Shown here: positions 1 through 64,000 of the stretch, piece after piece | How positions within the stretch are numbered: position 1 is the stretch's first letter | How the letters are laid out: every line of letters starts with the position of its first letter | Source of the DNA: an uncultured Acidobacteriota bacterium | Lineage (GTDB): Bacteria > Acidobacteriota > Terriglobia > Acidiferrales > UBA7541 | Direction of reading: 5' to 3' | NCBI GenBank assembly: GCA_963810565.1 | Contig: CAWENN010000001.1 | Span: forward strand, 64,666 to 128,665 | Length of the DNA: 64,000 nt | Position numbers and translations under genes: made by a program | Notes under the pieces: model-generated | Database searches by the model: none | Told to the model about the DNA's origin: nothing | Seen by the model: the letters and a program-made list of their open reading frames with translations, nothing else

Positions 1-468
1 CTGCAGTTCCACTGTGGCGCTCATGCCGTTGAATCCGATCACCGCGGAGGCTTTTTTCGCGCCTTGTGTGGACCATTCGTAGCGCGAGGGAGTGCCGTCC
101 GGGTGAATCGTCAAAGTTCCGGTGACGCGGGTGTTTCCCTGCGGCGACTGAATCTCCGCCGAGCCGTGCGCGATCCAATCGCTACCGCTCGGCCCGATTT
201 CGAATTCCTCTTTTCCCACCTGCTGGCCATTGACCATGATGCGGAACTTTCCCTTATCCTCGACAAATCCATTTTGTGATTTCGTGTCGGCGTCTTTTTT
301 GTGGTGAAACAGCGCGGGTACGCTGTTCCCGCCCGCGGTGGCGGCTTGGGACGGCGTTTGAAGGAAAAGCACGGAGGCGCCGGCGGCCAGAATTGCCGCG
401 GCCAGCACGGCTCCGGTGATCGAGGCGCGTGCAAAAGAATTCTGGCCAGAGTTCGTTGAATACTTCAT
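1..468 (-). CDS. secreted hypothetical protein, C-terminal end cut by window edge
   Basis: Hand translation shows an open frame with no stop from ATG 468 down to nt 1. It is absent from the ORF track because it runs off the edge. The N-terminus MKYSTNSGQNSFARASITGAVLAAAILAAGASVLFLQ looks like a signal peptide. The ATG overlaps the aroK stop (ATGA at 465-468). Confidence 0.6.
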   Translation of the reverse strand, partial: MKYSTNSGQNSFARASITGAVLAAAILAAGASVLFLQTPSQAATAGGNSVPALFHHKKDADTKSQNGFVEDKGKFRIMVNGQQVGKEEFEIGPSGSDWIAHGSAEIQSPQGNTRVTGTLTIHPDGTPSRYEWSTQGAKKASAVIGFNGMSATVELQ

Positions 469-1010
469 GCGGTCACCTTCGGAAAAATGCCCAACGCTAC
501 AATTTGCTCGACGACGCGCAGGGGTTCGATATTGGATTCAACGCGGTAATCCGCCAGTTCATAAAAGGGCAGACGTTCCTGATACAACTTACAAAAACTC
601 ACTTCGTCGCGAAATAGCGGACGATCCTGAATGTGCGCGATGCGCTTGAGCAGCTCTTCGACGGGACACTGGAGCCAGATCAGAACGGCACCGGCCTGAC
701 GCAGCAGCGCTAGATTTTGCGGCTGGGCGGTGGTGCCGCCGCCGAGCGATACGACCCGAGGCTTTTGCTGCTCGGCTGCTTCGCCTACGATGCGAGTAAG
801 TTGTTCGTGCTCGATGCGGCGGAATTCCGGCTCGCCGCGCTTGGCAAAAATTTCCGGGATGGTCTGGTCCGTCGCTTCCTGAATGCGCTTATCGAGATCC
901 ACGTGCGGCCAGCCGATCTGGCGCCCGAGGAGTCGGGCGACGGTGGACTTGCCGCTGCCCATGAAGCCTATCAAGCAGACGAGCGTGCGAGTGCGCATTT
1001 CATTCGTCAT
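465..1010 (-). CDS. aroK: shikimate kinase
   Basis: 181-aa ORF with Walker A GFMGSGKST and the shikimate-kinase pattern (VDLDKRIQE, IPEIFAKRGEPEFRRIE, VVSLGGG). Confidence 0.9.
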   Translation of the reverse strand: MTNEMRTRTLVCLIGFMGSGKSTVARLLGRQIGWPHVDLDKRIQEATDQTIPEIFAKRGEPEFRRIEHEQLTRIVGEAAEQQKPRVVSLGGGTTAQPQNLALLRQAGAVLIWLQCPVEELLKRIAHIQDRPLFRDEVSFCKLYQERLPFYELADYRVESNIEPLRVVEQIVALGIFPKVTA

Positions 1011-1046
1011 CGGTCAGGTTGATTGTGCTGCGGCGAGATGGCCGAA

Positions 1047-1937
1047 TCAATCACGTTTTAGAATGTTGATTGTACCATCGAAGGAGGTCAGCTCGACCTT
1101 GGCGCGTCCCTGGTTGAAGGTGCCGAAGAGCGCATTGCCCCATCTGGGCACGAAATGATGCTGGTGGGCCGGAGGCGTGAGTTTCGCTTCGTTGTTGACT
1201 TTGCCCTTGAGCGAAGTGGCGCTCATATCGAAGGAATCTCCGGGCGAAAAGCGGACTTCGATGACGCCGCTGTAATTCTTGAGGGAGTAGGTGCCATTGG
1301 GGAGAAATTCGCCGTTGAAAAGAATGTTGCCCGTCGAAGTCTGTGCCCAGACGTGGTAGCTGCGCAGGTCAATCAGCTTGAAATTGCCGCTGATCGAGGA
1401 AACTTCGATGCGCCCGGCACAGCGGAGACATTGGAAGGAACCGCCCACGGTTTTCACAGTCAAGTAGCCGGCAGCGTCTTCCAGATCCACGCCAGCGGCG
1501 ACCGTTTCGACGTTCATATCGCCCATCACATTGAACACGCTCACGCTGCCCGAATCGTTGTGGATTTGCAGTTCGGCGTCCTCCGGGACGTTGAGCTGGA
1601 AATCAGCGCGCATATCGTCCGGGCTGACGGAATCGGAGAGGCCGCGCGTCGAAACATCCACGCGATTTCCCATCTGTTCGGCGTCCACGGCGACCTGATC
1701 GCTGGCGAGCGTGGAAATCACCATGACTTCGGATTTGGTCCAGGCTTTCACGGTCACTAACCCATTGGGGTTGTGGATCGTGATGACCGGACGCGCGTCC
1801 ACCTTGAAGTGCTGTTCCTGACGACGCGGCGAAGCGGAGGCTACGCCGCAGAGAAGAAAAGCAGCGACCAGCGTTCCGGCGGTCTTGATGGCTACTTTGC
1901 GAGTACGGTGCACGGGAACAAAGCGACGAGTGCTCAT
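1047..1937 (-). CDS. DUF4097-like putative adhesin / beta-helical protein, exported
   Basis: 296 aa with an N-terminal anchor or signal (AGTLVAAFLLCGVASA). Repetitive short beta-strand units follow (SGSVSVFNV, SGNFKLIDL, TGNILFNG, SGVIEVRF), typical of DUF4097. The start overlaps the anti-sigma stop by 4 nt. Confidence 0.65.
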   Translation of the reverse strand: MSTRRFVPVHRTRKVAIKTAGTLVAAFLLCGVASASPRRQEQHFKVDARPVITIHNPNGLVTVKAWTKSEVMVISTLASDQVAVDAEQMGNRVDVSTRGLSDSVSPDDMRADFQLNVPEDAELQIHNDSGSVSVFNVMGDMNVETVAAGVDLEDAAGYLTVKTVGGSFQCLRCAGRIEVSSISGNFKLIDLRSYHVWAQTSTGNILFNGEFLPNGTYSLKNYSGVIEVRFSPGDSFDMSATSLKGKVNNEAKLTPPAHQHHFVPRWGNALFGTFNQGRAKVELTSFDGTINILKRD

Positions 1938-2623
1938 TGGATGTTTTCTCCGCGTTCGCTCATCTGCGCCAGCAAGTCCGCCTTTTGCCGGTACGCCTCG
2001 TACAGATAATCCCGCGCCAATTCGTTCTGGGGTTCTTCGTGTACGCTTTTCTCACACAATGCGATGTAGTTGTCAACAATGGCGAGGTTGCGGTGCAAAG
2101 AAGCCGACACGTCCGAATTGGTATAGGGCAAGGAAGAAATCGAGTTTTGTTCGGCGGTGTTCAATTCCGCGCGCAACGGGGAAGTGGCGATCTGAGTGCC
2201 TTCGAGCCACTTTGCTTCGTTCACTTTCTTATGCACCGGTCCGCTAAGGGCGAAGGCAACGGCGATCAGCACGGCGAGATAGGCTCCGGCGAGAACGGGG
2301 CGCGGCAAACCACCAAACAGGCCGTGGAGCCAGCCCGGTTTAACCGCTGGACGGGTTTGCTCGCGTGCAACCAGGACTGGAACCGCGTCGTGGATCAGCC
2401 CTTCTTGCTCGAGCTGCGCCCGCAGCGATACCCAAACACGCTCGGGCGCATCGGTCTCAGAAGCGCTCCAAGTGCAAGCTTCCGCTTGGATGGCGTTCAA
2501 ATCGTTGATGACGGCGAGGCAACGAGGACAATCGCGGAGGTGGGCCTGCGCGTCCGCGCTGCGTTCTCCCTCCATCCAAGGCTCGAGACGGTCGAGAAAA
2601 TCCTCGCACTTGATGATGGCCAT
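1934..2623 (-). CDS. zinc-binding anti-sigma factor (ZAS type), single TM
   Basis: 229 aa with an HxxxCxxC motif (HLRDCPRC) near the N-terminus and one TM helix (VLAGAYLAVLIAVAFAL). It lies 6 nt downstream of the ECF sigma gene. Confidence 0.75.
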   Translation of the reverse strand: MAIIKCEDFLDRLEPWMEGERSADAQAHLRDCPRCLAVINDLNAIQAEACTWSASETDAPERVWVSLRAQLEQEGLIHDAVPVLVAREQTRPAVKPGWLHGLFGGLPRPVLAGAYLAVLIAVAFALSGPVHKKVNEAKWLEGTQIATSPLRAELNTAEQNSISSLPYTNSDVSASLHRNLAIVDNYIALCEKSVHEEPQNELARDYLYEAYRQKADLLAQMSERGENIQ

Positions 2624-2629
2624 GTTTCT

Positions 2630-3274
2630 TCAGTCCTCGCCGCCAGCATCGGCGCTGGCAGCTTTGCGATCTTCGCGGGCCTTGGCACGCAGCGCCTCGT
2701 GCAACAACTCGCGAAGCCGCATGCGCGCCTTGTGCAACTGGGATTTCGAATTGCCGATCGAGCAGCCCATGATTTCCGCAATCTCGTTGTGCTCGTAGCC
2801 TTGCACATCGTGCAGGACGAACACTGACTTGTACCCGGGCGGCAGCTGCTCCACCGCGCGCTGCAGATTCACCCGGTCAATCGAACCGCTGAGCCGCAAA
2901 TCCGGACCGCCAAAATCGCGCCGCGGCCCTCCCGATTCTTCGTCGGGCTCGGTAATCTCTTCCAGCGAACTCTCCGTGCCGGACTTCTTGCGCAGTTTCA
3001 TCAGCACGACGTTGACCGCGAGCCGGTGCAGCCAGGTCGAAAACGCCGACTCTCCACGGAAGGTGGCAATTTTCCGGAAGAGCTGGAGGAACGCTTCCTG
3101 AGTGAGGTCCTCGGCCTCGGCCGTGTTTCCGACCATGCGCAGGCATAGAGAATATACTCGCCGATTATGTAACCGGTACAGGCGCTCAAAGGCCGGTGCA
3201 TCGCCCTGCTGGGCGAGCCGGATGGCATCCGCCTCCGGCATCTCCCCAGTTTCGATTCGTCTCGTTCGGGCCAC
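2630..3274 (-). CDS. ECF-type RNA polymerase sigma-70 family factor
   Basis: Sigma region 2 ([34 protein letters not shown]) and region 4 HTH ([29 protein letters not shown]). GTG start at 3274; ATG at 3241 is an alternative. Confidence 0.9.
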
Positions 3275-3344
3275 GCTACCCGTTGGGACGCGTCTTAAGC
3301 TGCGATGCGTCCATCTCTCCTTGAGTTGTACTTAGTGTCCTACC

Positions 3345-3373
3345 CAATGTGCTGTTCAAGCAATCAATGTGCT
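3345..3373. promoter_or_regulatory. direct repeat CAATGTGCT x2 (20-bp period) upstream of the ECF sigma operon
   Basis: Exact 9-mers at 3345-3353 and 3365-3373, 70-100 nt upstream of the sigma start. The first copy overlaps a weak ECF-like GAAC-N18-CTAA (minus sense, 3332-3357). Confidence 0.3.
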
Positions 3374-3615
3374 ATCGGGACGGCCCGCGCAGCTGAATGT
3401 GAATAAGGAGAAATGTTCAGCTTTTTGGATGCGAGAGCGGCGCCCAAAGCTTGGGGTATTCTCGTTGCATTCGCTACAAACGTCCAGTGCGTTCCGCGCG
3501 CCCGTTGGGCCGATCAACCGCGAACCGCGAAGAGTCAGCGGGACTTAAAGCGCAAGCCAATTGTGAGGAATCGGCTTCAGAGGTGAAGATCGCATCTACC
3601 AAATATTGGAGGTCG

Positions 3616-4332
3616 CTAAGCCGAGGCTCGAAAATCGCGGACTCGCGTTCCCGGCTTTGCCCGCAAACGATCCACCGAGGGCGCTTTCGATACATCCGCG
3701 GCGAATGCGGCGACCTGCTCTGCAGGCAGAGCGCGCAGAAAGGATTTCAACAGGACTTCAGACTCTCGCAAGCACGTGGTGAAATCGTAATGCAGGCACT
3801 CCAAAGCGTCCCAGCTGCTGCCAGGCCGAACTGAAAGTCCAGCGAACACGTCCTCCGCGGCAGCGTCAAATTCCCGAATCAGGCTTTCCAGAGTTTCCGA
3901 CAAGATACGCAACTTCTGGAAAAACCGAGAACGGTCGGCGAAGAGCACGTGATGGAGGAAATCATTCCAGGATGCTGCTGCCTGAGCGGTTTCGCCCCGA
4001 AAGAATTCAGTTTGCAGCGGCTGGACTCTCGGAATGTTATTTAGATGACGTCCACGGTCGGAGAGGCAGTGGCAAGCGCCGATCAGTTCGGCGGCTAGCT
4101 GCGCCAGCAGATCCGCGGAAACAGATACATATTGCCGCGCGCAAACCAATTCTCCACGGGTGCGGACGGAAATGGCGTCATCGAGAGAAACGCTCAGCAT
4201 CGCGTAGAAGGATTCCCATCGTTTCACGACCTCGTCGAAAACACGCGCCTTTTCGCGCGGGAGTGCCGCGATCCAATCGTCTGAGACATTGCGCCGCGAG
4301 TGGGAAGTGCCTGGCTTCCTCTTGAACAACAC
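3616..4332 (-). CDS. hypothetical protein
   Basis: 238-aa ORF, the longest in the region. It reads as helical and soluble with no motif I recognise. Divergent from lysS. Confidence 0.5.
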   Translation of the reverse strand: MLFKRKPGTSHSRRNVSDDWIAALPREKARVFDEVVKRWESFYAMLSVSLDDAISVRTRGELVCARQYVSVSADLLAQLAAELIGACHCLSDRGRHLNNIPRVQPLQTEFFRGETAQAAASWNDFLHHVLFADRSRFFQKLRILSETLESLIREFDAAAEDVFAGLSVRPGSSWDALECLHYDFTTCLRESEVLLKSFLRALPAEQVAAFAADVSKAPSVDRLRAKPGTRVRDFRASA

Positions 4333-4485
4333 GCCGCCCCCAAAGGTGAGTGCGGATTATACCACTGGTTCCGCGCGGCGGGGGTTTTCTTGACGCTCGC
4401 GGAAGCCGACCGCTATACTGCCGCTCGGCTCTTCGCAAGTTCCTCGCCATTGCCGGGCGCATGCCACCGAAAGGAAGTTGACCGA

Positions 4486-6054
4486 TTGGAATTTGAACCG
4501 CTGGATCAGTTTCAACAGAGACTGAAAAAGCTAAGAGAAATAGAGGGGCTCGGCCACGCGGCCTATCCGCGAAAGTTTGCCTGGACGCACACGCCCAGGG
4601 AAGTGACCGAGAAATTCGGCGAACGCACTGTGGAACAATTGAACGCCGAACGTGTGGAAGTGCGAGTCGCTGGCCGGGTTGTGGCTTTGCGCCCGCATGG
4701 CAAGGCAGCTTTTGCGCATATCGCTGGCGACGGCGGACGCTTGCAGATTTACGTCCGGCAAGACGTGGTTGGGGAAGAGGCTTACAAGCTCTTCCAGTTG
4801 CTGGATTTGGGAGACGTCATTGGCGTCGCGGGCCATCTTTTCCGTACCAAGACGAACGAGCTCACCGCGAAGGTAGAGAAGCTGGAACTGCTCAGCAAGG
4901 CCTTGCTGCCGCTGCCGGAGAAATGGCATGGGCTGGCGGACATCGAGCAGCGCTACCGCCGGCGTTATTTGGACCTGATTGTGAATGAACGGGCGCGCGA
5001 TATTTTTGTCCGGCGCGCGCAGATTATTCGCGGGATTCGTGATTTTTTCGATGCGCGGCGGTACGTGGAAGTGGAAACTCCGATGATGCATCCGATTCTG
5101 GGAGGTGCGACGGCGCGGCCTTTTGTCACGCACCATAATACTTTTGATATGGATCTGTATTTGCGCATCGCGCCGGAATTGTATTTAAAGCGGCTGGTGG
5201 TGGGCGGAATTGACCGCGTGTATGAGATCAATCGCAACTTTCGGAATGAAGGAATTGACGCAATCCATCAGCCGGAATTCACGATGCTCGAGTTTTATCA
5301 GGCCTATAGCGATTATCTCGAGTTGATGGACATGACCGAGGAATTGTTTCGCGGCCTGGCGGAGAAGGCCTGCGGCACGACGCGAATCAAGTACGGCGAA
5401 GTGGAGATTGATTTCAGCCGATTCGAGCGGCTTTCGATGCGCGAAGCGATCGTGAAATATTGGCCGGCTGCGGCGGGCGCAGCGCCCACCGTGGCTGAAC
5501 TAGGCGCTGCAGGCGGCCCTGCTGCCGTCGCCGAACGCTACAATACTTATGCGCGGGCGCACGGTGCGGACGTGCTCGCAAATGTGTTGAATCTGTCCGA
5601 TGGGGAAGTGATCGGCGAGTTGTTTGAAGCGATCGCTGAGGTCCACTTGGTGCAGCCTACTTTTGTGTACGACTTTCCTACGGCCATTTCACCGCTTTCG
5701 AAACAGAAGCCGGACGATCCATTGTTCACCGAGCGCTTTGAGCTCTTCATCGCTGGAATGGAACTGGCCAATGGATTCTCTGAATTAAACGATCCCTTTG
5801 ACCAGGAGCGGCGCTTTCGCGAGCAGGTGGAAAAGGGCGGGCAGGAAGCGCCGAAGGAAGTAGATATGGACTACATTCGCGCGCTCTCGCACGGTCTGCC
5901 GCCAACTGCCGGCGAGGGGGTCGGTATTGACCGCCTGGTTATGCTGCTGACCGATTCGCACGCGATCCGCGAAGTGGTCTTGTTCCCGCTTTTGCGCAAG
6001 GAATCTGAGGAACCCGCGGAACCTGATTCAACTGCGGGCGGCGACGCGAAATGA
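4486..6054 (+). CDS. lysS: lysine--tRNA ligase, class II
   Basis: OB-fold region (VRVAGRVVALRPHGKAAFAHIAGDGGRLQIYV) and class II motifs (FRNEGID, HQPEFTMLEFY, GIDRLVMLLT). The track start at 4300 looks like a spurious 5' extension. In-frame TTG 4486 follows AAGGAAG by 8 nt. Confidence 0.9.
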   Translation: MEFEPLDQFQQRLKKLREIEGLGHAAYPRKFAWTHTPREVTEKFGERTVEQLNAERVEVRVAGRVVALRPHGKAAFAHIAGDGGRLQIYVRQDVVGEEAYKLFQLLDLGDVIGVAGHLFRTKTNELTAKVEKLELLSKALLPLPEKWHGLADIEQRYRRRYLDLIVNERARDIFVRRAQIIRGIRDFFDARRYVEVETPMMHPILGGATARPFVTHHNTFDMDLYLRIAPELYLKRLVVGGIDRVYEINRNFRNEGIDAIHQPEFTMLEFYQAYSDYLELMDMTEELFRGLAEKACGTTRIKYGEVEIDFSRFERLSMREAIVKYWPAAAGAAPTVAELGAAGGPAAVAERYNTYARAHGADVLANVLNLSDGEVIGELFEAIAEVHLVQPTFVYDFPTAISPLSKQKPDDPLFTERFELFIAGMELANGFSELNDPFDQERRFREQVEKGGQEAPKEVDMDYIRALSHGLPPTAGEGVGIDRLVMLLTDSHAIREVVLFPLLRKESEEPAEPDSTAGGDAK

Positions 6055-7277
6055 GCTTCGAATGGTTGGTGGCGCTGCGGTATTTGCGGTCGCCGAACCG
6101 GCCTGCGGTGTTGCGAATCGTCACGCTGCTGGCGATTGTGGGAGTGGCGGCGGGCGTCACGACGCTGGTGATCGCGCTCTCGATGAACACCGGTTTTCGC
6201 CAGGCGATTCGGGATCGTTTACTGAGCGTCACCGCGCACGTAAACATCAAGCCCATCGGACCCAACGGAATCCGGGACTATCGCGCGTTGATGGCGCGGC
6301 TCAGCGATACCCCAGGCGTGCGCTCGATTGAACCGGCGATCTACGCGACGGTGCTGCTCTCTTCGGGTGGGCACGCGCGCGGAATCGTATTGAAAGGCGT
6401 TGATCCGGAACTGGAGCGCCGCGCGAGCGAGGCGCTGCATCATCTGGTTGCGGGCACGGGAGATTTCGCGCCGGACGCGGACGGAATTCCGGCGGTGCTG
6501 GTGGGCCGGATTTTGGCGAATGACCTGGAAATAACGGCGGGCGATTACGTGACGCTCACGAGCCCGCAGGGAAACTTGACTCCGTTCGGAATGTTGCCGC
6601 GCTCGCGGCGTTTTCGCGTGACCGGGGTTTTCGATTCCGGGTTTTACGACTACGACGCGAATTGGGGATTCGTGACTTTGCCGGCGGCGCAGGCGCTTTC
6701 CGGGATCGGGGACGTGGTGAGCCTACTCGAAGTGCGCGTGACCCATATGGATGATGCCAGCGCGATTGCCGCGGAATTATTGAAGCGCGCGGGCAACGGG
6801 TTCACGACTTCCACGTGGATGGATGAAAATCGCGCGCTATTTCGCGCATTGAGCCTGGAAAAGCTGGTCACCGCGATTTTCATTGGATTGATCACGTTCG
6901 TCGCCGGGCTGAATATTCTGGTGGTGCTGACGATGACGGTGACCGATCGCGCGCGCGACATCGCCGTGCTGATGGCCATGGGCGCGCGGAGGCAACAGTT
7001 GCGCAAAATTTTCATCCTGCAAGGCTTGGTGGTTAGCATTGCAGGGACAGTTGCAGGACTGCTGATCGGCTACACCTTTGCGGGCATTGCTAACCGTTGG
7101 CGGTTGATCCCGCTGAATCCGGAAGTGTATGCGATTCCTTATGTGCCGTTTCATACCAACGCGCTCGATGCCGTGTGGATTGCGACTGCGGCACTGCTCA
7201 TCAGCATTGCAGCCACGATTTTGCCGGCGCGGTCGGCGGCGAGCGTTCTTCCCGTCGAGATTCTGCGCTTCGAATGA
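6051..7277 (+). CDS. lolE: lipoprotein-releasing system permease, LolC/E family (FtsX fold)
   Basis: 408 aa with N-terminus FEWLVALRYLRS, a large periplasmic loop and a C-terminal 3-TM FtsX module. The ATG overlaps the lysS stop (ATGA). Confidence 0.85.
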   Translation: MSFEWLVALRYLRSPNRPAVLRIVTLLAIVGVAAGVTTLVIALSMNTGFRQAIRDRLLSVTAHVNIKPIGPNGIRDYRALMARLSDTPGVRSIEPAIYATVLLSSGGHARGIVLKGVDPELERRASEALHHLVAGTGDFAPDADGIPAVLVGRILANDLEITAGDYVTLTSPQGNLTPFGMLPRSRRFRVTGVFDSGFYDYDANWGFVTLPAAQALSGIGDVVSLLEVRVTHMDDASAIAAELLKRAGNGFTTSTWMDENRALFRALSLEKLVTAIFIGLITFVAGLNILVVLTMTVTDRARDIAVLMAMGARRQQLRKIFILQGLVVSIAGTVAGLLIGYTFAGIANRWRLIPLNPEVYAIPYVPFHTNALDAVWIATAALLISIAATILPARSAASVLPVEILRFE

Positions 7278-7554
7278 AATGCCGTCTCTGGACGCTCCAA
7301 AATATGCGGGAAGCCGCCAGCAATTCACATCGCTCCGTGTTAGAATCGAACAAGAAGCGAAATTGGGGAGGTGGCCAAAGTTCTGGTTCGCAAGGCCAAA
7401 AGCGCTGCTAGAGGTAACAGTACGGCAATAATGAGAAATTCTTTGGATTTGCTAACGCTAGAAGCCGTTTCGGGAATGCTTAGTTGTCTGCAAAAGAAGG
7501 ACATACTGATTGGCGCGTTCGGCATCTAACGTGAAAGAGGTTAGACCCTAGGCG

Positions 7555-8376
7555 ATGCGCATACAGTCCAATTCGAGCGTTGCTGTGCTGGAGGATGCGG
7601 CTGACGGGGTCACGACGGGCGCTGCGGAAATCGTGCGCGGCGAGGCGCTGCGCAAGACGTTTCATCCCGGCACCCAGGAAATTACACCGCTCGATGGTGT
7701 GAACTTCACGATTGCGCGTGGAGAAATGGTCGCGATTGTCGGGCCGTCCGGCGCCGGCAAAAGCACTTTGCTGCACTTGCTGGCTGCGCTGGACACTCCG
7801 ACGAACGGTACAGTATACTTCGGCGGGAATTCGCTCGAGTTGCTTTCGGAAGCGGAACTGGCGGAGTATCGCAATCGCGCGGTGGGATTTGTCTGGCAGC
7901 GTCATCACCTTCTGCCGGACTTCACGGCTGCGGAAAACGTGGCGATGCCTTTGCTGATTCGCGGGACCTCTTTGGGAGAGGCGTTGCGCACCGCGACGAA
8001 CTGGCTAGGCGAAGTTGGATTGGCCGATCGAGCGGAGCAGCGTGGGGGTCAATTATCCGGCGGCGAACAACAGCGAGTGGCCATCGCGCGGGCTCTGGTG
8101 AATGGACCGCAATTGTTGCTGGCGGACGAGCCTACCGGCGACCTGGACGAACGCAGCGCGGAAAACGTTTTCGAATTGATGCAGCACCTGCACAAGACTC
8201 ATCAGCTGACTTCCATTCTGGCAACACACAATATTTCGATCGCCCGCCGAGCCGACCGCGTTCTGCATCTGGAACACGGCAAATTGGCTTCGGGCATAGC
8301 AGCGCTCGCAGGTTCGACGGTTCCTCTCCCGCGGACGGCGAGCGTTGGGGCGCAGACTCCGGCAGAGCGTGGGTGA
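7555..8376 (+). CDS. lolD: ABC ATPase, LolD-like
   Basis: Walker [10 protein letters not shown], signature [15 protein letters not shown], Walker [13 protein letters not shown]. The LolD name is inferred from proximity to lolC/E. Confidence 0.8.
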
Positions 8377-8379
8377 CCC

Positions 8380-10806
8380 GTGTTTGAACGCTATACAGAG
8401 AAAGCTAGGCGCGTAATATTTTTCGCACGGTATGAGGCCAGCCAGTACGGCAGCCCGTACATCGAGACGGAGCATTTGCTGCTGGGCTTGCTGCGCGAAG
8501 ACAAGGCGCTGGCCAACCGTTTCCTGCGTTCGCACGGCTCGATCGAATCCATCCGCAAGGAAATCGAGGCGCGCATCACGGTTCGCGAGCGCATCTCGAC
8601 TTCGGTGGAAGTTCCGCTGAGCCAGGAATGCAAGCGCATCCTGAACTTCGCGGCCGAGGAAGCGGAGCGTCTGGGCCACAAGCACGTCGGCACGGAACAT
8701 CTGTTACTGGGAGTGCTGCGCGAGGAGAAATCCTTCGGCGCGGAGATCTTGTTGGAGCGGGGATTGCGGCTTTCAACCGTGCGCGAGGAGTTGGGACGCA
8801 GCGCGGGAGAGAAGGTGCCAGTGAACCGGCCAAAAGAAGCTTCGCTGTTAGCAGAATTCAGCCGTGATTTGACGCAGGCGGCGATGGAAGGCCAACTCGA
8901 TCCGCTGGTAGGACGAGACCGCGAACTTGAGCGCGCGATTCAGATCCTGTGCCGGCGCACGAAGAATAATCCCGTGTTGATTGGCGAGCCCGGCGTCGGC
9001 AAGACGGCGATTGTCGAGGGTCTCGCGCAACGAATCTCCGATGGCGACGTGCCGCCGTTTCTTGCGGACAAGCGGATTTTGTCGCTGGACCTGTCTCTAA
9101 TTGTCGCCGGTACGAAATACCGCGGCCAGTTTGAAGAGCGGCTGAAGACCATCATGAAGGAATTGATGGAGAGCCAGAATGCGATCGTCTTCATTGATGA
9201 ATTGCATACGCTGGTGGGTGCGGGTTCGGCGGAAGGCTCTTTGGACGCCGCCAATATCTTGAAGCCCGCGCTGAGCCGCGGTGAAATTCAGTGCATCGGG
9301 GCGACTACTCCTGGCGAATATCGCAAATCGGTGGAGAAGGACCGTTCACTCGAGCGACGCTTCCAGGCTGTAAAGGTTTCCGCCCCCAACGAAGAGGAAG
9401 CGATTCGCGTGCTGCAAGGCGTGCGCGACCGCTACGAAAAGTTCCATGCCGTGAGTTACACCGACGAAGCCATCCAATACGCGGTGTACCTCTCGAACCG
9501 GTACATTCCGGACCGTTTCTTGCCGGACAAGGCAATCGACCTACTTGATGAAGCCGGTTCGCGCGTGAAGCTGCGCCAAGCGATGCTGCCGGATGAAGTT
9601 TCCGAAGTGCAGAAGCGCGTGAAATTCATCACGCACCGCATGGAAACGGCGATCGCCAATCACGAATTCGAGAAGGCGCGTTTCTATTCCGAAGAGGAGC
9701 GCAAAGAAAAGGAACACCTGCGCCTGCTGCGCGAAAAGTTGAAGATTGATGATTCTTCCACGGGCGTTGTCACCCGCGAAGACATCGAGGAAGTCGTGGC
9801 GCGTTGGACCGGCATTCAGGTCTCCGCGATCAAGGAAGACGAGCAGCAGAAATTGCTGCGCATCGAAGAAGAATTGCACCGCCGCGTCATCAGCCAGGAC
9901 AAATCAATCACGGCATTGGCCCGCGCGATTCGACGCAGCCGCGCGGGATTAAAAGCTCCGGGACGTCCGGTGGGCTGCTTCCTGTTCCTCGGCCCAACGG
10001 GCGTCGGCAAGACGGAAGTGGCACGTCGTTTGGCCGAGTTCCTCTTCGGCAGCGAAAAATCGCTGATCCGCTTCGACATGTCCGAGTACATGGAAAAACA
10101 TTCCGTGTCGAAATTGATCGGCGCGCCCCCAGGATATGTCGGGTATGAAGAAGGTGGTCAATTGACGGAGCGCGTGCGCCGCACGCCGTACTCGGTTATT
10201 TTGCTGGATGAGATTGAAAAAGCTCACCCAGACGTGTACAACATCCTGCTGCAAGTCTTTGAAGATGGGCAGTTGACGGACGGGCTCGGCAACACGGTGG
10301 ATTTCCGCAACACCATTATCATCCTCACGTCAAATCTGGGAGCGCGGCAATTGCAGAAGCAAAGCGGCCTGGGTTTTGCGTCGAAGGAACTGGACGCGAT
10401 GGCCAAGAGCCAGGATGACATGGTGATGAGCGAGGTAAAACGGGTGTTCAATCCCGAATTCCTCAATCGTCTCGATGAAGTGATTTTGTTCAATTCACTC
10501 ACGGACGACGACCTACTGCGGATTATTGACTTGCTCGTGGGCCAGATCAACGAAACGCTGGTGCATCGCCAGGTGCAAATTGCAATGACGCCTGAGGCGC
10601 GCCAGTGGATCCTCGAGAAGACCTGCAGCGATCGAAATTATGGCGCGCGGCCGCTCCGGCGCGCGTTACAGAAGTACGTCGAAGACCCATTGTCGGAAGC
10701 TTTGATTCAGGGAGGATTGCAACGCCCCGCCACTCTCGAAATTTATCTCGGGAGCGAAGGCCTTGCGTTCCGACCTGTCGTAGAAGCAACCCCAGTGGCC
10801 CACTAG
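8380..10806 (+). CDS. clpC: ATP-dependent Clp protease ATP-binding subunit ClpC
   Basis: 808 aa with duplicated Clp N repeats ([24 protein letters not shown]), two AAA+ modules ([18 protein letters not shown]) and a UVR-like linker ([13 protein letters not shown]). GTG start 3 nt after the lolD stop. Confidence 0.9.
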
Positions 10807-10884
10807 GAATCCTACGCGCAAGCCGGGCGGGAGCGGTCCGGCGAGGGAGCACATAATCTTGGGCGGGATACTGCGGCCTTGACC

Positions 10885-13767
10885 ATGGCCGCTTGCAGGA
10901 AAATTTTTCTGCGTTTATTCCAAGTTCTCGCCGGTGTGTCTTTGTTCGCGTATCCCTTCGCGCAAATCGTTGTGGCTCAACAGTCTCAGGGCGGTCAAGA
11001 AGGCAACGGCCCCCAATACGTGATCGAAAGAATTGAGTTTGTGGGCAACCGGCGCATCCAACGGGACACGCTTTTGGCCCGGATTTTCTCGCGTCCGGGC
11101 GATCCCTACAACGAAGAGGCAGTGCGGCGCGATTTTCAGGCGCTGTGGAACACGCAATTCTTCGAGGATATTCGCCTGGAAGTGGAAGATAGTCCCGACC
11201 AGCCTAACGCGAAAATTCTCGTCTTTTATGTGCAAGAGCGCCCGATCATTCGGCGCATCGAGTACAAGGGCAACAAATCCATTACCGAGTCGGACATTCT
11301 GGACGCCTTCAAGGATAAGAAGGTGGGGCTCTCGGTGGAAAGCCAGTTCGACCCAACCAAGATCAAACGCGCCGAGGTGGTGATTAAGGAACTGCTCGCC
11401 GAGCACGGGCGGCAGTTTGCGACCGTGAAACCCACCTATGAACGCATCGCCGCCACCAACGCCGTGAAACTGGTCTTCAATATTGATGAAGGGCCGAAGG
11501 TAAAGGTGGGGGACATCAAATTCGTGGGCGCGAAAGTTTTTTCCGACCGCAAACTGATCCGCTCGATGCGCAATGACCGCCCTTATGCGATTCCCCTATA
11601 CATCACTGAAATTCCGGTGCTTAGCAAGACCTACGACAAAGCCAAATTGGACGAAGACTTGGGAGTCGGCATTCACGGCCTCTATCAAGATCACGGATAT
11701 TTCAAGATGTCCACGGCCGATCCTGTGATCAAGATTAGCAACGACGTTCGCAGCGGGATTCCCGGTCCGTGGCCGATGATCGGTTCGAAGAACGGCAAGC
11801 GCGCGGATATTACCATCACCATTGATGAAGGCGAGCAGTACCGGATGGGCAAGCTGAATTTCCGCAGCGCCGATCCCGATCAGGGGCTGGTATTCAAACC
11901 CGAATTCCTCGCCAGCGCTTTTCCGCTGAAGCAGGGCGACGTTTTCGCGGCCGACAAGATCCGTAAAGCTCTCGATAACTACAAGAAGCTTTACGGCGGC
12001 TTCGGGTACATTGATTTCGTGGCTACTCCGCTGACGGACATTGACGACCAGAAAAAAATCGTCAATCTGACGATGGAATTCGACCAGCAGAAGCAATATT
12101 TCGTGCGGCGCATCGAGTTTTCCGGAAATACCACGACGCGCGATAAAGTAATCCGCCGCGAGTTGCTGCTCGATGAAGGCCAAGTTTTCGATAATCGGCG
12201 CTGGGAACTCAGCTTGCTGCGTTTAAACCAGCTGAATTATTTCGACACGATCAAGCCGGAAAACGCCGAGCTGAAGCGCAACGTGAAGGCCGGCACTGTG
12301 GACATCAAGCTGAAGCTCAAAGAAAAGGGCAAGCAATCCATCAGCTTCAATGGCGGCGTGAGCGGCATCGCCGGCACGTTCATCGGCGGTTCGTATACCA
12401 CCAACAATTTCCTGGGCCTCGGCGAAACTCTGTCGCTTTCCGCGCAAATCGGCAGCTTCCAGCGCGACATTCGCTTCGGCTTTACGGAGCCATATCTTTT
12501 CGACCGGCCGATTTCGACCGGCTTCACGATTTTTTCCACCAAGTTCGACTATAACCAGGCCAAACAGTTGGGTATTTTCTACGGCCAGCAGGTCGCCCTG
12601 AACCCCGCGTTGGAAGAAAACTACACGACCAACACGAAGGGCATGACGGTATTCGCGAGCTATCCTCTGCGGAAGTTCTCCTTTACGCGCGTTGGCGTGA
12701 CCTACGGCTACTCCACCACGAACATCCAGACGTTCAGCACTTCGGCGCAATTACTGTTTGAGAGCATTCAGTTCACCGGCTTAGCGGGGCCGTCGGCGCT
12801 AAACGGTATCGTCTCCAGCAAAATCACGCCGACGATTTCGTATAGCTCGGTGAATAATCCGCAAAACCCGACCAACGGCAAGAGTTTCTATTATGGATTT
12901 TCGCTGGAGGGCGGTCCGTTGCAGGGGAACGTCAACACCATCACGAATTCGTTTGTGATGACGTACTTCCATCCCGTAAATAAGCGGCGCAACGTCATCG
13001 GATTCAAATACCAAACCGGGATGATCACTGGATATGGCGGAAAAAATATTCCACCGTACAGCCGGTTCTACCTGGGCGGCGAAAATGACGTACGCGGCTT
13101 CGACTTCTATACGATTGCGCCGTTCGTAGAGATTCCCTACGCCACCAGCCAGACCGTGGAATTTTATAATCCCACGGTTCTTAACCAACAGGGCCGGCCC
13201 ACCCTGCAAGCGATTAACGTGCCGATGATCCAGTTCTATCCCACGCGGCCGGGCGGCGATTTTCAGAACGTCGCGAACTTCGAATACCGGATTCCGATCG
13301 CGGGACCCGTCACGGTTTCGCTCTTCAACGACATTGGCGTCAACGGAATTCTGCGCAAATCGCAGCTCGCGCTGGATCCGGCGGCAGTTACGGTCTATCA
13401 ACAGCAGTATCCAAATCCGGACTTCCCGAATTTGAAGGTAGCCAGCAATCTTCCGATCGTCGGAGGAACGAATTTCCGGCCGCACACTTCGGCGGGAGTC
13501 GAATTGGACGTGGTGCTGCCGATCGTCAACGCGCCCTTCCGCATTTATTACGCCTACAACTATTTGCGGCTGAATGAGACGATTAACGGCTTGAGCGGCG
13601 GTTATTATCTAAGTGACGCGCTCAAGAATGCGCTGCCCCCGGGCGTGCTGCAGACACAGATCGCTCCGGAGCTGCAGACAATTATCGGCGCCAATACCCA
13701 GCATATCCCAGCGAATTTGCTGGAGCCGCAGCATACCTTCCGCTTCACGGTAGGTAAGACGTTCTAG
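10885..13767 (+). CDS. bamA: outer membrane protein assembly factor BamA
   Basis: POTRA repeats (IERIEFVGNRRI, IRRIEYKGNKSI, VGDIKFVGAKVF, RRIEFSGNTTTRD) followed by an Omp85 barrel ending FRFTVGKTF. ATG 10885 is preferred over TTG 10879. Confidence 0.9.
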   Translation: MAACRKIFLRLFQVLAGVSLFAYPFAQIVVAQQSQGGQEGNGPQYVIERIEFVGNRRIQRDTLLARIFSRPGDPYNEEAVRRDFQALWNTQFFEDIRLEVEDSPDQPNAKILVFYVQERPIIRRIEYKGNKSITESDILDAFKDKKVGLSVESQFDPTKIKRAEVVIKELLAEHGRQFATVKPTYERIAATNAVKLVFNIDEGPKVKVGDIKFVGAKVFSDRKLIRSMRNDRPYAIPLYITEIPVLSKTYDKAKLDEDLGVGIHGLYQDHGYFKMSTADPVIKISNDVRSGIPGPWPMIGSKNGKRADITITIDEGEQYRMGKLNFRSADPDQGLVFKPEFLASAFPLKQGDVFAADKIRKALDNYKKLYGGFGYIDFVATPLTDIDDQKKIVNLTMEFDQQKQYFVRRIEFSGNTTTRDKVIRRELLLDEGQVFDNRRWELSLLRLNQLNYFDTIKPENAELKRNVKAGTVDIKLKLKEKGKQSISFNGGVSGIAGTFIGGSYTTNNFLGLGETLSLSAQIGSFQRDIRFGFTEPYLFDRPISTGFTIFSTKFDYNQAKQLGIFYGQQVALNPALEENYTTNTKGMTVFASYPLRKFSFTRVGVTYGYSTTNIQTFSTSAQLLFESIQFTGLAGPSALNGIVSSKITPTISYSSVNNPQNPTNGKSFYYGFSLEGGPLQGNVNTITNSFVMTYFHPVNKRRNVIGFKYQTGMITGYGGKNIPPYSRFYLGGENDVRGFDFYTIAPFVEIPYATSQTVEFYNPTVLNQQGRPTLQAINVPMIQFYPTRPGGDFQNVANFEYRIPIAGPVTVSLFNDIGVNGILRKSQLALDPAAVTVYQQQYPNPDFPNLKVASNLPIVGGTNFRPHTSAGVELDVVLPIVNAPFRIYYAYNYLRLNETINGLSGGYYLSDALKNALPPGVLQTQIAPELQTIIGANTQHIPANLLEPQHTFRFTVGKTF

Positions 13768-13868
13768 CGAATCGCACGATCGAATCGAAAGCGGTACGGC
13801 CACGCATTACAGACGGCGCGGTGAAAGTTTCCCGGCGCGTTACGATTTCAGCAGAGAGGGTGGAAGAA

Positions 13869-16800
13869 ATGGGCAACAAGCTTTGGCAGTGGGGCGCGGC
13901 GATGTTGGCGGTTTGCGTGTTGGCGGTATTGTCTGGCTGCGGCGGAAATTCCACCCCGGTGGGCGTTACGGTCAGCCCCACCACTCCGGCGATTCCGCTG
14001 GGCACGCAGTTTCAGTTCCAGGCAACCGTCACAGGCTCGGCAACCACGACGGTGACGTGGCAAATTTGCCTGCCTCCGACTCCGACGAACGTGCAGCCGA
14101 CCACGTGCAGCCCTGCTGCTGTGGGCCAAACGCAATTGCCGAGCGGCTACGGCACGATCACCACGGGACAAAACAACGCTGCAGGCGGACTTTACACGGC
14201 GCCGAGCGTCATCCCCTCCGTGAATCCGTTCCTGGTGGTGGCCACCAGTACAGTGGACACGACGGCATTCGGCACCGCGACGGTAATGCTGCGCACCGGC
14301 GCCGAGGTACACATTACCCCGAACACCGCGACGATAGCTGCGGGCGATCACTTCCAATTCACCGCGAATGTCACGGGCACGACGAATACGAATGTCACGT
14401 GGGAAGTGGGGGGAGCAGCGGGAGGCACGGCCGCGGACGGCTACATCTGCCCCAGTTCGCAGATCACGGTGCCGTGCACCGCAGGCGAATATTTCGCGCC
14501 AGCGACCGGGGCTGCAGGCTCCGAAACGATTACTGCGGTTTCGGCGTTCGATCCGTCGGTAATTGGAACCGCTACTGTAACCATTGCATCCTCGGATGCT
14601 CCGACGCTCACCTCTTTGACGCCGAATACCGTGGGCGAAGGGTCGCGGCAGCAAGACGTCTATCTTGCCGGAACAAATTTCAATTCGAATGACGTGGTGA
14701 TGGTGGGGAACCCGCCTGTTGCTGTTCCCACGATCTTCATTACCGCCAGCTCGTTGCGCGCCACAATTCCGGCAGGGCCGTTGTCGGTCGCCGGACTCGT
14801 GCGGCTGGTCGTCCAGGCGCAGAACGGGGACGTCTCGGGCAGCCTCGCGGGACCGCAGGGTTTGACGGTGGTGCCGTCGCGTCCGGCCGTGGTCGCAGTT
14901 ACTCCGGACACGCTCGTGTCGGGCGGGACGAGCCTGGGCGTAAATCTCGTGGGCGGATATTTTTCGTCGCAAACCACCGTGCAATGTAGTGGCTCGAGCG
15001 CACCGGCGACGCTGACGAGCGGCCAACAGTTGACTGTGACAGTTCCCGCCTCTTGCATACCTTCACCAGGACTCTATCCGCTCGTTGTACGAAACAATGA
15101 CGTCGTAGCGCCGAATCCGGGCATGTCCGCGATCAATATCGCCGTCGAGCCTGGACCAGGCGATATCGCTACCGGTGTAGCGTCGAGCTTTGGCGTCGGG
15201 GCTTCGCCGCAAGCGATCGCGATTGACCCGTCGTTGAACGTGGCGGTGGTGGCGAATACCGGCGGCAATTCGGTGAGCATCATAAACCTCGCGTCGAATA
15301 CGCAAGTCGCGGGCTCGCCTGTTGCATTGGGCAGTGCGCCCACCGGTGTGGCGATTGACGATCAAGTCACCACGTCCATCGGGACGTTGGGCGATCACAT
15401 CGCTGCCGTAACAAATAGCCTCGATAACACGGTGTCCGTGATTGACCTCACGACTTTGGCCGTTACCACACTGCCGCTGCCCAATAACAATACTCCGCCA
15501 AATCCGCAACCGGTTCCGTATGCAATCGGGATCAACCCGCTCACGCATCGCGGGCTGGTGGCGTTTCAATCCACGAATTATGCGGTGGTTCTGGATTTTT
15601 CAGGCGGAGTTCCAACCGTCGTCCAGACGGTGAGCGGAGTTGTCGCGAGCATCGGCACGGGCTTGAATCCGCAGGTAGCGATTGACCCGAAACTGAACTG
15701 GGCGATTAGCACGCCCGGTGGTGCCGGCGCGATCAGCATTGTGGATCTGGGGCACAATCCCGGCGTCGGTGCGAATTCAACGGACCTGGCGCGTTCGCCG
15801 CTGCTTATCGGGAACGTCCTGGTCTCAACCTCGATGCGCGGCATTGGCATCAACACGGAAACGCATCAAGCGCTGCTAGCCGATCCGGATGGCCCGATTG
15901 ACACGCCGAGCCCGGAGCCCAGCCTTTCGACTTTCAGCCTGTTGAATGGAGGGGTAAGCACCACGTCCTTCACTTTGCCGGGCGGAGCTACATTTTCGCC
16001 GACGGGGTTGGTCGCAGCGGCGGTGAACCCGCTTGCGAATATCGGAATTGCGGTGAACGCCGCAGCGAATAACGGGTACGTGGTGGATTTGAAGAACGCG
16101 GTCGTGCTGCAGACAATCGCAGGTTTCAACTCGCCGCAAGCCGTGGCAGTGAATCCGGCGACGAATACGGCGTACGTCGTCAATCAAGGCAACAACTCCG
16201 TATCCGTGGTGCCCTTGGCCACCACGACGCCCAATCCGCTGCAGATTGTGGAGTCCAGTCCGGCAATCACTTACGCGCAGAACCCGGCGGCTGGAATTAC
16301 TTTGTCCGTCATCGGCTCGGGCTTTACCGGCAGCTCGCAGGTAGTGCTCGATGGCACCGCAGTGCCCACCACTCTCGTCAGCAGCCGCCACGTGACGGCC
16401 GCAATTGCGGCCGCGAGTTTAGCGACGGCGCGGCGCTACGTCGTTTACGTCCAAAATGGAACGGCGGTTTCGAACGTCACCAGCCTGACTGTGATCCAGC
16501 CGGTGACCGTGGGTTCGACTCCCGTGGGCGTGGCAGTGGATTCCAATCTCGATCAGGCGGTGGTGACGAACTCCGGGAGCGGGACGATTTCTTTGGTGAA
16601 CCTGCTGAATGGTACGCTGATAACCCCGCAATCTCCGAGCTTCTTCAATACCGGGACAACTCCATACGGCGTAGCGATTCTCGGACGAACGGGGCAAGCG
16701 GTCGTCGCGAATAACGGGAGCAACGACGTGACGGTGCTCGACGAGAAGGGCCTGAACGGGGTGTTCAATAGTCCCATCACGCTTCCGATTGCAGGAGGCA

Positions 16801-17531
16801 CCCAGCCTATCGGAGTGGCGATTAATTCGGACTCCGGCCTCGCAGCAGTCACCAACACGATTCCTCCCGGTCCCAACGATAACCCTCCTGCGAATGAAGG
16901 AGGTCTTGGGACTTTTATTGTTGCCGGTGCCACTACGGCGACCGAGGTAGCCAACGGATCGCCGATTGATTATCAGCCCCTTGCTGTGGCCATTGATCCG
17001 GCGCCAAACAATGATCCGTCTCAAAATGTTGGCGCGGTTACGATCGGCTCGCAAACGAGCGCCATCGATCTGCTGGTACTTCCTGGCGGGGCTGTGCCGA
17101 TACCGCCGGTGAGTGGCCTGCAACTTCCGACAGGCGTCATCTTTGACGCGGCGAACCAGGATTTCCTGGCGGTGGATAGCTTGCTGAACGACCTGTTGAT
17201 CGTGGATCCGTTGACGGGCCAGGTGCTGGGAGTGGTCTTCACCGGTATCAACCCGACTTCGCTCGATTACAATTTCAATTCCAGCACAGTGGTTACGTCG
17301 AATGCGGCCAGTACTACGCTTTCGATCCTGGACTACGTGTGTCCGCCGAATCCTAACGGGGCGACGAGCTGCCCAACGCCGCAAGTTCGCGACGTTATAG
17401 ACGTCGGCGGCACGAATCCATCGTCGGAGGTGATTGGCCCGAACGCGGTGGCCATTGATTCGCGGCTGAACCTGGCGGTGCAAGTGGATCAGACCAACAA
17501 TCGAGTATTGCTGGTGCCCCTGCCGCAGTAG
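13869..17531 (+). CDS. giant lipoprotein: Ig-like + IPT/TIG domains and two YVTN-type beta-propellers
   Basis: ATG 13869 gives the lipoprotein signal MGNKLWQWGAAMLAVCVLAVLSGC. Then come two Big_2-like Ig modules, two IPT-like modules and propeller repeats (GNSVSIINL, DNTVSVIDL, GNNSVSVVPL). Another IPT-like module and a second propeller follow (GTISLVNL, SNDVTVLD, NNRVLLVPL). Confidence 0.8.
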   Translation: MGNKLWQWGAAMLAVCVLAVLSGCGGNSTPVGVTVSPTTPAIPLGTQFQFQATVTGSATTTVTWQICLPPTPTNVQPTTCSPAAVGQTQLPSGYGTITTGQNNAAGGLYTAPSVIPSVNPFLVVATSTVDTTAFGTATVMLRTGAEVHITPNTATIAAGDHFQFTANVTGTTNTNVTWEVGGAAGGTAADGYICPSSQITVPCTAGEYFAPATGAAGSETITAVSAFDPSVIGTATVTIASSDAPTLTSLTPNTVGEGSRQQDVYLAGTNFNSNDVVMVGNPPVAVPTIFITASSLRATIPAGPLSVAGLVRLVVQAQNGDVSGSLAGPQGLTVVPSRPAVVAVTPDTLVSGGTSLGVNLVGGYFSSQTTVQCSGSSAPATLTSGQQLTVTVPASCIPSPGLYPLVVRNNDVVAPNPGMSAINIAVEPGPGDIATGVASSFGVGASPQAIAIDPSLNVAVVANTGGNSVSIINLASNTQVAGSPVALGSAPTGVAIDDQVTTSIGTLGDHIAAVTNSLDNTVSVIDLTTLAVTTLPLPNNNTPPNPQPVPYAIGINPLTHRGLVAFQSTNYAVVLDFSGGVPTVVQTVSGVVASIGTGLNPQVAIDPKLNWAISTPGGAGAISIVDLGHNPGVGANSTDLARSPLLIGNVLVSTSMRGIGINTETHQALLADPDGPIDTPSPEPSLSTFSLLNGGVSTTSFTLPGGATFSPTGLVAAAVNPLANIGIAVNAAANNGYVVDLKNAVVLQTIAGFNSPQAVAVNPATNTAYVVNQGNNSVSVVPLATTTPNPLQIVESSPAITYAQNPAAGITLSVIGSGFTGSSQVVLDGTAVPTTLVSSRHVTAAIAAASLATARRYVVYVQNGTAVSNVTSLTVIQPVTVGSTPVGVAVDSNLDQAVVTNSGSGTISLVNLLNGTLITPQSPSFFNTGTTPYGVAILGRTGQAVVANNGSNDVTVLDEKGLNGVFNSPITLPIAGGTQPIGVAINSDSGLAAVTNTIPPGPNDNPPANEGGLGTFIVAGATTATEVANGSPIDYQPLAVAIDPAPNNDPSQNVGAVTIGSQTSAIDLLVLPGGAVPIPPVSGLQLPTGVIFDAANQDFLAVDSLLNDLLIVDPLTGQVLGVVFTGINPTSLDYNFNSSTVVTSNAASTTLSILDYVCPPNPNGATSCPTPQVRDVIDVGGTNPSSEVIGPNAVAIDSRLNLAVQVDQTNNRVLLVPLPQ

Positions 17532-17667
17532 GCGAAACAATTCGGGCGGGAGCAGACCTAAGCGTGCTGCGGAGCGCCGGTCGCAGGGCCAACCATGCGT
17601 CGCGGCAGGGCATCACAAAGTGGCCGTCACATCAGCCCTTTTGTGGCGCGATGCTGGCCGAAAGCGA

Positions 17668-17697
17668 TTGACCTGTTTCTCGGGCGACAGCTATAAT
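17668..17697 (+). promoter_or_regulatory. sigma-70-type promoter for skp (TTGACC-N18-TATAAT)
   Basis: -35 TTGACC at 17668-17673 and perfect -10 TATAAT at 17692-17697, about 95 nt upstream of the skp ATG. Confidence 0.55.
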
Positions 17698-17791
17698 CTC
17701 CGATTTGTGTTTGGCGATTTTTGATCTGCGGTATGCGCTGCGAGATTTTGGGAATCATGTTCCGAAAGACTATCTACTTTAAGGAGTGAGA

Positions 17792-18412
17792 ATGAAGATT
17801 CGATTGGCAATTCCAGCCCTGGCGGCGTTCCTGATGGTTCCCGCAGTGTGGGCGCAGACGGGCGGCGCGGCAGCAGCGGTTGCGGCTAAGGTAGGCGTCA
17901 TTGATGTGCAGGTAGCGATCACCAGCACGGCGGAAGGCAAGCAGGCTGCCGCTGAACTGCAATCGCAGTTTGCCCCGCGGCAGACCGAGCTGACCAACAT
18001 GCAGAAGCAGATGGAGGATATTCAGACGCGTATGCGCACCGGGCAGACCACGCTCAGCGACGACGAAAAAGCACGGCTCGATCGCGAAGGGCAGCAGTTA
18101 CAGCGTTCGTATCAACGTAAGTCGCAGGATGCACAGGACGATTTCAACGAGGCACAGCGCGAGATCGTGGACCGCATTGGCCGCAAGATGATTGATGTGC
18201 TGAGCAAATATTCGCGTGAAAACGGCTACACCGTAATTCTGGATCGCTCCGGGCAAAGCTCGCCGGTGATTTTCGCCGCGAACTCGGTGGACGTCACGCA
18301 GGAAATCATCCGTCTCTACGACCAAACTTATCCGGTGAAGACGGGAGCGACGAGCCGGCCGCCCGCGCAGCAGCGCGCTCCGGCGCCTAAACCACAAGCG
18401 CCGCAACAGTAA
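17792..18412 (+). CDS. skp: periplasmic chaperone Skp/OmpH
   Basis: Signal peptide, VGVIDVQ, a long coiled-coil region and YTVILDRS. AAGGAG sits 5 nt before ATG 17792; the track start GTG 17786 lies inside the SD. Confidence 0.85.
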   Translation: MKIRLAIPALAAFLMVPAVWAQTGGAAAAVAAKVGVIDVQVAITSTAEGKQAAAELQSQFAPRQTELTNMQKQMEDIQTRMRTGQTTLSDDEKARLDREGQQLQRSYQRKSQDAQDDFNEAQREIVDRIGRKMIDVLSKYSRENGYTVILDRSGQSSPVIFAANSVDVTQEIIRLYDQTYPVKTGATSRPPAQQRAPAPKPQAPQQ

Positions 18413-18457
18413 TCCCTCGACGCAGCCGAAGTTGGCTGCGGCCCGAAAGTCACCTGC

Positions 18458-18497
18458 GGGCCTCTCGGTGTAAGGCCGGGAGGCCCTTTCTATTGTT
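18458..18497 (+). terminator. possible weak terminator hairpin after skp
   Basis: GGGCCTC (18458-18464) pairs with GAGGCCC (18480-18486), followed by TTTCTATTGTT. The loop is long and the T tract is interrupted. Confidence 0.3.
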
Positions 18498-18559
18498 CGG
18501 CGACCGCCGGCCATTTCGGACCCTATTCCGCGAGGTTCTTTGCGCGTAGTGACGTGGTC

Positions 18560-18588
18560 TTGCCTTTTTTCGCCATAGAAATTATACT
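18560..18588 (+). promoter_or_regulatory. sigma-70-type promoter in rimP-nusA leader (TTGCCT-N17-TATACT)
   Basis: -35 TTGCCT at 18560-18565, a 17-nt spacer and -10 TATACT at 18583-18588, about 220 nt upstream of rimP. Confidence 0.5.
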
Positions 18589-18618
18589 GAGTTGCTTCCA
18601 GACAGGTCGCATGAACCA

Positions 18619-18640
18619 GTGGGCGCGAGCCCACTTTTTT
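18619..18640 (+). terminator. intrinsic terminator / attenuator about 30 nt downstream of the leader promoter
   Basis: GTGGGC-GCGA-GCCCAC hairpin with a GNRA loop, followed by TTTTTT (18635-18640). It lies 167 nt before the rimP ATG. Confidence 0.65.
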
Positions 18641-18806
18641 GTTGGGCGCGACAAATGGCGGAGCGCCGCAGCGTCGTTGCTAAGGGTGCCTGCATACGAT
18701 GCGCTAGTACTGCTGGAACGCGGGTTAAAATGGAAGTGGAGGGACTCGGGTCGGACGGCACCCGGCTCCGCTCTGGTGGCCAGCTAAATATCGCCGTTAG
18801 AACAGA

Positions 18807-29278: not shown

Positions 29279-29307
29279 TTCCAGTTGTAAATCATTTGCA
29301 ACTGGAA
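29279..29307. promoter_or_regulatory. 29-bp near-perfect palindrome, Fur-family-box-like operator or 5'-UTR hairpin
   Basis: TTCCAGTTGTAAATCATTTGCAACTGGAA pairs at 13 of 14 arm positions. The core TGTAAAT-c-ATTTGCA resembles the 7-1-7 Fur/PerR/Zur boxes. It ends 5 nt before the FTR1 ATG. Confidence 0.55.
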
Positions 29308-29312
29308 AAGAT

Positions 29313-30575
29313 ATGCTCTCTGCCCTGCTCCTGGCTCTCCGTGAAGGCGTTGAAGCCGCCCTCGTTGTCGGCATCGTCCTCGTCTATCTGAATCGCACCG
29401 GTCGTCGCGCGCTCGCGAGCTATGTGTGGGCCGGCGTGATATTTGCTTCCGCAGCCAGCGTTGCCGCGGCCGTGCTGCTCGATCGCTGGCAGGTCAGCGA
29501 AGATGGCTTTGAAGGCCTGCTGATGCTGGTCGCCTCCGTGCTCGTGATTTCCATGATCGTGTGGATGAACCGCGTGGCGCGGCATCTGAAGAAAGAAATC
29601 GAGCAGCGTGTGGAAGCCTACGCGCAAAAATCCACGCGCGCCGCCGGTTGGGGCATTGGCGTTTTTGTCTTTCTGATGGTGGTGCGCGAGGGCGCCGAAC
29701 TGGTGTTGGTGTTACGCGCGGTGGAGCTATCGAGTGCGGGCGTGCAGGTGTGGATCGGTACCTCCATCGGCATTGCCATCGCAATTGCAGTGGGCGTTTT
29801 CTTCTTCCAAGGCACCCTGAAGATTCCATTGCACCGCTTTTTCAAGGCCACCAGCGCGATTTTGATGGTAGTCGCCTTCCAATTGGCGCTGACCGGCGTC
29901 CATGAACTCAGCGAGGCGATGTGGATTCCCTCGAGCAAGACGGAAATGTCCACCATCGGCCCGATCGTGCGCAACGAAGTCTTCTTCTTCGTTTTGATCC
30001 TGGGCGCTGCCGCGCTGGTCGTACTTCGAGAATGGTTTAGCGCGAAGCAGCCGCTCGCGGATGCCGCCGCGAATCCCGCCGAGCGGCGCATGCGCGAGTA
30101 CGAATTCCGTCGCCAGCGGCGCTGGAGTTTTGCCGCGGCGATTTTATGCGTCGCGGTGGTGCTTTGCTTCGCCGGCGATTATGTGTACGGCCGCGTGTCC
30201 GCGGCTCCCTCGCCGGCAAAGACGCTCGTGGCTCAAGACGACGAGGTCCGCATCCCGCTATCGGAGCTTACGGACGCGAGCCTGCACTTTTATAAAGCCG
30301 ACGTGAACAACACGGTGATCCGCTTTCTAGTGATTCATAAGCAAAACGGCGATTACGCCGTGGCGCTGGACGCCTGCCAGATTTGCGGCACCGCCGGTTA
30401 CCGCCAGGAAGGCCAGACCGTCATCTGCCGGAATTGCGGTGCTGCGATTTACATTCCCTCGATCGGCCAATCAGGCGGTTGCAATCCCATCAGCGTGAAA
30501 TCCCGCGTTGCAGGAGGCGAAGTGATCGTGGACCTTTCGGCGTTGGGCGACGCCGCCTCCAAGATTCACTCCTAG
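29313..30575 (+). CDS. FTR1-family iron permease fused to a DUF2318 Cys-rich domain
   Basis: Two REGxE motifs (REGVEA, REGAEL) in a multi-TM N-terminal part. The C-terminal part carries CQICG, CRNCG and GGCNP, typical of DUF2318. Confidence 0.85.
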   Translation: MLSALLLALREGVEAALVVGIVLVYLNRTGRRALASYVWAGVIFASAASVAAAVLLDRWQVSEDGFEGLLMLVASVLVISMIVWMNRVARHLKKEIEQRVEAYAQKSTRAAGWGIGVFVFLMVVREGAELVLVLRAVELSSAGVQVWIGTSIGIAIAIAVGVFFFQGTLKIPLHRFFKATSAILMVVAFQLALTGVHELSEAMWIPSSKTEMSTIGPIVRNEVFFFVLILGAAALVVLREWFSAKQPLADAAANPAERRMREYEFRRQRRWSFAAAILCVAVVLCFAGDYVYGRVSAAPSPAKTLVAQDDEVRIPLSELTDASLHFYKADVNNTVIRFLVIHKQNGDYAVALDACQICGTAGYRQEGQTVICRNCGAAIYIPSIGQSGGCNPISVKSRVAGGEVIVDLSALGDAASKIHS

Positions 30576-30578
30576 CGC

Positions 30579-31907
30579 ATGTTCGCTCGCCTGGTACGAG
30601 AATCCTTCGTTCGCAATCCACGCCGGAAAATGCTGACCGCTGCCGCGCTGGTTGTGGGCATGGCGGTAACGACCGCGACGCTTACGATTGCGCTGGAAGT
30701 GGGCGATCGGCTGGCGCGCGAATTCCGAAGCCTGGGCGCGAATCTATTGGTGACGCCCGAATCGGACACGCTGCCGGTGGAAATCGGCGGCGTGGATTAT
30801 CGCCCCGTGGATGAAGGCGCGTACCTGAAAGAAGCCGACCTCGGCAAATTGAAAACAATTTTCTGGCGGCACAATATTTTGGGGTTTACGCCGTTTCTCG
30901 ATGTTCCTGCCTCCGTATCCGATCAGCAAGGCAAGCCGACGGTTCCTGTGATCTTGATTGGGACCTGGTACGAGCACGGTGTGCCAGTCCCGGACGGGAC
31001 GACATTCAAGACCGGCGCGAGCGCTACGCATCCGTGGTGGAAGATTGAAGGCCGTTGGTTTGCTGATGGCGCGGACGAATGCGTGTTGGGTGCGGCGTTC
31101 GCGCAGACGATGCCGGGCATTGAGCCGGGCCAGACGGTCTACGTGAGCGACCGGGGCGATGGCGACCGGAAAAACGCAGGCGTCACGCCGCTCTTGGTGA
31201 CGGGTATTGTGTCGGCGGATGACGCCGAAGATAGGGCAATCCTGGTGCCGCTTGCGGTGGCGCAAAAAATATCTGGCCACGCCGGCGAATTTCGCCAGCT
31301 TTTCGTAAGTGCTTTGACCAAACCCGCCGACGCCCTAGCCGAACGCGGCGAGCGTGCACAAACGGACAAGAGCATTCAACTCACCCCCACGGAATACGAT
31401 CGTTGGTTCTGTTCTCCGTATATCTCTTCGATCAGCTACCAAATCAAGACGGTGTTGCCCGGCACCGATGTGCATGCTATCCGGCGCGTCGCCGAAACCG
31501 AAGGCCGCGTGCTCGATCGCGTGGGCACGTTGCTTTGGATCGTCACAATCGCAGCTCTCATCGCTGCCGCGCTGGCGGTGGCAGCCACGTCTGCGACGAC
31601 GGTCTTGGAACGCCAGGCAGAAATTGGCGTGATGAAGGCTCTTGGCGCCAGCAACGCGCTGGTGAATGGGATTTTTCTCGCGGAGCAGGTATTGCTGGCG
31701 ATTACAGGCGGCGCCATCGGGTTCGTGGCCGGCACGTTTTTCGCCAGGTTCCTGGGCGCGAGCGTCTTCGGAAGTCCGGCGTCGCCGCGGCTGATCCTGT
31801 TGCCAATCGTGCTGGGACTTGCCGCGATTGTGGCGATTGCGGGCAGTCTGCTGCCTCTGCGCCGTGCCGCGCATTTCGAGCCGGCGCTGATTCTGAGGGG
31901 CGGATGA
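30579..31907 (+). CDS. FtsX/MacB-type ABC transporter permease
   Basis: 442 aa with an N-terminal TM, a large periplasmic domain and a C-terminal 3-TM FtsX module (GVMKALGASN). Starts 3 nt after the FTR1 stop. Confidence 0.85.
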   Translation: MFARLVRESFVRNPRRKMLTAAALVVGMAVTTATLTIALEVGDRLAREFRSLGANLLVTPESDTLPVEIGGVDYRPVDEGAYLKEADLGKLKTIFWRHNILGFTPFLDVPASVSDQQGKPTVPVILIGTWYEHGVPVPDGTTFKTGASATHPWWKIEGRWFADGADECVLGAAFAQTMPGIEPGQTVYVSDRGDGDRKNAGVTPLLVTGIVSADDAEDRAILVPLAVAQKISGHAGEFRQLFVSALTKPADALAERGERAQTDKSIQLTPTEYDRWFCSPYISSISYQIKTVLPGTDVHAIRRVAETEGRVLDRVGTLLWIVTIAALIAAALAVAATSATTVLERQAEIGVMKALGASNALVNGIFLAEQVLLAITGGAIGFVAGTFFARFLGASVFGSPASPRLILLPIVLGLAAIVAIAGSLLPLRRAAHFEPALILRGG

Positions 31908-33049
31908 TGTTCTGGCGGCTCGTGTTTCAGCTTCTGCGCGGCAGTCGTGGCCGGTTGGCCGTCGCGATTCTGGCGATCGTCAGTGGAGCCGCGGTGATTT
32001 CCGCGCTGCTGAATCTCGATCTCGGCGTGCAGAGCAAATTGACGCAGGAATTTCGGTCATTGGGCGCAAATGTGGTGATTTCTCCGGCGACAGGCGCAGC
32101 AACGCAGAACGGCGCAGTGCCGGCCTCCTTGATGCGGGAGGATGAAGTTCTTCCGCCACTCCAGCGCGTGCAATCGCCGGAAGTGGCCGCCGTTGCGCCG
32201 TATCTTTATATCGTTGCACGCGCGCAGGGCACGCCTGTCGTAGTGGCGGGTACGTGGCTGGATCAAGCGCAAAAGCTGGAGCCGACGTGGAAGCTGGAAG
32301 GGAATTGGATTTCGTCGCGCGAAGATAACTCGCAATGCCTGATCGGCCGCGCGGTTGCGCGCCAGTTCCATCTTGCACCGGGCGGCGTGCTCAGGTTCGA
32401 TTACTTAACTCGCTCCGCACAGTGCATAGTCTCCGGAATCGTAGATGCCGGCGGCACCGAAGACGATCAGGTCTTCGCCAGCCTGCATACCGTGCAAGTG
32501 CTGGCGAATTTGGGAGGACAGATCGGCTTGGTGCAGATCAGCGCGGCGGGCACCGCCAAGACGATCGCGGACTATACTGCGCGCGTGGCCGGCGCCCTGC
32601 CTGCTGGCGTGCAGGTCCGGCCGATTCGTCAAGTCACCGAGGCCGAAGGCGCGTTGCTCGGCCGCATCCAGCTCCTGATCATCTCGATGGTGCTGTTGAT
32701 CCTGATACTTACGGCGCTCTGCGTTCTGGGCACCATGGCGGCGCTGGCGATGGAACGTCGCAAAGACGTGGGCCTGATGAAATCGCTCGGTGGTTCGATT
32801 TCGCGAATCGTTGGATTATTCTTGGCCGAAGTGGGCGTGTTGGGCGCGCTTGGCGGACTGCTCGGCGCGTTCATCGGAGTCGGGCTCTCCTATTGGATGG
32901 GCCTGCGGGTCTTCGGCACTGGGATCACGCCACGCTGGGAAATTTTCCCGGTGACGATCGTGCTGATGATCGTGGTAGCGATGGCGGGTGCATTGCCGCT
33001 GCGCACGTTGGGTAATGTGAAGCCGGCCGTAATTTTGCGGGGAGAATAG
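31904..33049 (+). CDS. FtsX/MacB-type ABC transporter permease (second copy)
   Basis: In-frame ATG 31904 (MMFWRLVFQLLRGS) overlaps the preceding stop (ATGA). Same architecture (GLMKSLGGS). The track start at 31403 is a 5' extension. Confidence 0.85.
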   Translation: MMFWRLVFQLLRGSRGRLAVAILAIVSGAAVISALLNLDLGVQSKLTQEFRSLGANVVISPATGAATQNGAVPASLMREDEVLPPLQRVQSPEVAAVAPYLYIVARAQGTPVVVAGTWLDQAQKLEPTWKLEGNWISSREDNSQCLIGRAVARQFHLAPGGVLRFDYLTRSAQCIVSGIVDAGGTEDDQVFASLHTVQVLANLGGQIGLVQISAAGTAKTIADYTARVAGALPAGVQVRPIRQVTEAEGALLGRIQLLIISMVLLILILTALCVLGTMAALAMERRKDVGLMKSLGGSISRIVGLFLAEVGVLGALGGLLGAFIGVGLSYWMGLRVFGTGITPRWEIFPVTIVLMIVVAMAGALPLRTLGNVKPAVILRGE

Positions 33050-33055
33050 AGAATC

Positions 33056-33739
33056 GTGGCCACATTGGTTGAGATCGAAAATCTGCGCAAGGAATTTGGC
33101 AGCGTGCGTGCGCTCGACGGTGTCTCGCTCCGCGTCGAGGAAGGCGAATGGATCGCCATCATGGGCCCGTCGGGTTCTGGAAAAACCACGCTGATCAATA
33201 TTCTTGGGGGGCTTGATTCTCCCACATCCGGTCAAGCCATCGTGGCCGGCACCGACGTTGCGCGCCTGGACGACGCCGGGCTCACGCGCTTCCGTGCTGA
33301 AAAAATCGGCTTCGTGTTCCAGCAGTTCCATTTGGTGCCGTACCTAACGGCGCTCGAAAACGTGATGCTCGCGCAATACTTTCACAGCATCACCGACGAG
33401 AAGGAAGCCCGCCAGTCGCTCGAGCGCGTCGGCTTGGCTGATCGTGCGGAGCATCTCCCTTCGCAGTTATCGGGCGGTGAGCAACAACGTGTGGCTGTCG
33501 CTCGAGCCTTGATCAATCATCCGAAGCTCATTCTCGCGGATGAGCCCACAGGCAACCTCGACGAAGTGAACGAACAGATCGTGCTTAATCTGCTGCGCGA
33601 ATTGCACCGGGAAGGGCACACGATCTTGATGGTGACTCACGCAGCGACCATCGGACAACTCGCCGACCGGCGCATCGAACTCGCGCACGGCCGTTTGGCC
33701 AATGTCGGCTCAACGGCTCTCAAACCCGAGCCGGTGTGA
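33056..33739 (+). CDS. ABC transporter ATP-binding protein (MacB/LolD-like)
   Basis: Walker A GPSGSGKTT, signature [15 protein letters not shown], Walker B LILADEPTGNLD. GTG start. Confidence 0.9.
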   Translation: MATLVEIENLRKEFGSVRALDGVSLRVEEGEWIAIMGPSGSGKTTLINILGGLDSPTSGQAIVAGTDVARLDDAGLTRFRAEKIGFVFQQFHLVPYLTALENVMLAQYFHSITDEKEARQSLERVGLADRAEHLPSQLSGGEQQRVAVARALINHPKLILADEPTGNLDEVNEQIVLNLLRELHREGHTILMVTHAATIGQLADRRIELAHGRLANVGSTALKPEPV

Positions 33740-33814
33740 CGGCGCTGCTGGCCTCGAATGTGGCACACTATGTCATGGGAAACCGCGCGCGATCAGTGAC
33801 CGGTTAAATTTAGA

Positions 33815-34198
33815 ATGCCAATACCACAGGATGTTCGTAAGAAACCGATGGGTGTCAAGGTCCACGTCTCGACCGGTGAAGGCGTGGAAATCACTTGGGC
33901 CGACATGCACACCAGCGTCTACACCTTTCCCTACTTGCGTGATCACTGCCCCTGTGCGCTGTGCAACGACGAACGGGAGAAGAAATCGAAAGCGGGGCCT
34001 GCGAGCGCCGTCCTGCCGATGTACAAGCCGCGCGTCACGGCCAAAAGCGCAAACGCGGTGGGAAATTATGCCGTCCAGATCCAATTTTCGGATAGCCATG
34101 CCACGGGAATTTTCAGCTTCGAGCATCTTCGCGAGATTTGCCCGTGCGAGGCATGCGCTCGCGAATTCCGTTCGGCCACCGCTGAAAAGACTGCCTAG
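33815..34198 (+). CDS. DUF971 protein
   Basis: 127 aa with LRDHCPCALC and LREICPCEAC motifs flanking a small beta domain, typical of DUF971. Confidence 0.75.
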   Translation: MPIPQDVRKKPMGVKVHVSTGEGVEITWADMHTSVYTFPYLRDHCPCALCNDEREKKSKAGPASAVLPMYKPRVTAKSANAVGNYAVQIQFSDSHATGIFSFEHLREICPCEACAREFRSATAEKTA

Positions 34199-34320
34199 CG
34201 CTTTGGAACGCGCAGCCCGCGTCGCCAGCCTCGAGTAACCCGCCGGCAAGTACTATGCTCCCGAGCCTTCCATTTTGGGCCAGTTTCAACGTATAGTTCA
34301 TTTCCGCATCTCACGAGCGT

Positions 34321-36618
34321 ATGGTTTCCAACTCCACGGGTCCCACATTCACGCCGGGTCGCATCCGCCCAGTTGCGAAAGTCCTGGTGGCCACCACGGC
34401 CATGCTGGCTTTCATTTCTTTCTGGCGCGCTGCCGCGATTGTCCTCAATGACCTCGCTTCTTCCGCCTATTACGCCGGTGGCGAGGCCGAGCAATTCATC
34501 GGCAAGACGGCGCCCTGGTTCATCCTCGGCATCATGCTGTTTTCCTACGCGGTACGCGCTATTTACGTGGAAAGCTGCAGCATGTTCGTGCGCGGCGGCG
34601 TGTATCGCGTCGTAAAGGAAGCGCTCGGCGGCACACTCGCCAAATTCTCCGTTTCAGCGCTGATGTTTGATTACGTCCTCACCGGGCCCATCAGCGGCGT
34701 TTCCGCTGGACAGTACCTCGTGGGCGTGATCAACGAGCTTTTCCATCACGCGGGGCTCGGTCTTCAACTGAACGTGAATTTCACTGCCGCCAGTGTGGCG
34801 ATAGCCATCACGCTCTATTTCTGGTGGGAAAATATCAAAGGCGTTCCGGAATCCAGCGGCAAAGCGTTGCGCATCATGGAACTCACCACCGTGATGGTGG
34901 TGATACTCATTACTTGGTGCGTTTACACGCTGTGGGTGCGCGGGGGCTGGCATTTGCCGCCGCTGCCCACGCCGCAGAACATGAAGCTCGACAAGGGCTC
35001 CCTAGGCTGGCTCGATCATTACCACTGGGCGCACACGATCACGCTGATTATCATTTTCGTCGGGCTGGGTCACTCCGTGCTGGCGATGAGCGGCGAAGAA
35101 TCGCTGGCGCAGGTTTACCGCGAAATCGAGCATCCCAAGCTCAAGAACCTGAAAAAAGCCGGGCTCGTGATTTTCATCTACAGCCTGGTGTTTACTTCGC
35201 TGGTGTCGTTCTTCGCCGTGATGATCATTCCGGACAATGTGCGCGGCAATTTCACCGAGAACCTGATCGGTGGCCTCGCGATGCATCTGGTCGGAAGTTT
35301 TCCCGTGCGTCTGGCGTTCCACGTGTTCGTGGTCGTGGTAGGCACGCTGATCCTGGCCGGCGCCGTCAACACCGCGATTGTTGGGTCCAACGGCGTTCTA
35401 AACCGGGTGTCGGAAGACGGGGTCTTAACGGACTGGTTTCGCCATCCGCACGCGCGGTTCGGCACCACCGATCGCATTATCAATATGGTGGTCTTGTTTC
35501 AGATCATCACCATCATCGCCAGTCGCGGCGACGTGACCTTCCTTGGCAACCTCTACGCCTTTGGTGTGATCTGGAGTTTTTCGATGAAGGGCATCGCGGT
35601 GCTGGTATTGCGCTACACGCACCCGCAGGACCGCGAATATCGCGTGCCGCTGAACCCCGTGATTTTCGGCAAAGAAATTCCAATCGGCCTCGGCCTGATC
35701 ACTTTGGTGCTTTTCGCCATCGCAGTGATTAACCTGTTTACCAAGCCCCAAGCGACCATCGCGGGAATCACGTTCACAATTTTACTTTTCACAGTGTTCG
35801 AAATTTCCGAGCACCGCATGCGTGTCCGCGCCGCCGGTGCCGCGCACGTTGAACTCGACCAATTCAATCTTGCGCCGGAAGCCGAGCTGACTCCTACAAG
35901 CGTGGGCGTCGCGCCCGGGAACATTCTCGTGCCGGTCAGCACCTATTACGCCTTGTACCATCTGGAAGCTGCGTTGCGGCGGGTACGCGAAAAGGAAGCG
36001 GAAATCGTGGTGTTGCACGTGCGCATGTTGCGCCGCGCGGCGTCTGGTGAATACGATCTCGCGCCGGATCAGCTCTTCAGCACCATCGAGCAGCTACTCT
36101 TCACCAAAGTGTTGTCGCTTGCGGAAAAGGAAGGCAAACCGGTGCGGCTGGCAGTAGCGGCGGCCAATGACCTTTGGGAAGGCATCCTGCGCACAGCGAT
36201 GAACTTGCAATCCAGCACCATCGTGGCGGGCAGTTCGGCGAAAATGCCCGTCACGGAACAAGCGCGCGAAATCGGCCTCGCCTGGGAACGCATGCCCGAG
36301 CCGCGCCCGCGCGTCACGCTCGAAATTTTCACACCGTCCGGCAAGGAACAAATATTCTATCTCGGTCCGCACGCTCCGCGGCTCACGCCCACGGAAATTG
36401 ACCTGCTGCACCGTGTCTGGTTGGAGTTGAGCGACAAGCTTCCCGGAGAAGAAGTGCATCACCACGATGTGGTGCATTTCGCCCTCACCGAAGTCGAACG
36501 CGAAATGAGGCAAGGTGAAGTGGATACCGTGGTCGAGCGGCTGCGCCAGCACTTGCGCGACATTGAGAACCGCCGCCAGATGAGCAGCGACGATGTCAGA
36601 AAACTACCCGGAACCTAG
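34321..36618 (+). CDS. APC-superfamily permease fused to a universal-stress-protein-like domain
   Basis: A multi-TM permease of about 470 aa, then a USP-like alpha/beta domain (ILVPVSTYY, EIVVLHV, STIVAGSS) and about 130 further C-terminal residues. Confidence 0.8.
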   Translation: MVSNSTGPTFTPGRIRPVAKVLVATTAMLAFISFWRAAAIVLNDLASSAYYAGGEAEQFIGKTAPWFILGIMLFSYAVRAIYVESCSMFVRGGVYRVVKEALGGTLAKFSVSALMFDYVLTGPISGVSAGQYLVGVINELFHHAGLGLQLNVNFTAASVAIAITLYFWWENIKGVPESSGKALRIMELTTVMVVILITWCVYTLWVRGGWHLPPLPTPQNMKLDKGSLGWLDHYHWAHTITLIIIFVGLGHSVLAMSGEESLAQVYREIEHPKLKNLKKAGLVIFIYSLVFTSLVSFFAVMIIPDNVRGNFTENLIGGLAMHLVGSFPVRLAFHVFVVVVGTLILAGAVNTAIVGSNGVLNRVSEDGVLTDWFRHPHARFGTTDRIINMVVLFQIITIIASRGDVTFLGNLYAFGVIWSFSMKGIAVLVLRYTHPQDREYRVPLNPVIFGKEIPIGLGLITLVLFAIAVINLFTKPQATIAGITFTILLFTVFEISEHRMRVRAAGAAHVELDQFNLAPEAELTPTSVGVAPGNILVPVSTYYALYHLEAALRRVREKEAEIVVLHVRMLRRAASGEYDLAPDQLFSTIEQLLFTKVLSLAEKEGKPVRLAVAAANDLWEGILRTAMNLQSSTIVAGSSAKMPVTEQAREIGLAWERMPEPRPRVTLEIFTPSGKEQIFYLGPHAPRLTPTEIDLLHRVWLELSDKLPGEEVHHHDVVHFALTEVEREMRQGEVDTVVERLRQHLRDIENRRQMSSDDVRKLPGT

Positions 36619-36684
36619 GCGCCATTACCGCTATCAGCCGCTGACGCTACTCCTGCCGATTCCCAAAGCAACCACGAAGTGCGA

Positions 36685-37119
36685 TCAAGCCGGTATCGCT
36701 GATGTGCAATTGGGACAGCGTGTCGCCTTCAGCGGAATTTTCGAGACGCAATAGGGGCAATCCTTGGTGGTGGGCGCGGCGGCCGTTGCCGGCTTATTCC
36801 AGCGATTCACTGCGCGCACCAGCAGAAAGACCGCGAAAGCAACGATTAGAAAGTCCACTACGTTATTAAGGAAGACACCGTAATTGAGCGTGGCTGCACC
36901 CGCGGCTTTGGCTTCCGCGAGCGAAGAATATGATTTCCCGGAAAGGTTCAGAAACAGACTGGAAAAATCCACCTTGCCGAGAATAAGTCCGATCGGCGGC
37001 ATGATGATGTCTGAAACCAGCGACGAAACGATTTTTCCAAATGCAGCGCCGAGGATAAAACCGACGGCCAGGTCCATCACGTTGCCCTTCATCGCAAATT
37101 CTTTGAACTCTTTCAGCAC
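36685..37119 (-). CDS. mscL: large-conductance mechanosensitive channel MscL with C-terminal zinc-ribbon
   Basis: [44 protein letters not shown] is the canonical MscL N-terminus and TM1. The tail is CPYC-x12-CPNC. GAGGAG SD 7 nt upstream. Confidence 0.9.
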
Positions 37120-37348
37120 GGTTGTTCTCCTCAGTATTTCGAATGGGCCGCCGGTTTCAAGCGAGACGGCGCTGGGCGTTCGGTATGTGGCGTCCCATGC
37201 TGCTGCGCGGGAGATTATCCGGTAAGGCCTGTTGCAGGCAAGGACAAACGATGGATTTATCGGATTCGCTGGATCGGCATCGTACTTGGGCTGCCAACGG
37301 ATTCTTGTCCGGTGGAAACGCTGACCGATTCAATTTTTCGGGTTTCGC

Positions 37349-37708
37349 TTACGCGCGACGAAGTGAAAACACTGCGCCCAAGAGGCCGCGCAGGACCAGT
37401 ACCGAGCCCGCCACGCTCAGCAAGAGCGGCGCATAGCGCACGGACAAAAACGGAATCGCCAGCACCGCAATTCCCACCAGAGCCAGCGAACCCGCGCGGA
37501 TCTTTGCTTCCGCGCACGAGGTCTTAGGGTCTTTCCGCATGCCCGCGCGCGCCCCCCAATAGATAAATACGATTCCTAATGCAATCAGAGCCGCCGGGCG
37601 CTCCGGAAGTCCTATGCGGCCCGAGATTGCAAGTAGAATGAGCAGCGCGCCGAGAAGTAACACGATGAATTCGCTGAGCAGCTTGAAGAGGTTTTGCGGA
37701 ATCGCCAT
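37349..37708 (-). CDS. small integral membrane protein, unknown family
   Basis: 119 aa with about four hydrophobic segments and no recognisable motif. Confidence 0.5.
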   Translation of the reverse strand: MAIPQNLFKLLSEFIVLLLGALLILLAISGRIGLPERPAALIALGIVFIYWGARAGMRKDPKTSCAEAKIRAGSLALVGIAVLAIPFLSVRYAPLLLSVAGSVLVLRGLLGAVFSLRRA

Positions 37709-37892
37709 AATCGCAGTCCGTCTGCGGCCATTATCCCGCAGCGTACGGGGCCACGCAAACGTGGCGCGATTGGCTGCGCGCTAACGAACGCAGCCGCCGA
37801 GGCTGTTGGCCCACGCCTGGAATGGTACAATAGGCGATTGGGTCTGTATCGCCGCGCGGCTTTTAGCATCCAATACTCGGGAGAGAAATTCA

Positions 37893-38807
37893 GTGCACAA
37901 GGTGATTATCATCGGTAGCGGGTGTGCGGGGTTGACGGCGGCTATCTACGCGGCGCGCGCGGATTTGAGCCCTTTGGTGCTCGACGGCTACGAACCCGGC
38001 GGGCAGCTCGCGCTGACCACGATGGTTGAAAATTTTCCGGGTTTTCCGGACGGCATACTCGGGCCCGAGCTGATCGAAAATTCGCGCAAGCAGGCGCAGC
38101 GCTTTGGCACCGAGTTTCGTTCCGGTGCGGTGACGTCGGTGGACCTGAGCCATCGTCCGTTCAAGATCGTTGCCGGTAAGGAATCGTACGAGGCAGAGAC
38201 GCTGATCGTCGCGGCAGGGGCGTCGGCGCGCATGTTGGGGATCGAATCGGAGCGTCACCTTCTGGGCCACGGCGTTTCCACCTGCGCCACGTGCGACGGT
38301 TTCTTTTTCCGCGGCAAGGAAATCATGGTCGTCGGAGGCGGAGACACCGCCATGGAGGAAGCCACCTTCCTCACCAAATTTGCGAGCAAAGTTACCCTGT
38401 TGCATCGCCGCAACGAATTCCGCGCCACGAAGATCATGCTGGATCGCGCGCACGCTAACGAGAAAATTCAATTTCTCACACCGTACGTGGTCGAAGAAGT
38501 ACACGACATGGACAAGAAGTCCGTCGAAAAAGTGCGCGTCCTGAACGTGGAAACGAAGGACACCCGTGAGATCGAGGTGTCCGGTGTTTTCGTCGCGATC
38601 GGCCACGATCCGAACACCAAAATCTTCAAAGGCCAGCTCGATATGGACGAGAACGGATACCTCATCACGCATGACGGCCCGAAAACGAATGTCGAAGGTG
38701 TTTTTGCGGCGGGCGACGTACAAGATCATCATTACCGCCAGGCCATCACTGCCGCCGGCTCCGGATGCATGGCTGCCATTGAGGCCGAGCGTTTCCTGGA
38801 GCGATAA
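37893..38807 (+). CDS. trxB: thioredoxin-disulfide reductase
   Basis: GTG 37893 (VHKVIIIGSGCAGLTAAIYAAR) lies 8 nt after GGGAGA. Redox-active CATCDG and a second Rossmann motif VVGGGDTAMEEA. Confidence 0.9.
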   Translation: MHKVIIIGSGCAGLTAAIYAARADLSPLVLDGYEPGGQLALTTMVENFPGFPDGILGPELIENSRKQAQRFGTEFRSGAVTSVDLSHRPFKIVAGKESYEAETLIVAAGASARMLGIESERHLLGHGVSTCATCDGFFFRGKEIMVVGGGDTAMEEATFLTKFASKVTLLHRRNEFRATKIMLDRAHANEKIQFLTPYVVEEVHDMDKKSVEKVRVLNVETKDTREIEVSGVFVAIGHDPNTKIFKGQLDMDENGYLITHDGPKTNVEGVFAAGDVQDHHYRQAITAAGSGCMAAIEAERFLER

Positions 38808-38812
38808 ACCGG

Positions 38813-39835
38813 GTGATGACGCACGTCGCTTTGCTGCATAATCAAAGATTGATGCTCTCGTTTCTCCAGCGTTACTCCCACAAAAATCGGTGCGGTCCCC
38901 GTCTAATGCGCGCGCTTCTACTGCGCCTTTCGGAGAGCAAGCGGCTCGCGCCGCTGATGATGCACAATGGCGCCAGCCGGCGCGTTGCCCGGCGCTTTGT
39001 CGCCGGTGAAACCCTCGATGACGCGGTGGTAGCGGCGCGCGAAGTGAATCGCCGCCTGCAACTGGCCAGCCTGGATCTACTCGGCGAAAATGTGTCGGAC
39101 GAAGAGGGAGCACGCCGCGCCGCGGAAGGCTACCTGGCAATTTTTGATCGCATCGCCACTGAACACCTCGACGCGAACGTCTCGCTGAAGCTCACGCAGT
39201 TGGGATTGGACTTGAGCGAGGAGCTTTGCCTGGAGCTGCTCGAAAAAATCGTGGCGCACGCCACCAGCCAGGGAAATTTCGTGCGTATTGATATGGAGGG
39301 CTCGGCCTACACACAACGCACCGTGGATATCGCTAAGCGAGTGCGCGCCAAATATGCGGGCGTCGGGACAGTGATGCAAGCATATCTCTACCGCACGGAA
39401 CAGGACGTGCAGGATCTACTCGCAGCGGGATGCCGGTTGCGTCTTTGCAAGGGTGCTTACAAGGAACCGCCGGAAGTGGCGTTCCCAAAGAAATCCGACG
39501 TGGACGCGAATTACGTGAAGCTGATGAAAATGATGCTGCCCAGTGGAATTTATCATGGCATCGCGACGCACGATCCCGCGATGATCGAAGCGACCAAGAA
39601 TTTTGTGCGCGAACAAAATATCAAGCGCGACCAATTCGAATTTCAGATGCTCTACGGGATACGCACCGATTTGCAAGAAAAGCTGGTGCGCGAAGGATTT
39701 CGTGTGCGCGTTTACATTCCCTACGGCGTAGATTGGTTTCCCTATTTTATGCGCCGCCTGGCCGAGCGGCCTGCGAACGTCGCGTTTTTCTTGCGCAATC
39801 TGCTTCCTCGATCGCCCGGCAACTCCCCGTCTTAG
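38813..39835 (+). CDS. proline dehydrogenase
   Basis: RFVAGETLDDAV, LDLLGENV, VSLKLTQLG, VRIDMEGS, RLCKGAYKEP, GIATHD, FQMLYGIR. The start is ambiguous (38813, 38852 or 38906). Confidence 0.85.
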   Translation: MMTHVALLHNQRLMLSFLQRYSHKNRCGPRLMRALLLRLSESKRLAPLMMHNGASRRVARRFVAGETLDDAVVAAREVNRRLQLASLDLLGENVSDEEGARRAAEGYLAIFDRIATEHLDANVSLKLTQLGLDLSEELCLELLEKIVAHATSQGNFVRIDMEGSAYTQRTVDIAKRVRAKYAGVGTVMQAYLYRTEQDVQDLLAAGCRLRLCKGAYKEPPEVAFPKKSDVDANYVKLMKMMLPSGIYHGIATHDPAMIEATKNFVREQNIKRDQFEFQMLYGIRTDLQEKLVREGFRVRVYIPYGVDWFPYFMRRLAERPANVAFFLRNLLPRSPGNSPS

Positions 39836-39906
39836 CCTGCGCGACTACATTTGCGAGAAGTTCTCAGCGAACTGGCGCCTCGTGTGTGTGCCGAATTTCC
39901 AAAAGA

Positions 39907-39935
39907 TTGAGAATACGCCTCGCCCGAATTAGAAT
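39907..39935 (+). promoter_or_regulatory. candidate promoter (TTGAGA-N17-TAGAAT)
   Basis: -35 at 39907-39912 and -10 at 39930-39935, about 60 nt upstream of the lipoprotein ATG at 39997. Confidence 0.4.
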
Positions 39936-39996
39936 ACGGCCGCGTCGCAGTCCAGCCCTGTCACGCAACTCTAATTCGATCTTACAGGAGCAGAAT

Positions 39997-40698
39997 ATGC
40001 GCAGCTCTTTCGCCGCTCGATGCCTCATAGCGCTCGTCCTATTGGCCGTTGCCGGCTGCGGCACCAAATCCACCACTCCCGAAACAAGCAACTCATCTCC
40101 GAATCAGCCCAGTGGCGCGGGCAACACTGCTCAGACTCCCGCTGCGTCGGCGCCAGCTCCTACGCCGCCACCTCCTCCGCCTCCGGTCGTCATCCCGGCC
40201 GGAAAGGTGCTTACGGTGACGCTCGATCAGACGGTGAACTCCAAGGTCGCCAACAATGGGGACGCTTTCGCGGCCTCGTTGGCCGAGCCCGTCACGGTTG
40301 ACGCCAACGTCGTACTTCCCGCTGGCACCAAGGTTTCGGGAACGATCGTGCAAGCGCAATCAGCAGGCAAGTTCAACGGCCACGCGCTCCTGCAATTGAC
40401 GCTCGATTCGATTCGGCTCAACGGAACACGCTATTCGATTCAAACTTCCGAGTTCGAAGATGTGGGCAAGGGCCGCGGCAAACGCACCGCAGTCGGCGCG
40501 GGCGGCGGTGCGGCGTTCGGATTAATCGTCGGTGCGCTGGCTGGCGGCGGTAAAGGCGCGGCGATCGGAGCGTTGGCTGGTGGCGGCGCTGGCGCGGCAG
40601 GGGCTGGATTCACCGGGAAGAAAGATATCGTGCTGCCGGCGGAAACCCGGCTGCATTTCAAGCTGGCGCAACCCGTATCAATCGCGGTCAGCCAGTAG
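39997..40698 (+). CDS. lipoprotein with Pro-rich linker and glycine-zipper C-terminus
   Basis: In-frame ATG 39997 after CAGGAG. Signal plus lipobox MRSSFAARCLIALVLLAVAGC. Gly-zipper AVGAGGGAAFGLIVGALAGGGKGAAIGALAGGG. The track start at 39430 is a 5' extension. Confidence 0.7.
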   Translation: MRSSFAARCLIALVLLAVAGCGTKSTTPETSNSSPNQPSGAGNTAQTPAASAPAPTPPPPPPPVVIPAGKVLTVTLDQTVNSKVANNGDAFAASLAEPVTVDANVVLPAGTKVSGTIVQAQSAGKFNGHALLQLTLDSIRLNGTRYSIQTSEFEDVGKGRGKRTAVGAGGGAAFGLIVGALAGGGKGAAIGALAGGGAGAAGAGFTGKKDIVLPAETRLHFKLAQPVSIAVSQ

Positions 40699-40716
40699 CG
40701 ACTTAGAAGCAAATCG

Positions 40717-41346
40717 CTATGACTTGCGGCAGATAGCGACTCCATCGCGCAAAGGCACGATCACGGAGAAGAGCTCCGGCGAAGCGTAGACACTCTCGTT
40801 GAATTCCAGAATGCCTCGCGTCTGATCGTCCTTCGCCGGTTGGGTGACGCGGCCGGACCACAACACATTGTCGGTGATCAGCAGTCCGCCACTTTTCAGC
40901 CGCGGCAGGGATTTCTGGAGCGCTGCGGGGTATTGGTGCTTGTAGACATCGATCAAAATAATGTCGAATTTGCCTTCCGTGCGGTCAATCAATTCTACCG
41001 CGTCGCCAGTCATGAATTTAATGCGGTCGGCAACGCCAGCGCGCTCGAAGTTCTTGCGGGCAAGTGCTGCGTTGGCCGGACCGCCGTCAGTGCAGAAAAT
41101 CTCAGCACTTGGTCCCGCCGCACGCGCGAACCAAATCGCGGAATAGCCGATCGCCGAACCCATTTCGAAAATCCGCTTCGCCCCCGAAATCTGCGCCATC
41201 AGCGAAAGCAGCCGCCCGCAATCCGGCCCGATAATCGCGACGTCGTGCTGTTTCGCGTAACTTTCCATGTCAGCCAGTACCGCGTCGCGCGCCGGCAGCA
41301 GGCTCGACATGTATTTCTCGACGGCTGGTTCCAGAATTCCGGGCAT
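40717..41346 (-). CDS. class I SAM-dependent O-methyltransferase (caffeoyl-CoA OMT-like)
   Basis: IFEMGSAIGYSAIWFA (SAM motif I), DIILIDVYK, GGLLITDNVLWSG. ATG 41346 is preceded by GAGGAG. Confidence 0.85.
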   Translation of the reverse strand: MPGILEPAVEKYMSSLLPARDAVLADMESYAKQHDVAIIGPDCGRLLSLMAQISGAKRIFEMGSAIGYSAIWFARAAGPSAEIFCTDGGPANAALARKNFERAGVADRIKFMTGDAVELIDRTEGKFDIILIDVYKHQYPAALQKSLPRLKSGGLLITDNVLWSGRVTQPAKDDQTRGILEFNESVYASPELFSVIVPLRDGVAICRKS

Positions 41347-41360
41347 CCGCGCTCCTCGTT

Positions 41361-42104
41361 TTATCCTTGTGATTTGACGCTCGACCGCATCTCGCCGATT
41401 GATTCGCCGGGCTTCAACGCATGAATTTCCAGCCCGCTGATATCTTGCGTGAGCTGCCGCACTTGTTCCGGCCTGCCGGTCAATGCTGGAAACGTCCCAA
41501 AGTGCATCGGGATTACGTGGCGGACATTCAAGAACCGAATCGCCATCGCTGCTTCGCGAGGACCCATCGTGTAATGGTCTCCGATTGGCAGTAGAGCAAC
41601 GTCCGGCGCGTACAGTTCGCCGATCAGTTTCATGTCGCCAAAAAGCGCGGTGTCGCCCGCGTGATACACCGTGAAGCCTCCCGGCAGCCGGATAATATAT
41701 CCGCACGCCTCGCCGCCATAAACGATCTCGTCACCATCCTTGATCCCACAGGAATGCACGGCGTTCACCATCGTGACTTCGATCTCCCCGACCTTCTGCG
41801 TTCCGCCCTTGTTCATAGCGTTGGTGTTGGGCACGCCCTTGGTTTCCAGCCACGCGCACAGCTCGTAAATTCCCACGATTTGCGGATTGAATTTTTTGCC
41901 CAAATCCACGGCGTCGGCGATGTGGTCGAAATGCCCGTGGGTAATCAACATCGTATCCACGCGATCGAATTTCTTATTCGCCTCGGGGCACATCGGGTTG
42001 GTCTGAATCCAGGGATCCACCAGGATCACTTTGCCACCCGGCGTATCGATCCGAAATGCGGCGTGGCCCAGCCAAGTAAGTTTATTTCCGCGAGTTTGCA
42101 GCAT
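41361..42104 (-). CDS. MBL-fold metal-dependent hydrolase (UPF0173-like)
   Basis: LTWLGHAAFRI, ITHGHFDH, YHAGDTALF. Start at internal ATG 42104. Confidence 0.85.
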   Translation of the reverse strand: MLQTRGNKLTWLGHAAFRIDTPGGKVILVDPWIQTNPMCPEANKKFDRVDTMLITHGHFDHIADAVDLGKKFNPQIVGIYELCAWLETKGVPNTNAMNKGGTQKVGEIEVTMVNAVHSCGIKDGDEIVYGGEACGYIIRLPGGFTVYHAGDTALFGDMKLIGELYAPDVALLPIGDHYTMGPREAAMAIRFLNVRHVIPMHFGTFPALTGRPEQVRQLTQDISGLEIHALKPGESIGEMRSSVKSQG

Positions 42105-42148
42105 GGCGATGCTCCTGTCGAATGAATTGTATAAAACGAAGTTCGCTG

Positions 42149-42742
42149 CTAGTGGCCTGAGCTCCGAACGCCGCCAGTCAGGTTTGCCGTCGCGGCCAGC
42201 GTCGCACGGAACGCCTGCTCGAACCCCGCGCGCGGCCGCGTGCCCAGAAAAAATCCGACGATGTTGCCGTCGCGTCCGTAAAAGATCGTTTGCGGCATGG
42301 TGCCTTTCCACTGCGGATTCACGCCGTCATAGAAAGCGTCCAGGTTAATTCCGGGCTTTTGGCGATAATTCGGAAACGGCGGTTGATTCTTGGCGATGAA
42401 GCGTCGTACGAGGTTCATGTCCGAATCGTCATCCATATCAATGCCCAGCACGGTGACGCCCTGCGACTTGAATTCCTTCGCCAGATCCACAATCATCGGA
42501 TATTCATCGCGGCACGGCTCGCACCAGGTTGCCCAGAAGTTCACGACTAGCGGCTTCCCGCGGTGCTTGGCAAGCAACTGCTGATAACCTGCGAGATCAA
42601 TCAAGGGAGGGTCCGCGGACGCCGCCGCTTTGCCGTTATGCGCCGCCGCCTTGCTCGAGGGGGCTTGTGCGTTTCCGGGGATAGCAAGGATAAGGGCTAG
42701 GGCTATGAAGGATGAGACAAGAAGCAAGCGGTAATGGGCCAT
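42149..42742 (-). CDS. exported TlpA/ResA-like thiol-disulfide oxidoreductase
   Basis: Signal peptide MAHYRLLLVSSFIALALILAIPGNAQA and a thioredoxin fold with VVNFWATWCEPC. Confidence 0.85.
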   Translation of the reverse strand: MAHYRLLLVSSFIALALILAIPGNAQAPSSKAAAHNGKAAASADPPLIDLAGYQQLLAKHRGKPLVVNFWATWCEPCRDEYPMIVDLAKEFKSQGVTVLGIDMDDDSDMNLVRRFIAKNQPPFPNYRQKPGINLDAFYDGVNPQWKGTMPQTIFYGRDGNIVGFFLGTRPRAGFEQAFRATLAATANLTGGVRSSGH

Positions 42743-42838
42743 TCTGAGGCTCCCGAGGCTACCTATCCATTCTATCGGTTTGGCGGGACTCCCAGCAACT
42801 TGACAAACTCTCGCGCGGTCTTTTCGCGGGACCAGCGC

Positions 42839-42867
42839 TTGTACCCACCCTGCTTTGGTGATATAAA
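42839..42867 (+). promoter_or_regulatory. candidate promoter of ferredoxin gene (TTGTAC-N17-TATAAA)
   Basis: -35 at 42839-42844 and -10 at 42862-42867, about 75 nt before ATG 42941. Confidence 0.35.
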
Positions 42868-42940
42868 AATTGCTCCGGGTCTTGATGTGAGTATTCCCGG
42901 CTGATCGGCTGTACAACCTCTTCTTCGAGGAGAACTCGAA

Positions 42941-43210
42941 ATGGCGTACGTGATTGCCGAACCTTGCATCGGCACGAAAGATACGGCTTGTGTGGACGTT
43001 TGTCCGGTGGACTGCATCCACCCGCGCAAGGATGAGGCCGATTTCGAGGCTGAAAAACAGCTGTATATCAGTCCTGATGAGTGCATTGACTGCGGCGCTT
43101 GCGTGCCGGTTTGTCCCGTCACGGCGATTTTCGCTCTGGAAGATTTGCCGGAGAAATGGTCGAGCTTCACGCCGATCAACTCGGACTGGTACAAGAACAA
43201 GAAGGCCTAA
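42941..43210 (+). CDS. 7Fe-type (3Fe-4S/4Fe-4S) ferredoxin
   Basis: 89 aa with the Cys patterns CIGTKDTACVDVCP and CIDCGACVPVCP. GAGGAG SD. Confidence 0.9.
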   Translation: MAYVIAEPCIGTKDTACVDVCPVDCIHPRKDEADFEAEKQLYISPDECIDCGACVPVCPVTAIFALEDLPEKWSSFTPINSDWYKNKKA

Positions 43211-43313
43211 AGGTAAGCCGCCGCGCGCGTTACGCAGCGTGGCCGAAGCTTTGCGGGATTCTCACACGCGGCGGATTGCAGCATCCGCCGCGTTTTTATT
43301 TTCAGGCTGCAAT

Positions 43314-43622
43314 TCACACTTCGAGGCCGAGCACCTGCCGCCCGTTGGGGCTGATCATGCTCGGATTCCACGCCGGCTCCCACACGATATCTACCTTCAC
43401 GTCCCGCACCTCTGCAATCGCCGCTACTCGGGTGCGCACCTGATCGGGAATCGCCAGAGCCGAGGGACAACCTTGCGTGGTCAGCGTCATTTTCACGGTG
43501 ACGTTGCCGGCGTCGTCGTGCTCAACGTCGTAAATCAGGCCCAAGTCCACGATATTGATCGGAATCTCCGGATCGTAGCATTGCCGCAAAGCTTCCAGGA
43601 TTTGTTCGCGGTCGAGCGGCAT
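43314..43622 (-). CDS. DUF59 / SufT-like Fe-S cluster assembly protein
   Basis: 102 aa: YDPEIPINIVDLGLIY and LTTQGCP. Confidence 0.85.
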   Translation of the reverse strand: MPLDREQILEALRQCYDPEIPINIVDLGLIYDVEHDDAGNVTVKMTLTTQGCPSALAIPDQVRTRVAAIAEVRDVKVDIVWEPAWNPSMISPNGRQVLGLEV

Positions 43623-43847
43623 GAATTCTCTCCTTCGCGGCTTGCAGCAAACTGAACGGGACGTCGCGCGCGATTATCCCTTCGACGTCCTTGATGTGCG
43701 TCACAGCCAGCGTTCCACACACGCGCCAGCGTGTCAACAAGTTCGACGTGCTGGCACCACCGCTTCGCTGCTAGAATGACGGCGCGCGACCGCGGCGCGC
43801 CACAAAATACTTCCGCGGTCCGCGATGCGGGTCTCGTTCATTGTTGT

Positions 43848-44327
43848 ATGCTTGTGCCGGAGGCGAAGGCGTTGAAACATACTGTTGGAATTGCGGCTAC
43901 GATCGTGATTGTCCTCGCGCTGTTCGCGACGGCGCGCGGCGACGCTCGCGCGTCCGTCTCGATAAGAGCTCAGGAACCTAATCGGCAACGCGAAAAGCCA
44001 CCCAGAATCGTCAGCGTGAGCGCCAAGAATTTCGAATTCGACCCTGCCATTATCCACATGAAGGTGGACGAGAGAGTGGAGCTGGATGTCACCTCCGAAG
44101 ACCGCACCCACGGAATCCGCATCAGCGCTTTTCCGGACGGCGCCAAGACCAACACTGCACCCGGTCTGTCTTTCCCCAACGGCGAGGACTGCTATAAGTT
44201 GAAGGCGGGCGAGATGGTCGCAATCGGAATTGTGCCGACAGAGCCGGGAACGTATACCTTCACTTGCTGCAAAACGTGCGGCAGCGGCCACAAGAAAATG
44301 AAAGGCCAGATAATTGTGGATCGCTGA
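43848..44327 (+). CDS. membrane-anchored/exported cupredoxin with CuA-type (CoxB-like) ligand set
   Basis: Anchor HTVGIAATIVIVLALFATA. DRTHGIRI plus FTCCKTCGSGHKKMKGQIIV gives the H...Cx3Cx3Hx2M spacing of cytochrome oxidase subunit II CuA sites. The start at 43848 is a best guess. Confidence 0.7.
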   Translation: MLVPEAKALKHTVGIAATIVIVLALFATARGDARASVSIRAQEPNRQREKPPRIVSVSAKNFEFDPAIIHMKVDERVELDVTSEDRTHGIRISAFPDGAKTNTAPGLSFPNGEDCYKLKAGEMVAIGIVPTEPGTYTFTCCKTCGSGHKKMKGQIIVDR

Positions 44328-44571
44328 AAAGACCGGGAACCCCCGGCGCGCGGTCGGTCACCTTCTCCAGTCGCGCTGATTCGCTCAGTTGGTCCGCGAA
44401 TGGCTTTGCCTGCTTAGTCACTTCCTCCCGCAATTGCGTTAATGATTCCTGCCGCTTGGGCGATACTACCCTCAGTGTGGCGCGCAAACGGCGCGCGTTC
44501 CGCTGCTGCTTCAGCAGCATTTCGCCAACATAAAAAACCTTCATGATCGAAATCGTCATGCGTCCGCAGCC

Positions 44572-46281
44572 ATGAAAGACTGGCTCCCACGATCGGTGCA
44601 GTCGCTGCGGAATTACAACGGACGAACATTCGTGTCCGATCTCGTCGCCGGCATCACGGTCGGTCTCGTCGCACTGCCTCTCGCGATGGCTTTCGCGATC
44701 GCCTCAGGTGTGACGCCGCAGGCCGGACTCTACACTGCCATCGTCGCGGGCTTCCTGATTTCGGCTCTTGGCGGGTCGACAACCCAAATCGGCGGACCCA
44801 CCGGCGCTTTTGTCGTAGTGGTCTACGCCATCGTCACAAAGTACGGCTTGGATGGTCTGTACACCTGCACGCTCATGGCGGGAATCATGCTCGTCATTTT
44901 GGGCGTCACCGGCCTGGGCTCAGCCGTGAAGTTCATTCCACGGCCCGTTGTCGTCGGATTTACGAACGGCATCGCCATCATCATCGCCAGCACGCAAATC
45001 AAGGATTTCTTCGGCCTGAAAGTAGACAAAGTTCCCGGAGATTTCACTTCGCGCATCGCGATTCTGGCTCGCAATTTCCGCACGCTTTCGCCCGTGGCCA
45101 CCGGGCTCGCGCTTCTTTCGCTCGTCATCATTATTTTCTTCATGCGCTATGTGAAAAAGATTCCCGGCTACATTGTGGCGTTGGTCGCCGGAACGTCGCT
45201 CGTCGTGGTCTTCAAGCTCCCTGTGGAAACGATCGGTTCGCGCTTCGGTGGCATTCCCTCTGGCCTGCCTCACATGGCCGTGCCGGCTATTCGATTCGAT
45301 TTGCTTCGGCCGCTGATTTCTCCGGCCATCACTGTCGCGATGTTGGGCGCGATCGAGTCCCTCATGTCGGCGGTCGTTTCGGACCGCATGAGCAGCACCA
45401 AGCACAATCCGAATGTCGAGCTGGTGGGCCAGGGCGTCGCCAATATATTTTCGCCGCTCTTTGGCGGTTTGCCCGCCACCGGCGCAATCGCGCGCACCGC
45501 GACGAACATCCGCTCTGGCGCAAAAACGCCGGTGGCCGGCATGATTCACGCCCTGACGCTACTTGCCATCATTCTCTTCGCGGCGCCGTTGGCCCGGTTC
45601 ATTCCTCTGGCGGTGCTCGCCGCGATACTTTTCGTCGTCTCCTACAATATGGGCGAGTGGCGGGAAATTCCGGAACTGCTGAAATTATCGCCCCTGGAAA
45701 TTGGCACCTGGCTGGTCACGTTCCTGCTCACCGTGTTTGCCGATCTTACGGTGGCCGTCGAGGCGGGCATGATTCTCGCCGCCCTCGTTTACATTCACAA
45801 AGTGACCGAAACAACGACGGTTTCGCAAGTAACCGACGAATATCTCAAGGAAGGCCACGCGCACATTCTGCAACACAAGGAAATCCCGCCATACGTGGCG
45901 ATCTTTCGCATTCACGGACCATTCCTCTTCGGCGCCACGGACAAGATCAACGACATCCTCGCGCGAATCCCCGAGCTGCCTCCGATCGTCGTTTTGCGGC
46001 TCCGCAACATGACCGCGCTCGACGCCACCGGCCTACAGGCGCTGGAGAATTTCGCGGACGTAGTTCACCAATCCGGCCGTGCGCTGCTCCTTTGCGGCGC
46101 GCGCCAGCAGCCGGCGGAAATGATGCGCGCTGCCGATTTCGCCGAACACGTGGGTACTGAAAATATTTGTCCCCATGTGCAGGATGCGCTGGAACGCGCC
46201 AAGAAGCTGTGGTCGTTGCGAACCGATCAGGGAGCGGAAACAAGCGCGTGGAAAGACGCGGTGTCGGTCGCAAAGAGCTGA
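44572..46281 (+). CDS. SulP-family anion permease with STAS domain
   Basis: DLVAGITVGLVALPLAMAFAIASGV, multiple TMs and a C-terminal STAS domain (VVLRLRNMTALDATGLQALENF). Confidence 0.9.
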   Translation: MKDWLPRSVQSLRNYNGRTFVSDLVAGITVGLVALPLAMAFAIASGVTPQAGLYTAIVAGFLISALGGSTTQIGGPTGAFVVVVYAIVTKYGLDGLYTCTLMAGIMLVILGVTGLGSAVKFIPRPVVVGFTNGIAIIIASTQIKDFFGLKVDKVPGDFTSRIAILARNFRTLSPVATGLALLSLVIIIFFMRYVKKIPGYIVALVAGTSLVVVFKLPVETIGSRFGGIPSGLPHMAVPAIRFDLLRPLISPAITVAMLGAIESLMSAVVSDRMSSTKHNPNVELVGQGVANIFSPLFGGLPATGAIARTATNIRSGAKTPVAGMIHALTLLAIILFAAPLARFIPLAVLAAILFVVSYNMGEWREIPELLKLSPLEIGTWLVTFLLTVFADLTVAVEAGMILAALVYIHKVTETTTVSQVTDEYLKEGHAHILQHKEIPPYVAIFRIHGPFLFGATDKINDILARIPELPPIVVLRLRNMTALDATGLQALENFADVVHQSGRALLLCGARQQPAEMMRAADFAEHVGTENICPHVQDALERAKKLWSLRTDQGAETSAWKDAVSVAKS

Positions 46282-46288
46282 CCTTCGG

Positions 46289-46693
46289 TTAGCGCTTCTT
46301 CGTTTGCCGTGCTTCAGAAATTACCGCGGATTGGTGCGAGCGCGAGATCACGGGAATCTCGCCGTCGCCTGGATTTTTGCTCTCGCCGAGCTGCCGCGCC
46401 CACCACTTCGCCGCAGCGCGCAAATCCTCTACAGCCAGTCCGTGGTAGTCATGCGGGAAACGCGTAATTTTCACAATTCCCGCAGCCAACAGGTTTTCCG
46501 CGCCCTCTGGATTTCCGCGCCGATAGTGATGAAACGCTGCTGCGATTTGGATTAACCCTTGCAGAAACGTTCTTTCAGGTTCGTCTTCCGTGAGCCAGAT
46601 TTCTTCCCACACTTCGTGCGCCTCGAAGAATTGGCGCGCGTTGAAATGCGCCAGGCCGCGTTCGAATCGCTCTTGATTCTCGTGGGGCTTCAT
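46289..46693 (-). CDS. DUF309 protein
   Basis: FNARQFFEAHEVWEEIW and IQIAAAFHHYRRGN match the DUF309 pattern. Confidence 0.8.
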   Translation of the reverse strand: MKPHENQERFERGLAHFNARQFFEAHEVWEEIWLTEDEPERTFLQGLIQIAAAFHHYRRGNPEGAENLLAAGIVKITRFPHDYHGLAVEDLRAAAKWWARQLGESKNPGDGEIPVISRSHQSAVISEARQTKKR

Positions 46694-46766
46694 GGTTTGC
46701 CGGTCCGATTTCCGCTAGCATTTTGAAGTTGCGTGCCATCATAGCAGCGCGTCGCGAGTGAGCCGC

Positions 46767-47420
46767 ATGGAAATTAAAATCGAATTACCGGGGGTGAAGG
46801 TGGGCATTGTGGAAGCGGCCGAGGTCCGCGCCGTCTCGGCGGATGCGGCCTTGGCAAAACTGATGGACGAAGTATGCGCTCTCAAGCGCCAGGAGTTCAC
46901 CGTGGAAACCCTCGCTGAGTCGGAGCCTGTTCGCGCCGTCCGCGCGATGTTTCGCGAGTGGGGCATGGATCCTTCGAAATACCGGCCATCTTCCGAAGCG
47001 TTGCTGCGCCGAGTGGTGCAAGGCAAAGGTCTTTACCGCGTCTCGAATGTCGTAGACATCGGCAATCTCGGCTCGATCGAGACCGGCTGGCCGTACGGAT
47101 GCTACGACCGTGTCAAAATCAGCGCGCCCGTCGCATTCCGTCATGGGGCGGTGGGTGAAAAATACGAAGGCATTGGCAAACAAATCTGGCATCTCGAAGG
47201 CCGCCCGGTGCTCGCCGATCCGCAAGGCCCGTTTGGCAGCCCTATCAGCGATTCCACCCGCAGCATGATCACTGAATCCGCGACCCAGGTGATGATCGTA
47301 ATCTACGCTCCCGCACGAACGACCGACTCAGCCCTCGGTGCGGCGATGGCAAGGCTGAAGGACCGGCTGACGCAATTCGCATCGGCTTCGGCTACGCGCT
47401 GCGATATTTGTATTCCTTGA
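46767..47420 (+). CDS. B3/B4 tRNA-binding domain protein
   Basis: KYRPSSEALLRRV, SNVVDIGNLGSIE, GSPISDSTRS. GTG 46758 is an alternative start. Confidence 0.75.
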   Translation: MEIKIELPGVKVGIVEAAEVRAVSADAALAKLMDEVCALKRQEFTVETLAESEPVRAVRAMFREWGMDPSKYRPSSEALLRRVVQGKGLYRVSNVVDIGNLGSIETGWPYGCYDRVKISAPVAFRHGAVGEKYEGIGKQIWHLEGRPVLADPQGPFGSPISDSTRSMITESATQVMIVIYAPARTTDSALGAAMARLKDRLTQFASASATRCDICIP

Positions 47421-47559
47421 TTACTCTGCGCTAGGCCAATCCAAAACTTCACGTCCTTCGTACAGGATAATGTGTATTTCGCGCCAATTCCGTTCGCGAC
47501 GTTTGAGAACTTTCCCGAAATCGCGTTATCCTGTTAATGCTTCAGCGAGGTCCTGGGCC

Positions 47560-49665
47560 GTGAAGTTCCAACTGGTACTCCTCATTCATGCGCACCAACC
47601 CGTCGGAAATTTTGACGATGTAATGGAGCGCGCCTACGCGCAATCCTACGCTCCGTTCGTCGAAGTCCTCGCGCGGCATCCCGCCGTTCGCGTGGGATTG
47701 CATTTCACCGGCTCGCTGTTGGAGTGGATCGAACGGGCGCATCCCCAATACTTCGCGGAGCTGCGCGCCCTGGTGAAGCGCGGACAGGTGGAAATGGTCG
47801 GAGGTGGTTTCTACGAGCCGATCTTGGTCGTCATCCCGCCGCAAGATCGGCACGAGCAAATTACGCGTCTCGCGGATTACATCGAAAAGCATTTCGGCAA
47901 GCGTCCGAGGGGAGCCTGGATCGCCGAGCGTGTCTGGGAACCGCAATTACCGTCTTCGCTAGCGCCGTTTGGCGTCGAATATACCCTGGTGGACGACAAT
48001 CATTTTCTCGGCGCAGGCTTTGAACTCAATCAGCTTTACGGTTACTACCTCGCGGAAGACCAAGGCCACACCGTGAAAGTTCTCCCCGGCCTGAAATCCT
48101 TCCGCTACCTGATTCCATTTCGCGCGCCTGACGAAACCATCCAACTTCTGCGCATGGCCGCTGCGGAGCATCCCGGCGGCTTCGCCGCGATGGGCGATGA
48201 CCTGGAAAAGTTCGGCATATGGCCCGGCACGAACGAACTGTGCTATCGCAATGGCTGGCTCGAAAGATTTTTCGCGGCGCTCGATCAGAATCAGGATTGG
48301 CTGGAAACTGCCACGCCAGGCTCTGCGGTTGCCTCGCACGCTCCCCTGGGCCGCGCGGACCTTCCTGCAGCTTCGTATACTGAAATGATGGAATGGTCTC
48401 TCCGCACGCCGGCGCGAAATCGCTATCACGCGCTGGTGACGGAATTTGCGTCGCGTCCCGACGCGCTGCCGTTCGTGCGCGGCGGCATCTGGCGCAATTT
48501 TTTTACAAAGTACAGCGAGTCGAATTTGTTGCACAAAAAAATGCTGCACGTTTCACGCAAAGTCCATGCGCTCGATCACAGCCGCCGGCAAGACCCGGTA
48601 TTCGTGAAGGCGCGCGAAGAGGCGCGAACGCTGATGCTGCGCGGACAATGCAACGATCCTTACTGGCACGGCGTCTTCGGCGGCCTTTACGCGCCGCATT
48701 TGCGCACCGCGCTGTGGCGATCGCTGGCCGAGGCGGAAACGATCGCGGACAGGCTCTCGCATCGCGCGCATCACTACGAAGAGGCGGTCAAGCTTGATTT
48801 CGACGCGGATGGCCACGAAGAGATATATTTCACTTCCGACCGCTATGCGGCGCTGCTTTCTCCCGAAGATGGCGCCACGATTTCCGCGATCGAATGCCGT
48901 CAGTCGCACGCGACGCTGATCAATTCTCTGGAGCGACGTCCCGAAGCCTACCATGCCGGAATCAAGAACATATCCGGCAGGCAGGGGCACGCGCCGCAGT
49001 CCATTCACGAGCAGACGCGCACAAAGGAAGAGGGTCTCGACCGCTGGCTGAATTACGATCGCTGGGCGCGCAATTGTTTTCGTTTGCTGCTCTTCGGCCG
49101 CGAAAAGCAGTATCCGGATTGCGGTGCGGTTCGCCTGGAAGAAAATGCCGCGCTGGCGGCCGGGAGATATCGAATCTTGGAAATGTCGCCCAGCAAAGCG
49201 AAAGTCGTTTCGGATGCAAGCGCCGATTGGCCAGTGGAAAAAACCTTTTCGCTTGCGACGACCAAGGACGGATTTGAAATCGTTTGTGACGTTGTGTTAC
49301 GTCGCGCGGCGCCCGGCACCGCGTCTGTCTATATTGGAATTGAAAACGTTTTGAACTTTCTCGCCCCTTCGGCTCCGGATCGCTATTTCGAATCGGACGG
49401 CCAGCGCTATCCGTTGCGCTGGGGCGCCGCAACTCCGGCTTCGGAATTGCGCGTTGTGGACGAGTGGCAGGGCATCAGCGTCACGCTTTCCGCGCCCGGC
49501 GCCAGGGATTTCTGGATTGCGCCGATCGAGACAGTCTCGGAATCGGAAGAAGGCTTCGAGCGCATCTATCAAGGCTCGCAAATCATCGCGGTCTGGCCGG
49601 TGGAACTGGCGCAAGGCGCGGAATGGCAATGCCAACTCGGCCTCAAAGTTGCCAATCTGCGCTAG
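47560..49665 (+). CDS. glycoside hydrolase family 57 alpha-glucan-active enzyme
   Basis: LLIHAHQPVGNF, HFTGSLLEW, GGGFYEPIL, AWIAERVWEP. In-frame GTG 47560; the track start at 47470 adds an Arg-rich extension. Confidence 0.85.
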   Translation: MKFQLVLLIHAHQPVGNFDDVMERAYAQSYAPFVEVLARHPAVRVGLHFTGSLLEWIERAHPQYFAELRALVKRGQVEMVGGGFYEPILVVIPPQDRHEQITRLADYIEKHFGKRPRGAWIAERVWEPQLPSSLAPFGVEYTLVDDNHFLGAGFELNQLYGYYLAEDQGHTVKVLPGLKSFRYLIPFRAPDETIQLLRMAAAEHPGGFAAMGDDLEKFGIWPGTNELCYRNGWLERFFAALDQNQDWLETATPGSAVASHAPLGRADLPAASYTEMMEWSLRTPARNRYHALVTEFASRPDALPFVRGGIWRNFFTKYSESNLLHKKMLHVSRKVHALDHSRRQDPVFVKAREEARTLMLRGQCNDPYWHGVFGGLYAPHLRTALWRSLAEAETIADRLSHRAHHYEEAVKLDFDADGHEEIYFTSDRYAALLSPEDGATISAIECRQSHATLINSLERRPEAYHAGIKNISGRQGHAPQSIHEQTRTKEEGLDRWLNYDRWARNCFRLLLFGREKQYPDCGAVRLEENAALAAGRYRILEMSPSKAKVVSDASADWPVEKTFSLATTKDGFEIVCDVVLRRAAPGTASVYIGIENVLNFLAPSAPDRYFESDGQRYPLRWGAATPASELRVVDEWQGISVTLSAPGARDFWIAPIETVSESEEGFERIYQGSQIIAVWPVELAQGAEWQCQLGLKVANLR

Positions 49666-49763
49666 GCTTCCGGCCGCACGAATAGCGCCGCCGCTCGCGC
49701 AATATGAACCGTGCGCTTGCTGCTATGCGTGCCGCTCTGCTAGAGTGCCGTGGGAGGAAACGC

Positions 49764-49937
49764 ATGGCCGTCTCGCAGGAACTTCTCGACATTCTCGTTT
49801 GTCCGCTGGATAAAACTCCGGTGAAATTGACGAGCGACCAGCACGGCTTGAAGTGCCCGTCGTGCCGGCGCGTCTATCCCATTCGCGAAGACATCCCCGT
49901 AATGCTGGTGGACGAAGCTCGCATTGAAGCCGAATGA
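49764..49937 (+). CDS. Trm112/UPF0434 zinc-ribbon protein
   Basis: LLDILVCPLDK, CPSCRRVYPIREDIPVML. ATG 49764 follows GGGAGGA. Confidence 0.8.
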   Translation: MAVSQELLDILVCPLDKTPVKLTSDQHGLKCPSCRRVYPIREDIPVMLVDEARIEAE

Positions 49938-51000
49938 AGCATCGCGGCTGAAAGATCCCGCAGCCCTGCTTTCCGGCCTTCCCCAGGGCGCGGAAATTCT
50001 GATCATTCGCCTCCGCTCGCTCGGCGATCTCGTTCTCGAAACGCCCGCCATTGCTGCCATTCATTCCTGGCGCCCCGATTTACGAATTTCCGTGCTCGTC
50101 GAGACGCGTTTCGCCGCGGTATTGGAAGGCAATCCGGCGATCACCGAACTGATTTTCTCCAGCGGCGGCGCTTTCGCAACCGCGGCAAAGTTGCGCGCGC
50201 GCCACTTTCCCGTCGTTTTCAATCAACATGGCGGCCCGCGTAGCGCGATCCTGACGGGATTCTCCGACTCCCCGCAACGCGTCGGCTGGACCGGCTACCA
50301 ATATTCGTTTATGTACAACGTCCACGCTCCCGATGCGCAAGAATTCTACGGCGCGGAAGCCGTTCACACGGTCGAACATCGAATCTCGCAATTTTATTGG
50401 GCAGGTTTGCCGCGCGGACCGATTCCGAACGCAGACGTATTTCCTCAGCCGGATGCCGTGGCATCTGTCGCTTGGAAGTTGGCGGAGAAGGGAATTGCCC
50501 CCGGCACGCCGTACGCGGTTCTGCAACCCGGTGCGCGTCTATCGGAAATGCGCTGGCCTGTTGCAAGATTTGCGGAACTGACGCGTTGGTTGCACGAACT
50601 TCATGGAGTCGAAAGCGTCGTGAACCTCGGAGCAAGCGACGCCAAAATTGCACCTGAAGTTCAGCACGAAATGCGAGACTGTGCCGTGATTCCCGAGACG
50701 CCCCTGGATATCCGCGAGCTCATCGCGCTGATTGCCGCCTCGCGGATCGTGATCGGCAATGATTCGGGCCCCATGCACATCGCGGCCGCCTTGCAGCGTC
50801 CCAGCGTAGTAGTCTTCAGTGTCACCGATCCGGTGCAATGGCACCCGTGGCAATCGTCGCACTACATCGTTCAAACGGGTGCCACGTTCCATCATCCGCG
50901 CGGCGACAAAAGCATCGTCACCAGCAATCCACGCCCGATTTCGTCTATCGCATTTGAGGAAGTTCGCGCTGGCTGCGAAGATTTGCTCGCAGGTCCATAA
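49924..51000 (+). CDS. glycosyltransferase family 9 (heptosyltransferase-like)
   Basis: ILIIRLRSLGDLVLETPA and GNDSGPMHIAAAL. TTG start overlaps the Trm112 gene by 14 nt. Confidence 0.8.
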   Translation: MKPNEASRLKDPAALLSGLPQGAEILIIRLRSLGDLVLETPAIAAIHSWRPDLRISVLVETRFAAVLEGNPAITELIFSSGGAFATAAKLRARHFPVVFNQHGGPRSAILTGFSDSPQRVGWTGYQYSFMYNVHAPDAQEFYGAEAVHTVEHRISQFYWAGLPRGPIPNADVFPQPDAVASVAWKLAEKGIAPGTPYAVLQPGARLSEMRWPVARFAELTRWLHELHGVESVVNLGASDAKIAPEVQHEMRDCAVIPETPLDIRELIALIAASRIVIGNDSGPMHIAAALQRPSVVVFSVTDPVQWHPWQSSHYIVQTGATFHHPRGDKSIVTSNPRPISSIAFEEVRAGCEDLLAGP

Positions 51001-51066
51001 ACACGAACCGCGGTGATGACGCAATGCGAGGATTGAGTGCGGAGAGCGCCACACAGTTCGTGAAAG

Positions 51067-51525
51067 CTATGGTGCGAATCCGAGCGATTGATCCTTGTAT
51101 TCAACCTGCAAGCGGACTTCTTTCGTCTTGCCTTGTTTCAACGCATCATGATCACCCGGAAAAGGCTGGTACGGACTTACTTCAACGGTGATCACCACTC
51201 CGGAAGGGCGTTCGGGACCTTGCTTGATCTCCTCGGCATGTTCAATGTGATAGCTCTTGATCGGGCCATAATAACCCTGCGGCCCGAAATCGTCGGTGAA
51301 GTCCTTGAAGGAGTAGGAAGGCGCTGGCTTGTACATGCGATACGCGTCTTCCAACTGTCCGGCGACAACGTAACCCATAAAATGGCGAACCGTTTTTTCT
51401 TCGGTATGGAACCGCATCTCGTAGCCGGCCCAGAGCCCGATCAGCGCGACAAATACGACTGCGGTGATAATGTAACGCAGCACCTTGGACGGCGGATGTT
51501 CTTCCGTCGAATCGAAAATTCCCAC
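51067..51525 (-). CDS. membrane-anchored hypothetical protein
   Basis: 152 aa with one N-terminal TM (YIITAVVFVALIGLWAGY) and no recognisable family. Confidence 0.55.
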   Translation of the reverse strand: MGIFDSTEEHPPSKVLRYIITAVVFVALIGLWAGYEMRFHTEEKTVRHFMGYVVAGQLEDAYRMYKPAPSYSFKDFTDDFGPQGYYGPIKSYHIEHAEEIKQGPERPSGVVITVEVSPYQPFPGDHDALKQGKTKEVRLQVEYKDQSLGFAP

Positions 51526-51562
51526 GAATTCTCCTTACCTTTGTTGGATGCTCTGCCTTGCG

Positions 51563-52681
51563 CTAAAGCTGCCGCTTGAATAGCAGGATGCTGGACGTCG
51601 TCATGATCGCCGCGATGCCCAGCAAAACTAGCACGTCCACATAGATCCCTTCAATGCCCGTGCTCTTGAGAGTGAGATTTCGCAAGCCATGAACCGCGTA
51701 CGTGAAAGGATCAATCACCGAAATCCATTTCAGCCACCACGGGAACGCGGCGATCGGATAGACGGCGCCCGACGGGAAAAACAAAAGCGTGTTGAGCACG
51801 CCGAAGATGGCGCGCGGCACCAGCGGGTCGTCTACGCGGACCATCAGCAGAAACATAAAACTCATCATCGCCAAGGCCGCGGCGGCGACCACCACCACGA
51901 GGTACAGCAACCGCAGCGGATTCCAGATTTCGGGCAGGCCCACGATTAGTCCGCCGATGATCGTCAGCACCATTCCGGTCATCAAGCCCTTGATCACTCC
52001 GGAACCAATCAATCCGAACACCAATTCCGATTTTTTGATCGGCGTCACGAGATACCCTTCGTGTAGCCCCCGCGCTTTGTCGTCAATGAACGTAATTCCG
52101 CCGCCGATCATAGCCACCACAAATACCGAAAGCGCGATGGTGCCTGCGAGCAAATATTTGACGTATTCAACGTACGGATAAATTTCTACGGTATCCAGTT
52201 GAACCGAGCCTTCCAGTCGCGGCGTTACGTCCGGCGCATTGAGCTGGTCCACCATCTGCTGCACTCGCTCGAGCAGCGCGCTCGATATGAATTGGTCCGT
52301 ATTATCTTCGGTGAACGCGATGCGCGGCCGGTCCTTTTGATAGAAGCGCCGTGAAAAATCGTGCGGAATCACCACCAGCCCGCGCACCAGGCCGGTCTGC
52401 AAGTCGTGTGTGGCCTGGGGCACCGAATCGTACTCGACCACTTGGAATGTCCGCGGCCCCGCGGTGATGCCGTCGAACATCTCGCGCACCTTGCGCGACT
52501 CTACGGAATGATCCATGTCCACAAAACCAAGCTTTACGCCGGTGACTTTCCCGCCGAATGCATAGCCCAGGACGATCAGCTGCACCAGCGGAAGCACCAT
52601 GGAGACCATCATGAGCGCCGGGCTGCGGAAGAATTTCCGCAAGTCGCGTTCAATGAGCGCCGCTACGCGCTTGAAATTCAT
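51563..52681 (-). CDS. ABC-2 type transporter permease
   Basis: 372 aa with an N-terminal TM, a large extracytoplasmic loop and a 5-TM C-terminal ABC-2 module. Downstream of the ATPase. Confidence 0.85.
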   Translation of the reverse strand: MNFKRVAALIERDLRKFFRSPALMMVSMVLPLVQLIVLGYAFGGKVTGVKLGFVDMDHSVESRKVREMFDGITAGPRTFQVVEYDSVPQATHDLQTGLVRGLVVIPHDFSRRFYQKDRPRIAFTEDNTDQFISSALLERVQQMVDQLNAPDVTPRLEGSVQLDTVEIYPYVEYVKYLLAGTIALSVFVVAMIGGGITFIDDKARGLHEGYLVTPIKKSELVFGLIGSGVIKGLMTGMVLTIIGGLIVGLPEIWNPLRLLYLVVVVAAAALAMMSFMFLLMVRVDDPLVPRAIFGVLNTLLFFPSGAVYPIAAFPWWLKWISVIDPFTYAVHGLRNLTLKSTGIEGIYVDVLVLLGIAAIMTTSSILLFKRQL

Positions 52682-52720
52682 TCTTGGGTACCTCCGTGGT
52701 GCACCCGCTACGGCACGCCC

Positions 52721-53719
52721 CTAACGGTACAAATGTCCGATGTCGTGCCTCGCCCCGGCGTCAATCGCATCTCGGAGGGCGCTTCCGGTGTAATGCAGGA
52801 ACACGTCATCCAGTGTCGTGCTTTGCACGCTTACTTTCTTTACGTGTACGCCGCGCGCGCGCGCCAGGTCCATCAACGCCGCGACCGTCACCGGACCGTC
52901 GTTCGACGAAATGTGTACAACGCCGTCGCGATGCGTAACGCCCGCTGCCTGCGCGAGACCCTTGAGCTGTTCATCCCAATCCAGCGGCGCGCCTTCGAAT
53001 TCCGCTTCCAGCGTGTCGTTCCCTGGAACGCTATCCTTCAGCTTCGTGGGCGTGTCCAATGCCGCCAGTTTGCCGTGATCCACGATCGCGATGCGGTCGC
53101 ACAGTTTGTCGGCTTCGTCCATGTAGTGCGTAGTCAGCAGGATCGTCAGCTCCGACCGTTCGCACAATCCGCGGATCAATTGCCACACGTTGCTGCGCGA
53201 GACCGGATCGAGACCGGTGGTCGGCTCATCCAGAAAAAGAATTCTCGGCGAATGCACCAATCCGCGGGCGATTTCCAGCCGCCGGCGCATACCTCCGGAA
53301 AATGTGCGGACCAACGCGTCCTTGAATTTCAGCAGGTCCACCGATTCCAGCAGGTCGTGAATGAGCTTGTCGCGTTGCGCGCGTGGCACGCCGTAGAGTT
53401 TCGCGTGAATCAGCATATTTTCCGTGGCGGTGAGTTCCGGGTCGGAGGTCAGCGCCTGTGGGATCACCCCCATCGCGTGGCGCACTCCATCTTCGTCTGT
53501 GACGATGTCGTGCCCCGCGATTCGCGCGGTCCCGGAAGTTGGCGGCGTGAGCGTCGTCATCATGCGAATCAGAGTGGTCTTGCCCGCGCCATTCGGCCCG
53601 AGCAGGCCAAAGATTTCGCGATGTGCGACGTTGAAGCTGACATCATTGACCGCGACCAGATCTCCGAACTTCTTCGTGAGATGGTCTACCTCGACCGCGT
53701 TGATGGGTTTCGGATCCAT
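52721..53719 (-). CDS. ABC transporter ATP-binding protein (DrrA-like)
   Basis: Walker A GPNGAGKTT, signature FSGGMRRRLEIARGL, Walker B LFLDEPTTGLD. Confidence 0.9.
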   Translation of the reverse strand: MDPKPINAVEVDHLTKKFGDLVAVNDVSFNVAHREIFGLLGPNGAGKTTLIRMMTTLTPPTSGTARIAGHDIVTDEDGVRHAMGVIPQALTSDPELTATENMLIHAKLYGVPRAQRDKLIHDLLESVDLLKFKDALVRTFSGGMRRRLEIARGLVHSPRILFLDEPTTGLDPVSRSNVWQLIRGLCERSELTILLTTHYMDEADKLCDRIAIVDHGKLAALDTPTKLKDSVPGNDTLEAEFEGAPLDWDEQLKGLAQAAGVTHRDGVVHISSNDGPVTVAALMDLARARGVHVKKVSVQSTTLDDVFLHYTGSALRDAIDAGARHDIGHLYR

Positions 53720-53723
53720 GACG

Positions 53724-54797
53724 TCAGAGCCGCGCGAACCAGCTTTGCGTCGGCGGATGCGGCAGCAGCACTGTGGCAGTCATCCCAGTGAACAGCCGCC
53801 CCTCAGGATTGGGAACCGCGACCTTGATCGCAAACGTCTTGATGTCGCGCTTGGTGCGACTCACGTCCCGCTGCGTCGCGAAATCGTTTTCCACGCCTTT
53901 AAAAATCACCGAGCCTTCAATGATGTCTCCGGAGGGAAGCTTTACCTGTAATTTCTGGCCAAAGCGGATCGAATCAATGAGCGTTTCTTCCACGTCCGCG
54001 CGCACCCACAGATCATTGATGTCCACGATCACCACGATGGGCGAGCCTTCCGCCACCACTTCTCCCTGCTTCGCCACGCGCACCGAAACGATGCCGTCAA
54101 TCGGTGCGTAAATTTTCGTGTACGCTAATTGCGCGGCCATTTCGGCTTCCGACGCCCGCGCTTGCTCGAGTTGGGCGAGCGTGGTGTTGATCGCGCTCTT
54201 GCGCGCGTCCACTTGTTTGCGATTGGCCTGGGCCACTTCCACGGCCGCGGATTCGGCGCGCACCGCTTCTTCCAGTGCTTCCACGTTTGCTTGCGAGATT
54301 CGCACCGCCGCTTCGGCGTGATCGCGGTCTTGCGCGGAAACTTCACCCTTGGCGAAGAGTTCCTGCATGCGCTTCAAATCCTGCTGGTCGCGCCAGAGCT
54401 GGGCTCGTGCCGGGGCCAGCTGAGCGCTCGAAGAAGTCACCCGCGCGCGCGCCTCCGTCACCGAAGCGTCGGTCTGGTTGTTGGTCCAGGTATAATTGTG
54501 GTTCGCTTCGTTCACTTGGGCTTCCAGGCTGGTCACGTTCGCCTTCGTTGCCGCCAAACTTGCTTCGAGTTCTGTGCTATCGAGCTGTGCGATTAATTCG
54601 CCTTTCTTCACCGCCGTCCCTTCATCCACAGCCAGATTCACGATGCGGCCCGTAATCTGCGGGCTGACGATCACCTCGTTGCCGTCCACCACCCCAATCA
54701 ACGGGATATCGCTGCCGCGCGGGGTAGTGAAGTAGTAGGCCACAGCCGCAATCAAGAAAATCACGAACAGCATGGTGAAAAATTTCCGGCCGGTCAT
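53724..54797 (-). CDS. HlyD-family membrane fusion protein
   Basis: N-terminal TM, a long coiled-coil segment and lipoyl/beta-barrel motifs (IYAPIDGIVSVRVAKQGEVV). Confidence 0.85.
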   Translation of the reverse strand: MTGRKFFTMLFVIFLIAAVAYYFTTPRGSDIPLIGVVDGNEVIVSPQITGRIVNLAVDEGTAVKKGELIAQLDSTELEASLAATKANVTSLEAQVNEANHNYTWTNNQTDASVTEARARVTSSSAQLAPARAQLWRDQQDLKRMQELFAKGEVSAQDRDHAEAAVRISQANVEALEEAVRAESAAVEVAQANRKQVDARKSAINTTLAQLEQARASEAEMAAQLAYTKIYAPIDGIVSVRVAKQGEVVAEGSPIVVIVDINDLWVRADVEETLIDSIRFGQKLQVKLPSGDIIEGSVIFKGVENDFATQRDVSRTKRDIKTFAIKVAVPNPEGRLFTGMTATVLLPHPPTQSWFARL

Positions 54798-55432
54798 CGG
54801 CGCTTCTCCTGTGAGCGAAGTAAGCCATGATCCAGAAAATCCAGCAGCGCGCGCTTCCGCTCGGCCAGCGCGTCCTCTGCGAGCAAATCTCTTCCCGCTA
54901 CGCGTCCGAAAATCGCGGCGGCCGCGAAATAAGAAGTCGTCATGCCCATGATGGTGAAGGCCGCGTGATTCGGGTCAATATGTCGAAACTCGCCCGCGGC
55001 AATTCCCGCCTCCAGCGTTTGTACCAATCGTTTGTGAAACGGCCGGAGAAACTGGTTCACGATCCAATCGAATGCCTGGGTCGCCTCCATCGCTTCGCGA
55101 TGCACCAGCCGGGGATAGTTCGGATGCGACGCCAGAAAATCGAAATACGCGGTGATGAATTCGCGCAGCCGCTCGCGAGGGGAGGCTTGTTTGCGCGGCG
55201 GATCGTACACTCCAGTCCGCAGCTGGCGGAAGAGGTTTTCCAGCACCGCGCGATGCAGCCTCCGCTTATTCCCGAAATAGTAGTAAAGCATCGCCTTGTT
55301 GGCGTGCGCGGCGGAAGCAATTTCCTCCGTCCGCGCGCCGGCCATGCCCTGCGCGGCGAATTGATGCTCCGCAGCGGCGAGAATTCTTCGCGCGGTGGCC
55401 GGATTGGCGACTTTTTTTCTGCCTCGTTTCAT
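54794..55432 (-). CDS. TetR-family transcriptional regulator
   Basis: HTH TEEIASAAHANKAMLYYYFGNKRRL. Internal ATG 55432 (MKRGRKKV) is preferred over 55495. The stop overlaps the HlyD start. Confidence 0.85.
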   Translation of the reverse strand: MKRGRKKVANPATARRILAAAEHQFAAQGMAGARTEEIASAAHANKAMLYYYFGNKRRLHRAVLENLFRQLRTGVYDPPRKQASPRERLREFITAYFDFLASHPNYPRLVHREAMEATQAFDWIVNQFLRPFHKRLVQTLEAGIAAGEFRHIDPNHAAFTIMGMTTSYFAAAAIFGRVAGRDLLAEDALAERKRALLDFLDHGLLRSQEKRR

Positions 55433-55527
55433 CGCAGTTCTAAACTCCCACTCGCTCCACAATTTCCTTGTTGTAACGTGCTCCGGCAGCGACATCGCGT
55501 CAGTCGCCCCGGCAGGTAATATTAGTT

Positions 55528-55543
55528 AACCAACCGGTTAGTT
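55528..55543. promoter_or_regulatory. candidate TetR operator, imperfect palindrome AACCAACC|GGTTAGTT
   Basis: 7 of 8 arm pairs match. It sits in an AT-rich stretch (TAATATTAGTTAACCAACCGGTTAGTTTAATAAA) about 95 nt upstream of the tetR ATG. Confidence 0.4.
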
Positions 55544-55638
55544 TAATAAATCCCCCCAGCGATGGTCAAGCATTCCACCGCAATGATGTGCCGCAAGCCA
55601 CCCCGTTGGTTATTACGTGCGGAAGGAGGATTTTATTA

Positions 55639-56775
55639 CTATGCGTCGAGAGCGCCGGACCCGCCGCTGGGGAGTTCGATGGAATACTTCGTGCGGGCCT
55701 TATCGCGATGGAGTTCGATCGCGAGTTCGATCAAGCGATCAATGAGCTTGGGATACGGCAATCCCGACGCCTCCCACAATTTCGGGTACATACTGATCGA
55801 AGTAAAGCCGGGTATCGTGTTCAGTTCATTGATGAAAGTTTTGCCGGTGCGCCGCTCCAGGAAGAAATCACAACGCGCCATTCCCGTGCCGTCAATCGCT
55901 CGGAACGCGCGTACGGCATAGTCCTGAAAAACAGCCACTTGCTTGTTGTTTAGCTTAGCGGGAATGAGCAGCTGGGTCCCTTGCTCCAGGTATTTCGCCC
56001 GATAGTCGTAGTATTCGCGGTGCGGAACGATTTCGCCCGGTACGGAGGCGCTCAGTTCGTCATTTCCCAGCACCGACACTTCAATTTCGCGTCCGGTCAC
56101 TCCGCGTTCGACAATAATCTTCAGCGCGAATTCAGCAGCCAAATCCATAGCCGCGGATATCTCGTGTCCCTCCTTTACGCGCGTCATTCCGACGGACGAA
56201 CCAAGCGTCGCCGGCTTCACAAAAATCGGGAAACGGAATTTCTTCTTGATTGCCTTCAGCACTTTCGCGCGCTCATGCTCCCACTCCGACCGGCGAACGG
56301 CTAGAAACGGCACGATCGGCAGACCCGCTTGTTCAAAAAGCCTCTTCTGTACGTCTTTATCCATGCCCACAGCCGACGCCAGCACGCCTGCACCTACGTA
56401 TGGCAATCCAGCAAGCTCAAGCAAGCCTTGCACCGTGCCGTCTTCGCCAAACGTGCCGTGCAGCACTGGGAACACCACATCCACACTCACGCTGGGCTGG
56501 CCAGTCCCGGGGCCTAGTGGCACAAGCGATGCCGCGCTGGGATCCGGAGGCAGCACCACGCGGTCCCCTGATTTCAGCACGTCCGCCAGCATCTTCAGCG
56601 AACCCGTCCCGACCAGCCAGCGGCCATCCTTCGAAATGCCGATGGGCACAGCTTCGTATTTTTCGGGATCGAGCGCGCGAATTACTGACGCAGCGGAAGC
56701 CAGCGAAACTTCGTGCTCGCCGGAACGTCCGCCAAACAGCACACCGATGCGCAATCGTTTTTGCGAGGCGTTCAT
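55639..56775 (-). CDS. ddl: D-alanine--D-alanine ligase
   Basis: VLFGGRSGEHEVSL, HGTFGEDGTVQGLLE, ATP-grasp motif INELNTIPGFT. Confidence 0.9.
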   Translation of the reverse strand: MNASQKRLRIGVLFGGRSGEHEVSLASAASVIRALDPEKYEAVPIGISKDGRWLVGTGSLKMLADVLKSGDRVVLPPDPSAASLVPLGPGTGQPSVSVDVVFPVLHGTFGEDGTVQGLLELAGLPYVGAGVLASAVGMDKDVQKRLFEQAGLPIVPFLAVRRSEWEHERAKVLKAIKKKFRFPIFVKPATLGSSVGMTRVKEGHEISAAMDLAAEFALKIIVERGVTGREIEVSVLGNDELSASVPGEIVPHREYYDYRAKYLEQGTQLLIPAKLNNKQVAVFQDYAVRAFRAIDGTGMARCDFFLERRTGKTFINELNTIPGFTSISMYPKLWEASGLPYPKLIDRLIELAIELHRDKARTKYSIELPSGGSGALDA

Positions 56776-56818
56776 AGGGCCCCCAGCTCACCGCATATTC
56801 CGGCGACGCTCGCGCGCA

Positions 56819-57730
56819 TTAAAGGATTTTCTTTCCCAGGCCGGAAAGCACCAGTTCGACGCCCAGAGTTGCAGTGGTGTTGTGCAAGTCAATAACCGGA
56901 TTGATTTCCACCAGCTCAAACGAAGCCATCAGCTTACTATCGGCAATCATTTCCAGCGCCAGATGCGCTTCGCGGTAGGTCACGCCTCCTCGCACGGGCG
57001 TGCCCACTCCGGGAGCGTCCGTCGGGTCCACGAAGTCCATATCCAGGCTGACGGCAATCCCCGCCGTATCGTCGCCTGCAAAACGCAGCGCTTCCGCCAT
57101 CACCTCGCGCATGCCGCGCTCATCAATATCTCGCATCGTGAAAACATGTACGCCAGAATCCTTCACCAGCTTGCGCTCTTTCGAATCCAGATCTCGGATG
57201 CCCACCAGCGAGACGTTGCGCGGTTCCACCATTGGCTTGATGCCGCCCAATTCCGTCAATTCCGGTGGCCCGTAGCCCATGATGGACGCAAGCGGCATGC
57301 CGTGCACATTCCCCGATGGCGAAGAGTCCGGTGTATTCATGTCGCCATGCGCGTCCAGCCAGATCACTCCGATTCGCTTCGAATCCTTATTGAAGTGGGC
57401 TGCCGCTCCCGCGGTGGTTCCGACCGCAATCGAATGGTCGCCGCCCAGAACTAGCGGAATCATGTCCTCGTCCAGCGTTTTCTTCACCGCATCCGCGAGG
57501 CCTTTGCACGCCTCCGAAATTTCGTCCAGATAACGTGCCCGCTTCTCGCCGTACGGCTGCTCCTCCGGCTGCGGAACAATCACATTGCCGATGTCTTCCA
57601 CCTGCCGGCCCAATTGCTTCAAGCGCGACTGTAATCCCGCGACGCGCAAAGCCGATGGCCCCATGTCCACGCCTCGGCGACTCGCGCCCAAGTCCATCGG
57701 CACACCGATAATGCGAATTTTTTCGGGCAT
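56819..57730 (-). CDS. rocF: arginase (ureohydrolase family)
   Basis: Mn-ligand motifs GGDHS, DAHGDMNTP and SLDMDFVDP, plus GNVHGMPLA. Confidence 0.8.
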   Translation of the reverse strand: MPEKIRIIGVPMDLGASRRGVDMGPSALRVAGLQSRLKQLGRQVEDIGNVIVPQPEEQPYGEKRARYLDEISEACKGLADAVKKTLDEDMIPLVLGGDHSIAVGTTAGAAAHFNKDSKRIGVIWLDAHGDMNTPDSSPSGNVHGMPLASIMGYGPPELTELGGIKPMVEPRNVSLVGIRDLDSKERKLVKDSGVHVFTMRDIDERGMREVMAEALRFAGDDTAGIAVSLDMDFVDPTDAPGVGTPVRGGVTYREAHLALEMIADSKLMASFELVEINPVIDLHNTTATLGVELVLSGLGKKIL

Positions 57731-57769
57731 ATTTTGTGCTTTCGCGACCCCGGTTCGGGGGAGGGAACC

Positions 57770-59146
57770 TTAAGGATAAACTCGATACAGCATTCGAGGG
57801 AAGGGAATCACCTCGCGGATGTGCTCCGTTCCGCAAATCCATGCCACGGTACGTTCCAGGCCCAGGCCGAAGCCAGCATGCGGCACGCTGCCATAGCGGC
57901 GCAGATCCAGATACCACTGAAAAGATTCTTCCGGCAGATTGTGTTCGCGCAGGCGCTTTACCAGCGTGTCATAATCCGCCAGGCGTTCGCCGCCGCCGAT
58001 GATCTCGCCATAGCCCTCCGGAGCGATCATGTCGAAGCTTAAGGAAAGCTCGGGACGTGCCGCATCCGTTGCCATGTAAAACGCCTTCATCGCCGCAGGG
58101 TAGCGGTGAATGATCACTGGCCGGTCGAACTCCTTGGAAATGATGGTTTCTTCGTCGCCGCCGAAATCGTCGCCCCACTTCGCGGGATTGCCTGCCTTCT
58201 GCAGCACCTTGATCGCGTCGTCGTAGGTGATTCGCGGAAACGGCGGCGTGATCTTCGCTAACTTCGCCACGTCCCGCTCGATCAAGGCCAATTCTCGCGT
58301 GCGATTCTTGGCCACGGACTGTACGACCGCACTCACCAAACCTTCGCCCAGCTGGATCATATCTTCCAAGTGCGCGAAAGCCGCTTCAGGCTCGAGCATC
58401 CAGAATTCGGTCAAGTGCCGGCGAGTTTTGGATTTTTCCGCGCGAAACGTGGGACCGAAAGTGTAAACCTTGCCGAGAGCCGCAGCCAAAGCCTCCACGT
58501 ATAGTTGCCCTGACTGGGTGAGATAAGCTTTCTGATCGTCAATGTAATTCACTTCAAAAAGAGTCGTGGTGCCTTCGCAGGCCGCGGGCGTAAAAATGGG
58601 CGCGTCGGTGAGCGTATAGCCTCGCTCGTCCATGAAATTCCGAGCAGCCCGCTCGACTTCCGCGCGAATGCGCAGAATGGCCGCCTGCCGCGGCGTGCGA
58701 ATCCAGAGATGGCGCCGGTCGAGCAAAAAATCAACGCCATGCTCCTTGAGCTGAATCGGATAGGGCTCGGAATCGGCAACCCGCTGAATCACCTCGACGC
58801 TGCTCACGCCTATCTCAAATCCGCCTGGCGCACGGGGCTCCGCGCGAACCGCGCCGGTAACGACGACGCTCGATTCCTGGGGCAAACCTTTTAGCGCGCT
58901 GAACGCTTCCGGATGTTCCTTCAGCGAAACCACGCCCTGAATGATCCCGGTCCCATCACGAAAAATCGGGAACAACAGCTTGCCCGATTCACGGAGGTTG
59001 TAAAGCCATCCGCGAATTACGACGCTGCTGCCGGCGTGCGCGCCTGCCTGTTCAATTGTGATCGCCGAAATTGACGCTTGCGCTTCCTGTGTCATTGGTT
59101 CGTCCGTAATCTTGGAATCACTGCGTGCGCGTTGCCGCTGCGTCAA
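57770..59146 (-). CDS. asnS: asparagine--tRNA ligase
   Basis: OB fold ([26 protein letters not shown]) and class IIb motifs ([31 protein letters not shown]). TTG 59146 overlaps the upstream stop; ATG 59095 is an alternative. Confidence 0.85.
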
Positions 59147-59997
59147 GGCCGGGCGGCGCCGGTTCCGAGCGAGTCAAATTTTTCCTCGACTTTGTCGCAT
59201 GCGGCGCGAATCTGCTCGAGCGTCGGCCCCGCGGCCCCCTGTGCCTTAATTTCAAATACGAACGGGACGGGCTGCGCGGCTCCCGCGATCGCTCGTAGCG
59301 CCGCATCCCATTCAATCGTGCCGTCGAACGGCAAAAGGTGCTCGTCCTTATCACCGTGATTGTCGTGAATGTGCGCGGTGACCACGCGCTCGCGCATCGC
59401 TTCGAAACCGCCCGCCACGCCTTCTTCCGCGTGGGCGTGCCCGATGTCGAAGCACAACTTCAAATCGTGCAAGTGCGTGTCCGTGATGAAATGCTGCAAC
59501 GACGACGGCGCGCCCAGCTCGTCCGGAGTATTTTCCAGCGCAATCGTCACACCGCGCGCTTTTGCGAACATCGATAAATTTTCAAGCGACGTAAACGCCG
59601 CGTCAAGCTTCCGCGGATCCGCCATCTGGCGGCCGTGCCCAATATGCTGTACCAGAAACTGAAACGGAATTCGCTCGGCTACATCGAGCGCGCGCTTGAT
59701 TTCATCCACCGCATCGAGCCGGCGAATCCTCTCGGGATCCGAAATTGAAATCGGCACACCGCTCTCGCGCCCGGGTGCCAGATCGCGTTCGGTCGGGGAG
59801 TGTAAGGAATGCAATCGCAAGCGATGCTCGCCCAGGGCGTCGCCCAGCTCGCGAACTGCCTGTGAATCGCGATAGCTGAAGTGCTGCGGCGCGCAGAAAA
59901 CTTCCACTCCGGAAAATCTGGCCGTCGCGATCTCGCCAAGCATCGCCGGGCCGAGCGGTTGGTTTATAAATCGGTAAGTGGATAGGATGCGCTGCAC
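59143..59997 (-). CDS. sugar phosphate isomerase/epimerase (xylose isomerase-like TIM barrel)
   Basis: 284 aa with the pattern [30 protein letters not shown]. Confidence 0.75.
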
Positions 59998-60245
59998 GCT
60001 GTCCCCAGAGAAGGAACACTATCGTCAACGGAAATCGCAGTTACGTCAATAGCGTGTGCTGGAAGTGTGGCGAAAAAAGTATTCGGCGCCCTCGAGCCTT
60101 GTGGAGGCTTTCATTTCGAGTGAGGACGTCACGGCCCATTGCGGTTGCAGGCTGATGATTCAGAGCAGCTTAGCGGAAGACCACCCACGTTCTCGCCAGA
60201 TAATCATCTCCCATATCACCCGAACGCAAGTCCTCTGGGCCTCCG

Positions 60246-60479
60246 CTATCCGGAACTCAGCACGAAAAGGCCCGCGGCGATCAAACCGCCCAAGAGCAAT
60301 GCGATAAGCAGCCAGACCGGAAACGGCAGCCGCTTATCCATGAGGCCGGGCGGCGGAGGCGTGGGTTCTTGAAAGTCGAGGATGTCAACTACCGTGCCTT
60401 TTACCGGAGGACGCGCACCACGCCCGGATGAAGGGTTGGGTTCCGGCTCTGGCGGCTCGTTGCTGGGGTTAAAAGCCAT
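60246..60479 (-). CDS. tail-anchored micro-protein, paralog 1 (77 aa)
   Basis: MAFNPSNEPPEPEPN...RLPFPVWLLIALLLGGLIAAGLFVLSSG. The start at 60479 was chosen because it has the same upstream element and spacing as paralogs 2 and 3. Confidence 0.5.
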   Translation of the reverse strand: MAFNPSNEPPEPEPNPSSGRGARPPVKGTVVDILDFQEPTPPPPGLMDKRLPFPVWLLIALLLGGLIAAGLFVLSSG

Positions 60480-60486
60480 CAAGCAA

Positions 60487-60495
60487 ATGTTAGCA
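60487..60495 (-). promoter_or_regulatory. extended -10 element TGCTAACAT, 7 nt upstream of ATG 60479
   Basis: Minus sense reads GTGCTAACAT-ttgcttg-ATG. There is no SD. Confidence 0.45.
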
Positions 60496-60599
60496 CCGTG
60501 GAAAACCACATCGCAACCAGGTCCACTCAAAGTCACGCTTGGGATATTGGCGATTTCAGATGCGGCGAACAGAAGGGGTCGTGCGCAGCACAGTTGCTT

Positions 60600-60833
60600 T
60601 TAGCGGACGAAAATCGTGATCAATCCGAACGCGGCGAGAGCGCCGGCGAGAATCGCAATCACCATCCAACGGCCAAGTTGTGGATGAGATTTCGGGAGGC
60701 CCAGCATGTGCACCGAGGGATCGGCTTCGCCAAACAACCTTGCGCTGGCTGATCGCGAGGAGCGAGCTACTTCCGCCTCCGGCGCGCCGTCGGTCCTGGA
60801 ATGTGATGCGTCAACAACTACTCCGCTGGGCAT
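60600..60833 (-). CDS. tail-anchored micro-protein, paralog 2 (77 aa)
   Basis: MPSGVVVDASHSRTDG...HPQLGRWMVIAILAGALAAFGLITIFVR. Confidence 0.5.
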   Translation of the reverse strand: MPSGVVVDASHSRTDGAPEAEVARSSRSASARLFGEADPSVHMLGLPKSHPQLGRWMVIAILAGALAAFGLITIFVR

Positions 60834-60840
60834 TGGCGGG

Positions 60841-60849
60841 ATACTAGCA
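60841..60849 (-). promoter_or_regulatory. extended -10 element TGCTAGTAT, 7 nt upstream of ATG 60833
   Basis: Minus sense reads GTGCTAGTAT-cccgcca-ATG. There is no SD. Confidence 0.45.
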
Positions 60850-60948
60850 CTAATCTTCGGCGTTCACGCAACGGATTTCGAAAGAATTAATACCAGGACT
60901 GTGTCGATCTGAACCGTCGCAGTAAGCAAAAATACTGACTCGCGTTGG

Positions 60949-61179
60949 TCAGCGGATCGCCAGCTGGACGAACGCCAATGCCACCACGCCGCCAGCCACC
61001 ACCGCCAGCGCAATCCATCGCGAAATTCCCCGATTGCGTTTGCTCAGCTGCCGCACGTGCGAGGATAGTCCGTGCGCCGCAGGGGAGGGAATGAGTCCTC
61101 GCTGCGGAATAAGCGGTACGATGCCTGCGATCGGCGTCGTTTCGCGGCTGGAGAGGGAGCCCAAGTCTCGCCGTTTCAT
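60949..61179 (-). CDS. tail-anchored micro-protein, paralog 3 (76 aa)
   Basis: MKRRDLGSLSSRETTP...NRGISRWIALAVVAGGVVALAFVQLAIR. Confidence 0.5.
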   Translation of the reverse strand: MKRRDLGSLSSRETTPIAGIVPLIPQRGLIPSPAAHGLSSHVRQLSKRNRGISRWIALAVVAGGVVALAFVQLAIR

Positions 61180-61186
61180 GCTTCGG

Positions 61187-61195
61187 ATGCTAGCA
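61187..61195 (-). promoter_or_regulatory. extended -10 element TGCTAGCAT, 7 nt upstream of ATG 61179
   Basis: Minus sense reads GTGCTAGCAT-ccgaagc-ATG. There is no SD. Confidence 0.45.
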
Positions 61196-61305
61196 CGCGC
61201 GTTTCGGCAGAATTATGGCGCCGCCTGCGCCGAAGCCCAAACAGCTATTGTCACTTCCGCTAAATAACCTTCGGGATAGAAGAGGAGAAACGAAACGTCA
61301 GCTCA

Positions 61306-62376
61306 TCAACCGTTGAGTTCTGCCAGCACCTTGGGAAGCAAAGCGAATTTTGCGAATGCCGTATCGCTCGAGAGGTACTCCACGCCGCAAGAGGGCCCCA
61401 GGTACGCACGTCCTCCCTGAATTCGAGGGAACAATCGCTCCACCTGTCGCGCGACCTCTGCCGGCTTCTCCATGTGCTGCTTGCGGCCGTCCACCAGCCC
61501 CAGCGCCAGCGGTTTCGGAGATCCGCTCGATGCGATCGTGTCAATCAATCCCGTGCCGCAGGTGAAATCAATCCCCACGATATCCACGGGCAATTCCACG
61601 AGCTTTTCGTAAATCGCTGCGCTGTCGTGGAAATAAACGTAGAGCGCGAGTTCAAGTTTGCGCTCGGCTTTTCTTGCCTTGTCGCGAGCCTGAAGCAATA
61701 TCTTCAGCGACTGCTCAAATATTGCCCAGTCGCCGGGGTGCCGCAAAATCGCGGGCTCATCAATTTGGATCAGTTCCGCGCCCGTCTGTGACAGCGCTTC
61801 AATTTCCGGGGCGAGAATCTCGGCGTAAGAGTGCGCGCGCGCTTCGAGCGTCGCAGGTCCGTGCGCTCCGCCATTGTCCGAACGAGCCGAAAGCGAAAAC
61901 TTCGCGAGAGTATAAGGCCCGGTCAGGACCGGTTTGATGGCGAGCTTGCCCGCTTTGTGTTTCGGCGTCGGCAAATGGCCCAGCGCATTGCGCGCAAAGC
62001 TATATTCTGCGGTGATCAGGTGCCCGCGTCGCAACGGTTGGCCCGTGAATACCGGCTGTCGGCAGCAAACATCGGTGTCAAAAAATGGAACGGTACCTTG
62101 AAATTCGATATTATCCAGTTTCGCCGCGAGATAAGAAATGGGATCGTTCCAGCGGATTTGGCCGTCGGTCACGACGTCCAGCCCCGCCTTCACCTGCGCC
62201 GCGATTGCCAGCCGCGTCACTTGATTCTGCGCGTCCAGCAAGTCTGCCGTGGTGCGGTCCCCGGAACCAAGAGATGCAATGGTTTCTTGCAATAATTGCA
62301 GTTCGGGAGAGTCTCCGACGCGCGGATAGCCGCCGGTGCTGGAGAGATAGAGCCCAGGAGCCGTGGTGCTCATCAA
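61306..62376 (-). CDS. stand-alone MetE-like protein resembling the N-terminal (Meth_synt_1) half of cobalamin-independent methionine synthase
   Basis: GYPRVGDSPELQ, KPVLTGPYTL, LIQIDEPAIL, LALGLVDGRKQ and YLGPSCGVEYL parallel the E. coli MetE N-domain. The HxC zinc motif is absent (FHDS). Confidence 0.7.
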   Translation of the reverse strand: MMSTTAPGLYLSSTGGYPRVGDSPELQLLQETIASLGSGDRTTADLLDAQNQVTRLAIAAQVKAGLDVVTDGQIRWNDPISYLAAKLDNIEFQGTVPFFDTDVCCRQPVFTGQPLRRGHLITAEYSFARNALGHLPTPKHKAGKLAIKPVLTGPYTLAKFSLSARSDNGGAHGPATLEARAHSYAEILAPEIEALSQTGAELIQIDEPAILRHPGDWAIFEQSLKILLQARDKARKAERKLELALYVYFHDSAAIYEKLVELPVDIVGIDFTCGTGLIDTIASSGSPKPLALGLVDGRKQHMEKPAEVARQVERLFPRIQGGRAYLGPSCGVEYLSSDTAFAKFALLPKVLAELNG

Positions 62377-62591
62377 GATGCCTCGGGATTGGCGCGAGAA
62401 ACTGGAAGAAACTTAGTCGAAACGCGCAAGGGCGTCAAGGGCAACAGCTAACAAGGCGTTGCAGCGAACTGGATTGTCTGGCCGCGTGCTGCATCGATGC
62501 TGCGCTTGGTTTTCTCTGCGCCCTCTGCATCTCTGCGGTAGAAAGAATTTTGCCAGCCAACACGATACTCGCTGCCTCAGATCCCGGCTGG

Positions 62592-64000
62592 CTACGGTGT
62601 CGGCTGTTCCCCCACCGAAAAGTACGTGCAATCCGGATGATGAAACACCAGCGCGCTAACGCTCGCTTCCGGATCCATCATCATCCCTTCGGTCAAATGC
62701 ACTCCGACGTCCTCGGGACGCAGCAGCATCCAAATCCCCGCCTGGTCCTCCAGGTTCGGGCACGCCGGATAACCGAAGCTGTAGCGCTTCCCGCGATAGC
62801 GCGACGTAAATCGCTCCGGCATCGTCAGCGACGGCGGGTCCGGAAATCCCCAATCCTCGCGGATGCGACGATGCAGCCACTCCGCGCACGCTTCGGCGGT
62901 CTCGATCGCCAGCGCCTGCAACCCATGCGAAAAAAGATAGCGGCCCGTGGCTTTCGCTTCCTCGGATTTTTCGCGCACTCCTGCGCCCGCGGTAACCACG
63001 AAGATCGCCGTATGATCGCGCGCGCCGTTTTGCGGCGGTAAAACATAATCGCTGAGGCACAATTTATCTGCCAGCGCCTGCCTCTGAAAATGAAAAGTGT
63101 GAACGGGCGCTGTTTCCCCGGGCGCGAAAAGCGCAATCGAGTTGTCGCGCCGTTCGGCCTCGAAGAATTGCCACACCGCGCCAATTTTCATAAACGACGC
63201 GGCCTCGCGCTTTACCTCCTCCATACTTTCGTGCAATTCCAGCGCGCGCGGATCGCGCTCCGCCAGCGCCTTCTCGAAATTTCCGCGAAATCCCAAATGG
63301 CGCCCGAAAAGCATGTAGGGATTGATGTAACTCCACACCTCGTTCAAATCCGGCACGGAGCGAACTTTTCGTTCGAGATACGCGACGGGCGGAATCGGCA
63401 AATCCGTCCGAATTCGCGGCGAACGCTCCTCGCCCGCCGGTTCCAGCGGCACCGCCGCCGGCTCTTCCAGCACGGCAGTTCCGACGTGCGTGTGCTGCTG
63501 CAGCACGTTGTCGCGACGCGCCGGGTCGCTGAGCTCATTCATCAAACGCAGGCCCGTCATCGCATCCTTCGCGTAACAGACCGCCTTGCTATACTGCGGC
63601 GCGATTTTCAAACGCGTGAACTTATCCGATAAGGCCGCGCCTCCGACTAACAGCGGCACGGTAATCCCCGCTTCGCGCAGATCGCTAGCCGTCGTGACCA
63701 TTTGTTGCGCGCTCTTCACCAGCAGCCCCGAAAGGCCGATCGCATCCGGCTGGTGTTCGCGATGCGCGCGAATGAGCTCTTCAGGAGGCACCTTGATCCC
63801 TAGATTGATCACGTCGTACCCGTTGTTTTTTAAAATGATTTCGACCAGGTTTTTCCCGATGTCGTGAACGTCGCCCTTTACCGTCGCCAAAATCACCTTG
63901 GCCCGCTTCTCCGTGTCCGCTTTCTCCATGAACTGCTCAAGATGCCCCACGGCAGTCTTCATTGCCTCCGCCGATTGAAGGACTTCGGCAACGATCAGCT
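62592..64000 (-). CDS. metH: methionine synthase MetH, C-terminal part (B12-binding and AdoMet-activation domains); N-terminus beyond window
   Basis: B12 motif GDVHDIGKNLV, cap-helix region LIVAEVLQSAEAMKTAVGHLEQF and an activation domain (RYSFGYPACPNLEDQ). The frame stays open upstream of the track ATG 63962 to nt 64000. Confidence 0.9.
   Translation of the reverse strand, partial: LIVAEVLQSAEAMKTAVGHLEQFMEKADTEKRAKVILATVKGDVHDIGKNLVEIILKNNGYDVINLGIKVPPEELIRAHREHQPDAIGLSGLLVKSAQQMVTTASDLREAGITVPLLVGGAALSDKFTRLKIAPQYSKAVCYAKDAMTGLRLMNELSDPARRDNVLQQHTHVGTAVLEEPAAVPLEPAGEERSPRIRTDLPIPPVAYLERKVRSVPDLNEVWSYINPYMLFGRHLGFRGNFEKALAERDPRALELHESMEEVKREAASFMKIGAVWQFFEAERRDNSIALFAPGETAPVHTFHFQRQALADKLCLSDYVLPPQNGARDHTAIFVVTAGAGVREKSEEAKATGRYLFSHGLQALAIETAEACAEWLHRRIREDWGFPDPPSLTMPERFTSRYRGKRYSFGYPACPNLEDQAGIWMLLRPEDVGVHLTEGMMMDPEASVSALVFHHPDCTYFSVGEQPTP

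What the first reader, a model, noticed from the sequence alone, without database searches (positions are those of the whole stretch)
60246..61195. Tandem array of three leaderless, tail-anchored micro-proteins with identical extended -10/N7/ATG layout
Three consecutive minus-strand ORFs of 77, 77 and 76 aa share one architecture. Each has about 50 aa of polar, Pro-rich low complexity, a conserved Trp, and then a single C-terminal TM helix that ends the protein. The C-termini are RLPFPVWLLIALLLGGLIAAGLFVLSSG, HPQLGRWMVIAILAGALAAFGLITIFVR and NRGISRWIALAVVAGGVVALAFVQLAIR. Each ATG is preceded by the same element at the same distance: GTGCTAACAT-N7-ATG, GTGCTAGTAT-N7-ATG and GTGCTAGCAT-N7-ATG. 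This is an extended -10 (TGnTAnnAT), and the 7-nt spacing would place the transcription start on or next to the A of the ATG. None has a Shine-Dalgarno sequence. The unit (gene plus ~115-120 nt spacer) repeats about every 350 nt. I cannot assign a function or family.
Basis: seen in the sequence. Interest (0 to 1): 0.7.

Follow-up and report, generated by a model that had tools for sequence, protein, structure and literature searches.

The report
Three leaderless tail-anchored membrane micro-protein genes
Three small neighbouring genes of an uncultured soil acidobacterium each appear to be transcribed from a promoter that abuts the start codon, giving messages with no leader, and they encode tiny proteins held in the membrane by their last 20 residues; the family is conserved and unnamed, and its function is unknown.

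Summary
Three minus-strand ORFs (76, 77 and 77 aa) each follow GTGCTAnnAT-N7-ATG, and that pattern occurs nowhere else in the 64 kb window. The window comes from a Candidatus Acidiferrales (Acidobacteriota) MAG.

- **Coding:** the ORFs are real genes. Orthologue dN/dS is 0.14-0.27 with dS near 0.9.
- **Family:** they are ancient paralogues (types A, B, C; 16-23% identical), not recent repeats. The family has about 107 clusters at 50% identity. All but one member is 35-115 aa, and none matches Pfam, NCBIfam, PHROGs, PADLOC or PDB.
- **Promoter layout:** 164 of 202 non-identical family genes keep an in-frame TAnnnT-N6/7-ATG/GTG, and 153 of these have the TG extension. Controls gave 0 and 1. Lone copies in unrelated contexts keep it too. 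Other genes in about 260 kb of these genomes show no such enrichment, so the leaderless layout belongs to the family.
- **Protein:** a disordered cytoplasmic N-part, a basic juxtamembrane stretch, an invariant W-x3-A-x3-G-x3-A face, and a C-terminal TM helix.

Transcription starts, translation and function are not shown. The closest analogue is YqjD/ElaB/YgaM, but homology was tested and rejected. This is a well-supported, moderately interesting new family of a known kind.

The parts
60949..61179 (-). Gene A (76 aa). A-type family member with juxtamembrane motif GLSSHVRQLSKRNRGISRW and a TM helix at residues 55-75 (nt 61017-60955).
   Evidence: ORF. Orthologue dN/dS is 0.27 overall and 0.13 in the last 40 codons. 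AlphaFold2 gives a helix at 50-75 with pLDDT 85-95. Hydropathy.
61187..61195 (-). Extended -10 of gene A: TGC TAGCAT. Seven nt (61186-61180) separate it from the ATG at 61179. No convincing -35.
   Evidence: conserved as GTG[CAT]TAGCAT in 8 of 9 close genomes. Family-wide consensus.
61238..61253 (-). Conserved 16-nt block TGACAATAGCTGTTTG, about 45 nt upstream of A's -10 and about 55 nt after the stop of the metE-like gene. Role unknown; it could be an activator or operator site or an RNA 3' element.
   Evidence: Nearly invariant in 9 aligned genomes while its flanks diverge. Also present in L051, L070 and L075. No significant RNA fold.
60924..60953 (-). Weak terminator-like hairpin with a T-tract directly after the stop of gene A.
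   Evidence: The fold is not better than shuffles (z = -1.2) and it is kept only in the closest genomes.
60600..60833 (-). Gene B (77 aa). B-type member with motif DPSVHMLGLPKSHPQLGRW and a TM helix at residues 56-76 (nt 60668-60606).
   Evidence: ORF. dN/dS is 0.19. B-type relatives were found in 67 metagenome loci.
60841..60893 (-). Promoter of gene B: AT-rich UP-like block GTATTAATTCTTTCGAAAT (60893-60875), -35 TTGCGT (60871-60866), a 19-nt spacer, and extended -10 TGC TAGTAT (60849-60841). N7 then precedes the ATG at 60833.
   Evidence: All three blocks are phylogenetic footprints in the 9-genome alignment. Motif counts.
60246..60479 (-). Gene C (77 aa). C-type member with motif PPPPGLMDKRLPFPVW and a TM helix from residue 56 (nt 60314-60249). 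This is the most widespread type.
   Evidence: ORF. dN/dS is 0.14 overall and 0.07 in the last 40 codons. C-type is present in nearly all 116 related loci.
60487..60516 (-). Promoter of gene C: -35 TTGCGA (60516-60511), an 18-nt spacer containing the inverted repeat GTGGTTTTCCAC (60509-60498), and extended -10 TGC TAACAT (60495-60487). N7 then precedes the ATG at 60479.
   Evidence: The block TGGTTGCGATGTGGTTTTCCACGGTGCTAACATTT is almost invariant in the close clade while the flanks diverge.

Best explanation
The locus holds three separate genes, paralogues A, B and C of one uncharacterised family found so far only in Candidatus Acidiferrales MAGs and soil metagenomes.

Expression (inferred). 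Each gene has its own housekeeping-sigma promoter: TTGCnn, then 18-19 nt, then TGnTAnnAT. The -10 hexamer ends 7 nt before the ATG. RNA polymerase would therefore start at, or one base before, the A of the ATG. The mRNA would have no 5' UTR and no Shine-Dalgarno sequence, and would be translated by the leaderless route, with the ribosome binding a 5'-terminal AUG. This layout is a heritable property of the family, not of the genome.

Products (shown by sequence and model). Each is a 76-77 aa C-tail-anchored inner-membrane protein with these parts:
- an N-terminal part of about 50 aa that is cytoplasmic and disordered, and carries short conserved motifs;
- a basic juxtamembrane stretch, which by the positive-inside rule places the N-terminus in the cytoplasm;
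- an invariant Trp at the membrane interface;
- one TM helix with an invariant W-x3-A-x3-G-x3-A face;
- only 1-4 residues beyond the membrane.

Function (inferred, weakest step). The small-xxx-small face mediates helix-helix packing, either among A, B and C or with a partner membrane protein. The disordered N-parts act as membrane-tethered docking peptides for cytoplasmic partners. The nearly constant position after the MetH-fragment and MetE-like genes makes methionine-synthase components the first candidates. In one clade the family gene is also translationally coupled to the core MetE gene.
For: Coding:
- dN/dS is 0.27, 0.19 and 0.14 for A, B and C at dS of about 0.9 over 9-10 orthologues. 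Constraint is strongest in the last 40 codons.
- The family HMM finds members in nearly all of 49 genome loci and all 67 metagenome loci.
- 107 clusters at 50% identity were found among 1.84 billion proteins, all but one of them 35-115 aa.

Promoter and leaderless layout:
- The exact motif occurs only at these three genes in the window.
- 164 of 202 non-identical family genes have an in-frame, open TAnnnT-N6/7-ATG (125) or GTG (39). 153 of them carry TGn.
- The other two frames score 6 and 16. Controls score 0 (reverse complement) and 1 (shuffle).
- Positions the search did not impose are conserved: G-18 87%, G-17 92%, T-16 98%, G-15 97% and A-9 99%.
- The two variable bases of the hexamer change freely (GC, GT, AC, CC, CT). 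That fits a -10 box and not a codon pattern.
- 66 of 161 genes cannot start further upstream, because a stop codon comes first. Window genes A and B are among them.
- -35 and UP-like footprints are conserved.
- Eight lone copies in unrelated contexts still have TAGCAT or TATGAT-N6-ATG.
- In about 260 kb there is no enrichment of -10 boxes at N6-8 before other genes. Every N7 case is a family member.
- The adjacent TIM-barrel gene has a normal leader with a GGGGA Shine-Dalgarno sequence.
- Published rules agree. TANNNT about 12 bp before the start marks bacterial leaderless genes (PMC3160421). In mycobacteria an ATG or GTG at the 5' end is necessary and sufficient for leaderless initiation (PMC4633059).

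Protein:
- The only hydrophobic segment is residues 55-76.
- AlphaFold2 gives pLDDT below 55 for residues 1-40, a helix at 41-47 and a helix at 50-75 with pLDDT 85-95.
- M1, W55, A59, G63 and A67 are invariant across all three types.

Link to methionine-synthase genes:
- Synteny MetHc-metE1-(metE2)-family genes-(GGT)-TIM barrel-AsnRS holds in about 59 of 67 loci that were retrieved with the small protein itself.
- In clade L012/13/14/18/21/23/49 the family gene's GTG overlaps the TGA of metE2.
Against: - No transcription start, transcript, peptide or membrane localisation has been observed. The organism is uncultured.
- Gene A lacks a recognisable -35.
- The spacers hold no convincing terminators, so read-through from the metE-like gene and from one small gene into the next is likely to coexist with the proposed promoters.
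- About 19% of family genes depart from the layout. Some have N8-10 spacing (L027-L048). Some are split genes (L011 clade), some have lost the promoter (L012 clade), and a few have mutated boxes or starts (L002 A, L003 C, L043 A). A strictly 0-nt leader is therefore not obligatory.
- The functional part rests only on architecture and gene order. Synteny within one order may simply reflect shared descent, the window clade has lost metE2, and lone copies sit elsewhere.
- The leaderless-versus-genome contrast was measured on about 260 kb, not on whole genomes.
Confidence: 0.72

Rival explanations
1. The genes are real, but they are expressed mainly as distal cistrons of a long transcript from the MetH-fragment/metE-like operon, with internal initiation that needs no Shine-Dalgarno sequence. 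The conserved TGnTAnnAT would then be something other than a promoter, such as a protein or ribosome binding site near the start.
For: All genes are co-directional, and there are no convincing terminators between metE1, A, B and C. Few genes in the window show a strong Shine-Dalgarno sequence in a crude scan. In one clade the family gene is translationally coupled to metE2 without any promoter of its own.
Against: The conserved positions are exactly those of an extended -10 (TG at -16/-15, T-13, A-12, A-9, T-8), with degenerate middle bases. They come with -35-like TTGCnn at 18-19 nt and an UP-like AT block. The layout persists in lone copies that have no upstream operon. A and B carry it although their upstream frames are closed.
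Confidence: 0.12
2. The proteins are functional analogues of the E. coli tail-anchored trio YqjD/ElaB/YgaM. In that model they would be membrane-bound, stress-induced ribosome-binding or hibernation factors. The TM helix would dimerise and the N-terminus would engage the ribosome.
For: The gross plan is the same: three paralogues of about 75-100 aa, no signal peptide, a conserved Trp at the start of a Gly/Ala-rich C-terminal TM, and a terminal Arg in A and B (family description in bioRxiv 10.1101/2024.08.16.608256). The extreme N-terminus is conserved from Met1 in many members, as M-P/T-x-E-[IF]-[ITS]-[DE].
Against: No homology is detectable. No Pfam match reached significance and DUF883 was not among even the weak hits listed at E up to 1 or 0.1. 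Profile-profile comparison gives a probability of 1.2%. The N-part is predicted disordered, not helical. The Pro-Trp pair is present only in type C. No yqjE/yqjK-like neighbours are present.
Confidence: 0.08
3. The true proteins are longer. The conserved 'promoter' would then be coding sequence for an N-terminal extension (…G-A-N/S-I…), as many automatic annotations have it (87-110 aa versions).
For: The C frame is open to a GTG at 60536. Many database entries start upstream, for example P0002 MVFHGANICLMAFN…. The fixed N7 spacing automatically puts the motif in frame.
Against: In the window, A and B have in-frame stops between the previous possible start and the ATG. 66 of 161 family genes cannot be extended. 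Protein conservation begins at the proposed Met and not before it. The variable hexamer bases fall on first, second and third codon positions alike, giving S, N and T.
Confidence: 0.03
4. The ORFs are chance open frames in a GC-rich spacer, or decaying pseudogenes.
For: GC-rich DNA throws up many spurious ORFs. A few family copies are frameshifted or truncated: A-type genes in L046, L051 and L075.
Against: dN/dS is 0.14-0.27 at near-saturated dS. Length is conserved at 76-77 aa. The family has about 107 clusters at 50% identity, with invariant residues.
Confidence: 0.02

Closest known systems
[quoted passage not shown]
   Same: Both are small proteins without a signal peptide, with a single TM at the extreme C-terminus. 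Both have a conserved Trp at the cytoplasmic interface, a Gly/Ala small-residue face in the TM (which drives dimerisation in YqjD), a terminal Arg, and three paralogues per genome.
   Different: There is no sequence or profile similarity. The N-part is disordered here and helical in DUF883. These proteins are shorter (76 vs about 100 aa). The three genes are clustered, each with a leaderless-type promoter, whereas the E. coli genes are dispersed and leadered. No ribosome link has been shown here.
Leaderless ('TA-led') genes of Actinobacteria and Deinococcus-Thermus, and the leaderless small proteins of mycobacteria
   Same: A -10 box TAnnnT lies 6-7 nt before an ATG or GTG start with no Shine-Dalgarno sequence (PMC3160421, PMC4633059). 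The products are small, unannotated or mis-annotated proteins. In relatives there is an RTGA stop/start overlap coupling a leaderless short ORF to the next ORF.
   Different: In those phyla leaderless genes make up 20% or more of the genome. Here, about 260 kb of Acidiferrales sequence shows no general signal, and the layout tracks one protein family across its paralogues and contexts. The element is almost always the extended form GGTGnTAnnAT.
Bacterial small membrane proteins that act as accessory subunits or regulators (e.g. AcrZ, KdpF, CydX, MgtS; cited from general knowledge)
   Same: They are under 100 aa with a single TM helix, conserved helix-packing residues and lineage-restricted distribution.
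   Different: Those proteins are mostly 30-50 aa with little beyond the helix, and they are usually encoded in or next to the operon of their membrane partner. Here a 50-aa cytoplasmic tail carries conserved motifs, and the neighbours are soluble enzymes.

Membership tests
Bacterial leaderless (TA-led) genes | A -10-like TANNNT box about 12 bp (first T) upstream of the start codon | tested here: met
   The first T lies 13 nt before the A of the ATG in all three genes. The box is kept in 164 of 202 family genes. Criterion from PMC3160421.
Bacterial leaderless (TA-led) genes | No Shine-Dalgarno sequence between promoter and start | tested here: met
   Only 7 nt separate the -10 from the ATG, and none contains GGAG, GAGG or AGGA.
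Bacterial leaderless (TA-led) genes | The transcription start coincides with the start codon (5'-terminal AUG/GUG) | not testable with these tools
   This needs 5'-end mapping. The spacing puts the A of the ATG 8 nt after the hexamer (7 nt in the N6 class). From general knowledge of bacterial promoters, that is within the usual range for start-site selection.
[quoted passage not shown] | A single TM domain at the extreme C-terminus and no N-terminal signal or other hydrophobic segment | tested here: met
   The 19-residue Kyte-Doolittle maximum is 2.4-2.7 at residues 55-76 and at most 1.0 elsewhere. Only 1-4 residues follow the TM. AlphaFold2 gives a helix at 50-75. Definition as in PMC6794478.
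[quoted passage not shown] | Actual membrane insertion with the N-terminus in the cytoplasm | not testable with these tools
   Inferred from 2-5 Lys/Arg in the 15 residues before the Trp.
YqjD/ElaB/YgaM (DUF883) | Sequence match to the DUF883 domains | tested here: not met
   No Pfam family reached significance and DUF883 was not among the hits listed (E up to 1 for the three window proteins; E up to 0.1 for 30 members). hhalign against an alignment of the three E. coli proteins gives a probability of 1.2%.
YqjD/ElaB/YgaM (DUF883) | A largely alpha-helical cytoplasmic part, and a conserved Pro-Trp immediately before the TM | tested here: not met
   Residues 1-40 are predicted disordered. The Trp is invariant, but Pro precedes it only in type C (…FPVW). 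A and B have SRW and GRW.
YqjD/ElaB/YgaM (DUF883) | Binding and inactivation of ribosomes | not testable with these tools
   A biochemical property (bioRxiv 10.1101/2024.08.16.608256).
PEP-CTERM / other C-terminal sorting-signal proteins (common in Acidobacteriota) | An N-terminal signal peptide plus a recognised C-terminal sorting motif model | tested here: not met
   There is no N-terminal hydrophobic segment. None of the NCBIfam matches at E up to 1 was a sorting-signal model.
Type I toxin-antitoxin small hydrophobic toxins | A small TM peptide with an overlapping or adjacent antisense RNA gene | tested here: inconclusive
   There are no promoter-like sites on the opposite strand, no Rfam match and no PADLOC match. 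The simple scan also failed to call the three sense promoters, so it is insensitive.
Leaderless uORF coupled by RTGA overlap (mycobacterial type) | A short leaderless ORF whose TGA overlaps the RTG start of the next ORF | tested here: not met
   This is not the case in the window, where all three genes are single ORFs. It is met only in relatives (L011 clade).

The most novel reading that the evidence does not exclude
Leaderless expression could be an obligate, selected property of this protein family in a lineage that otherwise uses leadered mRNAs. The three micro-proteins would then be made by a separate initiation route, for instance under conditions that favour 70S or leaderless initiation such as stress or slow growth.

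Together they would form a heteromeric tail-anchored platform through the W-x3-A-x3-G-x3-A face. That platform would recruit a cytoplasmic machine to the membrane. Candidates are the split MetH/MetE methionine-synthase components encoded upstream or, as in YqjD, the ribosome.

The split-gene variants in sister clades (a leaderless 23-27 aa ORF joined to the TM ORF by GTGA, next to an A7 run) would add a translational switch, by reinitiation or -1 frameshifting, on the same scaffold.
Probability: 0.12. Interest if true: 0.7.

Novelty: new member of a known kind. Interest (0 to 1): 0.45.

Why it matters
- **A named family becomes possible.** About 107 clusters at 50% identity of conserved, selected micro-proteins from an abundant but uncultured soil order currently have no name. 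Many are mis-annotated because gene callers extend the N-terminus through the promoter.
- **A gene-level leaderless trait.** This is a clean comparative case in which the leaderless architecture is inherited with a gene family across paralogues, start-codon changes (ATG to GTG) and genomic contexts, rather than being a genome-wide habit. Such cases help in asking why particular genes are leaderless.
- **Testable promoter consensus.** The locus offers a consensus for Acidobacteriota (TTGCnn-N18-19-GGTGnTAnnAT), a phylum for which I know of very little promoter data.
- **A concrete target.** The invariant Trp and small-xxx-small TM face, together with the conserved cytoplasmic motifs, suit interaction studies.

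Tried and rejected
- **Family and structure libraries.** Pfam gave only sub-threshold TM-driven hits (DUF2065, DUF6133). NCBIfam gave only one chance-level hit (a PTS transporter model, E = 0.08). PADLOC, PHROGs and PDB sequences also gave nothing.
- **RNA families.** Rfam found nothing at gathering thresholds on the whole window. At E up to 1 on the locus it gave only a chance lncRNA hit.
- **DUF883 homology.** I tested it by building an alignment of E. coli YqjD/ElaB/YgaM and running hhalign. Rejected.
- **Spacer RNA structure.** Folds of the four spacers are no better than shuffles. Only one weak hairpin with a T-tract was found.
- **sigma-70 consensus scan.** The simple scan called none of the promoters. 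It requires 9 of 12 matches, and the -35 boxes here are TTGCnn.
- **Genome-wide leaderless usage.** I looked for it as a trivial explanation and did not find it.
- **Recent tandem duplication.** Rejected, because there is no DNA similarity between the units.
- **Sorting-signal reading (PEP-CTERM-like).** Rejected, because there is no signal peptide.
- **Locus retrieval.** The search for related loci on the mixed A/B/C alignment failed for lack of a conserved stretch. I repeated it with the B-type alignment.
- **Taxonomy of distant members.** The cluster look-up gave no names beyond Acidiferrales.
- **AlphaFold2.** It gave nothing beyond a disordered part plus a TM helix, so I made no fold search.
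Full report
**1. What is in the sequence**

On the minus strand, downstream of a MetE-like gene (61306-62376), lie three ORFs. The MetE-like gene matches Pfam Meth_synt_1 and Meth_synt_2.
- A: 60949-61179, 76 aa.
- B: 60600-60833, 77 aa.
- C: 60246-60479, 77 aa from the ATG.

They are followed by a xylose-isomerase-like TIM-barrel gene (59143-59997) and an asparaginyl-tRNA synthetase gene.

GTGCTANNAT-N7-ATG occurs three times in the 64 kb window, only in front of these ORFs. With one mismatch allowed, 0.49 matches are expected and no shuffle reached three. The starts are 346 and 354 nt apart.

The three proteins are only about 23% identical, and the DNA units align only at the promoter element. 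The only hydrophobic segment is the last 20-odd residues, with 1-4 residues after it. 'Pro-rich' applies to C (27% Pro) but not to A or B (9%).

**2. Organism and relatives**

The MetE-like protein retrieves 49 loci from GTDB species genomes. They are labelled Candidatus Acidiferrales, 'uncultured Acidobacteriota', and in single cases Terriglobales, Terriglobia or (one MAG) Dormiibacterota. The best locus is 99% identical (taxonomy).

A profile of the three small proteins finds 76 close relatives. All are hypothetical proteins from such MAGs or soil metagenomes. An exhaustive HMM search of 1.84 billion representatives finds 107 clusters at 50% identity. All are 35-115 aa except one fused or mis-called entry of 208 aa.

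The members fall into three types:
- A: …GLSxH[VM]RxLRRRNxGxSRW…
- B: …DPSxHMLGLPKSxPxLxxW…
- C: …PPxGLMRKRxxxxxW…

M1, W55, A59, G63 and A67 are invariant across all three types. These residues form a W-x3-A-x3-G-x3-A helical face.

Nothing in Pfam, NCBIfam, PHROGs, PADLOC or PDB matches.

**3. They are genes**

Across 9-10 orthologues, dS is about 0.9. dN/dS is 0.27 for A, 0.19 for B and 0.14 for C. In the last 40 codons it falls to 0.07-0.17. Length is held at 76-77 aa. A few copies are broken: the A-type genes in L046, L051 and L075.

**4. The promoter-at-the-start layout is a family trait**

A nine-genome alignment of the whole spacer region shows sharp footprints on a diverged background.
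- *Gene B:* an AT-rich block, TTGCnn, 19 nt, then TGCTAnnAT.
- *Gene C:* TTGCGA, then 18 nt containing the inverted repeat GTGGTTTTCCAC, then TGCTAACAT.
- *Gene A:* GTGnTAGCAT without a clear -35, plus a conserved 16-mer TGACAATAGCTGTTTG further upstream.

Across all loci held (49 genome, 67 metagenome and the window), 164 of 202 non-identical family genes have TAnnnT followed by 6 nt (19 genes) or 7 nt (145 genes) and an in-frame ATG (125) or GTG (39) that opens the conserved ORF. 153 of them have the TG extension. The same test gives 6 and 16 in the other two frames, 0 on the reverse complement and 1 on shuffles.

Positions the search did not impose are highly conserved: G-18 87%, G-17 92%, T-16 98%, G-15 97% and A-9 99%. 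The consensus is GGTGnTAgnATc-N6-RTG.

The two middle bases of the hexamer vary freely. That is the signature of a -10 box, not of codons. 66 of 161 genes, including window genes A and B, cannot start further upstream because a stop comes first. Many database entries do start upstream. Their extra residues …GANI… or …GASI… are simply the translated promoter GGTGCTAACATT.

Eight lone copies sit in unrelated neighbourhoods, next to a MerR-like regulator, ABC transporter genes or a phosphate-transporter-like gene. These neighbour labels come from reading the ORF sequences, not from a family search. The lone copies still carry TAGCAT-N6-ATG or TATGAT-N6-ATG.

Other genes do not share the layout. 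In the window plus 15 divergent loci (about 260 kb), -10-like boxes show no peak at 6-8 nt before ORF-opening ATGs, and every N7 TAnnAT case is a family member. The TIM-barrel gene next door has a conserved promoter-like block, a leader and a GGGGA Shine-Dalgarno sequence.

This geometry is the published signature of bacterial leaderless genes: TANNNT about 12 bp before the start (PMC3160421). In mycobacteria a 5'-terminal ATG or GTG is necessary and sufficient for leaderless initiation (PMC4633059).

I therefore infer three autonomous leaderless transcription units. The start sites themselves are not shown. The spacers lack convincing terminators, so read-through transcripts probably exist as well.

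**5. Exceptions that inform the picture**

- *N8-10 clade.* In clade L027-L048 the A-type spacing is 8-10 nt, which would give a very short leader.
- *Split-gene clade.* In clade L011/15/16/17/19/20/24/25/26 the C-type gene is split. TGCTAGCAT-N6-ATG opens a 23-27 aa ORF (MREEF…KKP*). Its N-terminus resembles that of intact C-type proteins. In most of these genomes its TGA overlaps a GTG (GTGA) in the frame that encodes the conserved LPEIVPPPPGLMRKRRPIWxW-TM part, and most have an A6-A7 run just before the junction.
- *How the split genes are read.* Termination-reinitiation through an RTGA overlap is described for mycobacterial leaderless uORFs (PMC4633059), and it fits all nine genomes. A -1 frameshift on A_AAA_AAA does not fit L017 and L025, where the frames differ by +1 and a TAA lies 7 nt before the GTG.
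- *Coupling to metE2.* In clade L012/13/14/18/21/23/49 the promoter and N-part are deleted. The same GTG now overlaps the TGA of the core MetE gene, so the micro-protein is coupled to metE2.
- *Synteny.* Gene order MetH-fragment, metE1, (metE2), family genes, (gamma-glutamyltranspeptidase), TIM barrel, AsnRS holds in about 59 of 67 loci retrieved with the B-type protein itself. The window clade has lost metE2 at this position.

**6. The proteins**

AlphaFold2 with the family alignment gives low confidence for residues 1-40, a short helix at 41-47 and a confident helix at 50-75. Two to five Lys/Arg lie in the 15 residues before the Trp, and almost nothing follows the helix. That implies an N-in, C-tail-anchored topology.

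The invariant small-residue face argues for specific helix packing. The conserved short motifs in an otherwise disordered tail argue for docking of partners. They include an N-terminal M-P/T-x-E-[IF]-[ITS]-[DE] in many members. This functional reading is inference only.

**7. Comparison with known systems**

The nearest analogue in plan is the E. coli trio YqjD/ElaB/YgaM. These are tail-anchored, have a Pro-Trp before a Gly-rich dimerising TM, end in Arg-Arg, and have N-termini that bind and block ribosomes (bioRxiv 10.1101/2024.08.16.608256).

Membership fails. There is no DUF883 match, hhalign probability is 1.2% against an alignment of the three E. coli proteins, and the N-part is disordered rather than helical.

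In expression mode the genes belong with the TA-led leaderless genes of Actinobacteria and Deinococcus. They differ in that the trait here follows one family instead of the genome.

**8. Verdict**

This is a new, unnamed family of a known kind: leaderless genes encoding C-tail-anchored micro-proteins. Comparative evidence for a promoter abutting the start codon is unusually clean. Function is unknown, and I have proposed testable candidates. Interest is moderate (0.45). It would rise if 5'-end mapping confirmed family-specific leaderless expression, or if a partner such as methionine synthase or the ribosome were found.

Noticed in passing
L011:8076-8317 (also L015, L016, L017, L019, L020, L024, L025, L026 at about 8070-8330): In a sister clade the C-type gene is split. 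A leaderless 23-27 aa ORF (TGCTAGCAT-N6-ATG, MREEF…KKP*) ends, in most of these genomes, in a TGA that overlaps a GTG (GTGA). That GTG lies in the frame encoding the conserved PPPPGLMRKR-W-TM part, and most genomes have an A6-A7 run just before it. The arrangement looks like termination-reinitiation coupling. A -1 frameshift on A_AAA_AAA is the alternative, but it does not fit L017 and L025.
   Followed up: partly
L012:8090-8227 (also L013, L014, L018, L021, L023, L049): In another clade the promoter and N-terminal part are deleted. The same GTG overlaps the TGA stop of the core MetE (Meth_synt_2) gene (…EKKS* / TCGTGATC). A TM mini-protein of about 45 aa is therefore translationally coupled to metE2.
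   Followed up: partly
window 61306-62376 compared with L022:6001-8075: Most Acidiferrales loci have two MetE-like genes in tandem. The first is a divergent copy with a strong N-domain-type (Meth_synt_1) match and a weak Meth_synt_2 match. The second is a core catalytic Meth_synt_2 gene. The window clade keeps only the first at this position. Compared with L022, the core gene and a gamma-glutamyltranspeptidase gene are missing, and a B-type micro-protein gene is present.
   Followed up: partly
window 61238-61253 (-): The 16-nt block TGACAATAGCTGTTTG is nearly invariant across diverged genomes. It lies between the stop of the metE-like gene and gene A's -10. A short hairpin that seems to covary (GTCAT…ATGAC, or GTTAT…GTGAC in the window) precedes it. 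Its role is unknown.
   Followed up: no
window 60498-60509 (-): The inverted repeat GTGGTTTTCCAC sits inside the -35/-10 spacer of gene C and is conserved in the close clade. It could be an operator overlapping the promoter.
   Followed up: no
window 59998-60055 (-): A highly conserved block lies upstream of the TIM-barrel gene: two TTGACG boxes, GATAGT, and a GGGGA Shine-Dalgarno sequence 5 nt before the GTG. It looks like an ordinary leadered promoter and start. I used it as a contrast to the micro-protein genes.
   Followed up: partly
window 29186-29206 (-): The 1094-aa secretin/FG-GAP gene (25937-29221) has an internal candidate start ATG at 29188. TAGCAT lies 5 nt before it, and TG-TAGAAT lies 10 nt before it. 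This may be another gene with a very short leader or none.
   Followed up: no
P0002, P0005, P0007, P0013, P0048-P0052 and others: Public gene calls for this family often begin 10-30 codons too early. They translate the promoter (GGTGCTAACATT gives G-A-N-I, GGTGCTAGTATC gives G-A-S-I). This is a systematic annotation artefact for leaderless small genes.
   Followed up: yes
L046:7193-7535; L051 about 3650-3897; L075 about 2390-2619: The A-type copies in these genomes are frameshifted relative to their leaderless ATG. Either they are decaying or the assemblies contain errors. A-type seems the most dispensable of the three paralogues.
   Followed up: no
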